A stretch of DNA of 64,000 nt from NCBI GenBank assembly GCA_050633305.1, contig JBOEGF010000010.1, positions 832,001 to 896,000 on the forward strand. The letters are read 5' to 3'. The notes under the pieces are model-generated. The model was given only the letters and a program-made list of their open reading frames with translations. It was not told where the DNA came from and made no database searches. How positions within the stretch are numbered: the stretch's first letter is position 1; each line of letters begins with the position of its first letter. Positions 1-64,000 of the stretch are shown in pieces. A program made the position numbers and the translations under genes. The stretch comes from Nannocystales bacterium. GTDB taxonomy: Bacteria; Myxococcota_A; Polyangia; Nannocystales; Nannocystaceae.

Positions 1-456
1 TGCAGTGTTCTTCTTGCTCGGCAGGAGAGCGAGGCCTCCGTTCCCGACCCGTGCCAGGCTGTGTTTCTCGACGCCAACGCGCGTTGCCCTGACGGGATCC
101 CGTTGTGCGGAGAGCGGACCATCTCCTTCGCTGCGGCATGTGAGGTCTCCGCGTCCCTGTGCGCCGACGGACACAGCTACTCAGCGCGGTGCTCAGAGCC
201 TGGTGCCACACAGAGCTGCGAGTGCGACCGCAACGGCGAGGTCGTGCAGACGGTCACGCTCCCCGGGGAGCTCGCCTGCGGAACGCCGGAGCTGTTTGAC
301 GAACTCAGCGACGCCTGCGGGTTCCCGCCGGGGGTCTTCTTGGCCCAGGACTCATCGCAACCCGAGACGACGTCATCGACAGAGTCTGCTCACGGTCCGG
401 CCCCTCGAGGCCCCGACCTCGAACAATTGTCGGACGCGGACTATCATCGCGCTTAG
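1..456 (+). CDS. 3' part of a Cys-rich hypothetical (probably secreted) protein, truncated by window start
   Basis: Frame is open from base 1 (CSVLLARQES...) to TAG at 454-456; Cys-rich, acidic composition like neighbouring secreted proteins. Confidence 0.6.
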   Translation, partial: CSVLLARQESEASVPDPCQAVFLDANARCPDGIPLCGERTISFAAACEVSASLCADGHSYSARCSEPGATQSCECDRNGEVVQTVTLPGELACGTPELFDELSDACGFPPGVFLAQDSSQPETTSSTESAHGPAPRGPDLEQLSDADYHRA

Positions 457-498
457 ACCGTGGCCTTCAATGCGTCCCGGTCGCCTCAGGCATCTGCA

Positions 499-2352
499 AT
501 GAGCCACCGACGCATCCCGATGCTTGTACTCGCCGGCCTGGTCTCAATCGGGTGTGGTGATGACGGGGGCGCCCTCGCCACGGTCTCGAGTGGTGCTCCG
601 ACGACGGCTGGGACGTCCTCCGGTGGAGATGCCGCGTCCACGATCACCTCGCCCACGGAGGCGGCATCCACGACGCCCTCGCCCACGGAGCCCACGTCGG
701 CGACCGAGACAACCGGACCCAACACGAGTGGGTGCGGAACGCAGTGCGGGACCGACACTTCGGCCGAGCCTTGCGGCGATGGGGTTTGCGACCCGCGGAG
801 GGAGACGGGGGAGACCTGTCCGGTCGACTGCACGTGTGGCGATGACGTTTGCGATGAGGCGGAAGACCGCGCCTCGTGTTCGTTGGACTGCGGCCCCACG
901 GTCGAGAGCTTGGACTGGGTCTCGCAGGACTTCGTGCTCGATGACCCCGCCGCCGACCCGTACTGCGTCCCCCATGCTCATCGGGGCGAGCAAGACTGGT
1001 TCTCCCCCGTTCGCTACATCCGTCGGGACGCCGTGCCTCGTCAGCAGTTCGCCGCAGTCCGCGTCCGGGCAGTGCATGAGGAGGGAATGTGGACCGACCG
1101 TGTACTCAGCACATTCGATGCTCCGCCCTACTTCGAAATGCAGCGGCGCACCGGCGCGGCCGAAGGTGTGTCTTGGGGAGGCGATGTCTATGAGAATGTG
1201 CCGCCCTACGTCTCGATCGTCGGCACCGACGACGGCTCGGACACCACGGGATGGTTCAACAACGAAGGGCCGAATGCTTGCCAGTACGGTGACGCGTGGG
1301 TCTCGTACGACGTGGGCGGCGTCCCACAGAGCCCTGGGGACGGCACCGTGCAGTGGTCCGATGAAGCCCAGACTCCGATCCGGGGGGTCCGACCGCCCGC
1401 CGTCGACAACTGCCCGGTTGCGCGTGGAGTCTCGCGCACCCGGTGGACGCTGTATCCCGACTTCGAGTTTGCGTCGACGGCGGACTGCGAAGACGGGGCG
1501 CGCAAGCGCATCGACACAATCGTCTCCGATCACGGCCCGGGCAACCTGTCTCACCACGAGGTGTTCTATTTCACCGACGTGTATGGGTTCACGCGTTGGG
1601 AACGATGGAACTGCGGCCCCGAACGGCAACTCGCGCCGCCCGACCCCGACTACGCGGCGTTGCGGTGCGACTACGAAAACTCGCCCAGCATCATGCACAT
1701 GTCGTACGCGGACCCCGAGGACCCATCCCTGTTGTGGCAGATTCAGAATGCAGAGGGTCTGTACTGCCAACTGCTCGATTGCCGGGACACCTCGTTCATC
1801 ACCCCGGTCGACCCTCCCGGGTGGATGCCAGCGGCGTGGCGGCCAGGGGCCATGGTGTACTTCATGGGCAACATCCTTCTTGACCCGGATTTCGGGTGGA
1901 GCGATGCCGGCGTAGCACCCAGCAGCTTCTGGACTCATGAGGGAAGCATGAACTCGGTCGTTCAGACCGATGCAGACGACGGACATCACGCCGTACTATC
2001 CACCGACCTGTCTGGGCCCGGATGGTTCTCGCAGCTCGTCTCCCTGGATGCAGCGCGCGCTCGGTTGGGAAACAGTACCGATGGCCTCTTCGTGCACTTT
2101 GGTGCGCGGGTGCGGGCGAGCGCCGATGGCCAAGCAATCCAGCTCGCCGTGGTCCAGTGGGATCAAGAACTCACGGAGCCTCTCTCGGTCGACGTCGAGG
2201 GCGGCGTGGCCGGAGAGGCAGCTGCGCATGTCTCGGCCACCACCGCGTTTCAAGGCGACGCCCGTTGGATACAACTCCGTGTTCGGCTGGACGCGAACGT
2301 CCAGGGCGTGGAACTCGACGACCTGTTCGTGGTGATCTCGGATCAGGAGTGA
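499..2352 (+). CDS. Lipoprotein with Thr/Ser linker, myxobacterial Cys-rich repeats, unknown central domain and possible C-terminal carbohydrate-binding-like beta domain
   Basis: Signal/lipobox MSHRRIPMLVLAGLVSIG-C; CGDGVCD..ETCPVDC and CGDDVCD..SCSLDC repeats; ATG at 499 preferred over GTG 460. Confidence 0.75.
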   Translation: MSHRRIPMLVLAGLVSIGCGDDGGALATVSSGAPTTAGTSSGGDAASTITSPTEAASTTPSPTEPTSATETTGPNTSGCGTQCGTDTSAEPCGDGVCDPRRETGETCPVDCTCGDDVCDEAEDRASCSLDCGPTVESLDWVSQDFVLDDPAADPYCVPHAHRGEQDWFSPVRYIRRDAVPRQQFAAVRVRAVHEEGMWTDRVLSTFDAPPYFEMQRRTGAAEGVSWGGDVYENVPPYVSIVGTDDGSDTTGWFNNEGPNACQYGDAWVSYDVGGVPQSPGDGTVQWSDEAQTPIRGVRPPAVDNCPVARGVSRTRWTLYPDFEFASTADCEDGARKRIDTIVSDHGPGNLSHHEVFYFTDVYGFTRWERWNCGPERQLAPPDPDYAALRCDYENSPSIMHMSYADPEDPSLLWQIQNAEGLYCQLLDCRDTSFITPVDPPGWMPAAWRPGAMVYFMGNILLDPDFGWSDAGVAPSSFWTHEGSMNSVVQTDADDGHHAVLSTDLSGPGWFSQLVSLDAARARLGNSTDGLFVHFGARVRASADGQAIQLAVVQWDQELTEPLSVDVEGGVAGEAAAHVSATTAFQGDARWIQLRVRLDANVQGVELDDLFVVISDQE

Positions 2353-2485
2353 CCGACCGCGCTTCGCTGGAGCGTGGAGCTTCGGAGCCCACGAGCGCCG
2401 TCGCTGGGAGTCCTGTCGCTCCCAGGTGCCACGGAAACCCTGCGGCTTCACTCCGAGCCGCTCTCGCCGCAGACCACCGATCCCA

Positions 2486-5206
2486 TCAGGGGAGCTGCAC
2501 CGTCAGCGTCGTGTGGAGCACATCGTCCTCATCGACCTTGTTCTTCAGGGCCTGCAGCCTCGAGTACTGAGCGTCGGAGTCATAGAACATCTTCTGCACG
2601 CGCTTCGCCTTCATGTTGGTGTCGCTCGGTTTTCCGAACGTTCCCCAGAATACGCGTCGCTCCTGGTCCGGGCTGAAGTACGTGTCGACGACCTCTTGCA
2701 TCCTCTGTTGGAAGTCGAGGGCGTCGTTCTCGTGGCCGCGCTCGTAGAACAGGTCGAAGACAAAGCAATACACGTAGTCACGCTGTGGAATCGAGGTGCT
2801 CGTGCGTCCCTTGGCCCGATACTCGCCCCCGCCAAACAACATCTGAAACACGAGCTTTACCCCCGAGGACCCGCTGACGACATCGTCGACCAACTCGACG
2901 AAGTGACGGACGAAGTCATCACTGAGCGGGCTCATGGTGCAGTTGATGCGCTTCTTGTACGGATACGAAAACTCGCGCCCGTCCCAGGTCGTCATCGGCC
3001 AGCGCCGGACGAACGAGTTCGAGATCTTGGAGAGCGGGAGCGGCCCCTCTTTTTCCCGCAGTCGCTCCCACCAGCTCATCCCGGACCGCGCGACGTTGAC
3101 CACCTCGTCGAACTCCTTCATTCCCGGGGCTTGAGGACTGGTCCGATTCTTGTGAACGAGCTCGGCCAGCAGAACCGGGAAGGGACTGCGCCCTTTGGAC
3201 TCCACGGTCATCATGAAGTCGATGTTGTCCGAAAGGGTGCCTGCGGCGACTTTCTGCGTCCACAGCTGCACCTGCACCATCAGCTTCTTGTAGAGGGACT
3301 TCTTGTACTTTCGGATCGCATCGTAGCGATACGACTTCTTGTGATCGGTATCCTTGATGAGCTCGAAGGTGTAGCGCGTCACGATGCCGAAGCTTCCCGC
3401 GTTGCCGCCCAACACCCCCCAGTAGAGCTCTTCGTCGGCCTTGCGCTTGGCGGTCGTCGCGGGCGTGTTCGGGTCGGGGCGCTGAACCGTGCGGACGGTC
3501 CCGTCTGCCAGTACGATCTCGAACGCCGCGACGTAGTCCAACGCGAGGCCGAAGCCCCGGACCAGGTGTCCGTAGCCTCCGGTCTGAGCGTGCCCACCGA
3601 TTGCGACCTTTGGACACTCACCATGCGGGAAGGTGACCCCGTGCTCTGCGTTGGCCTTTGCCAGTGTGTTCAGGCGCGCCGCCGGTCCGAGCTCGAGGAC
3701 CCCGCCGCGGTAAAGGACCTCATCGAAGCGGTCCATCGACAACACGATCGTATCGCGGCCGCCCGACGACTTGCCTGTGTACTGGTGGCCGCCGCTTCGG
3801 GCGACAACGCTCTTGCCCTTCTTCGTCGCGTGAGCCAGAGCAACCTGGATGTCCTTGATGCTCCGGGGATAGGCGACCATGAGCGGGCGCATCTTGGCCT
3901 TGGGGTACGAGGACGTCGCATATTGCCGTGCGTGCCTCGTGTAGCCCCAGCTCGACTGGGTGTAGATCTGTCCCTCGAATCCCGGAATGGGCCCGGACCG
4001 AGAGGTCAGGGAGAGTGGGGCCGGAAGGGCCGAGCGGGCCCTGTGAAGCGCCATGCGTTTCGACACCGATGTCGCCAGGGAACCGGCACGACGAGGCCGA
4101 GTCTCGTGGTGCACGACTTCGAGGTCGTCGTTGGTGTTCACGAACAGCCGAGAGGAGAGCTGGACTTCACCGTCGGGATGCGACGAAAGGTGCGCCACGA
4201 ACCCCCGGGTCACGCGCCCCACGAAGTCTCCCCACCCACCACGGTCGGTCTCGACCTCACCGTCCCGATCCGTCTCCACAGCGGCGTCCGAGAACACACC
4301 GAAGCGTGCGCTCGCAATCGAGTCGATGACCTCCGCACCGCTGCGTTCCTCGGTGTAGATATGGCTGTTGAACTTCTTGGGCAACCGTTGGAGCGCCGCT
4401 TCGATGATGGCCCGAAGCTTCTGTTGTTTCTTGGCGCCGCCTGTCCCAACGGCGTCAATCGTCACGAGCGGCAGCCCGTAGCTTCCCATATAACTGTCGA
4501 GGACCAGGTCGACCCCCTTGGGAATTCCACCGGACGAAACAAAGAGAGCTTCGGCAACCTCGGAGAGCTCTTCCCCAGGGTAGGGGAACGTCGAGCGCAT
4601 CATCCATAACGCTTTGGCCTTCTTGGCTTGGAACGTGACCTCGACGATGACGGCATCGGTCGTTCGTGCGCGTTCGAGGGCCGACGCTCCAGCTTTGGGC
4701 TTGAATGTCGTTTTTGTGCCATCGGATTTGACCGCGCGGATCGAAGTGATGTGTTGGGACCACGGGCCCAGCGTGCGGACGAGGCGGGATTCGTCCCGCA
4801 GTATGCTGGAGGCGATGCTCCTGCGGTTGCTGTCCGACAGGGGAAGCGCGAGCCCATTTTGAGATAGGATCTGCGCGAGTTCCTGGTTCGTGGCTGCGGC
4901 CTCGGCACGGACGAGGTTGCCGGTGACCTTGACGCCCGAGAGATCGGACATGTCGATCACGACCGCTCCTGTTCCGTCTTGAGTGTCCTGTTTGGCGACC
5001 TGGCGCCCGCTTCGATAAATTCGACGTCGACCCTGCGTCATTGCCATTGCGGTCTCAACGTCGGACTTGGACGCTGGGTACACGACATGGTGTGGCCCCT
5101 GGATGTCGAATGCGGGCATCCGAAAGTCATGTGCGGACTCTAATACTGTGCCCTCGAAGTTCCGTTTCTTCTTTGTTGCGGTTCCGGAACTCTTCGGAGA
5201 GGTCAT
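2486..5206 (-). CDS. FAD-linked oxidoreductase (berberine-bridge-enzyme/PCMH type) with a duplicated N-terminal FAD-binding-like domain
   Basis: Second domain has VVARSGGHQY and GECPKVAIGGHAQTGGYG, plus the BBE-like C-terminus FYDSDAQYSRLQALKNKVD; first domain has a similar pattern (VVYPASKSDVE, VVIDMSDLSGV). Confidence 0.85.
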   Translation of the reverse strand: MTSPKSSGTATKKKRNFEGTVLESAHDFRMPAFDIQGPHHVVYPASKSDVETAMAMTQGRRRIYRSGRQVAKQDTQDGTGAVVIDMSDLSGVKVTGNLVRAEAAATNQELAQILSQNGLALPLSDSNRRSIASSILRDESRLVRTLGPWSQHITSIRAVKSDGTKTTFKPKAGASALERARTTDAVIVEVTFQAKKAKALWMMRSTFPYPGEELSEVAEALFVSSGGIPKGVDLVLDSYMGSYGLPLVTIDAVGTGGAKKQQKLRAIIEAALQRLPKKFNSHIYTEERSGAEVIDSIASARFGVFSDAAVETDRDGEVETDRGGWGDFVGRVTRGFVAHLSSHPDGEVQLSSRLFVNTNDDLEVVHHETRPRRAGSLATSVSKRMALHRARSALPAPLSLTSRSGPIPGFEGQIYTQSSWGYTRHARQYATSSYPKAKMRPLMVAYPRSIKDIQVALAHATKKGKSVVARSGGHQYTGKSSGGRDTIVLSMDRFDEVLYRGGVLELGPAARLNTLAKANAEHGVTFPHGECPKVAIGGHAQTGGYGHLVRGFGLALDYVAAFEIVLADGTVRTVQRPDPNTPATTAKRKADEELYWGVLGGNAGSFGIVTRYTFELIKDTDHKKSYRYDAIRKYKKSLYKKLMVQVQLWTQKVAAGTLSDNIDFMMTVESKGRSPFPVLLAELVHKNRTSPQAPGMKEFDEVVNVARSGMSWWERLREKEGPLPLSKISNSFVRRWPMTTWDGREFSYPYKKRINCTMSPLSDDFVRHFVELVDDVVSGSSGVKLVFQMLFGGGEYRAKGRTSTSIPQRDYVYCFVFDLFYERGHENDALDFQQRMQEVVDTYFSPDQERRVFWGTFGKPSDTNMKAKRVQKMFYDSDAQYSRLQALKNKVDEDDVLHTTLTVQLP

Positions 5207-5655
5207 GCGAAGGACGCTATCACGGGTGCATCACCGAACGACCTCCCACGCTGGTGTTCACCAGTGACTCGTCCGGCCGGCTCGCGTATCCGCGTTCGCG
5301 TGGCTTGGTCCTGGCTTCTCGGTACACCGTTCAGGCTTTGCGAGAGTTGCGAGTTGCGAGTTGCTCGTCGCTTGGGCGAGAGCCTCATCGGCATGTGTCT
5401 TTGCTGCGCTCGCTCCTTCTGGTCGCGACCTTCACGACCGTGGATGGATTCGACAGGGGGAGTGCTGCAGAACAATCCACCGCGGTCAAAGCGAAGTTGG
5501 AACCCTCGGCTGTGGTTCAGGCGTTGGCGGAGCTGGCCGTATCGTCGGGCGCTGCTCGACGTCGAGACGCCGACGAAGGGGCCGGCTCACCGGCAAAGGC
5601 TGCGCGGACGAGGTTGGACGTGGACGCGGCGGAGACGGGGGCGTACGTCTGTGGT

Positions 5656-6327
5656 GTGGATCAGATCGAGTTCGAGTACTGGAGTGACCCGCTGTGCATC
5701 TGGGCCTACGTCGCCCAGCCGAAACTGGATGCCGTGCTCGAGCGTTATGGCGATCGGCTCTCGCCGCGCTACCGAGTGGTCCCGGTGTTCGGATCCATTC
5801 CGCAGCGGTTCAGGACGGGCTCGTGGGCGGAGGCCGGTCCGGAGGGACGAGCGGAGGCGACCAGGCGCGTCGCGCATGAGCACGACCAGCACAACGTCGA
5901 CGGCGCGTGCTGGCTCGAGGACTGCCCGTCGTCGTCGTGGTCCGCCGGATCGGCGCTGGCCTTGGTCCACAGGATGGCCGACGGGGGCACAACCTCGCGG
6001 ACTCAGGCGGAGCGGTACCAGTGGCGGATGCGTGAGCGGTTCTTCGTCGAGAGACAGAACGTGGCTCGGCGCTCGGTACAACTCGAGATCGCGGAGGAGA
6101 CTGGTATCCCCCGAGTGGAGCTCGAGCGGGGGCTCGACGACGGGACTGGGGTTTCGGCGTTGTGGGAAGACCACGCGCGCAGAGAGCAACTCGGGCTGCG
6201 TGGTTCGCCGACGTTTGTGTTCGACGGCGGTCGGGCGATTCTGTACGGAAACTTCTCCGAGGCGGTACTCAACGCCACCGTCGAGGAGCTGGTCAAAGGT
6301 CTGGTTGCGGGCGGTTCGGAATGCTGA
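5656..6327 (+). CDS. DsbA/FrnE-like thioredoxin-fold protein
   Basis: EYWSDPLCIWAY N-terminal motif and GLRGSPTFVF cis-Pro motif; GTG start at 5656 inferred. Confidence 0.8.
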   Translation: MDQIEFEYWSDPLCIWAYVAQPKLDAVLERYGDRLSPRYRVVPVFGSIPQRFRTGSWAEAGPEGRAEATRRVAHEHDQHNVDGACWLEDCPSSSWSAGSALALVHRMADGGTTSRTQAERYQWRMRERFFVERQNVARRSVQLEIAEETGIPRVELERGLDDGTGVSALWEDHARREQLGLRGSPTFVFDGGRAILYGNFSEAVLNATVEELVKGLVAGGSEC

Positions 6328-6394
6328 GGTGGTGAGTTCGGTCCATCGCCGCCGCGTTTGACAACAACGAACCTGTGAGACCCAATGGTGGCGG

Positions 6395-7756
6395 ATGCAC
6401 GGCGCGTGGAGGCTTTCGGTGTTGCTGCTCGCGTTGGGATGCGCGGAGCCTGCTCCGCTCGCGGAGCGCATGCCGTCTCCCGCGGGAACCCGACTGCGCC
6501 GAGCGGAGTCGGAACCCGAGCCGTGGTCGGAGCCGTGGATGCTTCGCGAGGGGCAGCGGTTCATCGAAGACACTGCGTATCGTCGGGCTGCGCTCGAGTA
6601 TTCGCTGGTCAATCCTGACAATCTCTACTCTCGGCAACGGCTCGCATCGTACGGACTCGGCGAGCGTCGCTGGGATCGGCTGCCCCAGTGGAACCCGCGA
6701 GCGAGCCCTGTGACGGGAGCGCTCGCCGCCCAGCTCGAGCGCGGAGAGGTCCCGGCAGCCCCAGCCGACCGCTTGTGGGACGGTATCCAGCCCTCGACGA
6801 TGGAAGGCTGGGTGGAGCTGGGACGGAAGGTCTTCTTCGGGTACCCGATGCGCGCGGAGGTCTACATGGAGTGGGGCCTGACCCAGCCATCCATCGCCGA
6901 GGCTGTGGGCGTGGAGCGGAGCGCCGAGGGCGACGTTCCTGGACTCGTGGTGTTCGTCGACGTGGACCGTGAGGTTCGGGTCGGCATCACCTGCGCCATC
7001 TGTCACACGTCGGTCGAGCAGGGAGGCGTGGTCGAAGGAGCGGCGCGGCGTAGCTTTGACTACGGACGGCTGCGATTGGAGTACTTCGCCGACACGGGTG
7101 CTTGGGTCGAGCCGAGCCTTGCAGCACGGATGGCTGGCTGGGGCCCCGGTCGTGCCGACGTCACGGAGGATGACGACGAGGACCCGGTGACCATCCCCGA
7201 CCTGTGGGGTCTTCGGCATCAACGCTGGCTGACGCAAGCGGGGACGATTCGTCACGATAGCCCGCTCGCCCTCGCGATCCGGCAAGAGACCCAGCTGACC
7301 GACTCGAATCACTCGATGGTCCGTCCGCCGCGAGCGCTGGCATGGGCGCTGGCAATGTACGTTTATTCGCTCGAGCCGGCGGAGCGCTCCGCGGTCGGCA
7401 GCCCCCGCGGGGAGGGGGTCTTTGATGAGCACTGTGGGTCGTGCCACTCGGGGCAGGGGTATGGCGGACGCATGATCGCCGCGGCCGCGATCGGCACCGA
7501 CCCTTCGCTCGCGACGGGCCGTGGTCGCGGCACGGGAAAGTACCGCGTCCCCTCGCTCGTCCGTGTCGCCGAGGGGGCCCCCTACCTGCACGACGGGTCG
7601 GTTTCGTCGCTTCGCGAGCTGTTGTCGCCCATGAGGCTGCGACCGGACTACGCGGACGGACGCTTTGGGCCCGGGCCGATTCCCGGGCACACGGCGGGGA
7701 CCGATCTCTCGGGCGAGGAGACGGAGTCTCTGCTCGAGTTCCTCCGCTCGATCTAA
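6395..7756 (+). CDS. Di-heme c-type cytochrome lipoprotein (CcP/MauG/RoxA-like C-terminus)
   Basis: Lipobox LLALG-C; two CxxCH (CAICH, CGSCH); YRVPSL...APYLHDGSV motif. Confidence 0.8.
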   Translation: MHGAWRLSVLLLALGCAEPAPLAERMPSPAGTRLRRAESEPEPWSEPWMLREGQRFIEDTAYRRAALEYSLVNPDNLYSRQRLASYGLGERRWDRLPQWNPRASPVTGALAAQLERGEVPAAPADRLWDGIQPSTMEGWVELGRKVFFGYPMRAEVYMEWGLTQPSIAEAVGVERSAEGDVPGLVVFVDVDREVRVGITCAICHTSVEQGGVVEGAARRSFDYGRLRLEYFADTGAWVEPSLAARMAGWGPGRADVTEDDDEDPVTIPDLWGLRHQRWLTQAGTIRHDSPLALAIRQETQLTDSNHSMVRPPRALAWALAMYVYSLEPAERSAVGSPRGEGVFDEHCGSCHSGQGYGGRMIAAAAIGTDPSLATGRGRGTGKYRVPSLVRVAEGAPYLHDGSVSSLRELLSPMRLRPDYADGRFGPGPIPGHTAGTDLSGEETESLLEFLRSI

Positions 7757-7765
7757 CGGGCGAGG

Positions 7766-8470
7766 TCAGGTCTTGACGTTGGGTGGCAGGCTTGCCGGGA
7801 CGTCCACGACGACGTTCTGCTCCAAGGTCTGGTCCGAGCCCGCGATTGAGACCACGGCCTTGACGGTGTACGTCTGGCTGCGACGATCCTTGACCTTGTT
7901 CCACTCAGGCGAGGTCACCCCATAGCTCACCGAGAGGTCTTGCCCGGGCTCGATCTTCTCGTCCCAGGGCGCGTAGCCGTCGGCGTCCGACCACACGCTC
8001 GGGGACTGGGTCTCGAGCATCCCCACGGATTCGCCGGAGGCAAGCCGGAGCTCCACCGACTTCACCGTGATCTGGGTCGGCGCGGCACCTTCGGGGGCGG
8101 TGACGGCGAGCTGAATCGAGCTCTGCTTGCAGCGGCGTTTCGCTCGCTTGCGCTTTGCGCCCGGCGCTTGGTCTCCCTTGAGCGTGCTCTTGCTCTTGCG
8201 CTTGGCGACCGGGGCGGCGGGCTTGGTGTTGGGTACCCCGCCACAGTCGTCCGCGAGCGTCGCCGCGGTCATGAGCACGATGACGTCAGCGGCTCCGGCT
8301 TCTGGCGCCGGGTCCTTCCCGGGCTCGGGTTCCGGCGTCACTTCCGGGACCGGTTGAGGCTCGGACTCGGGTTGTGCCGGCGAGACGGGGGGTTGCTCGT
8401 CCGCCGAGCTGGGTCCGGTCGGACTACAGCCCAACAAACCGACGACGATGACCGCGAGTCCCTTGCGCAT
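7766..8470 (-). CDS. Hypothetical lipoprotein
   Basis: MRKGLAVIVVGLLG-C lipobox, Pro/Glu linker, Lys-rich segment, beta-rich C-terminus. Confidence 0.75.
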   Translation of the reverse strand: MRKGLAVIVVGLLGCSPTGPSSADEQPPVSPAQPESEPQPVPEVTPEPEPGKDPAPEAGAADVIVLMTAATLADDCGGVPNTKPAAPVAKRKSKSTLKGDQAPGAKRKRAKRRCKQSSIQLAVTAPEGAAPTQITVKSVELRLASGESVGMLETQSPSVWSDADGYAPWDEKIEPGQDLSVSYGVTSPEWNKVKDRRSQTYTVKAVVSIAGSDQTLEQNVVVDVPASLPPNVKT

Positions 8471-8545
8471 CCGTCACGATACCAACCCGGGCAGCCCTGG
8501 TGCCCTCTTGACGCACCGCGACGTCTTCTGCGCCCCGGACGGGCG

Positions 8546-9922
8546 TCAGGCGGACGTTTTGCCCTTGGGCTTGGCGTTCCAGACCCGGCGGGCGAGGAGC
8601 AGGCCAATGAGGGCGACGGGGACCATGGCGACAGGCCACGCGAGCCAGTTGCCCGGGTCGGCGGCGGCTTCACCATCGGGAAGGATCTTGCCGTAGGTGA
8701 ACGACATCACCGCGGTGCCCGCATACACGAAGCCGTCGATGATGCCGACGGCGACGCCGACGTTCTTGCGGCCGCCAAAGTCCATGCTGGCGGTGCCGCT
8801 GAGCATGCCGTGGACACCGATGATGCACATCGACATGAAGACGATCGTCCACGGCAGGGCGGGGGAGCCCACGAGGAAGACCATCACCGCAGCGCCGGCC
8901 AGCATGAAACCGTACAGGGTTGCGGCGACTGGACCACGTCGGGAGTTGAAGATGTGGTCGGAGATGGTGCCCGCGAAGACGCCCCCCATGATGCCCGCGC
9001 AGCACAGCAGCATGCCCCAGTTTTCGTACACGAAGCTGTCGGTCTGCCCGATGCCTTTCGCGTAGGCCCGGTACCACTGCATGATCGCCTGGCGGAGGAA
9101 CCCGCTGCAGAACTCGATCGCGGCGATGGTCATCACCACGCTGTTGGTGAGCATCATCTTGAACACCGCGACCGCAGGGAGCCGGGGTCCGTCGTCACCG
9201 GAGGACGCATCCTCGGTATCGAAGTCCCCCAGGCCCGCATCGCCCGGGGTGTTCTTCACGGCAAAGAGCACGACGACAGCGATGATCGCGAGCAGAACGG
9301 AGGGCGTGAAGAATACCCACTCCAAGCTGAACGCATCGACGATCATGCCGCCGACATCGAACGCAAAGTAGATGCCCAGCGAGATCAGAATGCCAAAGAT
9401 GGCTCCGAACACGCCGCGCTCTCGAACGTGGAACCACGGCGCGTTGATCTTGACGATCGATACAGCGCCGAAGCTCTGAAAGTACATGTTGATGCCGTAG
9501 AGCACCGAGAACGTCGTGACGAGGTTCTGCGTGTCTCCGCTGAGCGTGACCCAGCCCATCGCTGCGTTGGCGAGCAGCGAGCCCGAGGCCCCGATGAGGA
9601 CGGCTTTCTTGCCCCCGATGCGGTCCGTGAGGGGGCCGTTGACGACGAATGAGGCGCCGTAGACCGCTGTGCCGACGCCGAAGATCGTGGCGAAATCGGC
9701 GTTGGTCATCAGGTCGCCGAACGCACCCTTGGCGACCGTCAGGTTGTAGCGCCCCATGTACAGGAACGCGTAGAGCATGCCGACCGGCAACCAGTTGCGG
9801 ATCCTGCGGGCCCGAAACGCCGCCGTATGGCCGACCTCGATACGAGGCAGCCGGCTCACCGTCAGTGCGATGACGACGAGCAGGATCAGGATCGGAGCGA
9901 AGTCTTGGATCCACTGCGGCAT
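8546..9922 (-). CDS. MFS transporter, organophosphate:phosphate antiporter (GlpT/UhpC-like) family
   Basis: Many hydrophobic helices; YAFLYMGRYNL, GPLTDRIGGK, WFHVRERG, SDHIFNSRRGP, GIIDGFVYAG motifs. Confidence 0.85.
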   Translation of the reverse strand: MPQWIQDFAPILILLVVIALTVSRLPRIEVGHTAAFRARRIRNWLPVGMLYAFLYMGRYNLTVAKGAFGDLMTNADFATIFGVGTAVYGASFVVNGPLTDRIGGKKAVLIGASGSLLANAAMGWVTLSGDTQNLVTTFSVLYGINMYFQSFGAVSIVKINAPWFHVRERGVFGAIFGILISLGIYFAFDVGGMIVDAFSLEWVFFTPSVLLAIIAVVVLFAVKNTPGDAGLGDFDTEDASSGDDGPRLPAVAVFKMMLTNSVVMTIAAIEFCSGFLRQAIMQWYRAYAKGIGQTDSFVYENWGMLLCCAGIMGGVFAGTISDHIFNSRRGPVAATLYGFMLAGAAVMVFLVGSPALPWTIVFMSMCIIGVHGMLSGTASMDFGGRKNVGVAVGIIDGFVYAGTAVMSFTYGKILPDGEAAADPGNWLAWPVAMVPVALIGLLLARRVWNAKPKGKTSA

Positions 9923-9937
9923 GACGGTGACTCGGGT

Positions 9938-10822
9938 CTACTTCACGAGACCAGCCACGATGGCCGGCAACTCACTCACACTCTCGACGATGTGATCGAT
10001 GGCTCCGCCTGCTTGGGTCTCGGTGACCCATTCGGGCGTATGGTCGTGTCGCCGAAGCACGATGGTGTCGGGCGCTTGCAGGATGCTACGGCCGCGCAGC
10101 GCGTGCGGGAGCGCCAGGTCCAGCGAGAAGACGTCGCCGATGATCACGTCGGGGCGCTCTGCGAGGATCGCAGCGCGATACTCTGGGCGGTCGAGATAGA
10201 TCTGTCGGCCGCTCACCTTCATGGCGTTTTGGGTCTCGCCCAGGAACCACTTCTTCGCCGAGCCACGGACGCGCAACGCGTGCCCCTCGTCCTCGCCCGC
10301 GTCGATGCCTGCGGACTGGAACCAGCTGACGATCTTCTCTGCGCCCGAGTTCGAGATGATCACGACCTCCGCACCGGCATCCTCGATCGCCTTGAGCAGC
10401 GCGGCAGCTTCGGGGACGATGCACGGAGGGTGGGCGTCAGCGAAGCTGGCCGTCGCGGTTCGGAAGCACCACTCGCCGAATACGGCCAGCGTTTCGTGGC
10501 CGGCGTCGGTGACCGCTTTCGCGTAGCGCTTGGCGGTGTCGCTCTCGCCCTCGTGCAGGACGCGGGTGAGCGCGCTCGCCTCGATCAGCGGGTCCTCGTC
10601 GATGTATGCAGAGATGCGTCCATCGGGCGCCCACCCGTGCTTTTCGGGGGCCTCCTTCATGGCAGCGCGGAGGACTCCGAGCTCATCGTGTGCTTGCGCC
10701 TGGGGCACGCCCGCGAACTCGGCGAGCTTGTTGATCATCCAGTCGATCAGGAGAGAAGCTTCGGGACCCTGGTTGGTCCAGACGCCATCGAAGTCTGAGA
10801 GGATTTTGAGCCGTTTTGACAT
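9938..10822 (-). CDS. HAD-superfamily hydrolase
   Basis: Motif I ILSDFDGV, motif II IISNS, motif IV IIGDVFSLD; ATG at 10822. Confidence 0.75.
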   Translation of the reverse strand: MSKRLKILSDFDGVWTNQGPEASLLIDWMINKLAEFAGVPQAQAHDELGVLRAAMKEAPEKHGWAPDGRISAYIDEDPLIEASALTRVLHEGESDTAKRYAKAVTDAGHETLAVFGEWCFRTATASFADAHPPCIVPEAAALLKAIEDAGAEVVIISNSGAEKIVSWFQSAGIDAGEDEGHALRVRGSAKKWFLGETQNAMKVSGRQIYLDRPEYRAAILAERPDVIIGDVFSLDLALPHALRGRSILQAPDTIVLRRHDHTPEWVTETQAGGAIDHIVESVSELPAIVAGLVK

Positions 10823-10966
10823 ACCAAGCGCGGAAGGTGCGGAGGGTATCAGCGCGGGCGACGACGCGCCTGACGCGGTCTGCGGCGGAAGCGGTCCCCT
10901 TGCCCCACAGCCCACTGGGGCCCTCTGAAACCATCGCAGAGTCAGCTCACATGGTAGGTACGGCGC

Positions 10967-12010
10967 GTGTTTGATGCGCAGTCCTACGTTCGCCCCTTCG
11001 TTCTCGACGAAGCGGGTCTCACGCTACGCGTGCTCGATCAGCGCAAACTCCCGGCGGCGGAGGTTTGGACCGAACCAAGGGAGGTCGAGGCGGTGGCGGT
11101 GGCGATCGAGGACCTCGTCGTTCGAGGAGCGCCCGCGATCGCGTGTGTCGCGGCGCTCGGCCTGGCCGTGTGCGTGCAGGACTTTGACGACGACCCGGGG
11201 CAGTTCAGAATCCAGGTGGAGGCGGCGTGCGTCCGGCTCTGGAACACCCGTCCCACCGCGGTGAACCTGTTCGTCGCGCTGCGGGAGATCCGGGAGGCGA
11301 TGGCGGGAGCGCCCGAGGATGCGGATGCGCCCACACTTCGGGCCCTGGTGCTTCAGACCGCCAAGGCGCATGCCGAAGGAGATTTGGCTTCGTGCCTGGC
11401 CATGGCTGGACACGGCGCCCCTCTGCTGCCGGACTCGGGAGCCGTGCTCACGCATTGCAACGCGGGCGCACTGGCGACCGCGGGCTACGGCACTGCGCTG
11501 GGCGTGCTGCGGCGCGGCCGGGAGATTGGGAAGCGCTACACGGTGCTCGCCGACGAGACCCGCCCAGTCCTTCAAGGTGCTCGGCTGACGGCCTGGGAGC
11601 TTCAGCATGACGGCGTCCCGGTGGAGGTCATCGCGGACAACATGGCTGGCGCCCTGATGGCATCGGGTGTGATCAAGGCGGCGGTGGTCGGTGCTGACCG
11701 GATCGCTCGCAATGGCGACGTCGCCAACAAAATCGGGACGTACACCGTGGCTGTGCTCTGCAAGCACCACGGGATTCCGTTCTACGTGGCTGCGCCGTGG
11801 ACCACGATCGATCGCAGTTTGGCCAGCGGTGCGGACATCCCGATCGAGGAGCGCAATCCGAGGGAGGTCAGGGTCCACGGCAGCACCCAGCTCACTCCGG
11901 AGGGCGTTGGGGTTCGCAACCCCGCCTTCGACGTGACGCCGGCCTCGCTCGTCACCAAGATCATCACCGAGACGGGGAACTTCGATCCCGGCCAGATCGC
12001 CGACGCTTGA
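10967..12010 (+). CDS. mtnA: S-methyl-5-thioribose-1-phosphate isomerase
   Basis: LDQRKLP, VRGAPAI, TRPTAVNL, LTHCNAGALAT, DETRPVLQGARLTAWEL, NGDVANKIGTY, NPAFDVTP motifs. Confidence 0.95.
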   Translation: MFDAQSYVRPFVLDEAGLTLRVLDQRKLPAAEVWTEPREVEAVAVAIEDLVVRGAPAIACVAALGLAVCVQDFDDDPGQFRIQVEAACVRLWNTRPTAVNLFVALREIREAMAGAPEDADAPTLRALVLQTAKAHAEGDLASCLAMAGHGAPLLPDSGAVLTHCNAGALATAGYGTALGVLRRGREIGKRYTVLADETRPVLQGARLTAWELQHDGVPVEVIADNMAGALMASGVIKAAVVGADRIARNGDVANKIGTYTVAVLCKHHGIPFYVAAPWTTIDRSLASGADIPIEERNPREVRVHGSTQLTPEGVGVRNPAFDVTPASLVTKIITETGNFDPGQIADA

Positions 12011-12665
12011 GTCGCTGCCGGGCGATACGCAGCGCGATTCGGCCGCCGTCGCGGAACGTTCGGAGGTGACTGTGTCCCGAGGCTCGGGCTCGTCGTGTGA
12101 CCGGGACCTCGACGATCTTTCCTCCGGTGCGGAGGAGCTCCAGCAGCAGGTCGACCTCGACGTCATACCCGTGCGCATCGAGGGCGCAGCGCAGGAACCG
12201 CTCACGCCGCAGGGCTCGAAAGCCAGCCTGGGTGTCGGTGAGCGCGGTGCTGAACAGCCCGTTGATCATGCCGGTCAGCGCGCGGTTGCCCCACGCGTGC
12301 AGCGGGCGAATCGCGTCGTCCTCGAAGTGACCCAGAAAACGAGAGCCGACGACCATGTCGACGTGGTCCCCGAGGGAGTCGAGCACGGTCGGGATGTCGG
12401 CGGGATCGTCCTGTCCGTCAGCATCCATGAACACCAGGATCTCGCCGTGGGCCTCGCGCGCACCTCGGCGGACGGCGACACCCTTGCCTCGATTCTGAGA
12501 CAGCTGAACGACCCGAGCTCCGGCCGCTGCCGCCACGATCGCCGTGTCATCCGACGAACCGTCATCGACGACGAGGACTTCATCGGCGTGCTCCAAGCAG
12601 CCGCGGATGACCGGTCCAATGTTGGGCGCCTCGTTCAGCGCGGCCAAGACGACGGTGACGTTCAT
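11964..12665 (-). CDS. Glycosyltransferase family 2 (DPM-synthase-like)
   Basis: VVLAALNEA, VVDDGSSDDT, NRGKG, FMDADGQD, DTQAGFRA; start overlaps upstream stop (ATGA); 3' end overlaps mtnA convergently. Confidence 0.9.
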   Translation of the reverse strand: MNVTVVLAALNEAPNIGPVIRGCLEHADEVLVVDDGSSDDTAIVAAAAGARVVQLSQNRGKGVAVRRGAREAHGEILVFMDADGQDDPADIPTVLDSLGDHVDMVVGSRFLGHFEDDAIRPLHAWGNRALTGMINGLFSTALTDTQAGFRALRRERFLRCALDAHGYDVEVDLLLELLRTGGKIVEVPVTRRARASGHSHLRTFRDGGRIALRIARQRLKRRRSGRDRSSPSR

Positions 12666-13792
12666 CCGCCCGACAGCTTGCGGAACAGCCACTCGGCGCC
12701 GAAGCGGTAGTTGACCCGCTCCCAGAACCAGGCGGCGACGAGCGCGAGGAAGAAGAATGCGAACACGAGCACCAGCGAGGCGTTCGCACCGAGGCCATGC
12801 CAGAGGTCGATCCCCTCGATCCGGCTGAGCCGGCGGAACAGCGGCACGTGGAGCAGCAGGAGCGTGAGAGAGATACGCCCCAGTGTGACCATGGGGTTGC
12901 GGCTGCTCATCGAGCGCCGGTTCTCGTAGGCGCTGACGCCCGCGATCAGCACAAGCGCGCCGCCCAGCAGAAGACCGGCGATCGCGATGCTGGCCGGGAA
13001 GAACCCCAAGTGCAACTCGAAGGCGCGGTGCAGGTAGACGTTGGACTTGGGGAGGACGCCAGCGTTGAGGAGCGCATGGCCGCCCCCGCCCAGTGCCATG
13101 AACGACAGGCCGAGCGCTGCAACTCGTCCGGTCTTGTCTTGCAGGAGCCACCGGCCCGAGGCGAACCCTGCCAGGTAGAAGGTCAGCCACGGAAGGATGG
13201 GGAACTGGCTCTCGGCGAGCGCGAGCCGGAACACGCCACCGGGGCGGGATGTGTCGCGCATGAACGGATTGTTCACCGCCATCGGCGTGTCGAGCCAGAC
13301 CCGCACGAGCACGGTCGTGACCAGCACGGCGCCGCAAACACCGAGGAGCGCCCGACTGGAGAGGCGTCGCCACAGCGGGGTGAGGGCCATCGCGAACCCC
13401 ATCATGTGGAGGACGAACCAGCTCCCCCAGGAAAACCACCCCGGGTCGCTGGCGTCGATGACCGAGCCCAAGCCCTGCATGACCAGGTTCAGTGCGAGTC
13501 CAAACAGCATCAGGACGAGGCCGCGGCGCACGAGGGTCTTGTCGGTCCCGGGGCGGCCAGCGGCGACGAACATCGCGCTGCCACACCCCGCCAACGTCAC
13601 GAACAACGGTGCAGCCATCCCGCCCAGCGCGTTGAACCCAACCAGCTGGGGGTAGTCCATCACGCTGCGGCCTGGTTCTGGCCCTTCCCAGACCCAGATG
13701 CCGACGTGCTGCTCGATCATGAGAAACACAGCAAGGCCTCGGAGCGCGTCGAGGGCGAGACGACGGCGCGGCTTGGGCGAAGCGTCGGTCAT
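12662..13792 (-). CDS. HGSNAT/DUF1624-like membrane acyltransferase-domain protein
   Basis: RLALDALRGLAVFLMIEQH, AAPLFVTLAG, FPILPW, LGRISLTL; multiple TM helices. Confidence 0.8.
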   Translation of the reverse strand: MTDASPKPRRRLALDALRGLAVFLMIEQHVGIWVWEGPEPGRSVMDYPQLVGFNALGGMAAPLFVTLAGCGSAMFVAAGRPGTDKTLVRRGLVLMLFGLALNLVMQGLGSVIDASDPGWFSWGSWFVLHMMGFAMALTPLWRRLSSRALLGVCGAVLVTTVLVRVWLDTPMAVNNPFMRDTSRPGGVFRLALAESQFPILPWLTFYLAGFASGRWLLQDKTGRVAALGLSFMALGGGGHALLNAGVLPKSNVYLHRAFELHLGFFPASIAIAGLLLGGALVLIAGVSAYENRRSMSSRNPMVTLGRISLTLLLLHVPLFRRLSRIEGIDLWHGLGANASLVLVFAFFFLALVAAWFWERVNYRFGAEWLFRKLSGG

Positions 13793-13841
13793 CGGTTCGC
13801 GGAGCGTACCTCGGCTGTGCTTGGTACAACCACATACGGTC

Positions 13842-15062
13842 ATGATTTTTCATGTCGACATGGACGCGTTCTACGCGTCGGTCGAGGTCCGAGACGACCC
13901 ATCTCTCCGGGGCAAACCCGTGCTTGTCGGAGGAGAAGGCAATCGCGGAGTCGTATGCGCTGCGAGCTACGAGGCTCGAGAGTTTGGCTGTCGCTCTGCA
14001 CAACCGATGGCGGTCGCGGTCCGGCGCTGTCCGCATGCCGTGGTCTTGCCCCCCCGGTTCGAGGTCTACTCCGAAGCCTCAGCCCAGGTGTTCGACGTGT
14101 TCGACCGCTACTCCCCGGTGGTCGAGGGTCTGAGTATCGACGAGGCGTTTCTCGACATGACCGGGTCTCAGCGATTGCTTGGGACGCCTCGAATCGCCGC
14201 CGAGGCGCTGCGGGGCGAAGTGGTCGAGGCGACTGGCGGTCTGACCTGCACGGTGGGTATTTCGGCGGTGAAGTTCATCTCCAAGATCGCCTCGGCGATG
14301 AACAAACCCAACGGTCTGACGGAGGTGCCCGTGGGGGCCGAACTCGACTTCCTGGCGCCGCTTCCGATCAGCAAGCTGTGGGGCGTAGGGCCGAAGACCC
14401 AGGAGCGGCTGCATGAGCTGGGCGTGAAGGTTGTCGGGGACCTGAGGCGATTCGACCTCGAGATGTTCGTCCGACGCTTCGGCGAGCACGGAGCTCATCT
14501 GCACGCGCTGGCCCACGCCCGGGACCCGCGACGCGTGGAGTCCGGTCGAGAACGCAAGAGCATCAGTCACGAAGACACCTATCACCAGGACGTGATGGGA
14601 CGTGAGGCGTTACGGGCCAAGTTGCTCTCTCAAGCGACTCGGGTCGCGGACCGGCTCGTTCGCAAGAACCTGGTCGGCGGCAAGGTTCAGCTAAAGATCC
14701 GAGATACGGACTTCAAGACACAGACGCGGCAGTGCACGTTGTCGGTGCCGACCAACCAGGCGAAGACGATCTACGCGGAGGCGTGCCGCTTGCTCGATGG
14801 ACTCGACCTCGACCGTCGGCGCTTTCGGCTGACAGGGGTTGGCATCGGGGAGCTTCGAGGGGAGGGCACAGGGGCACCGCAGCAACTCGACCTCCTCTCG
14901 GCGGTGGCCGAGCCCGAGGAGGACAAGAACGCCCAGCTTCAGGCCGTGCTGACTGCCGTTCGTGGCCGTTTCGGACACGAGGCGCTCTTTCCCGCGGCGG
15001 CGGGCCGAGTGGAGCGGGCGGGTGCGACCGGCGCGACGAGCAAGACGCTCGATGAGGAGTGA
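13842..15062 (+). CDS. dinB: DNA polymerase IV (Y-family)
   Basis: HVDMDAFYASVE, ASYEAREFG, SIDEAFLD, KIASAMNKPNG, LWGVGPKT. Confidence 0.95.
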   Translation: MIFHVDMDAFYASVEVRDDPSLRGKPVLVGGEGNRGVVCAASYEAREFGCRSAQPMAVAVRRCPHAVVLPPRFEVYSEASAQVFDVFDRYSPVVEGLSIDEAFLDMTGSQRLLGTPRIAAEALRGEVVEATGGLTCTVGISAVKFISKIASAMNKPNGLTEVPVGAELDFLAPLPISKLWGVGPKTQERLHELGVKVVGDLRRFDLEMFVRRFGEHGAHLHALAHARDPRRVESGRERKSISHEDTYHQDVMGREALRAKLLSQATRVADRLVRKNLVGGKVQLKIRDTDFKTQTRQCTLSVPTNQAKTIYAEACRLLDGLDLDRRRFRLTGVGIGELRGEGTGAPQQLDLLSAVAEPEEDKNAQLQAVLTAVRGRFGHEALFPAAAGRVERAGATGATSKTLDEE

Positions 15063-15068
15063 CGCCGC

Positions 15069-16099
<1,031 letters not shown>

Positions 16100-16103
<4 letters not shown>

Positions 16104-16705
16104 GCGACGAAAACAGGACACGGAATCGTGCTCAGTTCGCCAATGAGGGGGGCGTGGACGATCCCGACTCCCAGCCCAGCGAGCCGTTGGCCGACCTCGC
16201 GGGCGTATTTCGGGACCACCACGGGTTCGTTTGGCGCAGTTTGGTGCATCTCGGTCTGCCCACGGCCACCGTCGACGATGCCCTGCAGGACGTGTTCTTG
16301 GTCGTTCACCGCCGCATCGGTCACTTCGACGGGCGAACCTCGATTCGGAACTGGCTGTACGGAATCACGCGCCGGGTGGCCAGCGAGTACCGTCGCGGAA
16401 CCCGGCGCGCGATTCGTCGACTCGAAGTTGTTCGCGATCCCGACACTCATGCGGACCCGGAGGGCCTCGCGAACCGAATCTCGGCGGCCGACGCGGTCGC
16501 GAAGGTGTTGGACACGCTCGATGAGGACAAACGAGAGGTTTTCGTGTTGGCCGAAGTCGAGGGGATGACGTCGGTTGAGATCGCCGAAGCGCTGCAAACG
16601 AACGTCAACACGATCTATGGGCGTCTACGTGCCGCTCGCCTGCATTTTGCTCGGGCCCTCAAGCGCGAGCAGGCGCGCGCGGGTCGCCAGGAGAGACAAC
16701 GATGA
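16100..16705 (+). CDS. ECF RNA polymerase sigma-70 factor
   Basis: Region 2 [11 protein letters not shown]...[10 protein letters not shown]; region 4 [32 protein letters not shown]. Confidence 0.92.
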
Positions 16706-17475
16706 ACGAGAACGAACGCGCTGCACTCGCGGAGTACCGTGGCTCGCTGGGGAGGAAGCAGCCCGAACAGGACCGGGACTGGGCTCGTCTCGTGAGCAAG
16801 ATCGAGGCCGGTGCGCAGCCGCTTTCGGTGGAGCTTGAGGCGCGCCCGCGACGTCGATGGCTTCCGTGGGGACTTGGCGCGGCGGTTGCGGTCCTGAGCG
16901 CCGTGTGGGCGTGGCCGGAGCCCGAGCCGGCCGACGCCGCTCATCGACCCGGCGGAGCCCAGGCGGCATATGGGGCCGGGGAACAGACGTCTTCGGCCTC
17001 GGTCCGCTCACAGTCCCTGCCTGTTCGTAGCGTGGACCCCGGACGACAACCTTCGACATCGGGCGCACCCTCGGTCGAGCCGGACCTCCCGCCGGCTCCC
17101 GTTCCGGCTCTCGCCCCCGAGGCGAGGCGGGGTATCGTGGACCGTCGCAGTCGAGCGCCGGCCTCCGGTCGCGAGGTCGAGCCCGCGGCGGAGGTTCCCA
17201 AGACCCACAATGTGGTCGCAGAGGCGAAGGCGCTGCGAGAGATTCGAGCCGCGTTGCGAGACCAGGACGGACGGCATGCGCTCGGGTTGCTCCGACGCTA
17301 CCGCTCCCGGTTTCCAACCGGGGTGCTTCGGGATGAGGCGACGGTGCTGCACGCAGACGCGTTGTGCTTGGATGGGCAACGGGAGAGGGCTCGAACCATC
17401 GCGGCTCGCTTCGCTCGTTCGCATCCCCGCTCGCCGCTTGCCGGGAGAGCCCGGGGCCTATGCGAGGACTCGTGA
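16702..17475 (+). CDS. Putative membrane anti-sigma factor with C-terminal TPR-like helices
   Basis: ATGA-coupled to sigma; single TM; Pro-rich linker; AL..L..Y...FP.G.L..EA and F...HP.SP pattern. Confidence 0.7.
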   Translation: MNENERAALAEYRGSLGRKQPEQDRDWARLVSKIEAGAQPLSVELEARPRRRWLPWGLGAAVAVLSAVWAWPEPEPADAAHRPGGAQAAYGAGEQTSSASVRSQSLPVRSVDPGRQPSTSGAPSVEPDLPPAPVPALAPEARRGIVDRRSRAPASGREVEPAAEVPKTHNVVAEAKALREIRAALRDQDGRHALGLLRRYRSRFPTGVLRDEATVLHADALCLDGQRERARTIAARFARSHPRSPLAGRARGLCEDS

Positions 17476-17981
17476 GCCGAGCCTCGTTGTTCATGCTGGT
17501 CGTTCTCGGCGGTTGTACGTTGACCGCGTCGTTGGGCGGAGACGCCGAGCAAGGAACCAGCGGAACCGGCGGCTCTTCCAGCACGACGTCGAGTTCATCG
17601 GGGCAAGCCGTCTCGGGCGTAGAGACTGGCCCGGGTCCCGGGGTGAGTACCACCGGGGACCCCGGGGCCTCCTCGACGGGGGGGAGTACGAACTCGGCCA
17701 GCTCGAGCTCCACCGGGGCGGTGGAAAACACGAGCGGAGGGCAGCCCATGGTGTGCGAGGGACCCAGTGACGAGAGCTGTCTAGCCTGTCTTCGGGAGAG
17801 CTGTTGCAGCGTGTTGGAGCAGTGTCTGAGCACGCCGTTGTGTGCCTGCATCCTGGGTTGTCTCGAGTTCGCGCCCGACTTCGTGAGCTGCGTGGACCTC
17901 CCAGCCTGTGCCGGGGGTCCAACTGCCGATGTGCTCCAGCTGTGTGCTGTGGGCGACTGCGGGCCCGCCTGCGGCTTCTAA
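17472..17981 (+). CDS. Cys-rich lipoprotein
   Basis: GTGA-coupled; LVVLGG-C lipobox; Ser/Thr/Gly linker; Cys-rich C-terminal domain. Confidence 0.7.
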   Translation: MSRASLFMLVVLGGCTLTASLGGDAEQGTSGTGGSSSTTSSSSGQAVSGVETGPGPGVSTTGDPGASSTGGSTNSASSSSTGAVENTSGGQPMVCEGPSDESCLACLRESCCSVLEQCLSTPLCACILGCLEFAPDFVSCVDLPACAGGPTADVLQLCAVGDCGPACGF

Positions 17982-18074
17982 AAGAAACCTGGAAATCGCT
18001 TCACGGATCGGTGTGGCTGGCCCCCAATACCTCGTGTGACCGGTTGCGCACGAGCGCAGCGCGGAAGGGACAAC

Positions 18075-18671
18075 ATGAACAAACACCTACTGACTTCACT
18101 TGGTGCGATCTTGACCGCGGGCATGCTGACGCTCGCGGGTTGCGACGGTGGTTCGGACGCCGCCGACACGGACAGCGGCACCGGTACCGACACGGAGGCC
18201 TCGGGGACCGACGCATCTGCCTCCGCGTCCGACTCCGATTCCAACTCGGCGTCCGACTCCAACTCGGCGTCCGACTCCAACTCCGGGGTCGACAGCGACA
18301 GTGACGGAACATCTTCGACGACATCCGCTGGTACCAGCGGGGCCACGACCGGTGGTGCAGAGTCGGGGTCGAGTAGCGCCGGGACCACCGGCGGCGAGGA
18401 CTCGGGATCCACAACGGGGGGCGAGGATGGCTCGACCGGAAGTGATGCAGGGTCAACCGGGGAAGAAGTCGACGCCTGCATGGGACTTGAGCTTCAGCAG
18501 TGCTTCATGACCGAGGGCTGCACCTGGGAGGCGGCGGGCCCTGGCACGGGGGAGTGTGTCACCGGTGGCGGCGCTGGTGAGGGCGGCGGGGTGTGTGAAT
18601 TCATCCCCGTCGCGTTCTGCGAGAGCACACCTGGGTGCACGGTCGACGGAATGGATTGCGTCGAGGAGTAA
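18075..18671 (+). CDS. Cys-rich lipoprotein with Ser/Asp/Gly low-complexity stalk
   Basis: GGAAGGG RBS-like; MLTLAG-C lipobox; two short C-x7-C-x4-C modules at C-terminus. Confidence 0.8.
   Translation: MNKHLLTSLGAILTAGMLTLAGCDGGSDAADTDSGTGTDTEASGTDASASASDSDSNSASDSNSASDSNSGVDSDSDGTSSTTSAGTSGATTGGAESGSSSAGTTGGEDSGSTTGGEDGSTGSDAGSTGEEVDACMGLELQQCFMTEGCTWEAAGPGTGECVTGGGAGEGGGVCEFIPVAFCESTPGCTVDGMDCVEE
18240..18284 (+). repeat. 18-bp in-frame tandem repeat (TCCAACTCGGCGTCCGAC) x2.5
   Basis: Visible; encodes SNSASD repeats. Confidence 0.8.
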
Positions 18672-18677
18672 CGCGGG

Positions 18678-19214
18678 CTACTTGAAGACGTTCTCGCGAT
18701 AGAACTTGAGTTCCGAGATCGACTCTCGGATATCGTCGAGGGCCCGATGGCTCTGCCCTTTGGGTGGGGCCTTCGTGTCCGGGTACCAGCGCCGCGTCAG
18801 CTCCTTGACCGTGCTGACGTCGATCATCCTGTAGTGCAGGAACGCGTCGAGCTTGGGCATGTAGCGCGAGATGAAGCGGCGGTCCTGCCAGATCGAGTTG
18901 CCACACAAGGGCGACGCGCCGGCTTTGCACAGCGGCTCCAAGAACGCGAGGGTCTGTGCCTCGGCCTGCGCGAGTGAGGTCGTTGATGCCTTCACTCCTG
19001 CGGTGAGACCCGACTCCCCGTGGTGGTTGGTGCACCACTCGTCCATCGCATCGAGCACCTCGTCGGGCTGGTGGACGATGATCTCGGGGCCTTCGGCGAC
19101 CAGCTCAAGGTCCGCATCGGTGACCAGCGTTGCGATCTCCAAGATCCTGCAGGTCTCGGGATCCAGGCCCGACATCTCCAGATCGATCCACACGAGGGGC
19201 GCGGGCGTCGTCAC
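18678..19214 (-). CDS. orn: Oligoribonuclease
   Basis: LVWIDLEMSGLD, WCTNHHGESGL, PLCGNSIWQDRRF, HRALDDIRESISEL. Confidence 0.96.
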   Translation of the reverse strand: MTTPAPLVWIDLEMSGLDPETCRILEIATLVTDADLELVAEGPEIIVHQPDEVLDAMDEWCTNHHGESGLTAGVKASTTSLAQAEAQTLAFLEPLCKAGASPLCGNSIWQDRRFISRYMPKLDAFLHYRMIDVSTVKELTRRWYPDTKAPPKGQSHRALDDIRESISELKFYRENVFK

Positions 19215-19575
19215 GGCCGCAGGCTAACACGGCGTAGATCCTCCGCCGGGAGCGGAGGCCGCGGCGGCGAGCTGTGAGAACGGCGTCGAAACGGAGTCTG
19301 GACGCGCCCCATGTGCACGACCCGGAGACCCCGGAGTCGACCGGGCCACCTTCCGACTCGTCGTCCTCGCGATCGCTGAACCTTGGGTCAGCGCCATCGA
19401 CGCGACCGACCGCGGAGCATCTGAGGACAGTCGTGCGTCCCAGTCCGGTACCCCGGCCGCTCGACGGACGGTAGGTGTCCATCTGGGCCCGCGAATCGGG
19501 AGTTCTCGATTTTTCTTGGCGGGTACCGACACGAACTGACGACTCCGGTGTTGTTAGGCTCGCGACTGGGTTCTT

Positions 19576-20055
19576 TTGGCCGTCGACGTCGACAACCTCT
19601 ACCGCCGGTACGGACCGTTCGTGTTGCGGCGTTGTCGAAGGATGCTGCGCGATGAGCAGCAAGCGTATGAGGCGATGCAAGACGTTTTCTTACAAGTGCT
19701 GCGGCGCCGCGAAGCCATCGAGCCTCGAGGGCTGGGTGGGCTTCTGTTTCGGATCGCAACCAACGTCTGTCTCAACCGAATCCGGTCGACCACCCGAAAA
19801 CCACAGTTCTCCGCGAGTGACATGCTTCATCGAGTCCCAGCAGCCGAACGTTACAGCAGCCAAGCCGAAGCGCGTGATCTGCTTCGGAGTGCGTTCGCCG
19901 ATGAACCAGAGAGCTCCGCGACCATCGTAGCCTTGCATCTGCACGACGGGCTGACGCTCGAGCAGACTGCACGCTTTGTCGGCATGTCGGTGTCTGGTGT
20001 CCGCCACCGCCTTCGGGTCCTCAAAGCCAAGCTCCAGGAGCTCCGTGATGCCTGA
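19576..20055 (+). CDS. ECF RNA polymerase sigma-70 factor
   Basis: LYRRYGPFVLRRCRRML, AMQDVF, LFRIATNVCLNRIR, DGLTLEQTA..GMSVSGVRHRL; TTG start. Confidence 0.9.
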   Translation: MAVDVDNLYRRYGPFVLRRCRRMLRDEQQAYEAMQDVFLQVLRRREAIEPRGLGGLLFRIATNVCLNRIRSTTRKPQFSASDMLHRVPAAERYSSQAEARDLLRSAFADEPESSATIVALHLHDGLTLEQTARFVGMSVSGVRHRLRVLKAKLQELRDA

Positions 20056-20893
20056 GACCGTTCCCGACATCCTCGTAGAACTTCTCGCCCTGGGCGAACT
20101 CGACGACGCGGAAGCGAGTGCCGTGCGGGCGCAGCTCGAGGCCGAGGGCGACCCCCGACTCGACGAACTCGCAACGAGCGACGTGGAGGTGTTCGCGCGG
20201 TACCCCGCGGAGCAGGTCGTCGCCGAACTACGCGAGGCTGGGTTTCCGCCGCAACCGGTTGCCGAGGAGCTGCCCTCCAACGTCACGCCCTTGACTCGGG
20301 CGCAGGCGGCACCCCGGGCCCGAGTCCGACCGTGGGTCGCCGCAGCCGTCTCCGTGGCTGCTGCCGCTGTCTTGGTGTGGGCGCTGGCCTCGGGCGACGA
20401 GCTGCCGCCCGAGGAGCCGCCGAGGGTTGCGATGGTCGACCCTCCGACGACCTCCGGCGATCCGGCGGGGATCCGTACGAAGGGGGTTCCTCGCATCCTC
20501 GTTCATCGGCAGGGCGAGTCCGATCCGCTGGAAGCGGGTGCGGCAGTCCACGCCGGCGACATGCTTCAGCTGTCGTACTCGGGGGCGGGTGGCCGACACG
20601 GTGTGATCGTGTCGCTCGATGGGGCCGGTGTTGCGTCGCTGCACTTCCCGGCTCAAGCCGACGCATCGACAGAACTCTCGCGGGGGCTCGTACGACTCGA
20701 GTACGCGTACGAACTCGACGATGCACCCGTGTTCGAACGGTTCTTCCTGGTCACCGCTCCCACACCGCTCGACCCCGATGCAGTCCTGTCAGCCGCGCGT
20801 CGGTTGGGGCAGAGCGAGGCGCCTGGTGCTGGGGAGTTGGAGTTGGCGGAGAGTTGGTCGGCTGTTTCGCTCGCGGTCAAAAAGTCAGACTGA
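20048..20893 (+). CDS. ActD-like membrane anti-sigma protein with DUF4384-like C-terminal domain
   Basis: PDILVELLALGEL N-terminus, single TM, IRTKG, GDMLQLSY, SLDGAG...LHFP, YELDDAPVFERFF; overlaps sigma stop. Confidence 0.75.
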   Translation: MPETVPDILVELLALGELDDAEASAVRAQLEAEGDPRLDELATSDVEVFARYPAEQVVAELREAGFPPQPVAEELPSNVTPLTRAQAAPRARVRPWVAAAVSVAAAAVLVWALASGDELPPEEPPRVAMVDPPTTSGDPAGIRTKGVPRILVHRQGESDPLEAGAAVHAGDMLQLSYSGAGGRHGVIVSLDGAGVASLHFPAQADASTELSRGLVRLEYAYELDDAPVFERFFLVTAPTPLDPDAVLSAARRLGQSEAPGAGELELAESWSAVSLAVKKSD

Positions 20894-20954
20894 TTTCCGG
20901 GGCGACGTCTTTCGTGCCCACCGAACAAGTCTCGTTTTTCTTCGTTCGATCGCC

Positions 20955-20984
20955 TTGACCCGGTGGGGTTCGTCCCCTACACCG
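20955..20984 (+). promoter_or_regulatory. Candidate sigma70-type promoter TTGACC-N17-TACACC overlapped by an inverted repeat
   Basis: -35-like at 20955-20960, 17-nt spacer, -10-like at 20978-20983; CGGTG...CACCG and GGGG/CCCC dyad across the spacer and -10. Confidence 0.5.
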
Positions 20985-21260
20985 ATGCGGTCCGCCCCTG
21001 GCGACGACGCGAGAACTCGCCATGGAACGCTTCACGACCCAAAAACGCACAGCGGCCAAACCGGCTCTTGTGCGGATGGTTGCGCCCACGAAGGGCCGCA
21101 ATATGGGCGCGTGTTGAGCGTTCCCGGGCGTTGTTGCTGACGTTGCACTTCGGTGTACAGGCGGCCTGCCCGGGCGCTGGGACATGCGAACTTCAACCCG
21201 CCCTGCAGGCGGCCGACGTCGTCGTGACGTCATCGTCGTGGGGTCGATTCCCACGGCTCT
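20985..21260 (+). ncRNA. Candidate structured non-coding RNA / tRNA-operon leader of unknown family
   Basis: No convincing ORF; nested complementary segments (e.g. GGAACGCT 21024-21031 with AGCGTTCC 21117-21124; TGACGT 21138-21143 with ACGTCA 21227-21232), cUUCGg tetraloop at 21148-21153. Confidence 0.45.
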
Positions 21261-21266
21261 TGTCTC

Positions 21267-21340
21267 GGTCTGGTAGCTCAGTTGGTTAGAGCGGCGGATT
21301 CTTAACCCGCAGGTCGAGGGTTCGATTCCCTCCCGGATCA
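21267..21340 (+). tRNA. tRNA-Lys(CTT), atypical, no encoded CCA
   Basis: Acceptor GGTCTGG/CCGGATC, D-arm GCTC-AGTTGGTTA-GAGC, anticodon loop TT-CTT-AA, T-arm GAGGG-TTCGATT-CCCTC. Confidence 0.88.
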
Positions 21341-21346
21341 CTGCGT

Positions 21347-21417
21347 GGGTCTGTAGCTGATTGGATAGCACTCGTCTGTTAAGCGAGCGCATGCGGGTTC
21401 GAATCCCGCCGGGCCCT
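21347..21417 (+). tRNA. tRNA-Asn(GTT), atypical (possibly pseudo), no encoded CCA
   Basis: Acceptor GGGTCTG/CGGGCCC, short D-arm GCT-GATTGGAT-AGC, anticodon arm CTCGT-CTGTTAA-GCGAG, T-arm GCGGG-TTCGAAT-CCCGC. Confidence 0.8.
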
Positions 21418-21459
21418 TCACATCATCGCGCCTCGGGATCGCTCCGGCTCCGGCTCTGG

Positions 21460-22647
21460 CTATTTCGGGGGCCCGAACACTTCGCGAAGGACCTCTTGCA
21501 CCCACGCTGCGTGCTTGTAGTCCACAGAGTCCGAACGCTCCCTCGGTGCGACCACGCGAACGACGACGTGGTCTTCGGGGTCGTGGGGCTCGGCGGGTCG
21601 CTCGACCAAATGGACTTCGGCCTCGCCCACACAGTCCTCTCCGCACTCGGGCACGTGAGAACCATCGGCATACGCCCGGACCACGTCGTCGACACTGATC
21701 TCGACCCGCTGCCCCAGCTCGACGGCGTACCCCGTGGAATCGAACTCTCCCAGCTGAACCATCAGAGCTGCGAGCCCGTTGAGCAGGTCTGTGGCGCGCT
21801 GGAGCACCTTGGGATCGCGAGGCAGGCCGTCGAGTTCGAGGTCAGGGCTTCCGAACCGACGCATCCCTCTGGTGCTCAGTCGCACGCCGTCGGGGTTCAT
21901 CTTGTCGATGAACGGGACGACGGCGATCTGCTCGGCGATGTTGCCCAACGACGACTTGAGCCGACGCTTGGTGAAGGTGTCGGTGCCCACCGTCTCGCCG
22001 GTGTCCGGATCGTGGATGAGCGCATCGCGCTCAAGCGCGACGATGCGGGTGAGTGTTTGCAGGAGGCGGAGTCCTCGGACCGCGTACTGGTTGCGGTACT
22101 CGGCTCGCAGCAGGAGGGCTTGGGTGCGGCCCGGCAAGCTCGAACGCTGCTCGGCGGTCAACGCTCGCGTGAGGATGGGGTCCGCAAGCGACGCGGAACC
22201 GACGGCGCCCTTCGAACCACCGACCGGGAGCATGTCGATGTTGATGCCGAGCAGGTCGCGAGTCGCTCGAGGTGAGCCGTCGCCGGGGCCAGCGGCCACG
22301 GGTGCGGGCTCGGTGGCGATGAATTCCAACAGCAACGCAAGCTCGGGCTCGTCGGTGGCGGTGGCGAGCTTGGCCTTGACCAACGCCTGGAGCGCTTCGC
22401 GGGTGGGAGCCTGATGTTTGCCCGGGGGGAGCAGCAGCAAGTATGCCTGCGACGTCCGGTCGGCAAACACGATCAAGTGCGGGTCGCCGGACTCCGGAGG
22501 CTCCGTGCTGGGGGATTCGTCGCCCGAGGCCACAGCGGGTGCGGCGGTCTCTCCCGTTCGCTGTCCGGCGGTTTGAGTCTCGTCCTGAGCGGGCTGCTTG
22601 GCACAGGACGCGCTCAGGGCGGTGAGGAGCAGGAGCGAGCGTTTCAT
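21460..22647 (-). CDS. Hypothetical lipoprotein
   Basis: [15 protein letters not shown] lipobox; [15 protein letters not shown] motif; ATGA-coupled to upstream dehydratase. Confidence 0.75.
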
Positions 22648-23624
22648 GCTTCGGCGTGTTCGGTGAGAAGGCGGGCCACGATGGCGGGGTCGACGTTGCC
22701 GCCCGAGAGGAGTACCCCGACGTGCGTCGGCGATCCGGGAAGGACCTCACGCATGGCAACCGCCAGCGCGGCGGCGCCCGAAGGCTCCAGCAGCATTTTG
22801 TGGCGGGTCAGTACGTGCACAAGTCCGCGTCCCATCTCGGAATCGTTGACGAGATGACTCCCGCGGACCACGTGTTTGGCGATCTCGAAGTTGAGCGCGC
22901 CCACTTGCACCGGCTTGAGTCCATCGCCCAGCGTAGGTGCGGGTTGCACGGAGACCCGCGTGCCCTCGGCCAGACTCTGCGCCATCGCGTCGCAACCCTT
23001 CGGCTCGGCCGTGTAGACACGGACGCCGGCCGCGGCACAGACCACGCATGCCCCGGCCAACAACCCGCCGCCGCCCACCGGGACAACCAGCGCATCCAGT
23101 CCTGCCCCATCGGTACGACTTCGAACCTCTTCGAGCAGTTCGAGGGTGGCGGTCCCTGCTCCGGCGACGATGTGCGGGTGGTCGAACGGCTCGATGATAC
23201 TCGCGCCGCTGTCCTGCGCGATCGCGAGTGCTCGCTCTTTGCGCTCGCTCGACGTTGTGCCCGCGAAGACGATCGTCGCCCCCAGCGCACGGACCGAGGC
23301 GACCTTGACCTTCGGAGCGTCGGTGGGCATTGCGATGGTTGCCGGGACGCCGAACCGTTGGGCTGCGAGGGCCACGGCTTGGGCGTGGTTGCCCGAGCTG
23401 TAGGTCACCAAGCCGCGCTCGCGAACCGCGGGCGGCAGGCGCCCAACCGCGTGGAGTGCTCCGCGAGCCTTGAACGCCCCGATGTGCTGGAGGTTCTCGG
23501 CCTTGAGCCAAAGCGTCACCCCGCGCTCCGAAAGCGTGTCGTCGCGAACCACCGGGGTCCGGCGAACCTGCCCCTGCAGCCGATCTGCGGCCGCCTGTAC
23601 GTCTTCGAGCTGGACCGGGAGCAT
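22644..23624 (-). CDS. PLP-dependent threonine/serine dehydratase (serine racemase-like)
   Basis: [54 protein letters not shown]. Confidence 0.92.
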
Positions 23625-23665
23625 CCGTGCAAGGCTACCCGGTTTTGCGGTAGCGTTCCCGCCGC

Positions 23666-25699
23666 TTGGCTTCGTCGCTCGATAGATGGCTGAAGACCGC
23701 CCGGGCATGGGCGCTGCTCGCAAGTCTCGTCGTGGTGGTCATCTACTGCCTCGAGATGTCCGCCTCGGGCCCGTGGGATCCGTGGGAGACGCACTACGGA
23801 GAGGTGGCTCGGAACATCCTCGTGCGCTCCGACCCTGTCGACCTTTGGTGGCAGGGAGGCAACGGGGGTCCGCACGCCACGGCCGAGAAGAGCTTCGCGT
23901 CCAAGCCGGCCCTGCCGTTTTGGTGCATGGCGCTGTCCATGAAGCTCATGGGGGTCGGCGTGGGTCGAAACCCCGCCGAAATGGTCCAGCCGTTCTGGCC
24001 CGAGTTCGCCATCCGTCTGCCGAGCATGATGACGGGCTTGGGGGCGACGTTCTTTCTCGGCATGGTCGCTTGGCGGCTCAAGAAGCCGCGCGCCGGGATT
24101 CTCGTGGGACTCGTTCTTGCGACGATGCCGCAATGGGCGATGGCCTCTCGTCAGGCGCTCACGGACATTTACTTCGTCGGCCCGGTTGTTGTCGCCGCAG
24201 GGTGCTGGGCGATGGCTTGGTTGCAACCCGACCGCGCGCTGAAGCGTCGAGGGGCGGGCGTCAAGTCGGTCCCGTGGGATCGGGCCTACCTTGCCTTTCT
24301 GGTCGCATTCATCGTCGCCGCGGTCGTGCCGCTGGCGGTCGTGCATCAGCATGCCTTTGATCCGCTGACCTGGAAGTACTTCGGCGGCGATGCCGGGTTT
24401 GCCAAGGGTCTCAAGGACATCCAGAAGCACATGTTCGGCTACTGGGCGATTGCCGTCGTGGTGCTGCTGCGGAGCCTTCGCTGGAAGCACCGGTCGCAGG
24501 CATGGATGGGGATCCTCTACCTTGCCGCGGGCCTGTCGCTCATCGGCAAGGGGTTGATCGGCCCTGGCATCGTCGGCGCGATCGTCCTCGCCCACATCGC
24601 CGTGTCGTGGCGCTGGGGGCTGTTGCGCCGCTGCGGATTGGTCATCGGCACGATGTTGTTCGTGCTGCCGGGATTCCCCTGGCATCACGCGATGGTGCTG
24701 TATCGCGGTGACCGCTGGGTCAGCGAGCTCATCATCCAAAACAACCTGCAACGCTTCTCGACGGGTGAGCAGAAGCAAGCCGTTGGCGGGTTCGCGTTCT
24801 ATGTGGAGACGCTTGGGCTTGCGGCGCTGCCTTGGTCGATGCTCGTTCCCGCTGGGGTATGGCGCGCCGTCGAGGCGTTCAAGCGTGCCCCGGAGGACAC
24901 AGAGGACCACGGCGGGAAGGCGCTGCACCGCTTCGCATTCCTATGGTTTGCCGTGGCGCTGCTGACGATCAGCTACAGCACCACGAAGTACTATCACTAC
25001 CTCATCCCGGTGCTTCCGCCGCTTGCGCTGATGTTGGGCCTTTGGCTCGATGACCTGCTCGACCGAACGAAGCCTTCGTACGGTGTGACGGTGTGCGCGC
25101 TCGGGGGATTGGTCATCGGCGTCGCGGTTGTGCGGGATGCGATGCTCACACCCACCTGGCTCGCGCACCTGACCACCTACCTCTACACGGGCATGTGGAC
25201 CAAGGGGGCTCCGGAGGTGGACCGCCTGGCGATCACGGTGCTTCCGTTTGCGGTCGGACTTCTCCTGTGGATGTTCGCCCGTACCCGCAGGGCCCGGCGT
25301 TTCACCGTTGGCGCCTGGTTGCTCTCGGGTTTGCTCACGACGGGGTGGTTGATCGCCGACTACATCCCGGCATCCTCCGAGAACTGGTCGCAGCGCACCG
25401 CCATGCGGATGTACTTCGACGAGCGCGGGCCCGAGGACCGACTCGTCAGCTGGTGGTTCTACTATCGGGGCGAGACGTTCTTCACCAAGGCCGACATCTG
25501 GATGATGAAGAACCCCGACCGGAGTCGCCTTGCCGATCTTGTCGCCGAGCGAGAGGGCAAGGATGCCGCGTTGTGGTTCATCACCATCGAGCCGCACGCC
25601 AAGCGCTTGGCCCCGCAGCTCCCCACGAAGTACCGCGACGATCTCGAGGAGAAGTACCGCAGCTTTCACTACGTGATGATGCGGTTGCCGCTCGACTAG
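23666..25699 (+). CDS. ArnT/PMT-like GT-C membrane glycosyltransferase
   Basis: [48 protein letters not shown]; many TM helices. Confidence 0.85.
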
Positions 25700-25808
25700 G
25701 TGGCGCGCCGGGCTCCGAGAGCGGAGGCGGAGGTCACATCGGCGTGAGGATGGCCTGGGCCGGCATGGGACGAATGACCGATGTCGACTCTGGGCATCGA
25801 GTCCATCC

Positions 25809-26300
25809 ATGGAGGGCGTGTTCTGTGTTCTCCAAATCCGGGAGGTGCTCTTGGGCGCCTCCATTCGTGTAGCGTTCACGTCGCTGCTCCTGTCTCCGAG
25901 CGCTTGTGATGACGACGGTGGTGGGTGCACGCCCGGCTACGAGACATGCGCATGTACGGCGGAGTCGGTTTGCCTCGAGGGACTGCAATGCCTCTCGAGC
26001 CGATGCGTGGACCCGAAGTCCATGCCCGAAGAGGACGACGGTGACGACACGGAAGCGGGGGGCGGCATGCCCGAAACCGACACTGGCCATGACAACGAGT
26101 CGGCCTGCGAGATGCTCCTGGATTCCCTCGAGTGCGCGCCTCCGGCCGGCGTGGCCCTGATCGACTGCGCGAGCTTCGGGTCCTCCCCGTGTGACCTCGC
26201 TGATTATTTCGAGTGCCTTGCCGACAACACGATGTGCAGCGGCGAGCAGCTCGACGCAAGCGGATGGACACAGTGCATGGATCTCGCGGTGTGCTCATGA
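25809..26300 (+). CDS. Cys-rich (lipo)protein
   Basis: LLLSPSA-C then CTPGYETCAC..CLEGLQCLSSRCV module; start uncertain. Confidence 0.65.
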   Translation: MEGVFCVLQIREVLLGASIRVAFTSLLLSPSACDDDGGGCTPGYETCACTAESVCLEGLQCLSSRCVDPKSMPEEDDGDDTEAGGGMPETDTGHDNESACEMLLDSLECAPPAGVALIDCASFGSSPCDLADYFECLADNTMCSGEQLDASGWTQCMDLAVCS

Positions 26301-27424
26301 CCGGCGCAAGGCGTGGCCTACTCGGCATGGTGCTCTTGGTCGCCTGCGGCTCTGCTGGAGAAACGGGGGCAGAGACGCAAGGCTGCGAACAGGGACAATG
26401 TCTGGGCGAGCTGGTCTGCCTCTCGGACCTCTGCGTGGACCCGCAGTGGGAACCCGAAGCGTCGACCGGGGCATCGGGGCCCGAGCCCTCCGGCTCGTCG
26501 GGGCCAGCCACGTCGCAGAGCTCGACGTCCGGTCCAAGCGGAGGCACAGAGACAGGGGACGGCCAGACGGGCTCGGCGAGCTCTGGTGAGAGCGTGAGCT
26601 GTGGAGCGGTCGACGTCTTGGTGTTGATCGACAACTCGATTTCGATGGCTGCGAAGCAACAGCGGGTCGAGGCCGCGCTGGGTCCGTTCTTCGACGCGCT
26701 CGAGGTGGCGACGGGGGACAACGCGCACCACGTGATGATCATCGACAGTGATGCGTGGCCCTTCGCGGAATGCGAGCTGACGCTGTGCCCGGTGGTCGGC
26801 GGGTGTTGGCCGGTGTGGCCGGAGTACGTTTGCGGAGAAACGACACCGATGGTCTGCGAGGACGTCCTCGGGGCAGGGGTCACGCATCCCCGCGGCGTCG
26901 ATGCGGCGAACACCGACTGCGCTCTTGGGGGGCAGCGTTTCACGCGTCTGTCCGAAGATGGAGCGCGCGACCGGGTGGCGTGCGCGGCTCGGGTGGGGAC
27001 GTCCGGAGGAGCGGAACGCCCAATGGATGCGCTTGTCGCAGCCGTTGACCCGCGGACCGAGGCCGGCGTGTGCAACGAAGGGTTTGCTCGCTCGGAGCGT
27101 CCGCTGGCCATCGTCTTGGTCACGGACGAAGAAGATGACCCCGAGGATTCGATGGGGACGCCCGCGGTCTGGCACGAGAGGCTGACCGAGAGCCGGGTTG
27201 GGCCTGTCTTCGTGCTCGGCCTCGTAGGCGATCATATTCGGGCCGAGACCGCCTGCACGACCACCAGTACCGAGAGCCCGTCTGGAGCCGAGCCGAGTCC
27301 GCGGCTGTGGCAGTTCATCGAGCTCTTCGGTTCCGCCGGGGTCCTCGCGAGTGTCTGTGCCGAAGACTATGCCCCCGCGCTCGAAGCCTTCGCCCACACG
27401 GTCGGTGACAGCTGCGGCGGATGA
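26297..27424 (+). CDS. Lipoprotein with vWA-like domain
   Basis: LLVA-C lipobox; VDVLVLIDNSISM (MIDAS-like DxSxS), AERPMDA, VLVTDEEDD. Confidence 0.8.
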   Translation: MTGARRGLLGMVLLVACGSAGETGAETQGCEQGQCLGELVCLSDLCVDPQWEPEASTGASGPEPSGSSGPATSQSSTSGPSGGTETGDGQTGSASSGESVSCGAVDVLVLIDNSISMAAKQQRVEAALGPFFDALEVATGDNAHHVMIIDSDAWPFAECELTLCPVVGGCWPVWPEYVCGETTPMVCEDVLGAGVTHPRGVDAANTDCALGGQRFTRLSEDGARDRVACAARVGTSGGAERPMDALVAAVDPRTEAGVCNEGFARSERPLAIVLVTDEEDDPEDSMGTPAVWHERLTESRVGPVFVLGLVGDHIRAETACTTTSTESPSGAEPSPRLWQFIELFGSAGVLASVCAEDYAPALEAFAHTVGDSCGG

Positions 27425-27433
27425 CCGCGCCAC

Positions 27434-27470
27434 AAAAGAAGAGGCCGGCGGAGCGAACTCCGTCGGCCTC
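27434..27470 (-). terminator. Intrinsic terminator downstream of tRNA-Val
   Basis: GAGGCCGGCGGAG/CTCCGTCGGCCTC hairpin followed on minus strand by TTCTTTT. Confidence 0.75.
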
Positions 27471-27473
27471 GAG

Positions 27474-27547
27474 TAGGCGGAACTGGACTTGAACCAGCGA
27501 CCACCGCGATGTAAACACGGTGCTCTAACCAACTGAGCTACCCGCCT
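27474..27547 (-). tRNA. tRNA-Val(TAC), no encoded CCA
   Basis: Reverse complement AGGCGGG-TA-GCTCAGTTGGTTAGAGC-A-CCGTG-TTTACAT-CGCGG-TGGTC-GCTGG-TTCAAGT-CCAGT-TCCGCCT-A. Confidence 0.95.
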
Positions 27548-27605
27548 ATGTGGGGCGTGGAGGCTAGCTGGAGGCGGGCGGTGGGTCAACCCGCAGGGGC
27601 CAGAT

Positions 27606-28118
27606 TCACAACTCGCCAACGCAGCGCAGAACGGTGCGTTGGGCGTCCGGGAGGGCGCTCAGGTGCGACGACAGGCTGGCTCCGGCGAGGACCAGGTTCG
27701 GTCGCAGGTCCACCATGGGGGTGAGCACGAAGTCTCGCTCGAGCATGGACGGGTGCGGAAGGCGGCACCGCGGATCCTCGCTGAGAGCGGGCGTCTCCTC
27801 CCCGGGTGCGAAGAACAGCAGCAGGTCCAAGTCCAAGGTTCGAGCGTCCCAGCGAACGCGTCGTTCGCGTCCATGTGCGCGTTCGATGTCGTGAAGAACC
27901 TCGAGAAGCGTGAGTGAATCGAGTCCGGTCTGGACCCGGAGTGCGGCGTTCAAGAACGGTCGCTCCGAGGGGCCGACCGGGGTCGTTTCGTACACCTTCG
28001 AGCGAGGACCGACGTCGATGGCCGGGCGCGCCTGTAGTTGGGTCACCGCGCTGCGCAGGGTCGCGAGCCGGTCACCAAGGTTTCCGCCGAGGGCGACGAA
28101 CGCTGTCGCCGAGGTCAC
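27606..28118 (-). CDS. folK: 2-amino-4-hydroxy-6-hydroxymethyldihydropteridine diphosphokinase
   Basis: FVALGGNLGDR, YETTPVG, FLNAA, RWDARTLDLDLL, LPHP...RDFVL. Confidence 0.93.
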   Translation of the reverse strand: MTSATAFVALGGNLGDRLATLRSAVTQLQARPAIDVGPRSKVYETTPVGPSERPFLNAALRVQTGLDSLTLLEVLHDIERAHGRERRVRWDARTLDLDLLLFFAPGEETPALSEDPRCRLPHPSMLERDFVLTPMVDLRPNLVLAGASLSSHLSALPDAQRTVLRCVGEL

Positions 28119-29068
28119 GGAGATGCGCTCGGCCGCGGGGGGCCAGGGGAACGAAGCTCTGCGGAGCCGCTTCGCTCGCGTGCGCTAGGGCTGGAGAGCG
28201 GCGCGACAACGGTGAACGTGGCCTCGAGCTCCCCCACGCGCACGGTGGCGGTTGCCTCGACGTCCAAAGGCGGCGGCTGGGGGGCGAGGGCCTCGGGGAC
28301 CTCAGCTTGGGGTTCGTCGGGGACGGCGGAGGTCGGAGACTCGGTCTCGGTCTCGGTCTCGGTCTCGGGCGGGACCGCGGGTGGAGGTTCGGGGAGGGGG
28401 ATCCCCAGCGCGGCCTCCCCGGGGAGGCCAAAGTGCGCGACGCCTTCGAGGTTCGTTTTGGCCGTTGAGGTCCACGACCCGATGGACAGCTCGACCTCGA
28501 CGCCCGTCCGGGGACCGCTCGGAGAGGTACACGGTGTCCTCTCTCCGGTGGTGAGCTGATACGCACGGGTTGTGGCGACGCTGTCGCGGCTGCGCACTGT
28601 GTCGTACGCACCCACGCCGATGAGCCCGGCACCGAGCGCGGTGAAGATGCCGCCCAATCGATAACCCGTCGTCGTGTCTCGAGTTGGGGTGCCGCTGGCG
28701 GTCACGGCTCGGGGAGAGAACGCGTCGGGCTTGATCAAGGCCGCCAAGCCCACCGCGAGAATCGCCGCGCCGGCGCCGTACTCCCAGTACAGCGCGCCAT
28801 GCTTCACCGTGTTGTCGACCGCCTCCACCCGGTCGACGGGCGCGTGCAACACAGCACGACAGGTGCGGGCCTCGTCGAGCTGAATCTCGACCGTGCTCAG
28901 AGACTGCGACCACGCGAGGTTGAGTTCCCGGCTGACGACGCTCTTGGCCTCGCCGAGCCACTTGGGCTCGAGCTCCGGTCGGGGGGTGACGGTGATGGTG
29001 CTGCGGCTGTCGATCTGGGCGCAGCCGCTGCAGACGATCACGGCGGCGGCAAGGAGCGAGCGCCTCAC
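28115..29068 (-). CDS. Hypothetical lipoprotein/membrane protein
   Basis: GTG overlapping cyaY stop; AVIVCSG-C lipobox; two hydrophobic segments; (ET)n linker. Confidence 0.7.
   Translation of the reverse strand: MRRSLLAAAVIVCSGCAQIDSRSTITVTPRPELEPKWLGEAKSVVSRELNLAWSQSLSTVEIQLDEARTCRAVLHAPVDRVEAVDNTVKHGALYWEYGAGAAILAVGLAALIKPDAFSPRAVTASGTPTRDTTTGYRLGGIFTALGAGLIGVGAYDTVRSRDSVATTRAYQLTTGERTPCTSPSGPRTGVEVELSIGSWTSTAKTNLEGVAHFGLPGEAALGIPLPEPPPAVPPETETETETESPTSAVPDEPQAEVPEALAPQPPPLDVEATATVRVGELEATFTVVAPLSSPSARERSGSAELRSPGPPRPSASP
28340..28368 (-). repeat. Hexamer tandem repeat (CTCGGT) x~4.8 encoding (ET)n
   Basis: Directly visible. Confidence 0.8.
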
Positions 29069-29385
29069 AACGACACGGACATCCCAAGCTTCTCGCCGAC
29101 GTACTTGCACACCGTTGCCATCAGCTCGTCGCCCGTTTTCGCGGCGACCCAAGTTTCGGTCGCGGCGTTGTAGTCGAAGTGCCAGGCGTTGCGGTTGGCG
29201 GCCATCCAAACCTGAGTCGCCGCGCTGTGTGCATTGATGACGAACTGAACCCGGTCTTCGAACTCGAGCGTCAACACGTCTCCGGCGAGGTCGACGTCGA
29301 GCGTGTCGTGGTCGAGGTTGACGAGGCCGTCCTCGATGCGCTCGAGGGCAGCAGTGGCGACCTTGACGAACTGGGCACGTTCCAT
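29065..29385 (-). CDS. cyaY: Iron donor protein CyaY (frataxin)
   Basis: GDVLTLEFED..QFVINAHSAATQVWMAA...AWHFDY pattern, 106 aa. Confidence 0.88.
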   Translation of the reverse strand: MERAQFVKVATAALERIEDGLVNLDHDTLDVDLAGDVLTLEFEDRVQFVINAHSAATQVWMAANRNAWHFDYNAATETWVAAKTGDELMATVCKYVGEKLGMSVSL

Positions 29386-29402
29386 CGGGGTCGGACCTTA
29401 GC

Positions 29403-29681
29403 CTACTGCGGGTCCTTCGGCGCTTCGGCGGCGTCGGCGGCTGGCTTGTCCAGGTCCTCGGGGATCTCGACGCCCATCGCTCTCGCTTCGTCGGGGGTTA
29501 CTTCGATCACCTTGAACTCCTTACCGTCGGGTCCCGAGAACGAGCGCACGTTGCCCTTGGGGGCTTCCTGTGGCTGTGGCTGCGGCTCCTTCTTCGCGAA
29601 GAACGCTTGCCACGCGAGGACGCCGATGATGGGCAGGTAGATCCCGAGTCGGATCAAGATGCCCTTACGAGGCAGCTTCAT
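29403..29681 (-). CDS. Small membrane-anchored hypothetical protein
   Basis: N-terminal TM (ILIRLGIYLPIIGVLAWQAFF); plausible composition; co-oriented with cyaY. Confidence 0.7.
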   Translation of the reverse strand: MKLPRKGILIRLGIYLPIIGVLAWQAFFAKKEPQPQPQEAPKGNVRSFSGPDGKEFKVIEVTPDEARAMGVEIPEDLDKPAADAAEAPKDPQ

Positions 29682-29842
29682 GCCGCGGAGGTTGGCAGCC
29701 TGGCGCGGTGTGGGCAAGGTATGGAACGCGGTACGACCGACCCCTCGGTCCATGTGAGCGTGGTCCGGTCTGCTGGGAGGAGAAAAGGAGCGGGACGCGC
29801 AGCATCGCCCGCCGCCTCACGCACGGTGCGTGTACTGTTGGC

Positions 29843-31654
29843 GTGGTGTCCGCACGGTCTCTTGTGATGCTCGCGCTCCTGGCTGGATGCGCACTTCCTG
29901 CGGTGGATGCGGGGACCGACGGCGGTGGGGTGAACACGGCCGGGCCGGGTACCTCAACAGCGGCGACGTGGACATCCGCAGGGTCTACGGGGGCGGGGGA
30001 CGCCGGCCGTGCAACGACGGGAGGAGGTGTTGCCACCTCCACTTCCAGCTCCACCTCGGGCGTCGAGGAATCGGGGAGCACGAGCGGACCCGCTGCGACG
30101 TCGACGGGCGGTGGGAATGGTGAGGGCGGCAGCACGGGGGAAACCACTCTCGCCGGCGGTGACTCGAGCAGCGGGAGCAGCACTGGAGATGGGCCCGTCG
30201 TCCCCCTCGTGACGGTCTTCGAGTCGTTTACGGAGGCGTCAGGCTTGGACATGCCCCACGACTGCGTCTACGAAGCGCAATACCCACCGGGTATTGGTGC
30301 TCGAGATTTCGACGGCGACGGGCACCAAGACCTGTTGCTGACCAGCTGGGAGAGCCCGAGCCGGCTATGGCTTGGCAATGGGGCCGGTGGCTTCGCCGAG
30401 TCGGCGGGCGGCCCGTTGCTCGTCGAACACACGAGCACGGGCGTTGCCGTCGGCGACTACGACAACGATGGGCAGGCCGATGTGTTCGTCGCGGGGACAA
30501 GCGCGGGGGTTCTTCTGCAAGGCGGTGGCGGTCTGGTCGACGTCACAGACGCTGCGGGTGTGACCTCGAGTATCGACGGGACGGTGGGCGCGTGGGGGGA
30601 CTACGACTCCGATGGCGACCTCGATCTCTTCACGGGGGCCTGGAACGCCGAGACGTTGGTGGGCTCCCAGGAGTTGTTCCGAAACGAAGGCGATGGGACG
30701 TTCACGGACATGAGCGCGACTCTCGAGGTCGCGGCCGCCGGGAGGCCCGTGCTCGCGGCGAGTTTTCTCGACTACGACAACGACGGGGACCCGGACCTCT
30801 ACGTCGTGGTCGACAAGTCGCATGGCAACGTGTTGTGGCGCAACGATGGCCCCGGTTGCGGGGGCTGGTGCTTCACCGACGTGGCCGAAGAAACTGGGTC
30901 TGCGCTCCAGATCAACGGCATGGGGTTGGCGGTCGCCGACTACGACAACGATGGCGACCTCGACCTGTACATGACGGATATTACCGCGGCGTATCTGCTG
31001 CAGAATCAGACCGTGCAGGGCGAACCGGTGTTCGTGGATGTCACCGGAGAGGCCGGGGTTCACATCCCTGGCGTCGGATGGGGCGCGTTCTTCTTCGACT
31101 ACGACAACGACGGGCTGCAGGACCTCTACGTTGCTCAGGGGCAGTACGGGGGCGGGCCTTTCTCCGCGAACATCTTGTTCCACAACCTCGGAGACGGGTC
31201 GTTCGACGGTCTGGGGAGCGTGAGCGGTGCGGTGGACGTCGGGTTCTCGCAAGCGGTGGCGTACGGAGACTTCGACGAGGACGGGTTTTTGGATCTGGTG
31301 GTCGGAAACCGGCAGGACGCCTATGCGCTGTATCGCAACAAGGCCGACTTTGGGACCGACAACAACTGGGTCGAGGTCGAGCTCCTCGGTGCTGCGCCGA
31401 TCACGTCCGATGCTGCGGGCACTCGCGCCTGGGTCTCGACCGAGGACGGTGTGACGCAACTTCAAGAGGTGAAGCTCGGTTCCAGCATGTCCTCGACGAA
31501 CATGCTTCCGCTGCACTTCGGCCTGGGCGGCAACGACGGCGCCGAGCTTTCGGTGCGTTGGCCCAACGGTGAGACCGCAGCGTTCACCCTCCAGGACACG
31601 GACATCAACCAGCGCATCGTGGTGACCTACCCCGGCGCACTCGCACCCAAGTAG
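29843..31654 (+). CDS. CRTAC1/ASPIC-UnbV family FG-GAP repeat lipoprotein
   Basis: LLAG-C lipobox; seven DxDxDG..D repeats; C-terminal LHFGLG..SVRWPNG; start approximate. Confidence 0.88.
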   Translation: MVSARSLVMLALLAGCALPAVDAGTDGGGVNTAGPGTSTAATWTSAGSTGAGDAGRATTGGGVATSTSSSTSGVEESGSTSGPAATSTGGGNGEGGSTGETTLAGGDSSSGSSTGDGPVVPLVTVFESFTEASGLDMPHDCVYEAQYPPGIGARDFDGDGHQDLLLTSWESPSRLWLGNGAGGFAESAGGPLLVEHTSTGVAVGDYDNDGQADVFVAGTSAGVLLQGGGGLVDVTDAAGVTSSIDGTVGAWGDYDSDGDLDLFTGAWNAETLVGSQELFRNEGDGTFTDMSATLEVAAAGRPVLAASFLDYDNDGDPDLYVVVDKSHGNVLWRNDGPGCGGWCFTDVAEETGSALQINGMGLAVADYDNDGDLDLYMTDITAAYLLQNQTVQGEPVFVDVTGEAGVHIPGVGWGAFFFDYDNDGLQDLYVAQGQYGGGPFSANILFHNLGDGSFDGLGSVSGAVDVGFSQAVAYGDFDEDGFLDLVVGNRQDAYALYRNKADFGTDNNWVEVELLGAAPITSDAAGTRAWVSTEDGVTQLQEVKLGSSMSSTNMLPLHFGLGGNDGAELSVRWPNGETAAFTLQDTDINQRIVVTYPGALAPK

Positions 31655-31666
31655 GGGGCCGCGCAC

Positions 31667-31698
31667 AAAAAAGCGCGGAAGCTCGAGGCTTCCACGCT
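31667..31698 (-). terminator. Intrinsic terminator for the 31752-33650 gene
   Basis: GGAAGC/GCTTCC stem extended by AGCG/CGCT, A6 on plus strand = U-tract on minus. Confidence 0.7.
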
Positions 31699-31751
31699 CG
31701 TCGGCTGGATTCCGCTGCCTGGAGGCGCCGGAATCCGAGACCGCTACTCGA

Positions 31752-33650
31752 CTACGGAGCCGGGCATGCGCTCGTTGCCGGGATCATGCAGGCTGTGCCG
31801 TCGGTCGTGGTCGTGAACGCGCCGTCGTTGCAGCCCGCCGTGAAGGCCGTGTTGCCGTCGATGCTCGAGATTCCCATCGTCGCGCTTCCCAAACCAGGGG
31901 CGTTCGGGCCGAATACCGAGACTGCCTCGCCGGTCGTCGGGTAGAGGACCAGGTTCAAGTCGAACACGTTCGCCGTGTTCCACTGGTTGATTCCGTTCCA
32001 GAAGAACACGTCGCACTCGACGGCTCCTGCGGTGTCGGACTCTCGAGGGCACATTCCGGCGTCGAAGTGCTCGTAGTACACGACGCCGCCCTGGTCGGTG
32101 TCGAGATCGTCGTGGTAGGCGGCGATCGTTCCCGGCCGGTTGCCGTTCATCGGGCAGTCGTTGCTGAAGTCGCTCCCCGTGTTCTCGGCGCTGATGTAGC
32201 CGCAAGGGTTGACGAACCAATCGAGCTGATCGACGCCGTGGATGTTGAACGCAGCGGGGAGCGTGATCGGTGTGGGGTCGAAGCCACAGTTGCCCGAGGC
32301 CGCAGTTGCCAGGCCGGTCATGGAGATGTCGATGATGTCCGTGTCGGCGCAAGCGGCCGGGTCAGCACCGTCACTGAAGTTGGCGACATAGGCACCGCCG
32401 TCGCCGACGTCAGCGGTGCAGCAGTCTGCCGCGTCGAAGGCAGCACAGTCGGCGGCGCAGCCGAGCACGCCATAGCCCGCCAGGTCGTCGTTCTCCACCG
32501 CGCACGTGCTCGGGGCGTTCGTGCCGTCGCAGGTCTCAGTGAAGGTGACGATGTCGTTGCCGCAGGCCTCCGGGTTGCCTTCGGTCACCAGGTAGTTGAC
32601 GCACCACTCGTTGAGCGTGCCTTCGTTGGCGAGTGTGTCGTTGTCGGTGATGTCGAGCTGCCACACACCGGCGGGGTCGGGGATACCGGTGAAGGCATCG
32701 AGCGAGCCCTCGGGAAGGACGGCACCGTCGACCGCAGGAGGTCCGCCGCAAGCGGGGACTGCGGCTGCGCCAGCGTCGTACTCACCGTTGATGTCCGCGT
32801 CGGCTCCACAGATACCGGACTGAAGTCGTGCGGAGGTGGTGGTGTCGTTGTGGGAGATCGTGATGTCGAGGTCTCCGACCGCAGCGTGAGCCGCGTCGAC
32901 CGAGATGTTGACGTCGGCCACGAAGGCGCCTGCGGGCAGCGTGATCGTGTCGGTCGTCAGCGCCACGTCACCGGCTCCGATCGCGGAGCCTGGGGTGTTG
33001 CACATGCTGAACGCGGTGGTGCACATCGAGGTGTCGAACGCGGTGCAGTCCTTGGCGCAACCCAGGGTTCCGCCGTCGAAGTCGAGGTCCGCACAGGTCG
33101 TGTCGGCGAGATCGGTTCCGTCGCAAACCTCATCGCCCTCGACCGTGTCGTTGGCGCACAGCTGAGCAATGCAGCCGCTGGTGTCGAACTCGGTGCAGTC
33201 GTCAGCACAGGCGAGGTCGCCTCCGCCAACGAAGCCCTGGCTTTCGCAGGTCTCGTCGGCCAACGCGGAACCGTCGCAGACTTCTTTGTCTTCGATGGCG
33301 TCGTCGCCACACATCGCGCCGCCGCCCGAGGAGCTGCTGTCGCCCACGGTGTCGGTTTCGGCGACCGTGTCGGTACCGGTGTCCGTTCCAGTAGACGGGG
33401 TGTCCGTTTCACCGGACGTCGGGTCGGTGTCGCCCGTGGTCGTGGTCGTGGTGGTCGGCGTGGTGGTGGGGTCGGTAGTGGGCGTGGTGGTGGGGTCGCT
33501 GTCGCTGTCGCCCCCCGTGGTGCCCGAGTCGGTGTCCGAGTCGCTTCCGGAGCTCGAAACGTCGTCGTCACAAGCGGTGGCCACGAGACAGATCGAAAGG
33601 ATCGCGGCGAGTCGTGACGTTGTGGTCGTATGGGTCTTGTAGAGTTTCAT
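31752..33650 (-). CDS. Lipoprotein with Thr stalk, myxobacterial Cys-rich repeats and a proprotein-convertase P-like domain
   Basis: LVATA-C lipobox; EVCDG..L...TC...GF.GG.L.C..DC..FDTS.C repeats; VADVNISVDAAH..VGDLDI...GVWQLDITD..EGTLNEWC. Confidence 0.82.
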   Translation of the reverse strand: MKLYKTHTTTTSRLAAILSICLVATACDDDVSSSGSDSDTDSGTTGGDSDSDPTTTPTTDPTTTPTTTTTTTGDTDPTSGETDTPSTGTDTGTDTVAETDTVGDSSSSGGGAMCGDDAIEDKEVCDGSALADETCESQGFVGGGDLACADDCTEFDTSGCIAQLCANDTVEGDEVCDGTDLADTTCADLDFDGGTLGCAKDCTAFDTSMCTTAFSMCNTPGSAIGAGDVALTTDTITLPAGAFVADVNISVDAAHAAVGDLDITISHNDTTTSARLQSGICGADADINGEYDAGAAAVPACGGPPAVDGAVLPEGSLDAFTGIPDPAGVWQLDITDNDTLANEGTLNEWCVNYLVTEGNPEACGNDIVTFTETCDGTNAPSTCAVENDDLAGYGVLGCAADCAAFDAADCCTADVGDGGAYVANFSDGADPAACADTDIIDISMTGLATAASGNCGFDPTPITLPAAFNIHGVDQLDWFVNPCGYISAENTGSDFSNDCPMNGNRPGTIAAYHDDLDTDQGGVVYYEHFDAGMCPRESDTAGAVECDVFFWNGINQWNTANVFDLNLVLYPTTGEAVSVFGPNAPGLGSATMGISSIDGNTAFTAGCNDGAFTTTTDGTACMIPATSACPAP

Positions 33651-33946
33651 GAGGTCCAGTTGGGGACGGCAAGTCCGGCCGCGATGTTTGCCCGGACGGT
33701 CACAGAAACGCAACAGCTCCGCGTTTTCGGTGTTTCGTGGGCGATAGTGGGTTCGGCTGTTCCCCAAACTTCGATTTCTAACAGTGTCCGGTATCGAAGC
33801 GCGTTCCCGAGCTGAACTCCGTGGAAATGGCAGAATTCGGAGCATCGATCTGCCTCTGAGGGACACCTTTTATTTCCGTGAGAGGGCTCGCGGATCGGCA
33901 GGCCGTATGTCGGCACGCAGCGGTGCGTGTGGGTGGAACTGCGGGC

Positions 33947-34687
33947 TTATGGCACCGACTCGAAGAGCACGATGCGCAAGACCTCGGCCTGCACGAAGCC
34001 CCCCGAGGCGAGTTCCTCGGGGTAGTCCCCTCGGGAGAATCGACGGAGCACATATCGTGCATCGCACCGAAGCTCGCCGTCGTTGGTCAGCACCCCCGCG
34101 GGGACGGTCCACGTACCCGTGTCGTCGACACGCACGCCGCCTTGTCCCTTGTAGTCGTGCTCGACCTCGTCCGAGACGATGCAACGGCCGCCTCCCAGCT
34201 CCTCCTGCAGTTCGACCTGCATTTCGCCTCCCTCGTCAGCTGGCTCCCACGCGAGCTCGATCGGCTCCGACCGAGAGACCTCGAGCCCAGGTGCGGGGGC
34301 TGTCAGCTCGAAGCGAGGAGGCCGCTGCACGGACGCTGTGACCACCTCATCCTCGTTTGCGCGGTCGAGTTCGACGCTGATCTCCTCGCCATCCTCCCCG
34401 TCGAGGGTCAGCGTGTACTCGGTTCGGTCCTCCTGGTTCGTCTCCCGTGCGTCTTGACCGTTGATCAGGACACGGTCGCCGTCGCACTTGGCCCACGAGA
34501 TCGGGAGGGTTGCCCGGTCGCCTGTGGCGAAATCGACGGCAACCCGAACCTCTTCGCCGTCGTCGGTGCGCAAGTCGACCGCCCGCAGGACCATCGATAG
34601 CTCGTCGTTCCCCGCGCGGCATCGATCCGGGGTGCACCCCGAGCTTGCCCAGACGGCGAGCGGAAACGCGAGCAGGGCCAAACGCAT
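33947..34687 (-). CDS. Hypothetical lipoprotein
   Basis: MRLALLAFPLAVWASSG-C; acidic beta-rich body. Confidence 0.75.
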   Translation of the reverse strand: MRLALLAFPLAVWASSGCTPDRCRAGNDELSMVLRAVDLRTDDGEEVRVAVDFATGDRATLPISWAKCDGDRVLINGQDARETNQEDRTEYTLTLDGEDGEEISVELDRANEDEVVTASVQRPPRFELTAPAPGLEVSRSEPIELAWEPADEGGEMQVELQEELGGGRCIVSDEVEHDYKGQGGVRVDDTGTWTVPAGVLTNDGELRCDARYVLRRFSRGDYPEELASGGFVQAEVLRIVLFESVP

Positions 34688-34911
34688 CGGGTCGTAGCGT
34701 AGCCCATTCCCGAGCACACATCGCCCCACCTGCTCGTGTTCATAAAAACTGCGAAGACGGCCGAAGGACGGTACGGTCGGGCTGGGGACCCCCGCCGGGT
34801 ATGTCGAGCGAGTCGAGCAACGTGAACGATCGGATTTCGATCGGTCGAATTCCACTGAAGCAAGTGCGCGTGAGTCGGACCGAGCGGGAGAGCGAGCCTC
34901 GACCGAACCCG

Positions 34912-35496
34912 ATGAACAACCTGGTCCCGTACCTGGACTTGTTCTGTCGGTTGGATGACGCCGAGCTGGCGCGCTTGGGCGGTGTCGAGGCCGACGTGGT
35001 CGTGTCTCTGCGCGCACAGGTCGATGCGATCAACGAGGGGCTGTCCGCGTACGCGGACCTGCTTCCGCGGCTCGCTGACGCCGAACTCGTCCGTTTGACC
35101 GGGGCAAGCGATCGCACGATTCGGTTCTGGCGCTTGTGTCAGCCTCGCCACGCGGCGGCTGCCAAGCCTGCCGCGCCTGCGGCCGCAAAGCCAACCGAGG
35201 CTCGCGGACCGGCAGCTGGAGCCGCGGGAGTGCCCGGGCCAAGTGGGCGCACTCCCACCGCCCCACATTCGGTGGTCGTCGAGGCGCCCGCGGAGAACAC
35301 CGGACGTGCTCCGTCCGCGGCCGACATGACGGCAACGGGGCCGGCCAGCGGAGAAGGTGACGGAGCGGGGTACGTGACGCTCTCCGGCGCGCCGTTCCCT
35401 GGATTCGATGACGCGGCTGGCGACGACGACGGTGTTGGCCTCGAAGGCGTCTCGCTCGACGGTGAGCCCGACCCTCTCGGCCTCGGCGATCCCTAG
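34912..35496 (+). CDS. Hypothetical protein with two HTH-like repeats and acidic low-complexity tail
   Basis: RLDDAELARLGG.. / RLADAELVRLTG.. repeat; alternative start 34801. Confidence 0.65.
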   Translation: MNNLVPYLDLFCRLDDAELARLGGVEADVVVSLRAQVDAINEGLSAYADLLPRLADAELVRLTGASDRTIRFWRLCQPRHAAAAKPAAPAAAKPTEARGPAAGAAGVPGPSGRTPTAPHSVVVEAPAENTGRAPSAADMTATGPASGEGDGAGYVTLSGAPFPGFDDAAGDDDGVGLEGVSLDGEPDPLGLGDP

Positions 35497-35523
35497 AGCG
35501 CTCCCGAGTTCGTACCGAGTCCG

Positions 35524-36240
35524 CTACGTTCCCGGGGTGTGGCCGAAGGCGGTGATGTGCAGCCGCGGTCCGAGCCGAAACCCTCGGGTACAACACAGCG
35601 CGCTGATGCGTTGGTAGCGGTCGGTCAGCGCGCCGGGGTCGATGCACTCGGGCATCAGCAACACCCGCTGGGGGTCCGGCTTGCCGAGGGCTTCGAGCAT
35701 GATGTCGATCTCCGCCACGTCCTGCGCCAGCGAAGCGTCGCTCTCGGCCCGGACCACGAACTTGAGCTGCCAGGGGAATCGCATCAGCGCGAGGATGGCC
35801 TCCGGTTGCCACCGGGTCCGTTCATGACGCTGGGCGAGGGAGGCGGGCGTCGTCGGCGTACTGTGGGCGAGCTTGGGGCTCAGCGACATCAGGTCGCAAG
35901 CCAGGTCGGGGCCGTCGAGGGTGCCCGCGGTCTCGATCGTGATGTGATGGCCCGCGGAGGAGAGCGCCGCCGTGAGTGCTCCGACATGCGGCGACAGCAG
36001 GGGCTCGCCACCGGTCACCACGACATGCCGTGGCCCCTGCGCGCACCAACGGACGAGCTCGTCCAGGGGGTGCGGGTCTCCCGTGGGCCGCCAGGAACTC
36101 TCGGGGGAGTCGCACCACACGCAGCGTAGATTGCATCCGGTCAGGCGTACGAAGCTGCTGGGGACGCCCGCGAGAATCCCCTCGCCCTGCACGGACACGA
36201 AGCGCTCCTGGATGCGCAGCGTGGGGGGGTTGGCGGTCAC
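35524..36240 (-). CDS. queE: 7-carboxy-7-deazaguanine synthase (radical SAM)
   Basis: SVQGEG, FVRLTGCNLRCVWCD, VVTGGEPLL, IETAGT, SLSPKL, RLH. Confidence 0.9.
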   Translation of the reverse strand: MTANPPTLRIQERFVSVQGEGILAGVPSSFVRLTGCNLRCVWCDSPESSWRPTGDPHPLDELVRWCAQGPRHVVVTGGEPLLSPHVGALTAALSSAGHHITIETAGTLDGPDLACDLMSLSPKLAHSTPTTPASLAQRHERTRWQPEAILALMRFPWQLKFVVRAESDASLAQDVAEIDIMLEALGKPDPQRVLLMPECIDPGALTDRYQRISALCCTRGFRLGPRLHITAFGHTPGT

Positions 36241-36265
36241 GGCTGCATGCTACATTCCGCGCGCC

Positions 36266-37651
36266 ATGAAGAGGACCCGCATCGCGCATGCGTTGAACCT
36301 GCCTGCTCCCCAGTCCGACCTGCTCCTCAAGGGGTGGGTCCGTACCGTCCGCAACGGCAAGAATGTGTCGTTCATCAATTTGAACGACGGGTCCAACATG
36401 GGTGGCATTCAGATCGTGGTGCCCAGCGACATGGACGGCATCGAGGACGTCCGCAAGCTCACCACGGGCTCCGCAGTGGAGATTCTCGGCGAGCTCGTCG
36501 AGTCCCAGGGCAAGGGCCAATCGGTCGAGGTTCAGGCCACCAAGGTGACCACCGTGGGTCGGGCCGCCGAGGACTATCCCCTGCAGAAGAAGGGCGCGAG
36601 TTTCGAGTTCCTTCGCACCATCGCGCACCTGCGCAACCGCTCGAACACCTTTGGCGCAACCTTCCGGGTTCGCAGCACCCTGGCCCAGGCGACCCACGCG
36701 TTTTTCGCCAACCGCGGCTTCGTCTACCTGCACACGCCCATCGTCACCGCCTCCGACACCGAAGGCGCCGGCGAGATGTTCCGCGTCACGACGCTGGACA
36801 TGAACAACCCCCCGCGTACCGACAAAGGGGACATCGATTGGGACAAGGACTTCTTCGGGAAGCCCGCGTACCTGACCGTCTCGGGCCAGCTCAACGCCGA
36901 GGCCTTCGCCATGGGGATGAGCGACGTCTACACGTTCGGCCCCACGTTCCGCGCCGAGAACTCCAACACCACCCGGCATGCGTCCGAGTTTTGGATGATC
37001 GAGCCGGAGGTGGCGTTCTGCGACCTTTCGGAGAACTGCGACCTGGCCGAAGACTTCGTCAAGCACCTGCTTCGCACCGTGCTCGACGAGCGGGGGACAG
37101 ACCTCGAGTTCTTCAACCAGCGCATCGACAAGGGCTTGCTCGAGCGACTGCAGCACGTGGTCGACTCAGGCTTCGAGCGCATGACGTACGCCGAGGCGGT
37201 CAAGCGGTTGATCGACTCTGGCCAGAAGTTCGAGTACCCGGTCGAGTTCGGCGTCAACCTGCAGGCCGAGCACGAGCGCTACCTGACCGAGACGCTCGTC
37301 GGCCGCCCGACGTTCGTCACCGACTATCCCAAGAGCATCAAGGCGTTCTACATGCGCCGCAACGATGACGGGCAGACCGTCGGTGCTGTCGACTTGCTGG
37401 TCCCCGGCGTGGGCGAGCTCATCGGAGGCTCGGCTCGTGAAGAGCGACTCGATGTTCTCGAGGAGGCCATCCGCGAGTTGGGCCTCGAGCCCGAGGACTA
37501 CGGCTGGTATCTCGACACGCGTCGTTATGGCACCGCACCGCACGCTGGGTTCGGGCTCGGCTTCGAGCGCATGGTCATGTACGCGACCGGGATGCAGAAC
37601 ATCCGCGACGTGATCCCGTTCCCGCGCACGCCGCGGAACTGCGAGTTCTAG
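36266..37651 (+). CDS. asnS: Asparagine--tRNA ligase
   Basis: KGWVRTVR, YPLQKK, YLTVSGQL, FGPTFRAENSNTTRHASEFWMIEPE, PHAGFGLGFER, DVIPFPRTP. Confidence 0.97.
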   Translation: MKRTRIAHALNLPAPQSDLLLKGWVRTVRNGKNVSFINLNDGSNMGGIQIVVPSDMDGIEDVRKLTTGSAVEILGELVESQGKGQSVEVQATKVTTVGRAAEDYPLQKKGASFEFLRTIAHLRNRSNTFGATFRVRSTLAQATHAFFANRGFVYLHTPIVTASDTEGAGEMFRVTTLDMNNPPRTDKGDIDWDKDFFGKPAYLTVSGQLNAEAFAMGMSDVYTFGPTFRAENSNTTRHASEFWMIEPEVAFCDLSENCDLAEDFVKHLLRTVLDERGTDLEFFNQRIDKGLLERLQHVVDSGFERMTYAEAVKRLIDSGQKFEYPVEFGVNLQAEHERYLTETLVGRPTFVTDYPKSIKAFYMRRNDDGQTVGAVDLLVPGVGELIGGSAREERLDVLEEAIRELGLEPEDYGWYLDTRRYGTAPHAGFGLGFERMVMYATGMQNIRDVIPFPRTPRNCEF

Positions 37652-37673
37652 ATCAGGCGTCCGCCGTCTGAAC

Positions 37674-37711
37674 GAAGGGGGCTGCCAGCGAACCGCGGGC
37701 GGCCCCCCTTC
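37674..37711. terminator. GC-rich hairpin between convergent genes (possible terminator, no U-tract)
   Basis: GAAGGGGGCTGCC ... GGCGGCCCCCCTTC. Confidence 0.5.
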
Positions 37712-37774
37712 ACGCCACCACGCCCACGGTCCCCAACCCCGCGCGGCCCGCCCGGACGAGGTTTCAGATTCTCA

Positions 37775-38176
37775 CTACGCGGGCTTCCTGCTCAAGGCTG
37801 AGACGGTCGTTGCCCGCTCTTGTTCGAGCATGGCTTCCAGCGCCTCGGCGGCGTTGTCCGGCAGAACGTCCACCAGCAGTGTGACGGTGGTCGTGTCGCC
37901 GTCCGCCTGCGCGGCCTGCCACGACGCGGCATGGGCTTCGAAGCCGAAAGGCGAGCGTGTGATGGTGTACGCGATCCGGCGGGTGTCATGGTCGACAGAG
38001 AAGATTCGCTCATGAATCTCTGCCCCGTCGGCCGTCCTGCAAACCCGCGAACCCGCTTGGGCCTGTGCACTGGTGAGGAACCCAAACAAGTGGTGAATCT
38101 GCTCGGGGTCTGCGAGTCGCTTCCAGACGGAGTCGAGGTCGTTGTCGATTGCGTATGTTTTGATGACCGTGGCCAT
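37775..38176 (-). CDS. SRPBCC (polyketide cyclase/MxaD-like) protein
   Basis: DSVWKRLAD, RVC..ADG.EIHERI.SVD...RRIAYTI pattern; AGGTAG RBS-like. Confidence 0.8.
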   Translation of the reverse strand: MATVIKTYAIDNDLDSVWKRLADPEQIHHLFGFLTSAQAQAGSRVCRTADGAEIHERIFSVDHDTRRIAYTITRSPFGFEAHAASWQAAQADGDTTTVTLLVDVLPDNAAEALEAMLEQERATTVSALSRKPA

Positions 38177-38178
38177 GT

Positions 38179-38958
38179 CTACCTCGCGCTGGCGAACCAC
38201 ATCGCGGTGGCTTCCATGTTGTGCAGTTCGTCTCGGTACTCGACGTGTTGCTGGTACTCGGGGTCGCGCTTCACGGAGCCGAGGGACTCCGGACTGTCGA
38301 GCTGCCAGACGTTGATCGCCGCCGCATCGGGGGCGCGCGGGCTGAGCTTGTCGAGGACGCGGTACTCCGCGACCAAGCGCATGCCATGTCGCCGGGTGAG
38401 TTGGGCGAGCGAGGTCTCGTACTCGTGGTGGTCGTCGAACCCGTACCCTTCGTTCATGACCAGCAAGCCGACCAGGATGGTCGCGCCTGTCTCGATCGGG
38501 CCTGCGCTGAACTCCTCTTTGGTCATGTACATCGCCGCGTTGGGCATGTCGTGGATTCGGTCGCGAAGCGGGATATTCTCGGCGTAGCCGGGCGCGGACA
38601 TCGTCCCCTTCATGGATTCCGGGGACTCGAGCGCCCAAACACCGATCGTTGAGGCGTGTTTTGGCCCCGCTCCGCCGAGGAACTTCGAGACGGTAAGCGC
38701 GCTCGCCCGAGCCATGCCGTGCGAGGAGGCGACGGGGGCGATCTTCTCCTCGTACGCATCTTGGTCCGAGGGGCCGTAGCCCTCGTGCATCGGTAGGAAC
38801 GCGACGAGATGGGCCGTGGGGTCCTGGATCGCCCCGGATGTCGGTGGTGCCTGCGAGTCCTCTTGCGCTGTCGAGCGGCACGCGGTGGTCAGGGTGAGGG
38901 CCCCGAGCAACGCCACGAAAGCACGTCTCGAGGTTGAATGGGCGTCTGTGATGCTCAC
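38179..38958 (-). CDS. Putative Tat lipoprotein with two DUF1330-like domains
   Basis: SRRAFV twin-Arg and LTTA-C; two internal repeats (EGYG...YE..I/L....HGM...W.L.SPES.....P.Y......RD..H.M). Confidence 0.7.
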   Translation of the reverse strand: MSITDAHSTSRRAFVALLGALTLTTACRSTAQEDSQAPPTSGAIQDPTAHLVAFLPMHEGYGPSDQDAYEEKIAPVASSHGMARASALTVSKFLGGAGPKHASTIGVWALESPESMKGTMSAPGYAENIPLRDRIHDMPNAAMYMTKEEFSAGPIETGATILVGLLVMNEGYGFDDHHEYETSLAQLTRRHGMRLVAEYRVLDKLSPRAPDAAAINVWQLDSPESLGSVKRDPEYQQHVEYRDELHNMEATAMWFASAR

Positions 38959-39051
38959 CCCCGAGAACTAGTGTCGGAGCGACTCGTTCGCCATCGTCAT
39001 GATACGAACAATATTCATGCGAGAACGTGACGAATCTCGGGGCGGGAGCGT

Positions 39052-39981
39052 ATGGCCATGACGGACGCAACCGGTGCGGTGCCGTCGGCTCGCATGGAGA
39101 ACCTGTCGGAACTCAGAACGTACGTTGCGATCGTGGACACCGGGAGTCTCGCGGGGGCGGCACGACGCGTCGGCGTGAGCCCCAACGCGGTCAGTCGGCG
39201 TCTGACCTCGCTCGAGGCGCGGCTCGGTCGGCGTTTGATCCTCCGCACGACCCGCCGGATCTCCGTGACCGAGGAGGGCACGCGGCTCGCCGCTCAGCTG
39301 CGTCGCGCCTTGGAGACGATCGACCGGGCCGAAATGGAACTCGACGGTCTCGATGGATTGGCCGGCGTGGTCCGTCTCGGCGTTCACGCCGACATGGTCG
39401 GACCCGCGTTGTCCTCGGCGCTCGCTCGCCTCATGGACGAGGAAGCAGGGATCGAACTCGACGTGCAAGTGAGTCATTCGTTCGTCGACCCGGTGGCTGC
39501 TGGTCTGGACATCTCGGTGCATGTTGGTCAGCCGCCGATCAGCTCGCACAAGGCGGCTTCGCTCGGACGACTGGTTTGGGCGTTGGCCGCGGCTCCGTCG
39601 TACATCGAGCGCCGCGGCGCACCTCGCCTCCCGTCCCAGCTTGCCCAACACGACTGTCTTCGCTTGCGCCGCGACCGGCCCGAGACGAGCTGGGTCCTGC
39701 GGCGGGGGAGCCGTGAAGAGCGGTTTGCCGTCGGCGGTCGATTCGAGACAACGGACGGCCGAATGCTCGCCCAAGCGCTCTACGCAGGTCTTGGCATCGG
39801 CGTTCTGCTGTCGTCCGAACTCGACGCCGCCACGGCCCAAGGTCGCCTCGCTCCGGTCCTGAGGCAGTGGACCTGGTCGTCGACGCCAGTCTTCGCGCTC
39901 ATGCCCCCGGGCCGGGAGGGGGTCCCTCGCGTCAGGGCCGTCCTGGAGGCGCTGCGAGAGACCACGAAGCGCCTGGCGTGA
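39052..39981 (+). CDS. LysR-family transcriptional regulator
   Basis: GSLAGAARRVGVSPNAVSRRLTSLEARLG..L..RTTRRISVTEEG; divergent from target operon; start may be 39094. Confidence 0.92.
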   Translation: MAMTDATGAVPSARMENLSELRTYVAIVDTGSLAGAARRVGVSPNAVSRRLTSLEARLGRRLILRTTRRISVTEEGTRLAAQLRRALETIDRAEMELDGLDGLAGVVRLGVHADMVGPALSSALARLMDEEAGIELDVQVSHSFVDPVAAGLDISVHVGQPPISSHKAASLGRLVWALAAAPSYIERRGAPRLPSQLAQHDCLRLRRDRPETSWVLRRGSREERFAVGGRFETTDGRMLAQALYAGLGIGVLLSSELDAATAQGRLAPVLRQWTWSSTPVFALMPPGREGVPRVRAVLEALRETTKRLA

Positions 39982-40045
39982 AACATGACCCCTGCGTGCT
40001 TTTGCCACGCAGATGCGACCGCGATGCCGCATCATCGTGGACGAG

Positions 40046-40747
40046 ATGTCGGAGAGCCATGGCGCCAACCCCTACGCTCCCCCGGTCGATGACGCTGCGC
40101 CGCAGAGCCTCGTTGCAGGGGCCGTGGGGTATCGCGACCAAGGAACTCGGCTGTCGGTCGTCGGAGTGTTCCTCGCTCTCTTCGTACTCGCCAGCCTTGC
40201 GTCCATGTGGTCGTGCATGGCTGCCAACGAGTTCGTGCCGGCTGTGTTCTCGATCCTCGAGCCGCGCGAGCTCGGGCAACAAGGGATAGACGTCCTGCGC
40301 GTTGTCTCGGTTTGCGGGGTTCTGCTCTCCGCCATCGCGATCGGAGCGTTCTTGGTACGGGCCAATCACAACGCCCGCGCCCTGGGTGGGCCTGAACACG
40401 GGATGACCGTCAGCCCGGGATGGACGGTTGGGTGGTTCTTCATTCCTTTCGCCAACTGGGTCCGCCCGTACCAGGCGGTCAGGGAAATCTGGAATGTCAG
40501 CGAACCGGAGCGCAGCGGACCTGTGGCCCTGTGGTGGGGGCTTTGGCTTACCGTGTCGTTCGGTGGTCGAGTTGTGGCTCGGATCTCCAACACTGCCGAG
40601 ACGTGGGAGGAGATCGCTCGAGCCAACTGGCTGAACTTCGTCCACAGCGGCGTCTCGATCGCGGCCGCGGTCGCGGTGTTCCTCGTGGTCCGTGGCCTTC
40701 ACGAGAATCAACAGCGGCACGTTTCACGATTGCAACGCGCGGACTGA
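40046..40747 (+). CDS. DUF4328-like membrane protein
   Basis: NPYAPP; RANHNARAL; SPGWTVGWFFIPFANWVRPYQAVREIW; LWWGLW. Confidence 0.8.
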   Translation: MSESHGANPYAPPVDDAAPQSLVAGAVGYRDQGTRLSVVGVFLALFVLASLASMWSCMAANEFVPAVFSILEPRELGQQGIDVLRVVSVCGVLLSAIAIGAFLVRANHNARALGGPEHGMTVSPGWTVGWFFIPFANWVRPYQAVREIWNVSEPERSGPVALWWGLWLTVSFGGRVVARISNTAETWEEIARANWLNFVHSGVSIAAAVAVFLVVRGLHENQQRHVSRLQRAD

Positions 40748-41296
40748 GCTGCAGCCTCGTCTTGGGTCGGTGTGCCCTGATCGCCGACCGCTGTCGGGTC
40801 AGCGTGTGGCAAGCGGGCGGGGTGCCGAGAGCAACCGGACCGCGACGCATCCGAGGCGTGGTGGTTGCAGCGATGAGGCATCTTTCCTCGACAAAATCTT
40901 GAGGCGCTCCCGGGCCGTCCCTTGAGTCCGGGAAAAATCAGCCGTTTACAAACGGGCGTCGCAGAACCTCGAATGTGAGGCAACGCGCGCATTTCTGAGC
41001 GCCTCCGACCTCGCGCCGAGAACCTTCGGCCCTTAAAAACGAATGATTCCAAAGCCATGGGCGGAGCTGTGGGGTTTGTTCCTGGTCCGGCCCAATCGCG
41101 GCGGCTAGCCTGAATTCGTGGATGAACTCCGCACATGCCCAAACCACTTGCGACTTCCGTCGGGTTGGTCCGTCGAAAAGAGCAGGCGGGCGATGAAGGT
41201 TTGCACCGGGTCGTCGTCAGACCTCAAGCAGGCCGGGTAGGCACGAGTCACCCACTCCCCACTTAGCCTCTAGCCTCTCACGAAAAGGAACTAGCC

Positions 41297-41743
41297 ATGT
41301 ATCTGCGAAGAAACAAGGTGCGCTGCGGCGAGACTCGCCGAACCTACCTCTCCATTGCCCACAACGTCTGGTGGTCCGGCGACGGCACGAAAAAAGCCCA
41401 GAGCCGCCCCATCGTGGTCGCAAGCTTCGGCGTCGAAGACAAAGTCGATGTCGACCTCGCCCGCGACCTGGTCCAAGCCGTTGAGAAATGCGCTCCCCGC
41501 TACCCCTCCCGACGTGGTGAAGGCAAGCAGGTCACGATGCGGATCGCCCAAGAGATCCGCAAGATCGAGCCGTTCCTGAAGATGCTCGCCAGTCGCAAGC
41601 TGAACTTGGCCGAGCATCTGCCTCCGCACCCAGAGCGAGCAATGGTGCTCGAGGCACTCGTCCGAGATCGCCTGGCAGAGCCGACCACGGGCGCCCGCGA
41701 AGAAGAGATCATCGCGGACCTCAAGACCCGCTTCGCGATGTAG
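41297..41743 (+). CDS. Stand-alone protein resembling the N-terminal domain of IS1634-family transposases (no DDE domain)
   Basis: MYLR......G....YLSIAHN.W......SRP.VVASFG..D pattern; AAAAGGAA RBS at 41283-41290; own terminator. Confidence 0.7.
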   Translation: MYLRRNKVRCGETRRTYLSIAHNVWWSGDGTKKAQSRPIVVASFGVEDKVDVDLARDLVQAVEKCAPRYPSRRGEGKQVTMRIAQEIRKIEPFLKMLASRKLNLAEHLPPHPERAMVLEALVRDRLAEPTTGAREEEIIADLKTRFAM

Positions 41744-41763
41744 CGCCCCTCGGCGGTCTGCAA

Positions 41764-41796
41764 GCCTGCCCAACGCCTACCCAACGCCTACCCAAT
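41764..41796 (+). repeat. 11-bp tandem repeat GCCT(A/G)CCCAA(C/T) x3
   Basis: GCCTGCCCAAC-GCCTACCCAAC-GCCTACCCAAT. Confidence 0.8.
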
Positions 41797-41839
41797 GACA
41801 GAAGGCGTGACCCAGCATCTGCTGGTCACGCCTTTTGTC
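41797..41839 (+). terminator. Intrinsic (possibly bidirectional) terminator
   Basis: GACAGAAGGCGTGAC ... GTCACGCCTTTTGTC long inverted repeat between convergent genes. Confidence 0.75.
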
Positions 41840-41885
41840 GTTGGTTCGCGCTGAAGTCGGAGCTGAAGTCCGGGCGAGGGAGCGT

Positions 41886-43106
41886 CTACCCCAACAGCTC
41901 GACGATGAGCGACTCGGGCAGAGGGAGGTCGGGCTTACGAGAGACGAACACGTGCGGCGCGGAGCCGGTGCTGATCAGCGTGCCGTACCCGAGCCGAGGT
42001 CCGAGCACTTCGGCGACACGGACCGCTTTCCCACCCATCTCGCGCTCGGCAGAGATCTCCACGAACTGAGGCTTGGACAGGGGCGTGCTCTCGATGAAGA
42101 CCTCGCTGAGGAAGTCGACCTTCACCGCGACGTCGATGCGCCTGCCCTGGAGCTGTTCGGTGAGATCCCGGGGAACGCCCTCGGGCGCATCACCTTTGAG
42201 GGAGGAGACGATGAACGGACGAAGCTGGTCGGGCTCGGAGAGCTCGGCGTCGGGGGCGAGGGTGATTCCGAGGTCATCCTGGGCGACGCGGAGGCCGGCC
42301 TGGATCTCGACCGCTCGAGCGGCAGCTGCAGCCGTCTCTTCGGCGGACTCTCGTGCTCGGCGTTTGGCGTCTTCGGCAGCAAGCTCGGCAGCGGAGGGCT
42401 TGGGAGGCGCGGCAGGTGCCGCGGGGGAGCCTGGAGACTGCGCGTCTTGAGCCTGAGTTTGGCCCGGTTGTCCACCCTGGGCGTGTGCAGGTGCAGGTGC
42501 GCCGGCCGAGCCGTCTGCGCCCTCGGGTGGAACGCCACCCTCAGCAGCCGCAGCTTGTGCGGCCATCTCCTTGGCAAACAGGACTTGAAGCAGCTCCTGG
42601 TCGTCGCCGGTTGGCTCGAGCAGCTTGACGGCGACCTGAGGTCCGCCGGCGAACCCACCGTTGAGATCGGCGAGCGGGATACGAAGCTGCTCGCACAACT
42701 TCCCCAGGGGCCAGTCGCTGTCGGGCGTGCCCGCGGGGAACTTGTCGGCTCCGGCATCGTCGCCTGCCACGACCTGTCCCTGTGCGGCGACGATGAACCC
42801 CTCACGGCGATCGTCGGGAGTCGCACCGGGGTCGCCGTAGAACATGATGACCTGCCGAGGGAATGCGCGACTGGCCATCTGGACCAGGTCGGCGTTCTCG
42901 CGCCAGAACGCAGCGGGGTTTTCGTCGACGACCGAACCCGTGATGTTCATGAGGAACAGGGGCGCCTCGGGGTGTCGGGTGACGACCAACTGGGCGTCGA
43001 GGACGTTCCGCGCCTTGCCCACCAGCAGCTCGCCGAAGATCGACGCGAGCTGGGTGATCCGGAACATGTCCAGTGGGACGAGGAGACCTGCGTGGGGCGT
43101 GCTCAT
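41886..43106 (-). CDS. Hypothetical cytoplasmic protein (two globular regions with Ala/Pro/Gln linker)
   Basis: Long ORF with typical codon bias from ATG 43106 (or 43112); no recognised motif. Confidence 0.7.
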   Translation of the reverse strand: MSTPHAGLLVPLDMFRITQLASIFGELLVGKARNVLDAQLVVTRHPEAPLFLMNITGSVVDENPAAFWRENADLVQMASRAFPRQVIMFYGDPGATPDDRREGFIVAAQGQVVAGDDAGADKFPAGTPDSDWPLGKLCEQLRIPLADLNGGFAGGPQVAVKLLEPTGDDQELLQVLFAKEMAAQAAAAEGGVPPEGADGSAGAPAPAHAQGGQPGQTQAQDAQSPGSPAAPAAPPKPSAAELAAEDAKRRARESAEETAAAAARAVEIQAGLRVAQDDLGITLAPDAELSEPDQLRPFIVSSLKGDAPEGVPRDLTEQLQGRRIDVAVKVDFLSEVFIESTPLSKPQFVEISAEREMGGKAVRVAEVLGPRLGYGTLISTGSAPHVFVSRKPDLPLPESLIVELLG

Positions 43107-43167
43107 GTTCATGCCTTGGCGCCGCGGGGTCGCGGCGGGAAGAAACTGCCAGTCTGACGGGGGTTTG

Positions 43168-44823
43168 TCACCCTGCCCGATGGCGGGAGGTGACCTGGAC
43201 GCTCCCGGCAAAGGAGGCGTCGCGCGTGAGGTGCATGGGCTTGATCTGGGAGTCGCTGGCGCCGGCCGCAGTCCGCTGTTGCCGCAGCTTGGCGTAGGTC
43301 CCGGTCTCGACCACCCACAGCTCCGGGGCCGCGAGCCGCTGAGAGCCCCGCTTGGAGCCGTACTCGATGTTGTGCCGGTCCAATGCGGCGTCGAACGCCT
43401 TGGGGAAGGCGTCCAGCGCATCGGGGGCCCCGGTGTTGCGGAGCTCGAGGTACGCCACGTAACGCGGAAATCCCTCGGGGGCCGGGGCGACCGTGAACCC
43501 CTCGACTTCGAGGCCCAGCTCGCGGCTGCTGTCCTCGATGGCGGCTGTGACCTGGGTTTCGGTGAGCTTCTCCCCAGTGAGTGAGCAGGTTCGGCCGGCG
43601 CGGTGGAGAAACTCGATGATCGGCGCCTTGCGCTCGAACCCGCTGACGCGGATGACGTCGCCGATGTTGTAGCGATACAGGCCCGAGCCGTTGGTCAGGA
43701 TCAGGACGTAGGTCTTTCCGACCTCGACCTGGTGCGGAAGGAGTACGGTCGGGTTCGGCTTGTCGATCTCGTCCTCGGGAACGAACTCGTAGAAGTGCAA
43801 GCCGACACCACAAACGCCACCGCTTCCGCCGTCGCGCAGCGGGACACCCATGATGCCTTCGGAGGCCATCATCATGTAGTCGCGGCCCGCGACCCGATCT
43901 CCAAAGTGGGGGTCGAGCAGGTCGATGTACGGCTTGAGCATGGGCGAGCGCCAGCAGATCGCCAGCGAGAGGTCAGGCCACAGTCGGTGGGCCATGAGGC
44001 CGTCGCCGCCGGACTCGGCCGCGAGCGCTCGTAGGGCCTCGGCGCGGGCGGGGTTGCCCTTGTACGTCGCGGACACGAACTCGCGGACGACCTCGCTCAC
44101 CTCGACATCGCCCGAGAGCGTGCCGTGTTCGATGTCGTGGAACAGAGGCTCCGCAAACTCCTGGATCTTCTTGAAGAGCAGCAGGATCGTGCTGGGGTTG
44201 AGCGTCATGATGACGCTGAAACTCTCTTCGAGCAGAATGCGGGCCAGCGTGTAGTAGCGGGCGTTGGAGTCTTTGATCTGCGCGACCGGCTTGGGAATGA
44301 TCGGCGCTTTGCTCAGCTGCGTGGCCCGGGTGACGCCGGCCCAAAACGAACTCTCGGACCCGCATTCGATGCCGCCGGGCGTCTTTCCTGGGACGCCGGA
44401 GTCGGAGAAGTTCGTGATCATGCGGCCCTCCTTCGCGGCTGGGTGGTCGCCAAACACGGAGGACCAGTAGATCCCGAAGGCCCGAGATTTCGCCTGGATG
44501 AAGCGGGACGTGACGGGGATGTACTTGGGCTCGGAGGTGGAGCCCGAGGTCATGAAGAACCGCTTGACCCGGTCTTTGGTCAGGATGCCCTGCTCACCGT
44601 CCTGGACGATGCGGCGGATCGCGTCGGCAAACCCGTCGTACTTTTGGATCGGGACGGCGCGCTGGTACTCGGCGACCGAGCTGATCTTGTCGAACCCGTG
44701 CGCCCGGCCAAACTCGCAATCGCGGTTGGGCTCGAGTGTCTTCTTGAGTAGGACGGTCGACTGCGTTGCCTCGGGGTCGTCGAGGCCCTCGAGGAAGAGC
44801 TGCGCTTCTCGGGATGCGAACAT
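43168..44823 (-). CDS. GH3-family acyl-adenylate/amido synthetase
   Basis: EFGRAHGF..I.S..EY...VP, TSGSTSEPKYIP, ASEG, FYEFVP, LILTNGSGLYRYNIGDVI, GEKLTE. Confidence 0.9.
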   Translation of the reverse strand: MFASREAQLFLEGLDDPEATQSTVLLKKTLEPNRDCEFGRAHGFDKISSVAEYQRAVPIQKYDGFADAIRRIVQDGEQGILTKDRVKRFFMTSGSTSEPKYIPVTSRFIQAKSRAFGIYWSSVFGDHPAAKEGRMITNFSDSGVPGKTPGGIECGSESSFWAGVTRATQLSKAPIIPKPVAQIKDSNARYYTLARILLEESFSVIMTLNPSTILLLFKKIQEFAEPLFHDIEHGTLSGDVEVSEVVREFVSATYKGNPARAEALRALAAESGGDGLMAHRLWPDLSLAICWRSPMLKPYIDLLDPHFGDRVAGRDYMMMASEGIMGVPLRDGGSGGVCGVGLHFYEFVPEDEIDKPNPTVLLPHQVEVGKTYVLILTNGSGLYRYNIGDVIRVSGFERKAPIIEFLHRAGRTCSLTGEKLTETQVTAAIEDSSRELGLEVEGFTVAPAPEGFPRYVAYLELRNTGAPDALDAFPKAFDAALDRHNIEYGSKRGSQRLAAPELWVVETGTYAKLRQQRTAAGASDSQIKPMHLTRDASFAGSVQVTSRHRAG

Positions 44824-44880
44824 GACAAAGGGGGCCCACGCTTGGCGCGGACCCCCGGACTCTACGACAAGCGGCGGGTG

Positions 44881-47010
44881 CTAGCAGCCGCACTCGGCGG
44901 TGTTGTTGGCGGCGTTGACACACGCCGCATCCCAGTTGCTCGAGCAGCAGAAAGGATAGTCGTTGCACACGGCGGTGACGCAGGGCGTACACCCGGGGAC
45001 GAGGGCCTCGCCCTGGCTACACGCGTCGTGACTGCAGTCGTTCTCGAAGTTGGCCCCCTGTGCGATCCACTGGATGATCAGCTGCATGTCGGGGTGGTCT
45101 GTCGTGGCAAATGCGTTGACCGGGTGGGTATCCGGGTCGTCCGGAGCGTCGGTGAGCGGGAAGCTGACGAGCTTGGAGTTGAGGATGTCGTCGGTGCAGA
45201 TGCGCACCGGGTCGTCGGGGTTGGGGCAGGTGGTGCCCGGGCCGACGAGCAGGTCGTAGACAGACTGAGGGTCGAGGGACCAGTCGGCGTTGAAGCCGGC
45301 GGTGACGGCCTCTGCTGGTCCGCCGCCGGTGTGGCAAGCCACGCAGCCGTGCTGCTCGAACAGCGGGTAGACATCTTCCACGAAGCTGATCGCGGCAGGC
45401 GGCTGTGCGCCTTGTTCGATCCACTCCAACATGATCTGGACCATCGGGGATTCGATCGACGTGAAGATGTCGACCGGGTGAACATCGGGCATCCCCGGGA
45501 GGTCGGTCAGCGGTCGCTGGACGAACAGGGACGCCTCGGGGTTGTCGGTGCAGATTCGGACGGGATTGTCGGTGTCGGGGCACTCGGTTCCGGGCCCTAC
45601 GAGGAGCTCCCAGACCTCGCGTGGGGAAAGGCTCCAGTCGGCTTGGAACCCGTCTCGAACGGCGCCGGGAGGACCGCCCGCGGTGTGGCAGTCGACACAG
45701 CCGTAGGTCTGGAAGACCGGGTAGACGTCGATCGCGAAGTCGCGGGTGATGGGCTCGTCGTTGCGAACCATGTCGACCACGCCGATGTTTCCACTGGAGG
45801 AGAACGTCGTGTATTGCTCGTTGAAGCCCGAGGCCGAGACACTGAGCTGCCCCTGGCCGAATCCGGCGCTGCTACGCAGGCGGAACATGACGAACCGCCC
45901 CGTGTCGTTCGAGAAGTCGTCGTCGGTCCCGACATAGGTCCCGCTGTCCACGTCGGCATCGAGGAAGCAGACCTCGGTCGGCTCGGTGTCCTCGTCGAGA
46001 AGGTTGTCTTGGAAGTTGGACCACTCGCCCAGGCGAGCTCGTAGCGCTGCCTTGGTGACGGTCTCGATGCCCTTTCCATCGCTGTCGACGAGCTGTCCAA
46101 ACAGTGTTGAGCGCTGGATGAAGTACGGGTTGACCGAGCCGTCCCCGATCGCCTCCTCGAGCGTGGGGAACAGCCCGCATTCGAAGGCGACTTGAGCCAT
46201 CCATTCGTAGGGAACGACCGGGACATCCACGGTGTGCGGCTGATCGTTTGGAACCTGGGTGCTGATTCGGGAGGTCAGCGCAGCTGGAACGACGACCGAT
46301 GCGTCCTGGTCGTACACGGGCTGCAGGTCGACAAGCGTTCCGGGGACGAGGCCCTCGAACTCGTAGATCCCATCGGCCATGGTCGGCTCGGCGGCCGGGG
46401 CGTCGAGGACGTTGGTGATCTGAACCGTGGCGTCGGCCAGTGGCGTCTGATCGATCGTGGAGTAGTCGTAGACGACCCCGCGGACGGTCACCGCTTCGAG
46501 GAGGCACTCACCGTCGGACTGGCAGACTCCGCTGGGGCATTGGTTGTCGTCGGTGCATGCGACACATTCGTTCTCGACACACGCACTCTGCGTGGTGTCG
46601 CAGAAGGAAAGGTCGCTGTCGGTGCACGCGACGCAGAGCCCGCCGTCGTCGTTGCAGACCGGGGTGTCAGAGTCGACATCGGCGCAATCGAGCCCGGTGC
46701 AGTCGACGCAGCTTCCGTTGGAGCAATACGGCGTGGAGTCGGGGCAGGATGTGTCGATGGCATCCACCGCCGAACACTCGTCGGACCCTTCCGTGGTGTC
46801 CGCAGACGTCTCATTCGTCGTCGGGCCGTCGGTGGTCGCCTCCGTGTCTCCCGTCGTCAGAGGCGACGTGGGATCCGTCGAAGAGCCACCGGCGGTGTCT
46901 GTATCGGTGTCGACTGCGGCTGGAGGATCGGGGTTGAAGCAAGCGGAAGCAACGAAGGCAAGTCCGCCAAGGGCTCCGAACGAGGTGCGGCGTCGAAGGT
47001 CCGATGACAT
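44881..47010 (-). CDS. Lipoprotein with Cys-rich region, carboxypeptidase-regulatory-like domain and two tandem c-type cytochrome domains
   Basis: FVASA-C lipobox; GCVDCH and GCVACH each in an F..DVYP.F...WI.QGA domain; C-terminal CC...WD..CV module. Confidence 0.82.
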   Translation of the reverse strand: MSSDLRRRTSFGALGGLAFVASACFNPDPPAAVDTDTDTAGGSSTDPTSPLTTGDTEATTDGPTTNETSADTTEGSDECSAVDAIDTSCPDSTPYCSNGSCVDCTGLDCADVDSDTPVCNDDGGLCVACTDSDLSFCDTTQSACVENECVACTDDNQCPSGVCQSDGECLLEAVTVRGVVYDYSTIDQTPLADATVQITNVLDAPAAEPTMADGIYEFEGLVPGTLVDLQPVYDQDASVVVPAALTSRISTQVPNDQPHTVDVPVVPYEWMAQVAFECGLFPTLEEAIGDGSVNPYFIQRSTLFGQLVDSDGKGIETVTKAALRARLGEWSNFQDNLLDEDTEPTEVCFLDADVDSGTYVGTDDDFSNDTGRFVMFRLRSSAGFGQGQLSVSASGFNEQYTTFSSSGNIGVVDMVRNDEPITRDFAIDVYPVFQTYGCVDCHTAGGPPGAVRDGFQADWSLSPREVWELLVGPGTECPDTDNPVRICTDNPEASLFVQRPLTDLPGMPDVHPVDIFTSIESPMVQIMLEWIEQGAQPPAAISFVEDVYPLFEQHGCVACHTGGGPAEAVTAGFNADWSLDPQSVYDLLVGPGTTCPNPDDPVRICTDDILNSKLVSFPLTDAPDDPDTHPVNAFATTDHPDMQLIIQWIAQGANFENDCSHDACSQGEALVPGCTPCVTAVCNDYPFCCSSNWDAACVNAANNTAECGC

Positions 47011-47070
47011 TGATGACAGCGTACCGCAGAATCTGCCGGTGAATGGTCCCGGCGCGATTGCAGCGGCGGC

Positions 47071-47742
47071 CTAGATCGCACCAAGAACCGCGACCGACAC
47101 CTGCCACCGGTCTGCATCGGGACGGGGTTGAATCCGGCCGACCGCCAGCGTGGAGCCTCCGCTGATGGTGCACGTCTTGAGATCGAGCGTGTCGCTGCTG
47201 CTCGACCACGCCCCGGTACACAGGTATCCGAGGGTCTCGAGGGCCTCCGCGGCGATTTCGCGGCTCTTCGCGACATCGAGTTCGGGCGCGACGAACCCAA
47301 TGATCCCCTCCGCGCTGAGCTCGAGGGTGAGCGCGACCCCCTTCACACGCACCGGTGGGTAGAGGTAGCAGACTCGGACCTCACCGTGACGCGTTTGCCG
47401 GGGAATGGGCTCGACCTCGCACCACTTGGTTGCGAGCTCGGCGAGGACGTCCGGACTGGGCGCGGTGGTGAGGACGTCGGTCGTTCGCGTGAGGAGCTCC
47501 TCGACCCGAGCCCACCCTTGCTTGGGCGGTGCAGCTCTCGACCCCTCGTCCGCGCCCTCGGACGGGACTTCGCCTTCGCCTCCGCTGGGGTCGGACGGGC
47601 CGGACGCGTCGGGGTTCCAAGCGCGACGCACCCTGGCTTCTCGCTGCGCGGCACACCCGGCGAGGAGAACGGCTGCAAGAGTGCCGAGGCGAGGGAGGGC
47701 CGCCAGGTTCCAGCCGGTGCGGCTAGAGCATCTCACGACCAC
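47071..47742 (-). CDS. Hypothetical lipoprotein
   Basis: AVLLAG-C lipobox; overlaps hutF end; start uncertain. Confidence 0.65.
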   Translation of the reverse strand: MVVRCSSRTGWNLAALPRLGTLAAVLLAGCAAQREARVRRAWNPDASGPSDPSGGEGEVPSEGADEGSRAAPPKQGWARVEELLTRTTDVLTTAPSPDVLAELATKWCEVEPIPRQTRHGEVRVCYLYPPVRVKGVALTLELSAEGIIGFVAPELDVAKSREIAAEALETLGYLCTGAWSSSSDTLDLKTCTISGGSTLAVGRIQPRPDADRWQVSVAVLGAI

Positions 47743-49018
47743 CGACCATCACCTGACGCAGGGGGGTGGAGGTCCCGGCGCTGAACAACGCATCCATGGC
47801 GTGCTCGGGCGGGACATGGGCGAAGAATGGATCCTCCAGGTCGATGACAACGGCATCGAAGGGGTCCCCGATCCGGAGGTCGCCGCCTGTGGATCCGAGT
47901 GCATGGGCGCCACCGAGGCTTGCCGCTTTTGCGAGCACGGGCCCGAGCGCACCGGATTCGTCGTTGAGCCGACAACGCGCGCCTCGGGCGAGGCGGTCGT
48001 GCATCTCGAGCAGTCGGGCTTCCTGGATGAGGTCGATGACCGCATTGCTGTCGCTGCCCAGGCACAGCGTGGTGCCGCCGGACAGCAGGCGCGCTGCGTC
48101 GAGGATGCCGTCTCCGAGATCGGCCTCGGTGGTTGGACACGCGCAGACGTTTTGCGTGGTCAGCCGATCGAAGTCGTCGTCTCGCAGGTGGGTTGCATGG
48201 ACGGCGGTGAAGGAGCGAGCCCGCTCGAACGCTCCGCAGGATTCGAACACGCCAGCTGGCGTGGTGCCGTGCTCGGCGAGGCACTCCTCGTTCTCGCGCG
48301 GCTGCTCGCTGAGGTGCGTGTGCATGACGAGGTCGTGCTGCCGAGCGTACTCGACGAGCTCCTGGATCTGCGGTGCGCTTGCGGCTCGAATGCTGTGTGG
48401 GGTGATGCCCACGTCGACACCGGCGACGCGCAGTGCGTCGACCCGCTCCAGGTACTTGTCGACGCCGCCATCGCAAAACCGTCGCTGTTCGGCGAGCGGA
48501 GGGCGTCCAGCTCCCGCACGGTCGTAGAACACCTCGAGCAAGGTGAGTCGAATCCCGACGTCGCGGGCGGCCCGGACCACCGCCCACGAGAGCTCGTTCG
48601 GGTCGTCGTACGGCGTGCCGTCGGGTTGATGGTGTACATAGTGGAACTCGCCCACGCGGGTGATTCCGGACCGCAACATCTCGGCGAACGCGGCCTTGGT
48701 GATCGCGTAGAGCCCCTCGGGATCGAGAGCACCCGCGGCCTCATACATCGCGGTCCTCCACGACCAGAAGCTGTTCTCGCCGGGCATGCGGCGGTGGGTT
48801 TGGCCTCGAATGCGACGTTGGAACGCGTGCGAGTGCGCGTTGACAAAGCCTGGGAGCACCAGCGCGGCCCCGAAGCTGCGGCGTAGCGCAGCTTCGTCGT
48901 GCTCGCCGGCTTCGCCCACCCCGGTCACGAGGCCGTCGGCGCCCACGTCGATGCGGACGTCGCGACGGAGCGCTCCGCCCACGAACGCCCAGGGCACGTC
49001 GTAGGCAGTCGGCGTCAA
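47723..49018 (-). CDS. hutF: Formimidoylglutamate deiminase
   Basis: PGFVNAHSHAFQR, FWSWR..MY, VGEFHYVHH, PHSIRA, HLSEQPRE, CPTTEADLGDG, LGSDS; TTG start overlapping upstream TGA. Confidence 0.9.
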   Translation of the reverse strand: MTPTAYDVPWAFVGGALRRDVRIDVGADGLVTGVGEAGEHDEAALRRSFGAALVLPGFVNAHSHAFQRRIRGQTHRRMPGENSFWSWRTAMYEAAGALDPEGLYAITKAAFAEMLRSGITRVGEFHYVHHQPDGTPYDDPNELSWAVVRAARDVGIRLTLLEVFYDRAGAGRPPLAEQRRFCDGGVDKYLERVDALRVAGVDVGITPHSIRAASAPQIQELVEYARQHDLVMHTHLSEQPRENEECLAEHGTTPAGVFESCGAFERARSFTAVHATHLRDDDFDRLTTQNVCACPTTEADLGDGILDAARLLSGGTTLCLGSDSNAVIDLIQEARLLEMHDRLARGARCRLNDESGALGPVLAKAASLGGAHALGSTGGDLRIGDPFDAVVIDLEDPFFAHVPPEHAMDALFSAGTSTPLRQVMVGGREML

Positions 49019-51084
49019 GGAGTGGTCCCCGGGAAGTGGATCTGGTGCTTTTCGAAGTCGAGCACGAAGCGTGAGCGACCCAGGACACCCAGCCCGATCA
49101 TGCCGTCGAGACGGAATCCGTCGGAGGACTGCGTCTGCTGGAAGTAGCCCCACGCCGATGCGAGGTCCTCGGTGGACATGGCATCGCCGAGCGTGAACGA
49201 CTTGATGAGCGCCATGGGTGCTTCTCCGGCTTGGAGTGGCGGCGTGGGGACAGCTGCGTGCTTGTAGGCTTGCCCGTTGGCGGTCATGTCCGCCCCGCGC
49301 ATGCCCGTGTTCACGAGGTAGACGCCCTCGGACTCGTTCATCGCACCCATCACGTAGATGTAGTGCGTCTCGTGCATCCAAAACGGCACGGTGGGTCCGG
49401 ACAGCAGTGCCTTGCGCTCTGCCTTGCACTTTCGTGCGCCGGAGGCCAACTCGAGCGTGCCCTTGGGGACGTCGAGTGCAACGGCGAACTCGGTAAGCAT
49501 GCCGACGCCGAGCACGGCGCTGACCCGGTCGGACTCGTCTCCCGCCATGTCGGCGATGGCTTCGTCGTTGAAGACGTTCGCCGGAACGTTCTTCAAGGTG
49601 AGGCCACCCACGGCAACCGATGGCAGCTGGCCATGTCCGACGGGCGGCATGCCTTGGGCGATCTGAGAGCTGGCGGAGATCTCCATGCCCAGTTCGTCGG
49701 CGAGCGATCGCGTGACGATGAGGTCAGCGGCGCCGGTATCGAAGATCGCGCCGACGGTTTTGTCACCGATCTTGATGTCGACCGTGGCGAGCGGCTTCTG
49801 CGTGGCCAGTGGTATCTCCAGCTTGCACGCGTTGCCTTCGATCGAGGCTTCGAGCGGCGTCCCGACGAAGGCCTTGTAGCGCCCCGCAAGCTCGGTGTTG
49901 CCACCGGCTGCGAGGTCGACCGCGAACTTGTCGTACTTGCGCTGACGCAGGTGTACCCAGCCGTACTCGCGCGCGAGGACCTCTCCACGAACGTTGGCTT
50001 TCTTCGCCTGCTTGAGGAACTTCTCGGCGCGAGCGTAGTTCCCCGACAGGACGGCCCGTCGTGCCGTGAGCAGCAGTGCTTCGGGCTCTTTGGCGTCGAG
50101 CGCCAGGGCCTTGGCGAGCGCACGGTCTACGTCTTCGAAGTGCGCGGCGACGTACGCCACGCGGGCGAAGTCCATCCAAGCCGAGAGCTCTTTCGGGTTG
50201 CCTTCTGCGTTGGCACGCGCGGCGGCCAACTGGGCGAGCACGGCGTCGGGCTCGGCCTTGGGTGGCGGCATCTCGGGCAACGCGAACTTGGTCGGGTCGA
50301 TCGGATCGTGGCTGACCCGCTGCACCGCGAAATCGATGCGCTGGGTTCGGCCGCTGAACTTGTTGACGACCCGGATCATGTGGGGAACCTGGACGCCGTC
50401 GATTTCCCGGTAGTCCTCGTAGACAACCACTTGAGTGGTGCCCGTCGACTCGTCGCCGCTGGTCTCTTCCCGACGCAGCCCGGTCTCCCGATCGAACCAC
50501 AGCTGTTTCTCGATCGTGGTGTCCTTGACGCGCCAGGCCAACCCGTCGAGCTGTCGGGCGTTGCCATCCGAGTCTTCTTTACGGCTGGCGATGAGCTCGG
50601 TTTCGACGCCGCGGGGGAGCACGTCGAGGTACCAATGAAGCACCGCTTCCTCGCGGTTGAGCTTCATCTCGTCATCGCTGTCGATGCGGAGCGTCTCGGG
50701 GGCGAGGAACGCCCATCCTGTCTTGCCGTCGAAGCCGCGCTCTTCGAGTGCATCGCCGATCACATTGCGTCGGTAGAGGCGACCATCGGCGGTGCTCTGG
50801 TAGAAGTACGAACCCGTCTCTTCCTCGGAGTTTGCACAGAATGGATCGTCGGGTTGCTCGCAGCCTTCGCCCGGGTACAGGACCATGCGCGCCTCGAGGG
50901 TGCGCGCCTGCAAGGACCGAAGTGCCTTCTCGCCGCCGAGCGCCTCGACGTGCCGCGACAACAGCTCCGCCGCGGTCGTGGGGGCCACGGGGGACGCGCC
51001 CGGTTCCTTGGGGAACTCCTCGGGGACTTTCAGGCACCCGGCGTTGGCAACGCCGAGCAGGAGGACGAGAGCAGCTGCACGCAT
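49015..51084 (-). CDS. Lipoprotein with LolA-like N-domain, TPR segment and tandem retropepsin-like aspartyl protease domains
   Basis: VANAG-C lipobox; HVEALGG..AL, FDGKTGW, YEDYREIDGVQVP; IFDTGA..., VLGVG, LVNTG, DGMIGLGVL. Confidence 0.8.
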   Translation of the reverse strand: MRAAALVLLLGVANAGCLKVPEEFPKEPGASPVAPTTAAELLSRHVEALGGEKALRSLQARTLEARMVLYPGEGCEQPDDPFCANSEEETGSYFYQSTADGRLYRRNVIGDALEERGFDGKTGWAFLAPETLRIDSDDEMKLNREEAVLHWYLDVLPRGVETELIASRKEDSDGNARQLDGLAWRVKDTTIEKQLWFDRETGLRREETSGDESTGTTQVVVYEDYREIDGVQVPHMIRVVNKFSGRTQRIDFAVQRVSHDPIDPTKFALPEMPPPKAEPDAVLAQLAAARANAEGNPKELSAWMDFARVAYVAAHFEDVDRALAKALALDAKEPEALLLTARRAVLSGNYARAEKFLKQAKKANVRGEVLAREYGWVHLRQRKYDKFAVDLAAGGNTELAGRYKAFVGTPLEASIEGNACKLEIPLATQKPLATVDIKIGDKTVGAIFDTGAADLIVTRSLADELGMEISASSQIAQGMPPVGHGQLPSVAVGGLTLKNVPANVFNDEAIADMAGDESDRVSAVLGVGMLTEFAVALDVPKGTLELASGARKCKAERKALLSGPTVPFWMHETHYIYVMGAMNESEGVYLVNTGMRGADMTANGQAYKHAAVPTPPLQAGEAPMALIKSFTLGDAMSTEDLASAWGYFQQTQSSDGFRLDGMIGLGVLGRSRFVLDFEKHQIHFPGTTP

Positions 51085-51242
51085 GACGATCTCCGCTGGA
51101 GGCTGGCCTGAGCGCCTTCTGCCGTCAAGGAGCGGACCACGAGGCGTAACTGGGTGAAAGATTGGCCGTATTCCTCCGTTGAGAGGGCAGCGCGCAAATG
51201 CCGTTGTTACGCTTCCAGACCTTGGGTTCCCCGAAAAGAGCC

Positions 51243-52121
51243 ATGATTCCGGCGGTGCTGGGCCTTCTGGCCTCGGCATGTGCCGGCATGGGGGGTCCGG
51301 TGGTGGAGCGTCACGAGCCGCTCTCGGCCGTTGCCCCGTACGAGCTGGCCGACCAGGTCGCGGCTCGGGCGGGAGAAGAGTGCGGGGAGACACTTCGCGA
51401 ACAGCTGTTGTCGGGGCGAGCTGAGCCGGGCGACTGCAACGCGGTGGAGTCGAGTGCGGCCCGGATGACCATCCTTCACAACGGCGTGAAGTTCGGGGTC
51501 GTCGAGCACCGAGACGTGGAGCTCGACCGGGTCCGGCTGCGGCTGGGCGAGGCTGGGCTGTGCAAGGGATGGCCGCTCCCGATCGATGACGATGCAGGCG
51601 TCGTGCTTCACGGCCGGGATGCCGACCGTGCGGGTTGTTTGGTCCGGCCCTATCGCGGAGCGCTGGTGCTCACCGCGATCGCAGCTAATGGGGTGCGACA
51701 CCAAGCAGCGATGCTGGACGTGGACAAGAACGGCGAGGTCGTCTTCGAGTTTGCGGCGGTCGACGCGTCCCTGCGAAGAGCGGTTGGCCAAGGGCTCGAC
51801 GCCTACGCGTGGTTGGAGTTGGGCGAGACCGCGTGGGCCGGCACGATCAACCTCGAACGCATGCGAGGCTTTCTCGCCGACTGGCACTTCGTGTGGGTCG
51901 CTCGAGGGCGTGGCTCGGCGGCGCTGTTCGCAGAGCGACACGCTGAGCACGCGCACGGGCCCGACGCCCAAGAAATGGCACTCCAGGCGCGGCTCGACCG
52001 ACAGCGAGAGGACTTCGACGCCGTGTCGGAGGGCACCTTGACCGCCTCAGCGTTCCTCGAGCGTCATGTGTGGTCGCCGTTCCGGCATGCGGTCGAAGAA
52101 CTCAGCGTCACTGCGGAGTAG
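51243..52121 (+). CDS. Hypothetical lipoprotein
   Basis: MIPAVLGLLASA-C lipobox. Confidence 0.7.
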   Translation: MIPAVLGLLASACAGMGGPVVERHEPLSAVAPYELADQVAARAGEECGETLREQLLSGRAEPGDCNAVESSAARMTILHNGVKFGVVEHRDVELDRVRLRLGEAGLCKGWPLPIDDDAGVVLHGRDADRAGCLVRPYRGALVLTAIAANGVRHQAAMLDVDKNGEVVFEFAAVDASLRRAVGQGLDAYAWLELGETAWAGTINLERMRGFLADWHFVWVARGRGSAALFAERHAEHAHGPDAQEMALQARLDRQREDFDAVSEGTLTASAFLERHVWSPFRHAVEELSVTAE

Positions 52122-52914
52122 GCGGAGGCGTTCCACGGCCGCCGCGACCGGCTTGCTGGCGCCGCGCGTTGACCTTGGCTGGATCGAAGTCGCGGAGGAT
52201 TCGGTTCTCGTCGGTCCAGATGCCCGGCATCATCGGAGGCGCGGGTCCGAGGGCGGAGTAGTCGACGGGCTCAGTGGGGGCTTCGGGGAAGTAGCCGACG
52301 TAGTCGATGTACGCACGACTCCCGTACATGCGAAAACGGAACATGAGCTTGTCGGGTCCGGACTCGTAGAAGGCCCACACAGGCTCGGCGCCCGACCGAA
52401 TCCGCTCTTGGAGACCCATCACAAACGAGGTGGGGTTTTTGTACGTGGTCATCTCGTCCATTCGGCTTGCCGCTGCATGGGCGCCGTCGAAGAATTCGAG
52501 CAGGTTGTCTCCCTCGAAGATGGGACGTTCGTGGGGACGCCTTGGATCGGGGCGACCGAATGTGGCTCCGGGGGCCAGGGTGTATTGGAGTTCATCGACC
52601 GCGCCGCGCGAGAGCGAGGTGAGGAACGAGGCGACGATGCGCTTGCTCTGGAAGGGGAGTTGCCAAGCCGTGGCCTCGGCCCCAAGCCGTTCGCCGGCTG
52701 GAACGCTGAGCTTCCCGCCGGCGAGATCTCGTGCCCGATAGTGCTGGAGCAGAGTGCGCGATTGGCCGTCCTCCCCGGGGTCTACCGGAGCGCGGGAGGG
52801 AGCCACGGCTTCACGCGGCGCGGTCTCCGTCCCCGCGGCCTGTGGGGCGTCGCAGCCAGAAGCAAGCAAAGCGCCGCAGAGGGAGAGCCACAGGCGGGTC
52901 GAAAACGCAGCCAT
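52108..52914 (-). CDS. Hypothetical lipoprotein
   Basis: ALLASG-C lipobox; globular body. Confidence 0.7.
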   Translation of the reverse strand: MAAFSTRLWLSLCGALLASGCDAPQAAGTETAPREAVAPSRAPVDPGEDGQSRTLLQHYRARDLAGGKLSVPAGERLGAEATAWQLPFQSKRIVASFLTSLSRGAVDELQYTLAPGATFGRPDPRRPHERPIFEGDNLLEFFDGAHAAASRMDEMTTYKNPTSFVMGLQERIRSGAEPVWAFYESGPDKLMFRFRMYGSRAYIDYVGYFPEAPTEPVDYSALGPAPPMMPGIWTDENRILRDFDPAKVNARRQQAGRGGRGTPPPTPQ

Positions 52915-53006
52915 GCTTGAGACTTAGACTTCCTGGCGCCGTCGGGCAAGCCGCTCGACATCCCCGGGGTTGCGGGCTGTGGCCGATCTGGCACGATTCG
53001 GCCCCC

Positions 53007-54437
53007 ATGTCGGAATCCAAGGACCGGTCTGACGCTTCCAAGGCGAAGACCTTCGACGAGGCTTGGGAATCTCTTCCTGAGCCGCCCAGTGGGTCCGGGG
53101 GTGGCACGAAGGCGTGGACCGAGGAGGTTCGCGGGGCTCGAAAGCACGACGGCGACGCGTCGGAGATCGAAGAACCAGCCCCAGAGCGGACCGACCGGAC
53201 ACGAGCGTGGACCGAAGACGTTCGTGGGGCTCGAAAGCAAGATGCGTCCCGGGGCGCGGCCTCGAAGCAGGATGAGATGGACCGCCTCATGCGTGCCGAG
53301 CCGGAGAGGACGGCTCCGCCGAGCGACGACGTCGAGCCGTCCGCGAGCACCTCGACCATGTCGTTCGATGCGCTCGACCTGCCCGAGCGTGCGAAGCCGG
53401 ATGAGTCGTTGATGGACGCGCTGATGGGATCGGATGCATCCGGTTCGCGCGGGGAGACGCCGACTCCCGAGTCTGAGTCTGAGTCTGAGTCTGAGTCTGA
53501 GTGCGAATCTGAGTCTGAGTCGGACGCAGCGCCCGAGGACGAGTCCGAGTCCGAGGCACTCGAGGAGCAGGCAGCGTCTCGGGGAGACGACGCGGGGGGG
53601 GGGTCCGACGAGGCCGACGAGGCCGACGACAGTGAGCCGGAGGATGAGCTTCCGCCACCGATCGTGTTGCACCCGGACCGCGGATCGTCCGAGCCAGAGG
53701 TCCTGCCCACCGCGCCCCGCAAGAAGAAGAAGCACGCCAAGAAGAAGGGGAAGAAGCTGTTTCCGCTCCTGGTGGGAGGCACGGTCGCGGCAGGTTTGGC
53801 GCTGTGGCTCGGGCGGGAGCCCGATCCCAAGCCGGGATCCGGAGGGGACAACACGACCACCGACCTCGATGCCAAGTCTCTGGGGCCACCAACCCCGGAC
53901 CTCCCGAGCGCGCCTCCGGAGACGACGCCCGACGTCGGCGTGCCGGAGGCAGTTCTCGCCCCCGAGCGGAAGCCACCTCCGGCTCCCGATCCCAACCGCG
54001 ACCCTCGCGAGCCTCCGGAGGGGGCTTCGGCCGAGGCCGCAGCTGCATTCAAAAGACTGCCGGTCAGTCCCGCCGACCGGGCCCCCGTGGGAGGGGTTGG
54101 GAAGACGGGCATCCATGTGGACGATGTTTCGATGGGCAGTGTCTACGAGCGCAGCCGCTGCTCGGGCGGAGACGGGTCGTTCTCCGTCGCGCAAGGTGAC
54201 CTGGTCAACGTGTGCCTCCGTGTTGTGCACCAGCGCCAAAAAGAGGAGCTGTCCGTCGTCTGGCAAAAGATCGGCGGCAACGCTCGACGCGGCAAGATCG
54301 TCGTCAAGCCGATGCACGCGTATCGGACGCGGGCGTACCTCAAGCTTCGCAGTGAGTACGTCGGGGACTGGGAGGTGAAGGTGTTCTCGCAAGACGGCGC
54401 CCAGCTCGCTCGTTACCCGTTCTCGATCGTCCCATAG
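53007..54437 (+). CDS. Single-pass membrane protein with acidic disordered N-terminus and DUF2914-like C-terminal domain
   Basis: Lys cluster then TM; C-terminal YRTRAY...GDWEVKV...G..LA..F pattern. Confidence 0.75.
   Translation: MSESKDRSDASKAKTFDEAWESLPEPPSGSGGGTKAWTEEVRGARKHDGDASEIEEPAPERTDRTRAWTEDVRGARKQDASRGAASKQDEMDRLMRAEPERTAPPSDDVEPSASTSTMSFDALDLPERAKPDESLMDALMGSDASGSRGETPTPESESESESESECESESESDAAPEDESESEALEEQAASRGDDAGGGSDEADEADDSEPEDELPPPIVLHPDRGSSEPEVLPTAPRKKKKHAKKKGKKLFPLLVGGTVAAGLALWLGREPDPKPGSGGDNTTTDLDAKSLGPPTPDLPSAPPETTPDVGVPEAVLAPERKPPPAPDPNRDPREPPEGASAEAAAAFKRLPVSPADRAPVGGVGKTGIHVDDVSMGSVYERSRCSGGDGSFSVAQGDLVNVCLRVVHQRQKEELSVVWQKIGGNARRGKIVVKPMHAYRTRAYLKLRSEYVGDWEVKVFSQDGAQLARYPFSIVP
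53469..53522 (+). repeat. In-frame hexamer microsatellite (GAGTCT)-based, 9 units (3 degenerate)
   Basis: Directly visible; encodes [18 protein letters not shown]. Confidence 0.9.
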
Positions 54438-54513
54438 GCGCGGTGGCCGGGGGTCGAGGGCCGACCGTGTCTTTTTCGGGAACGCATGGAGGGCGGCGGC
54501 AACGACCCCTGCA

Positions 54514-55422
54514 ATGAGACCCTATCCATTCGTTCTTTCGCTTGCCTTCGGTGCCTCGTTCCTGTTCAGCAACACGGCGCAGGCGGAGTACTGCGGGAGC
54601 GTGTCCCTTCCGCTCGAAGGCGCCCAAGAGGTGATCATCGGAGAGTTTGCGACGGTGGCCACTCACCCACTCTTTCCCGATGCACTCATTCCGAGCGGAG
54701 ACGTCGGGGTGTGCTGGCGCGACGAAACCCACGGATGGACGTTGGAGAGGGCGAACTGCGATACCACGACACCCAGCGCCGACCTGCTGTTCCTGCAGAC
54801 CCACGCTGGTGACGACACGGTCACGACGTTGCTTGTGGACCAGACGTACGACGTCGGCGGGCTCGAGTGGATTGCGGGCGCGCCGAGTCGTCAAGGCACG
54901 CCGCATGCGATGTACTGCGGCTCGGACGAATTCGCGTTGGCGCCGTGGAACCCCGACTTCGCGTTTGGAGTGGAGGCGGTCCTCGGGACCGGGACCGATC
55001 GTTTCTTCGGCACCCCCGGCGACGACATCGCCTACAGCAACCAGCTCTTCACGACGGAGGTGCGGATCCCGGCTCCGTGGGGCCCGCTGACCACGGTTCA
55101 GACTGCCCCTGGAGACAACGCCTCCGACGTGTTGTGTGGAGGCTACGGCGCGGACGAGTTGTATGGTGATGCGGATGACAGCTTGTCGGCCGAGGAGGTT
55201 CTCGACGGAGGCTACGGCGACGACTTCTGTGACGGGGATCCCCTCAATTGGGGCTCGACCCCCGGCGGTTCCATCTTTGACGTCGCTCGGCACGTGAGCT
55301 CGGGCGACTACGGCTGCAACACGATCGAGCGAGCGACAACTCCCGCGATCTATCCCTCGACGTGGAGCATGGTCCACGAGTGCTGGGCGCTCGACAACCC
55401 CGTAGACTACTTCGGACTGTAG
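54514..55422 (+). CDS. Secreted protein with RTX/hemolysin-type calcium-binding repeats
   Basis: Signal peptide ending AQA; GTGTDRFFG, LCGGYGADELYG, LDGGYGDDFCDG. Confidence 0.75.
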   Translation: MRPYPFVLSLAFGASFLFSNTAQAEYCGSVSLPLEGAQEVIIGEFATVATHPLFPDALIPSGDVGVCWRDETHGWTLERANCDTTTPSADLLFLQTHAGDDTVTTLLVDQTYDVGGLEWIAGAPSRQGTPHAMYCGSDEFALAPWNPDFAFGVEAVLGTGTDRFFGTPGDDIAYSNQLFTTEVRIPAPWGPLTTVQTAPGDNASDVLCGGYGADELYGDADDSLSAEEVLDGGYGDDFCDGDPLNWGSTPGGSIFDVARHVSSGDYGCNTIERATTPAIYPSTWSMVHECWALDNPVDYFGL

Positions 55423-55509
55423 CTTCGAGCGGACACGGGGCGTCGGATACTCATCAAGCGTCACAACCGGAGGCGCGGCGTGGGTTGTCGCCGGCCGGAT
55501 CTCGTTCTT

Positions 55510-55926
55510 CTAGAAAACGACGAGGGCTGCGCGTACGACGAGCGACAGCAAGACGAAGCTCGACGCCGCGAACAGCAGGAATCGGATCTCGATCTTGTTG
55601 ACGAGCGATTGCAGCAAGCTGTGGACGACACGGAGGCCGACGTAGGCCCACGCCAGCCCCGTGTTGACTCCCTCTCCATGCCCCGCGACGGCCAACACGA
55701 GCGCGATCGCGTAGAAGAGCGTGGGCATCTCCATGAGGTGGTTGTAGTTGTCCGCCTTCCATCGCACTTCGGGCGGAAGCGATGCCATTTGCTCGCCCCG
55801 CGGGATCCGGGGATCCGACTTCATTTTGGCGCGATGCATCGCGGGCAGCCGGGTGGCGTACATCCACAGCCACATCACGAAGGTCCACGCGACCAGGGCG
55901 ACGACCGGAGCGAGAATGGAGCTCAT
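55510..55926 (-). CDS. MAPEG family membrane protein
   Basis: WMYATRLPAM, ADNYNHLMEMPTLFY, AWAYVGLRVVHS. Confidence 0.85.
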   Translation of the reverse strand: MSSILAPVVALVAWTFVMWLWMYATRLPAMHRAKMKSDPRIPRGEQMASLPPEVRWKADNYNHLMEMPTLFYAIALVLAVAGHGEGVNTGLAWAYVGLRVVHSLLQSLVNKIEIRFLLFAASSFVLLSLVVRAALVVF

Positions 55927-55969
55927 CGGGGGCAACGGTACGCTGGGGTCGGCGCCGGGTTCAATGCGC

Positions 55970-56611
55970 TCAGCTCCACCGGCCGGAAAGTCGCATGTGC
56001 GTCGCGGAGGCGTCGGCAACCTCGACCGTCGCGTTCCGAGCTCCGCACAGATCGAGGAGGGCTCGGAAGCCCGCCGTCAGGGCGATCCGTGTCGGCTCGC
56101 CCCACAGGTTCGGTGGGTGCTCCATGGACAGCTCGGCCGAACCTGGTCGGTTCTCGGAGACCTCCAGAGTGGTCCCGCGGTGGAGCGCCCCCCAACGTAG
56201 GGCTGCGGTGCGGAGCAGAAGATTGGGGGACGCCAGCTTCACGACCGCTCGGTACAGCGGGCTGTCGAACAAGCGGCGCTGTCGCAGGTAGCAGGAACGC
56301 TCGAACTCCTCGTGCGAGCCGAAGCACACGTCAAAGTGTGCGGTGAGCAAGGCGAGGGAGTGCGCTTCGGGGACCCACGCGCTCACCGGGTCCGGCTGCA
56401 GGACCATGCGTTTGAGCTGAGGCGGCAGCGTCTCGGCCGCGGTCCGTGGAATCGGTCTCATCTCGAGTGTCGACCGATACAGCGAGGCTTTCACGAGACA
56501 CTCCGGGTGGCTCTCGAGTCCCTTCGGCAGCCGAGCGATGTAGGCCGCCGTGGCTGGGAAAAGCGCCTCCACCACAGCAGCATATCGCGGGGCGAGCACT
56601 CGGGGGTTCAT
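55970..56611 (-). CDS. Hypothetical protein (myxobacterial DUF2378-like)
   Basis: YIARLP.GL.S.P.C.VK.S, SAWVPE, SPLYR, RW..LHRGT pattern. Confidence 0.65.
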   Translation of the reverse strand: MNPRVLAPRYAAVVEALFPATAAYIARLPKGLESHPECLVKASLYRSTLEMRPIPRTAAETLPPQLKRMVLQPDPVSAWVPEAHSLALLTAHFDVCFGSHEEFERSCYLRQRRLFDSPLYRAVVKLASPNLLLRTAALRWGALHRGTTLEVSENRPGSAELSMEHPPNLWGEPTRIALTAGFRALLDLCGARNATVEVADASATHMRLSGRWS

Positions 56612-56739
56612 GGCATCGCGTTCGGGTCGGGGTGGTGGTGGACCGATGTTCCGGCGCTCGCCCAGACGGGGGGCGATTGCGGGGCGGGAGCACGCGGGCT
56701 ATGGGGACTGGGGGCGGTGGTGATGGGGCGAGTTCAGTG

Positions 56740-57594
56740 ATGGAGAGGCCGCATGGGGGCATTGTCGTCGGTCAGATTCCGGGGATGAAGATGAAGGCGG
56801 GGACCGATCCCGCACATGCCGTCTCGCACACGGACCATGTGATCTTCGTGGTCGAGCGAGGGGCACGGCAGCTGGAGCTGGGTGGCCTCACGGTGCGTGC
56901 TAGCGCGGGGTCGATCCTACTCCTCCCCGCGGGCGTGCCGCATCGGCCGCTTGGCAGCAGCGATGTGGAGGCTTGGTGCGTCGCCTTCTGTGCGTCGTGT
57001 CTTCAGCTTGGCGAGGAGCAGCTGCTGATGAGCGCGTTTCGTCGGATCCGAGGCGGCGCTCTGCCGCTGGCGGTGCCGGACGAGGCTCGACGTCCTCATC
57101 CGGCTCGGCTGTGTCGAGAACTCTACGAGGAGAACGAACGCGGGGCGCCTGAATCCAGGGAGCTGGCGCGCAGTTTGCTGCTGCTGCTGCTCGGCGAGGT
57201 GCATCGCGCCATGCCGGGTCCGGAGTACGCGGCCCAGCAGGACTCCCTCGTCAGCGATGCGCTCGAGTTCATTCGCCGCGAGTGCTTGACGCCAATCTCC
57301 CTCAAGGATGTCGCGGCTGCGGTTCACAAGTCTGCGGCGCACCTCACCACGACGGTGAAGGCGGAGACGGGACACACCGTCGGGGAGTGGATCCGGGCGG
57401 GACGGCTCTCGGAGGCGTGCAATCGTCTCGCCCACACCGACGACTCGGTCGAAGAAGTCTCAGCCGCCGTGGGCTGGAAGGATGCGACACAGCTCATCCG
57501 TCAGTTCCGGCGGGCCTACGGGGTGACACCCGCGGCGTGGCGGCGGGACATCGCCGCCGCACACATCAAGCCCCCGGGCTCGGGGAGGCGGTGA
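56740..57594 (+). CDS. AraC-family transcriptional regulator
   Basis: Cupin N-domain; ISLKDVAAAV..S..HL, R..EA...L..TD.SVEEVS..VGW.D....RQFRR.YG.TP..WR. Confidence 0.9.
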   Translation: MERPHGGIVVGQIPGMKMKAGTDPAHAVSHTDHVIFVVERGARQLELGGLTVRASAGSILLLPAGVPHRPLGSSDVEAWCVAFCASCLQLGEEQLLMSAFRRIRGGALPLAVPDEARRPHPARLCRELYEENERGAPESRELARSLLLLLLGEVHRAMPGPEYAAQQDSLVSDALEFIRRECLTPISLKDVAAAVHKSAAHLTTTVKAETGHTVGEWIRAGRLSEACNRLAHTDDSVEEVSAAVGWKDATQLIRQFRRAYGVTPAAWRRDIAAAHIKPPGSGRR

Positions 57595-57595
57595 A

Positions 57596-58549
57596 CTACG
57601 AGGCGGACTTGCGGTTCGCCATCGCCACGTCGCGCATGACGGCGCTGCCGCATGCGGCCCCCTGCGCCACCGCTGCGGTCAGGCCCCCAAACTGGCTCCG
57701 CGCATCGCCGACGACGTACAGGTTGTCGATCGGCGTTTGGCCTTGTTCGCCGACGTCGAGCACGGTCCAACCTGCCGGGTTGCGGGTCGTTGGGATGCCG
57801 AGCTGGCTCGCGAACGGAGTCGCGGGCACCGAGAAGGTCTCGGCGATGAACGCCACGTCCCGCTCGATGACCCGGCCGTCGCTCAACGCAAGTGCGGTGA
57901 GCTGGCCGCGCTTGTTGGAGACCACCTTGGAGACGGGTGTGTCGACGAGCGTGGCCCCATTGGCCTCCAAACGACGGCGGGTGTCTTCGTCGAGGTCTCC
58001 GGGATTGATGAACGCGGTCACGTCCGAAGAGCACAGCTGTTGGACCATCGCGACGTAGTGCTCGATCACGGGTGCGGCAATCCCTCGGACGAAGGCGGCG
58101 ACGCGCTCTCCACGATGTTCGAACCCGTCGCAGAAAGGGCACGGATAGGCCGAGCGCCCGTAGACATCCTGAATCCCAGGCAGGTTTAGGCGGGTGAGCT
58201 CGTCGCGATAGCCGGTCGCGAGGATGACCCGCTCGGCGCGCCAACCCAGTCCGTCGGCGTCGTGAAGCAGGAATCCTGGCGGGGTGGGGTCGACTGTCGC
58301 GACGCGGCCGACCCGGTATTCGACCGACCCATACTTCTCGAGCTGCTTCTTTGCGATGGCGAGAAGTTCGAGTGGATGCTCGCCGTCCCGGGTCAGGAGC
58401 CCGTGTGCGGCGGCGGTCACCGCGTTGCGGGGAGTCTCTGCGTTGATCACGACCGTGGTGATCGACGCTCGGGCCGCGACCAGTGCCGCGGCCATTCCGG
58501 CGGGGCCGCCTCCGATGATCGCAAGTTGGACGTCGCGTGTTCCGTTCAT
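57596..58549 (-). CDS. NAD(P)/FAD-dependent oxidoreductase, thioredoxin-reductase-like
   Basis: IIGGGPAG, ILATG, CPFCDG, LYVVGD. Confidence 0.88.
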   Translation of the reverse strand: MNGTRDVQLAIIGGGPAGMAAALVAARASITTVVINAETPRNAVTAAAHGLLTRDGEHPLELLAIAKKQLEKYGSVEYRVGRVATVDPTPPGFLLHDADGLGWRAERVILATGYRDELTRLNLPGIQDVYGRSAYPCPFCDGFEHRGERVAAFVRGIAAPVIEHYVAMVQQLCSSDVTAFINPGDLDEDTRRRLEANGATLVDTPVSKVVSNKRGQLTALALSDGRVIERDVAFIAETFSVPATPFASQLGIPTTRNPAGWTVLDVGEQGQTPIDNLYVVGDARSQFGGLTAAVAQGAACGSAVMRDVAMANRKSAS

Positions 58550-58720
58550 TGTTGTTCCTGTCTCGGGCTCACGTAGGCAAGCAGCCCGACTCCAAAAGAA
58601 GATAGGAACCAGCGCCAGGTGGGGCTAGAGCACCATTTTGGGAACAATCGGCTTTTTTTTCGGTTTCGCCTCCCCAGGGAAGACCCCGGGGGGAGGGGCA
58701 AGCGGTTGCGAACCTCGAGG

Positions 58721-61684
58721 TCAGCTGAGGAGTTCCATCAGCTCGTCCCGCGTGATCGCAGCCCCGCCTCCGCCTTCGCCCACCGCCGCCTCGGCCAGGG
58801 CCCGCTTCTTCTCCTGCAGCGCGAGAATGCGTTCCTCGACCGTTCCGCGCGCGACGACCCGGTGCACGAGGACCGGGTTCTCTTGGCCAATGCGGTGCGC
58901 TCGGTCGGCGGCCTGGTCCTCGACCGCGGGGTTCCACCACGGGTCCATCAGGAACACGTGGTCGGCGGCGGTCAGGTTGAGGCCCGTACCCCCGGCCTTG
59001 AGCGACAGCAGCATGACGCTGGGTCCGTCTTTGGCCTGGAAGGCGTCGACGACCGCGCCGCGGTCCTTGGTGGCACCGTCGAGGCGGTTGAAGCTGATGC
59101 CCGAGCTCTTGAGGTGCGGCTCGATGAGGTCGAGGAAGCTGGTCCACTGCGAGAAGACCAGGGCCTTGTGTCCCTCGGCGGTCGCCGTCTCGAGTTGGTC
59201 GAGCAGGATGCGAACCTTGGAGGACGCGTCCGCACTCGCGACGGCTTGCCCGGGGAGCATCGCGCGGTGGCAGGCGGCCTGACGCAGTCGGAGCAGCGCT
59301 TCGAGCATGGCCATCACGTTCGCGCCCTCGCCGAGGCGCTTCATGATGTCGCTCTGGGTTGCCGCCCGGATCGCATCGTAGGCGCTGCGCTCTTCGTCTT
59401 GGAGTTCGCAGTGCAGCACGACGTCGGTCCGGGGGGGAAGCTCGGTGGCAACGTCACGCTTGAGTCGGCGCAGCAAGAACGGCTTGACGCGGTTGCGGAG
59501 GGCTCCTGCTGCGTTGGGATCCCCGGCCTCGATCGGCTTGACGTAACGGTCGCCAAAATCCGAGCGACCCCCGAGGAGACCGCGGTTGAGGAAGTGAAGC
59601 TGCGACCAAAGGTCGTCGAGGCGGTTCTCGACAGGCGTACCCGTGAGGGCGATTCGGAAGTCGCCGGGGACCTCGAAGGCCGCTCGGGCGACCTTGCTGT
59701 CGGGGTTCTTGATCGCTTGCGCCTCGTCGAGGACGACGGTGTCCCACTCGACCGCCTGCAGTTTTTCGAGGTCCAGCCGCATCAACGCATAGGTGGTGAG
59801 CGTGACGTCGGCGTCGGGATCGAGGGCCCGTCCGGGACCGTGGTAGACGGCGCAGCGCAGCGAGGGGCGGAACTTGGCGACCTCGGAGGCCCAGTTGGGC
59901 AGAACGCTGGTGGGCGCGACGACCAGCGTGCGACCCCGAATCGCGCACAGCGTCTGCAGCGTTTTGCCCAGTCCCATGTCGTCGGCGAGCAGTGCTCCGA
60001 GGCCCGCCTTGCGTAGGAACCCGAGCCACGCCACGCCCTCGTGCTGATAGTCGCGCAAGGTCGCGGTGAGATCGCTGGGGAGCTCGGCCGGCGGCAAGCC
60101 CTCGAACTCCTCAAGCAGCGGTCGGAGGCCTTCGAACGTGGGCGGGGCGGGGCACTCCAACGCCTGGCACAAAGCCGCAACGTCCGGAGCGGACCAGGCT
60201 GGCAAGTCTTTGCCCTCGGCCGTGGCGTCTCGGGCGGAGAGCAGCGCGACGAGGCGGTGTCCGTGTTGTGCGAGCCAAGCGGTCGGAACGCGGCCAAACC
60301 CACCGCCGGCGAGGGGGGCAAACGCGTCGCCTTGCTCCCAAGCTCGGACGACGGCGGCGGCATCGGCGCGGCCACCCCCGTCGCCTGCGGCCTCGCTCGA
60401 ACCTTCGGCCCCAAACCACAGGTCCATGTCGCCGTTGTCACCGACCTCGAGGTGAGCGTCGAGCTCTCCCGCGTCGAAGTAGGCCTCGTGGGCCTTGCCG
60501 TGTAGAGCGATGGTGTCGTCTTCGCGCAGGGCGGCCGTGACCGCGATCGCTTCGGCGGGCTGCAGCATCCGCTTGACCCCCAGCGTGAGGCCACGCGCGG
60601 TGAGCTGCTCCTTGAGGAGCTTCTCGAGCCGAGCGTTTCTCAGTGGGATGTCACCGTCCTTGAGCATCGTCAGTCGCTCGCCGTCGACCCGTGCGATCGC
60701 GGGCTCGCCGTAGAGGATGGTCGGCAGCACGGCCAGCTCGTCGCCCTCGCGCGAGGTGCCCAGCACCAGTCGAGGTTTGACCGTGGTGCTGCCGGGCAGC
60801 TCGATATCGGAGATGATGTGTAGTGTTCGGCGCAGCTTGGGAAGCCAGTCGCCCACCAGTGTGCCCAGATCGGTGTGGTGGAACACCTTGCCGCGCCGCA
60901 TGGATTCGTACTCGCCGGGCGTGAGCCCGTGCTCGCCTACCGCCGCGACCACGTCGGTCCGCTGGGCTGCCCCGTTGTCGAAGATCTTGGTGAGTCCGCG
61001 GTCCTGCTCGAGGCGGAGGACGTAGCCCTCTCGCTCGTTGGTCACCCGCACGGCCAGGCCGCTGACCGGGGCGCCCACAGTGACGGCCTTGCCGTCCAGC
61101 GTGATGTGCTCGACCTTGCGGAGCGCATCGAGAACCTTGCGCATCAGCGGCTTGGGGATGAGTCCCCCGCCGAAGCTCCCGAGCTTCTTCTCGAACTTGA
61201 GGTCGCCGTCGGCAGCGACGAACTTCGGGCCCTTGGTTTTGCCCATCGCGACCTGGGCGATCGAGCCGTTGAGTTGGTGCTGCTCGTCACCGGCGATGAT
61301 CATCCGGAACAACGCGAGCTTGCCGTCGTGGTTTTGCAGCCGGTACTCGAGATGCCCGCGGGCGGGGCCTTGGGCTTTGCTCTCGCCTTCCCCCGGCATG
61401 CGCTTGCCCTCCGCCCACGCTTGCTTCAACGCGATGGCACAGGCGGCCACGTGCGCGCACGCGTCCTCCCGACTGACGCACTCGCAGGTCCAGTCTTCGT
61501 CATCGGGAAACAACACGACCTGGGGCGACACCAGGCCACCCTTGGTCGCGACGCGCATCGCGATCTCGTCCCCGTCATCTTCTTCGCCGACGACTTGGCC
61601 GGACCGTGCCATCTGCACGCCGCGGGACCAGGTCCCCGGCGAGCAGGACTCGCGAATCGCGTTGAGGAGGTCGTCGATCGCCAA
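58721..61684 (-). CDS. SWIM-domain SNF2-family helicase/ATPase
   Basis: SWIM CEC....[62 protein letters not shown]. Confidence 0.95.
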
Positions 61685-61696
61685 GGGGATGCGGCC

Positions 61697-62614
61697 CTAG
61701 TAGCGGGGAACCGAAGGGTCGAGTTCTTGCGACCAGGCGTCGATGCCCCCGACCACGTTGTAGACCTTGGTGAAGCCCTGCTCGAGGAAACGGATCGCAG
61801 CCTGGAAGCTGCGGTGGCCGTGGTGGCAGTGGAACACCAGTGGGGTGTCCTTGGGCAGGTCCATCATTTCCTGCACGTTGTCGCCGTCGAGCAACACCGC
61901 GCCCAACGTGGCGAGTGCGCGTTCTCGCGGCGTTCGGACATCGAAGAACTTCACACCGTCCTCTTTGATGAGCGCCGCAGCTTCCTTGACCCCGATCTGT
62001 TGAACCTGGGGAGGAGCATTGGGGTTGTCCATTCGGAACCCGACCTGGGGACCTTCGACATGGTCGATACGGAGGCCCTCCGAGCGCCGAGCCGTACCTG
62101 GGTCGACGAGGATCTTCAGGCCGCCTGCCTCGACGACGAGGTCGGACGAGCGGGGAAGGTCGAGCGCGAGGTCGTGCTGAAATGTGGGGGAGACCTCGAG
62201 GCGCAGCTGCTCGTCACCTTCGGCTTCGTCGAGCGCTTGTCCGAACACGGCGGCGGCCGCTTCGGTGATGTGAATGGTGGGCGGGGTGGGTGGCTTCGCG
62301 GCGTCGCCGAGCGCGGGGATCAGCTCGCCCTCTTCGTCCATCTGCCGGATGATGTCGCAGCCTCCGACGAACTCACCATTGATGTAGAGCTGGGGAATGG
62401 TCGGCCACTCGCTGAACTCCTTGATGCCCGAGCGGATCTCGGGGTCTGCGAGCACGTCGACCGTCGTGTAGTCGGGCACGTACTGGTCGAGGATGCCCAC
62501 GACGGTGGACGAGAAGCCACACTGCGGCTGCGCCCGGTTGCCCTTCATGAACAGCACGACGCTGTCGGACTTGGTGAGGGATTCGATGCGCTGGAGGGTT
62601 GCGGATTCGGCCAT
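61697..62614 (-). CDS. grxD: Monothiol glutaredoxin (Grx4) fused to a HesB/A-type-carrier-like domain and a rhodanese domain
   Basis: LFMKG...PQCGFS, WPTIPQLY..GEFVGGCDI; IHITEAA...GLRIDHV..GFRMDNPN; DVRTPRE, FHCHHGHRS, NVVGGIDAWS...PSVPRY. Confidence 0.88.
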   Translation of the reverse strand: MAESATLQRIESLTKSDSVVLFMKGNRAQPQCGFSSTVVGILDQYVPDYTTVDVLADPEIRSGIKEFSEWPTIPQLYINGEFVGGCDIIRQMDEEGELIPALGDAAKPPTPPTIHITEAAAAVFGQALDEAEGDEQLRLEVSPTFQHDLALDLPRSSDLVVEAGGLKILVDPGTARRSEGLRIDHVEGPQVGFRMDNPNAPPQVQQIGVKEAAALIKEDGVKFFDVRTPRERALATLGAVLLDGDNVQEMMDLPKDTPLVFHCHHGHRSFQAAIRFLEQGFTKVYNVVGGIDAWSQELDPSVPRY

Positions 62615-62725
62615 GGGACGTCCCGCGGCGGATGGTACAGGCGGGCTCTTGCCGGGTCCACGGGGGCGCGTCCGGCCTCCGGCGCTGTTTCCGCATGGCC
62701 GCGACGCATCCTGTACGCTCCGGGC

Positions 62726-63259
62726 ATGAAGAAGGTTCTGGTTGCGGGATTCGGCGTGCTGTCCCTCGTGCTGGTGGGGGTACTGGCGGCGGCGATGTTC
62801 AAGCCGGATGTCACACACGTCGAGCGCTCGCGTGTGGTGCGGGCGGAGGCGGCCGAGGTCATGCCGCACCTGACGGACATGGAGCTTTGGGTGAAGTGGA
62901 GCCCGTGGGCGGAGTTGGATCCGAACGTGAAGTGGACCTTCTCCGACCCGGCGTCGGGTGTGGGTGCTTGGTACGAGTGGAGCGGGAACGAGGAGGTTGG
63001 GCGCGGAAAGATGGAGGTCGTGTCGGTGGCGGACGACGCGGTCGGCTACGCGCTTGTGTTCATCGAGCCGTTCGAGTCCGAAGCCGCGGTGACACTGAGG
63101 CTCACGAAGGACGGTGAGGGAACGAAGGTGACCTGGGGCATGGACAGCCAGAACGGGTTCGCCACCAAGGTGTTCATGGTGTTTGCGGATTTCGACGCCA
63201 TGTTGGGTGCGGATTTCGAACGCGGGTTGGAGAATCTGGCGAAGGTGACAGAGGGGTAG
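62726..63259 (+). CDS. SRPBCC family protein with N-terminal membrane anchor
   Basis: [41 protein letters not shown]. Confidence 0.88.
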
Positions 63260-63362
63260 AGGCAGGCGTTGGCCCGACATGTGCTCTCGAGCTGCCGACC
63301 GCGGCTCGGTGGGTCGGGATGTGGTGCGGTATAGTTCGTACGTATTGGGGGAACCATCAGGG

Positions 63363-64000
63363 TTGAATGACGACGAGACGCGGGAGGTGGGTCGACCTCC
63401 CGAGCACGTCGACGAACCACGTATTGGAGCGCAGGTTCATCGCTTCGAATTGCTGGAGGAGATCGGTCGAGGCGGGATGGGCGTGGTGTATCGCGCACGA
63501 GACCCCGAGCTGGATCGGGTCGTCGCACTGAAGGTCGTGCGCGCCTCCGACGGGGATTCATCCGGATCGGATGGAGATGCAACGGCGCGGGCACGCATGT
63601 TGCGAGAAGCACAGGCGCTGGCAGCGGTCACTCATCCGAATGTGATCCCCGTCTACGACGTGCGGCGGACATCGGTCGGCCTGTGCATTGCGATGGAGTA
63701 CGTGCAGGGGCCGACGCTGAGAGGCTGGAAAGACGAGTCGCGCTCGTGGACGGAAGTCGTCGCGTTGTTTCGGCAGGCGGGAGCGGGGCTGTTGGCGGCA
63801 CACGAAGCTGGGCTTTGTCACCGTGACTTCAAGCCGAGCAACGTCCTCGTTGGGCGAACCGCCGCAGGGGCGCCGTGGGTTCGAGTGGTGGACTTTGGCT
63901 TGGCCCGACCCGCCGGGGCGTTCGTGTCGGAGGGCGGTGCGTTCGCAACCTCCGATGGTTCTGGGCAGCTGACCGAGGCGGGTTCAGTGGTGGGAACGCC
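63363..64000 (+). CDS. Ser/Thr protein kinase, 5' part (runs off window)
   Basis: [49 protein letters not shown] at 63363 after GGGGGA. Confidence 0.92.

What the first reader, a model, noticed from the sequence alone, without database searches (positions are those of the whole stretch)
20985..21260. Candidate novel multi-domain structured RNA co-transcribed with two atypical tRNAs
Seen, domain 1: CGCCC(20993-97)/GGGCG(21126-30) closes a junction holding hairpin TGGCGA(20999-21004)/TCGCCA(21017-22) and a long arm GGAACGCT-T-CACG-A-CCCA(21024-41)/TGGG-CG-CGTG-TTG-AGCGTTCC(21104-24). That arm encloses two hairpins, CGCACAG(21046-52)/TTGTGCG(21068-74) and TTGCG-CCC(21080-87)/GGG-C-CGCAA(21093-21101), with A-rich linkers. 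Domain 2: TGACGT(21138-43)/ACGTCA(21227-32) encloses TGCAC-TTCG-GTGTA and CCTGC..GGGCG/CGCCC..GCAGG. All helices nest without conflict and there is no credible ORF. It lacks the hallmarks I know for tmRNA, RNase P, SRP, T-box or 5S. Established: several large bacterial ncRNA classes (e.g. GOLLD, Y RNAs) lie beside tRNA genes. Inference: an undescribed ncRNA or leader in a regulated ncRNA-tRNA operon. This is my best candidate for a new system in this window.
Basis: partly seen in the sequence, partly recalled or inferred. Interest (0 to 1): 0.8.

Follow-up and report, generated by a model that had tools for sequence, protein, structure and literature searches.

The report
Codon-sensing leader before spare tRNAs
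The folded RNA hides a tiny, conserved reading frame rich in the very codons read by the spare tRNA genes behind it, so it most likely lets a slowed ribosome report a tRNA shortage and call up replacement tRNAs, a feedback I found no report of.

Summary
The helices are real (z -3.3), but "no credible ORF" is wrong. Domain 1 holds a 31-codon ORF (21022-21117). Frame-blind pattern scans found relatives: all 57 hits followed by tRNA genes are open and in frame. Leader amino acids track each downstream tRNA set (41 leaders: 0.53 vs 0.39 permuted; 32 CM-found leaders, one a repeat: 0.31 vs 0.16; both 0/100,000). The stop-codon segment pairs either with the start region or with a downstream segment. 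Inside larger arrays, single tRNAs have their own cognate-codon mini-ORFs, often ending their sensor codons 7-10 nt before the tRNA and reading into it. There is no U-tract terminator (3/41) and no rho in 72 of 72 family genomes, so the output step is not classical attenuation; I favour gated tRNA processing or stability. Translation and regulation are inferred; no RNA data exist here.

The parts
20955..20983 (+). promoter-like element, -35 TTGACC, 17-nt spacer, -10 TACACC (inferred; the -10 lacks the final T)
   Evidence: Same TTGAC-N18-TA spacing in homologues found without it. The strict sigma-70 scan does not call it.
21022..21117 (+). leader ORF, 31 codons, M-x-R-x-T ... C-stop; Lys codons AAA, AAA, AAG and Asn codon AAT
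   Evidence: Frame, start and stop conserved across 41 + 31 distinct leaders; codons listed; 4 of 30 residues are Lys/Asn, reached by 1.7% of 16,684 background ORFs.
21024..21041 (+). segment 1 (start region), pairs with segment 2 in the ribosome-free fold
   Evidence: 96% of cells paired, 5 two-sided changes vs 1.0 in shuffles (several columns were fixed by my search pattern); window duplex z -4.6.
   Evidence: ORF interiors fold better than dinucleotide shuffles (z<-2 in 38 of 41) and codon-order shuffles (36 of 41); one pair with 13 two-sided changes.
21108..21129 (+). segment 2, the switch strand across the near-invariant Cys-UGA end; pairs with segment 1 or segment 3
   Evidence: last residue C in 66, R in 4, S in 2 of 72 leaders.
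21168..21188 (+). segment 3, partner of segment 2 in the alternative helix
   Evidence: Predicted at p>0.5 in 40 of 41 leaders when the start region is masked; own partner -33.1 vs swapped partner -28.7 kcal/mol, 0/20,000.
21235..21257 (+). T-loop-like hairpin with G at position 54; role unexplained (tRNA relic or processing signal)
   Evidence: Kept with a U-A to C-G change in orthologue L173, not in L195; z -3.8.
21267..21341 (+). tRNA-Lys(CUU), array type; the only CUU tRNA found in this assembly
   Evidence: A housekeeping-type copy occurs in other genera of the family but no CUU match in the 6 other genomes of this genus.
21347..21417 (+). tRNA-Asn(GUU) with a short D arm; extra to the housekeeping copy on C7

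Best explanation
A translated, codon-sensing leader that controls a spare tRNA operon. Shown by comparison: a promoter-like site, then a short ORF whose codons are those read by the tRNAs downstream, its stop-codon segment able to pair upstream (1:2) or downstream (2:3). Inferred: when cognate tRNA (here Lys or Asn) is scarce, uncharged or damaged, the ribosome slows inside the ORF, segment 1 is covered, the 2:3 helix forms and the downstream tRNAs are produced; when the ribosome runs to Cys-UGA it blocks 2:3 and the RNA takes the off route. Because there is no U-tract and no Rho in this family, and because sister mini-ORFs sit in fixed register to tRNA 5' ends and read into them, I think the output is most likely post-transcriptional (pre-tRNA folding, processing or decay) rather than termination. 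Odds: codon-sensing cis-leader about 0.85; shortage turns tRNAs up, given that, about 0.85; post-transcriptional output, given that, about 0.6. The confidence below weighs the sensing step most.
For: Frame not imposed by the patterns, yet 14 of 14 and 43 of 43 hits followed by tRNAs are open and in frame; of 38 hits without a near tRNA only 1 is open, and the only out-of-frame hit of 45 has no tRNA. Seven ORF lengths (84-111 nt), all multiples of 3; internal stops 0 of 41 vs 12 of 41 in frame +2; 13 to 67 codons and two GTG starts among CM hits. Amino-acid match to own array 0.527 vs 0.388 (41 leaders), 0.539 vs 0.371 (15 cluster representatives), 0.311 vs 0.157 (32 CM-found leaders, one a repeat of L143), each 0/100,000. 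Lys in 14 of 15 leaders with tRNA-Lys vs 3 of 26 without; Trp 8/8 vs 4/33; Asp 25/25 vs 5/16. Codon level: ACA 1.41 vs 0.14 per leader with or without tRNA-Thr(UGU), AAG 1.11 vs 0.17 for Lys(CUU). Three unrelated leaders in the same genome match their own operons (Pro/Gln/His 15 of 34, Leu 6 of 30, Ser/Tyr 8 of 35). Switch. Mini-ORFs in 89 of 129 spacers match the next tRNA, 0.164 vs 0.067, 0/20,000; last cognate codon 7-10 nt before the tRNA in 45 of 89; early stops inside the tRNA 19/89 vs 79/178 in other frames.
Against: No transcript, ribosome or mutant data. No strong Shine-Dalgarno before the window's ATG (sequence); the strict promoter scan finds nothing. The window's own match is modest (4 of 30) and orthologue L195 has 0.08; by raw fraction the own array ranks first in only 1 of 15 representatives because large arrays match everything. 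Ser, Arg, Pro and the final Cys do not track tRNAs; ACT does not track Thr(AGU); the Ser/Tyr leader is reached by 19% of background ORFs. In the free fold 2:3 already wins in 29 of 41 and 1:2 in only 7 of 41; masking mid-ORF leaves the window in 1:2. Column counts for 2:3 on the MAFFT alignment are no better than shuffles (misregistered). Folding of the first tRNA depends only weakly on ribosome position (46 leaders: 0.35 vs 0.18, p 0.006 for an early stall; no effect for a mid stall or in the window). The window has no cognate mini-ORF before its tRNAs. Sequences are related, so permutation values overstate. tRNA calls used ARAGORN at 95% threshold; L143's Met genes were not found by Rfam at cut-off.
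Confidence: 0.62

Rival explanations
1. Same codon-sensing leader, but the output is transcription attenuation by a non-canonical route (U-less hairpin pause/termination helped by NusA, NusG or Mfd; Rho in hosts that have it).
For: Architecture of alternative helices around a leader stop codon is that of attenuators; uORF control of Rho is known for mgtA, corA, tnaC, speF (PMC12360218, passages); the Gemmatimonadota carrier G222 has rho; a weak terminator-like call at 21235-21257.
Against: rho in 0 of 72 family genomes, including a single-contig one, while 95 of 121 phylum genomes have it; T-runs in 3 of 41 leaders; the terminator-like call is at chance level (1 vs 1.2) and its tail is not kept in L173; mini-ORFs reading into tRNAs fit processing better.
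Confidence: 0.2
2. A general translation-stress sensor: the conserved M-x-R ... C-stop peptide or its slow stop senses antibiotics or release-factor state, and codon matching is secondary.
For: Ends are far more conserved than the middle; the Anabaena array is induced by impaired translation (PMC8421152 abstract).
Against: The conserved ends are also the pairing segments; the middle tracks tRNA content down to single codons.
Confidence: 0.1
3. A free-standing structured ncRNA co-transcribed with tRNAs; the ORF is a by-product.
For: Good folding scores in the window and conserved ORF-interior hairpins.
Against: An RNA-only role does not explain triplet-only length changes, absence of stops or codon-to-tRNA matching; domain 2 is not conserved; no Rfam family.
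Confidence: 0.05
4. Decaying remains of a horizontally acquired tRNA array, no longer functional in this genome.
For: Patchy spread: 28 of 72 family genomes, 0 of 6 other genomes of the genus; a T-arm-like relic and only two tRNAs.
Against: Promoter, ORF, both helices and both tRNAs are intact and kept in syntenic orthologue L173 and in L195; the Lys(CUU) gene is the only one found in the assembly.
Confidence: 0.03

Closest known systems
Classical leader-peptide attenuators (E. coli his, pheA/pheL, thr, trp, pheST; hisL row seen in PMC12360218, pheL abstract start, the rest recalled)
   Same: Short upstream ORF rich in sensed codons; alternative helices overlapping the ORF end; ribosome as sensor of charged tRNA.
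   Different: Controlled genes are tRNAs, not enzymes or synthetases; one leader senses up to about 12 amino acids matched to the array; no hairpin-plus-U terminator; extra mini-ORFs before single tRNAs.
uORF-controlled Rho-dependent attenuators (mgtL-mgtA, corL-corA, tnaC, speFL; PMC12360218 passages)
   Same: No intrinsic terminator; translation of a uORF restructures the leader.
   Different: rho is missing in all 72 family genomes searched; targets are non-coding.
Inducible tRNA L-arrays, Anabaena trn operon (PMC8421152; repressor TrcR, PMC10272220 listing)
   Same: Supernumerary, patchily distributed, atypical tRNAs suited to stress supply.
   Different: There control is by direct repeats at the promoter; the word 'leader' does not occur in that paper's main text or in PMC4758250. 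Here arrays are 1-20 genes, several per genome, each behind a codon-matched ORF.
GOLLD RNA and YrlA/Y RNA
   Same: Structured RNA beside tRNA genes; a T-loop-like hairpin.
   Different: No Rfam match at cut-off; YrlA 25 bits vs 69 and chimeric with the real tRNA; flanking genes are an ECF sigma pair and an unnamed protein.

Membership tests
Classical leader-peptide transcription attenuator | short leader ORF enriched in the sensed codons | tested here: met
Classical leader-peptide transcription attenuator | mutually exclusive helices set by ribosome position | tested here: met
   Predicted and partner-specific; column covariation for 2:3 inconclusive
Classical leader-peptide transcription attenuator | intrinsic terminator (hairpin plus U tract) in the off state | tested here: not met
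   T-run of 4 or more in 3 of 41 leaders; one chance-level call in the window
Classical leader-peptide transcription attenuator | leader is translated and starvation induces read-through | not testable with these tools
   needs ribosome profiling or reporters
uORF-controlled Rho-dependent attenuator | host encodes Rho | tested here: not met
   0 of 72 family genomes, controls positive; G222 outside the family has rho
uORF-controlled Rho-dependent attenuator | C-rich unpaired rut site exposed in one state | tested here: inconclusive
   C 1942 vs G 1704 after the stops; unpaired share 0.43 vs 0.36
tRNA L-array (Anabaena type) | long array, supernumerary and patchy | tested here: inconclusive
   Patchy and extra, but the window has 2 genes; relatives 1-20
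tRNA L-array (Anabaena type) | repressor direct repeats at the promoter; HNH gene upstream | not tested
   No repeat search was run; the window's upstream genes are an ECF sigma factor and an anti-sigma-like ORF
GOLLD / YrlA / tmRNA / RNase P / SRP / T-box | Rfam covariance model at gathering score | tested here: not met

The most novel reading that the evidence does not exclude
A translation-gated tRNA supply system without precedent: in Rho-less myxobacteria, spare tRNA operons are read by ribosomes as mRNA; a master leader lists the codons of the whole array and mini-ORFs in fixed register to single tRNAs decide, codon by codon, which pre-tRNAs fold and mature, so the cell replaces exactly the tRNA species that is short, unmodified or cut by an anticodon nuclease.
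Probability: 0.4. Interest if true: 0.93.

Novelty: new variant of a known kind. Interest (0 to 1): 0.85.

Why it matters
Bacterial tRNA genes are thought to be controlled at the promoter (growth rate, stringent response, a repressor in Anabaena; general knowledge plus PMC8421152). A leader whose codons are matched to the tRNAs it precedes would close a direct feedback loop on the supply of single tRNA species and would explain what some supernumerary tRNA clusters are for. With neither terminator nor Rho, the output step must itself be unusual, and pre-tRNA translated as mRNA would be new. It is testable in a cultured strain (L164, record title Paraliomyxa miuraensis SMH-27-4) or with reporters. 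The leaders also predict tRNAs that gene finders miss and could serve as codon-specific translation sensors.

Tried and rejected
Rfam at cut-off and by E-value: only tRNAs; YrlA hit rejected as chimeric. Hairpin pattern in viral contigs: 87 matches, not examined, treated as uninformative. BLAST of the region: 5 of 71 relatives, 2 of them (L011, L014) without tRNAs and dropped. Domain 2 as an intron-bearing or decayed class II tRNA: considered by eye, not supported by orthologues. TACACC/GGTGTA inverted match: not pursued once the 2:3 helix explained the downstream copy. Rho-dependent model: my first guess, rejected for this family. Anti-acceptor pairing before the first tRNA: weak (-10.3 vs -9.7 kcal/mol, 351/20,000). 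Frame +1 stop count (38 of 41) discarded because ATGA creates it. 2:3 column covariation inconclusive. CM R1 has only 3 pairs and scored 24-51 candidates per genome, so its counts are lower bounds; in the phylum sample only G113 besides G000 looked real; 11 of 43 CM loci were left out of the test (1 duplicate, 1 too short, 1 at a contig end, 8 weak hits without tRNAs). Pattern in the phylum of G222: 1 of 401 genomes. NCBIfam: no family for 6 leader peptides; Pfam: none for the window's. One search timed out and was rerun. Literature searches without a description of such leaders; one search found no paper on rho loss in this family by title or abstract start. Supplements of the tRNA-array papers were not read and most subscription journals are not in the library.

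Full report
Observation. The six helix pairs given with coordinates read as stated. The region folds better than 200 of 200 dinucleotide shuffles (z -3.27). Rfam finds only tRNA-Lys(CUU) 21267-21341 and tRNA-Asn(GUU) 21347-21417 here; the best other match is a 25-bit YrlA fragment against a cut-off of 69. The region lies between an ECF sigma / anti-sigma-like pair and a convergent unnamed gene.

The missed ORF. BLAST over 72 family genomes gave 5 weak matches outside this genome; 3 lay upstream of tRNA clusters. All three, and the window, have TTGAC-N18-TA, then ATG, then an open frame of 31-32 codons ending in Cys-TGA. In the window it is 21022-21117. I then scanned with patterns that fix only the two ends and allow any distance. 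Of 52 hits in GTDB and viral contigs, 14 were followed by tRNAs within 800 nt and all 14 were open and in frame; of the other 38 one was. With the promoter motif added, 44 of 45 metagenome and viral hits were open and in frame; 43 had tRNA arrays, one was cut 31 nt after the stop, and the one out-of-frame hit had no tRNA. The 59 open leaders reduce to 41 peptides of seven lengths, all multiples of three. A model built on 33 of them hit 28 of 72 family genomes; every convincing new hit with sequence behind it preceded tRNA genes, with 13 to 67 codons and two GTG starts. Named carriers are labelled Nannocystaceae, Myxococcota or Myxococcales, plus one Gemmatimonadota genome, so I infer the family is Nannocystaceae. 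Outside it the element was rare in what I searched.

Codons follow tRNAs. Leaving out the pattern-fixed ends, the share of leader residues with a tRNA in the own array was 0.527 against 0.388 for permuted pairs; 0.539 against 0.371 for one leader per 60% cluster (15); and 0.311 against 0.157 for 32 leaders found later by the model, one of them a repeat; none of 100,000 permutations reached the value in any test. Lys, Trp, Asp, His, Phe, Asn and Thr carry the signal; Ser, Arg, Pro and the last Cys do not. It extends to codons (ACA with Thr-UGU, AAG with Lys-CUU; not ACT with Thr-AGU), and leaders favour AAT and GAT although seven window genes use AAC 35 times and AAT 3 times. The window's leader has three Lys codons and one AAT. 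Three other atypical operons in this genome have unrelated leaders that match their own tRNAs (Pro/Gln/His, Leu, and more weakly Ser/Tyr), and in four of the five atypical operons TTGAC lies 224-312 nt before the first tRNA against about 40-70 nt for many housekeeping genes. Relatedness inflates the statistics, but shared descent alone does not say why a leader should contain its own array's amino acids (inference).

RNA switch. The same stop segment can pair downstream (2:3; 21108-21129 with 21168-21188). 2:3 is predicted in 40 of 41 leaders when the start region is masked and in 29 of 41 when free; 1:2 wins in 7 of 41 free folds, the window among them. Each stop segment pairs better with its own downstream region than with others' (-33.1 vs -28.7 kcal/mol, 0/20,000), and 34 of 41 beat 95% of shuffles; a column count on the MAFFT alignment was inconclusive. 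The hairpins inside the ORF are conserved as structure (38 of 41 with z<-2). Domain 2 is not conserved in L173 or L195; only the T-loop-like hairpin is kept, in L173.

Output step. Only 3 of 41 leaders have a run of four T before the first tRNA. rho was found in 0 of 72 family genomes but in 95 of 121 phylum genomes and 8 of 14 controls. So neither standard form of attenuation fits this family. A clue comes from larger arrays: 89 of 129 spacers hold an ATG frame enriched for the next tRNA's amino acid (0.164 vs 0.067, 0/20,000). Among 89 mini-ORFs chosen for having a cognate codon and reaching the tRNA, the last such codon starts 7-10 nt before the tRNA in 45, and the frame avoids early stops in the tRNA (19 of 89 against 79 of 178). 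A ribosome waiting there would sit at the tRNA's 5' boundary, and one that passes would run through the tRNA; this points to control of folding, processing or decay (inference). Folding calculations gave only weak support, and the window itself has no cognate mini-ORF.

Known systems. It works like a leader-peptide attenuator but fails the terminator test and the Rho test, so I do not file it as a member. Inducible spare tRNA arrays are known from Anabaena, where promoter repeats control them (PMC8421152: abstract, passages and section 18 read; PMC10272220: listing only). PMC4758250 (passages) has no 'leader'. PMC12360218 (passages) lists uORF-Rho cases, none of those shown on tRNA genes. Replacement of nuclease-cut tRNAs is proposed for phage tRNAs (PMC10264068, listing only) and is a possible purpose here, untested. 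Seven searches found no description of codon-matched leaders on tRNA operons. Earlier notes of this scan describe such leaders before synthetase genes in other genomes, none before tRNA arrays.

Verdict. A real and probably undescribed regulatory element: not a free ncRNA but a translated, codon-sensing leader for spare tRNAs. Sensing is strongly supported by comparison; direction and output are inferred. Interest 0.85.

Noticed in passing
72 genomes of the family: No rho gene in any family genome, including single- or few-contig ones, and it is missing in many genomes of the same class, while most of the phylum has it.
   Followed up: partly
G000:C13:26362-26765 (-), C27:100925-101496 (-), C47:18510-18853 (-) (L102-L104): Three more atypical tRNA operons with unrelated leader ORFs rich in Pro/Gln/His, Ser/Tyr and Leu; the C13 leader is kept in frame in G005 (L117).
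   Followed up: partly
G000:C47:18956-19107 (-): Two tRNAs with Arg anticodons (GCG, UCG) on unusual bodies, TTGAC 224 nt upstream, Arg codons in a frame without a clear start; the neighbouring Leu tRNAs are 76 nt and lack the long variable arm.
   Followed up: no
G000:C18:127476-128600 (L106): Promoter-like site of the same type, a 28-codon ORF, a hairpin like the window's T-loop element, a U-tract terminator, then repeated tRNA-like fragments ahead of a VWA-domain gene.
   Followed up: partly
L115 about 640-770 on the minus strand reading (same locus as L161): tRNA-Ser(CGA) that seems to carry an insertion of about 50 nt in its D loop.
   Followed up: no
L138, L206, L214, L230, L240; G000:C76:3-87: tRNAs with A at the wobble position (Thr AGU in arrays, Leu AAG in this genome), rare in bacteria (recalled).
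   Followed up: no
window 21267-21341 and family: This genus seems to lack the housekeeping tRNA-Lys(CUU); AAG is the main Lys codon (65 vs 14 in seven window genes), so the array copy may matter more here.
   Followed up: partly
L109, L110, L111, L143: Arrays with many near-identical copies of tRNA-Lys or tRNA-Met (up to 10), separated by repeated spacers.
   Followed up: no
window 15069-16103, 16100-17475, 19576-20893: An ORF with long Glu-Ser and Pro-Glu repeats and two ECF sigma / anti-sigma-like pairs upstream of the element.
   Followed up: no
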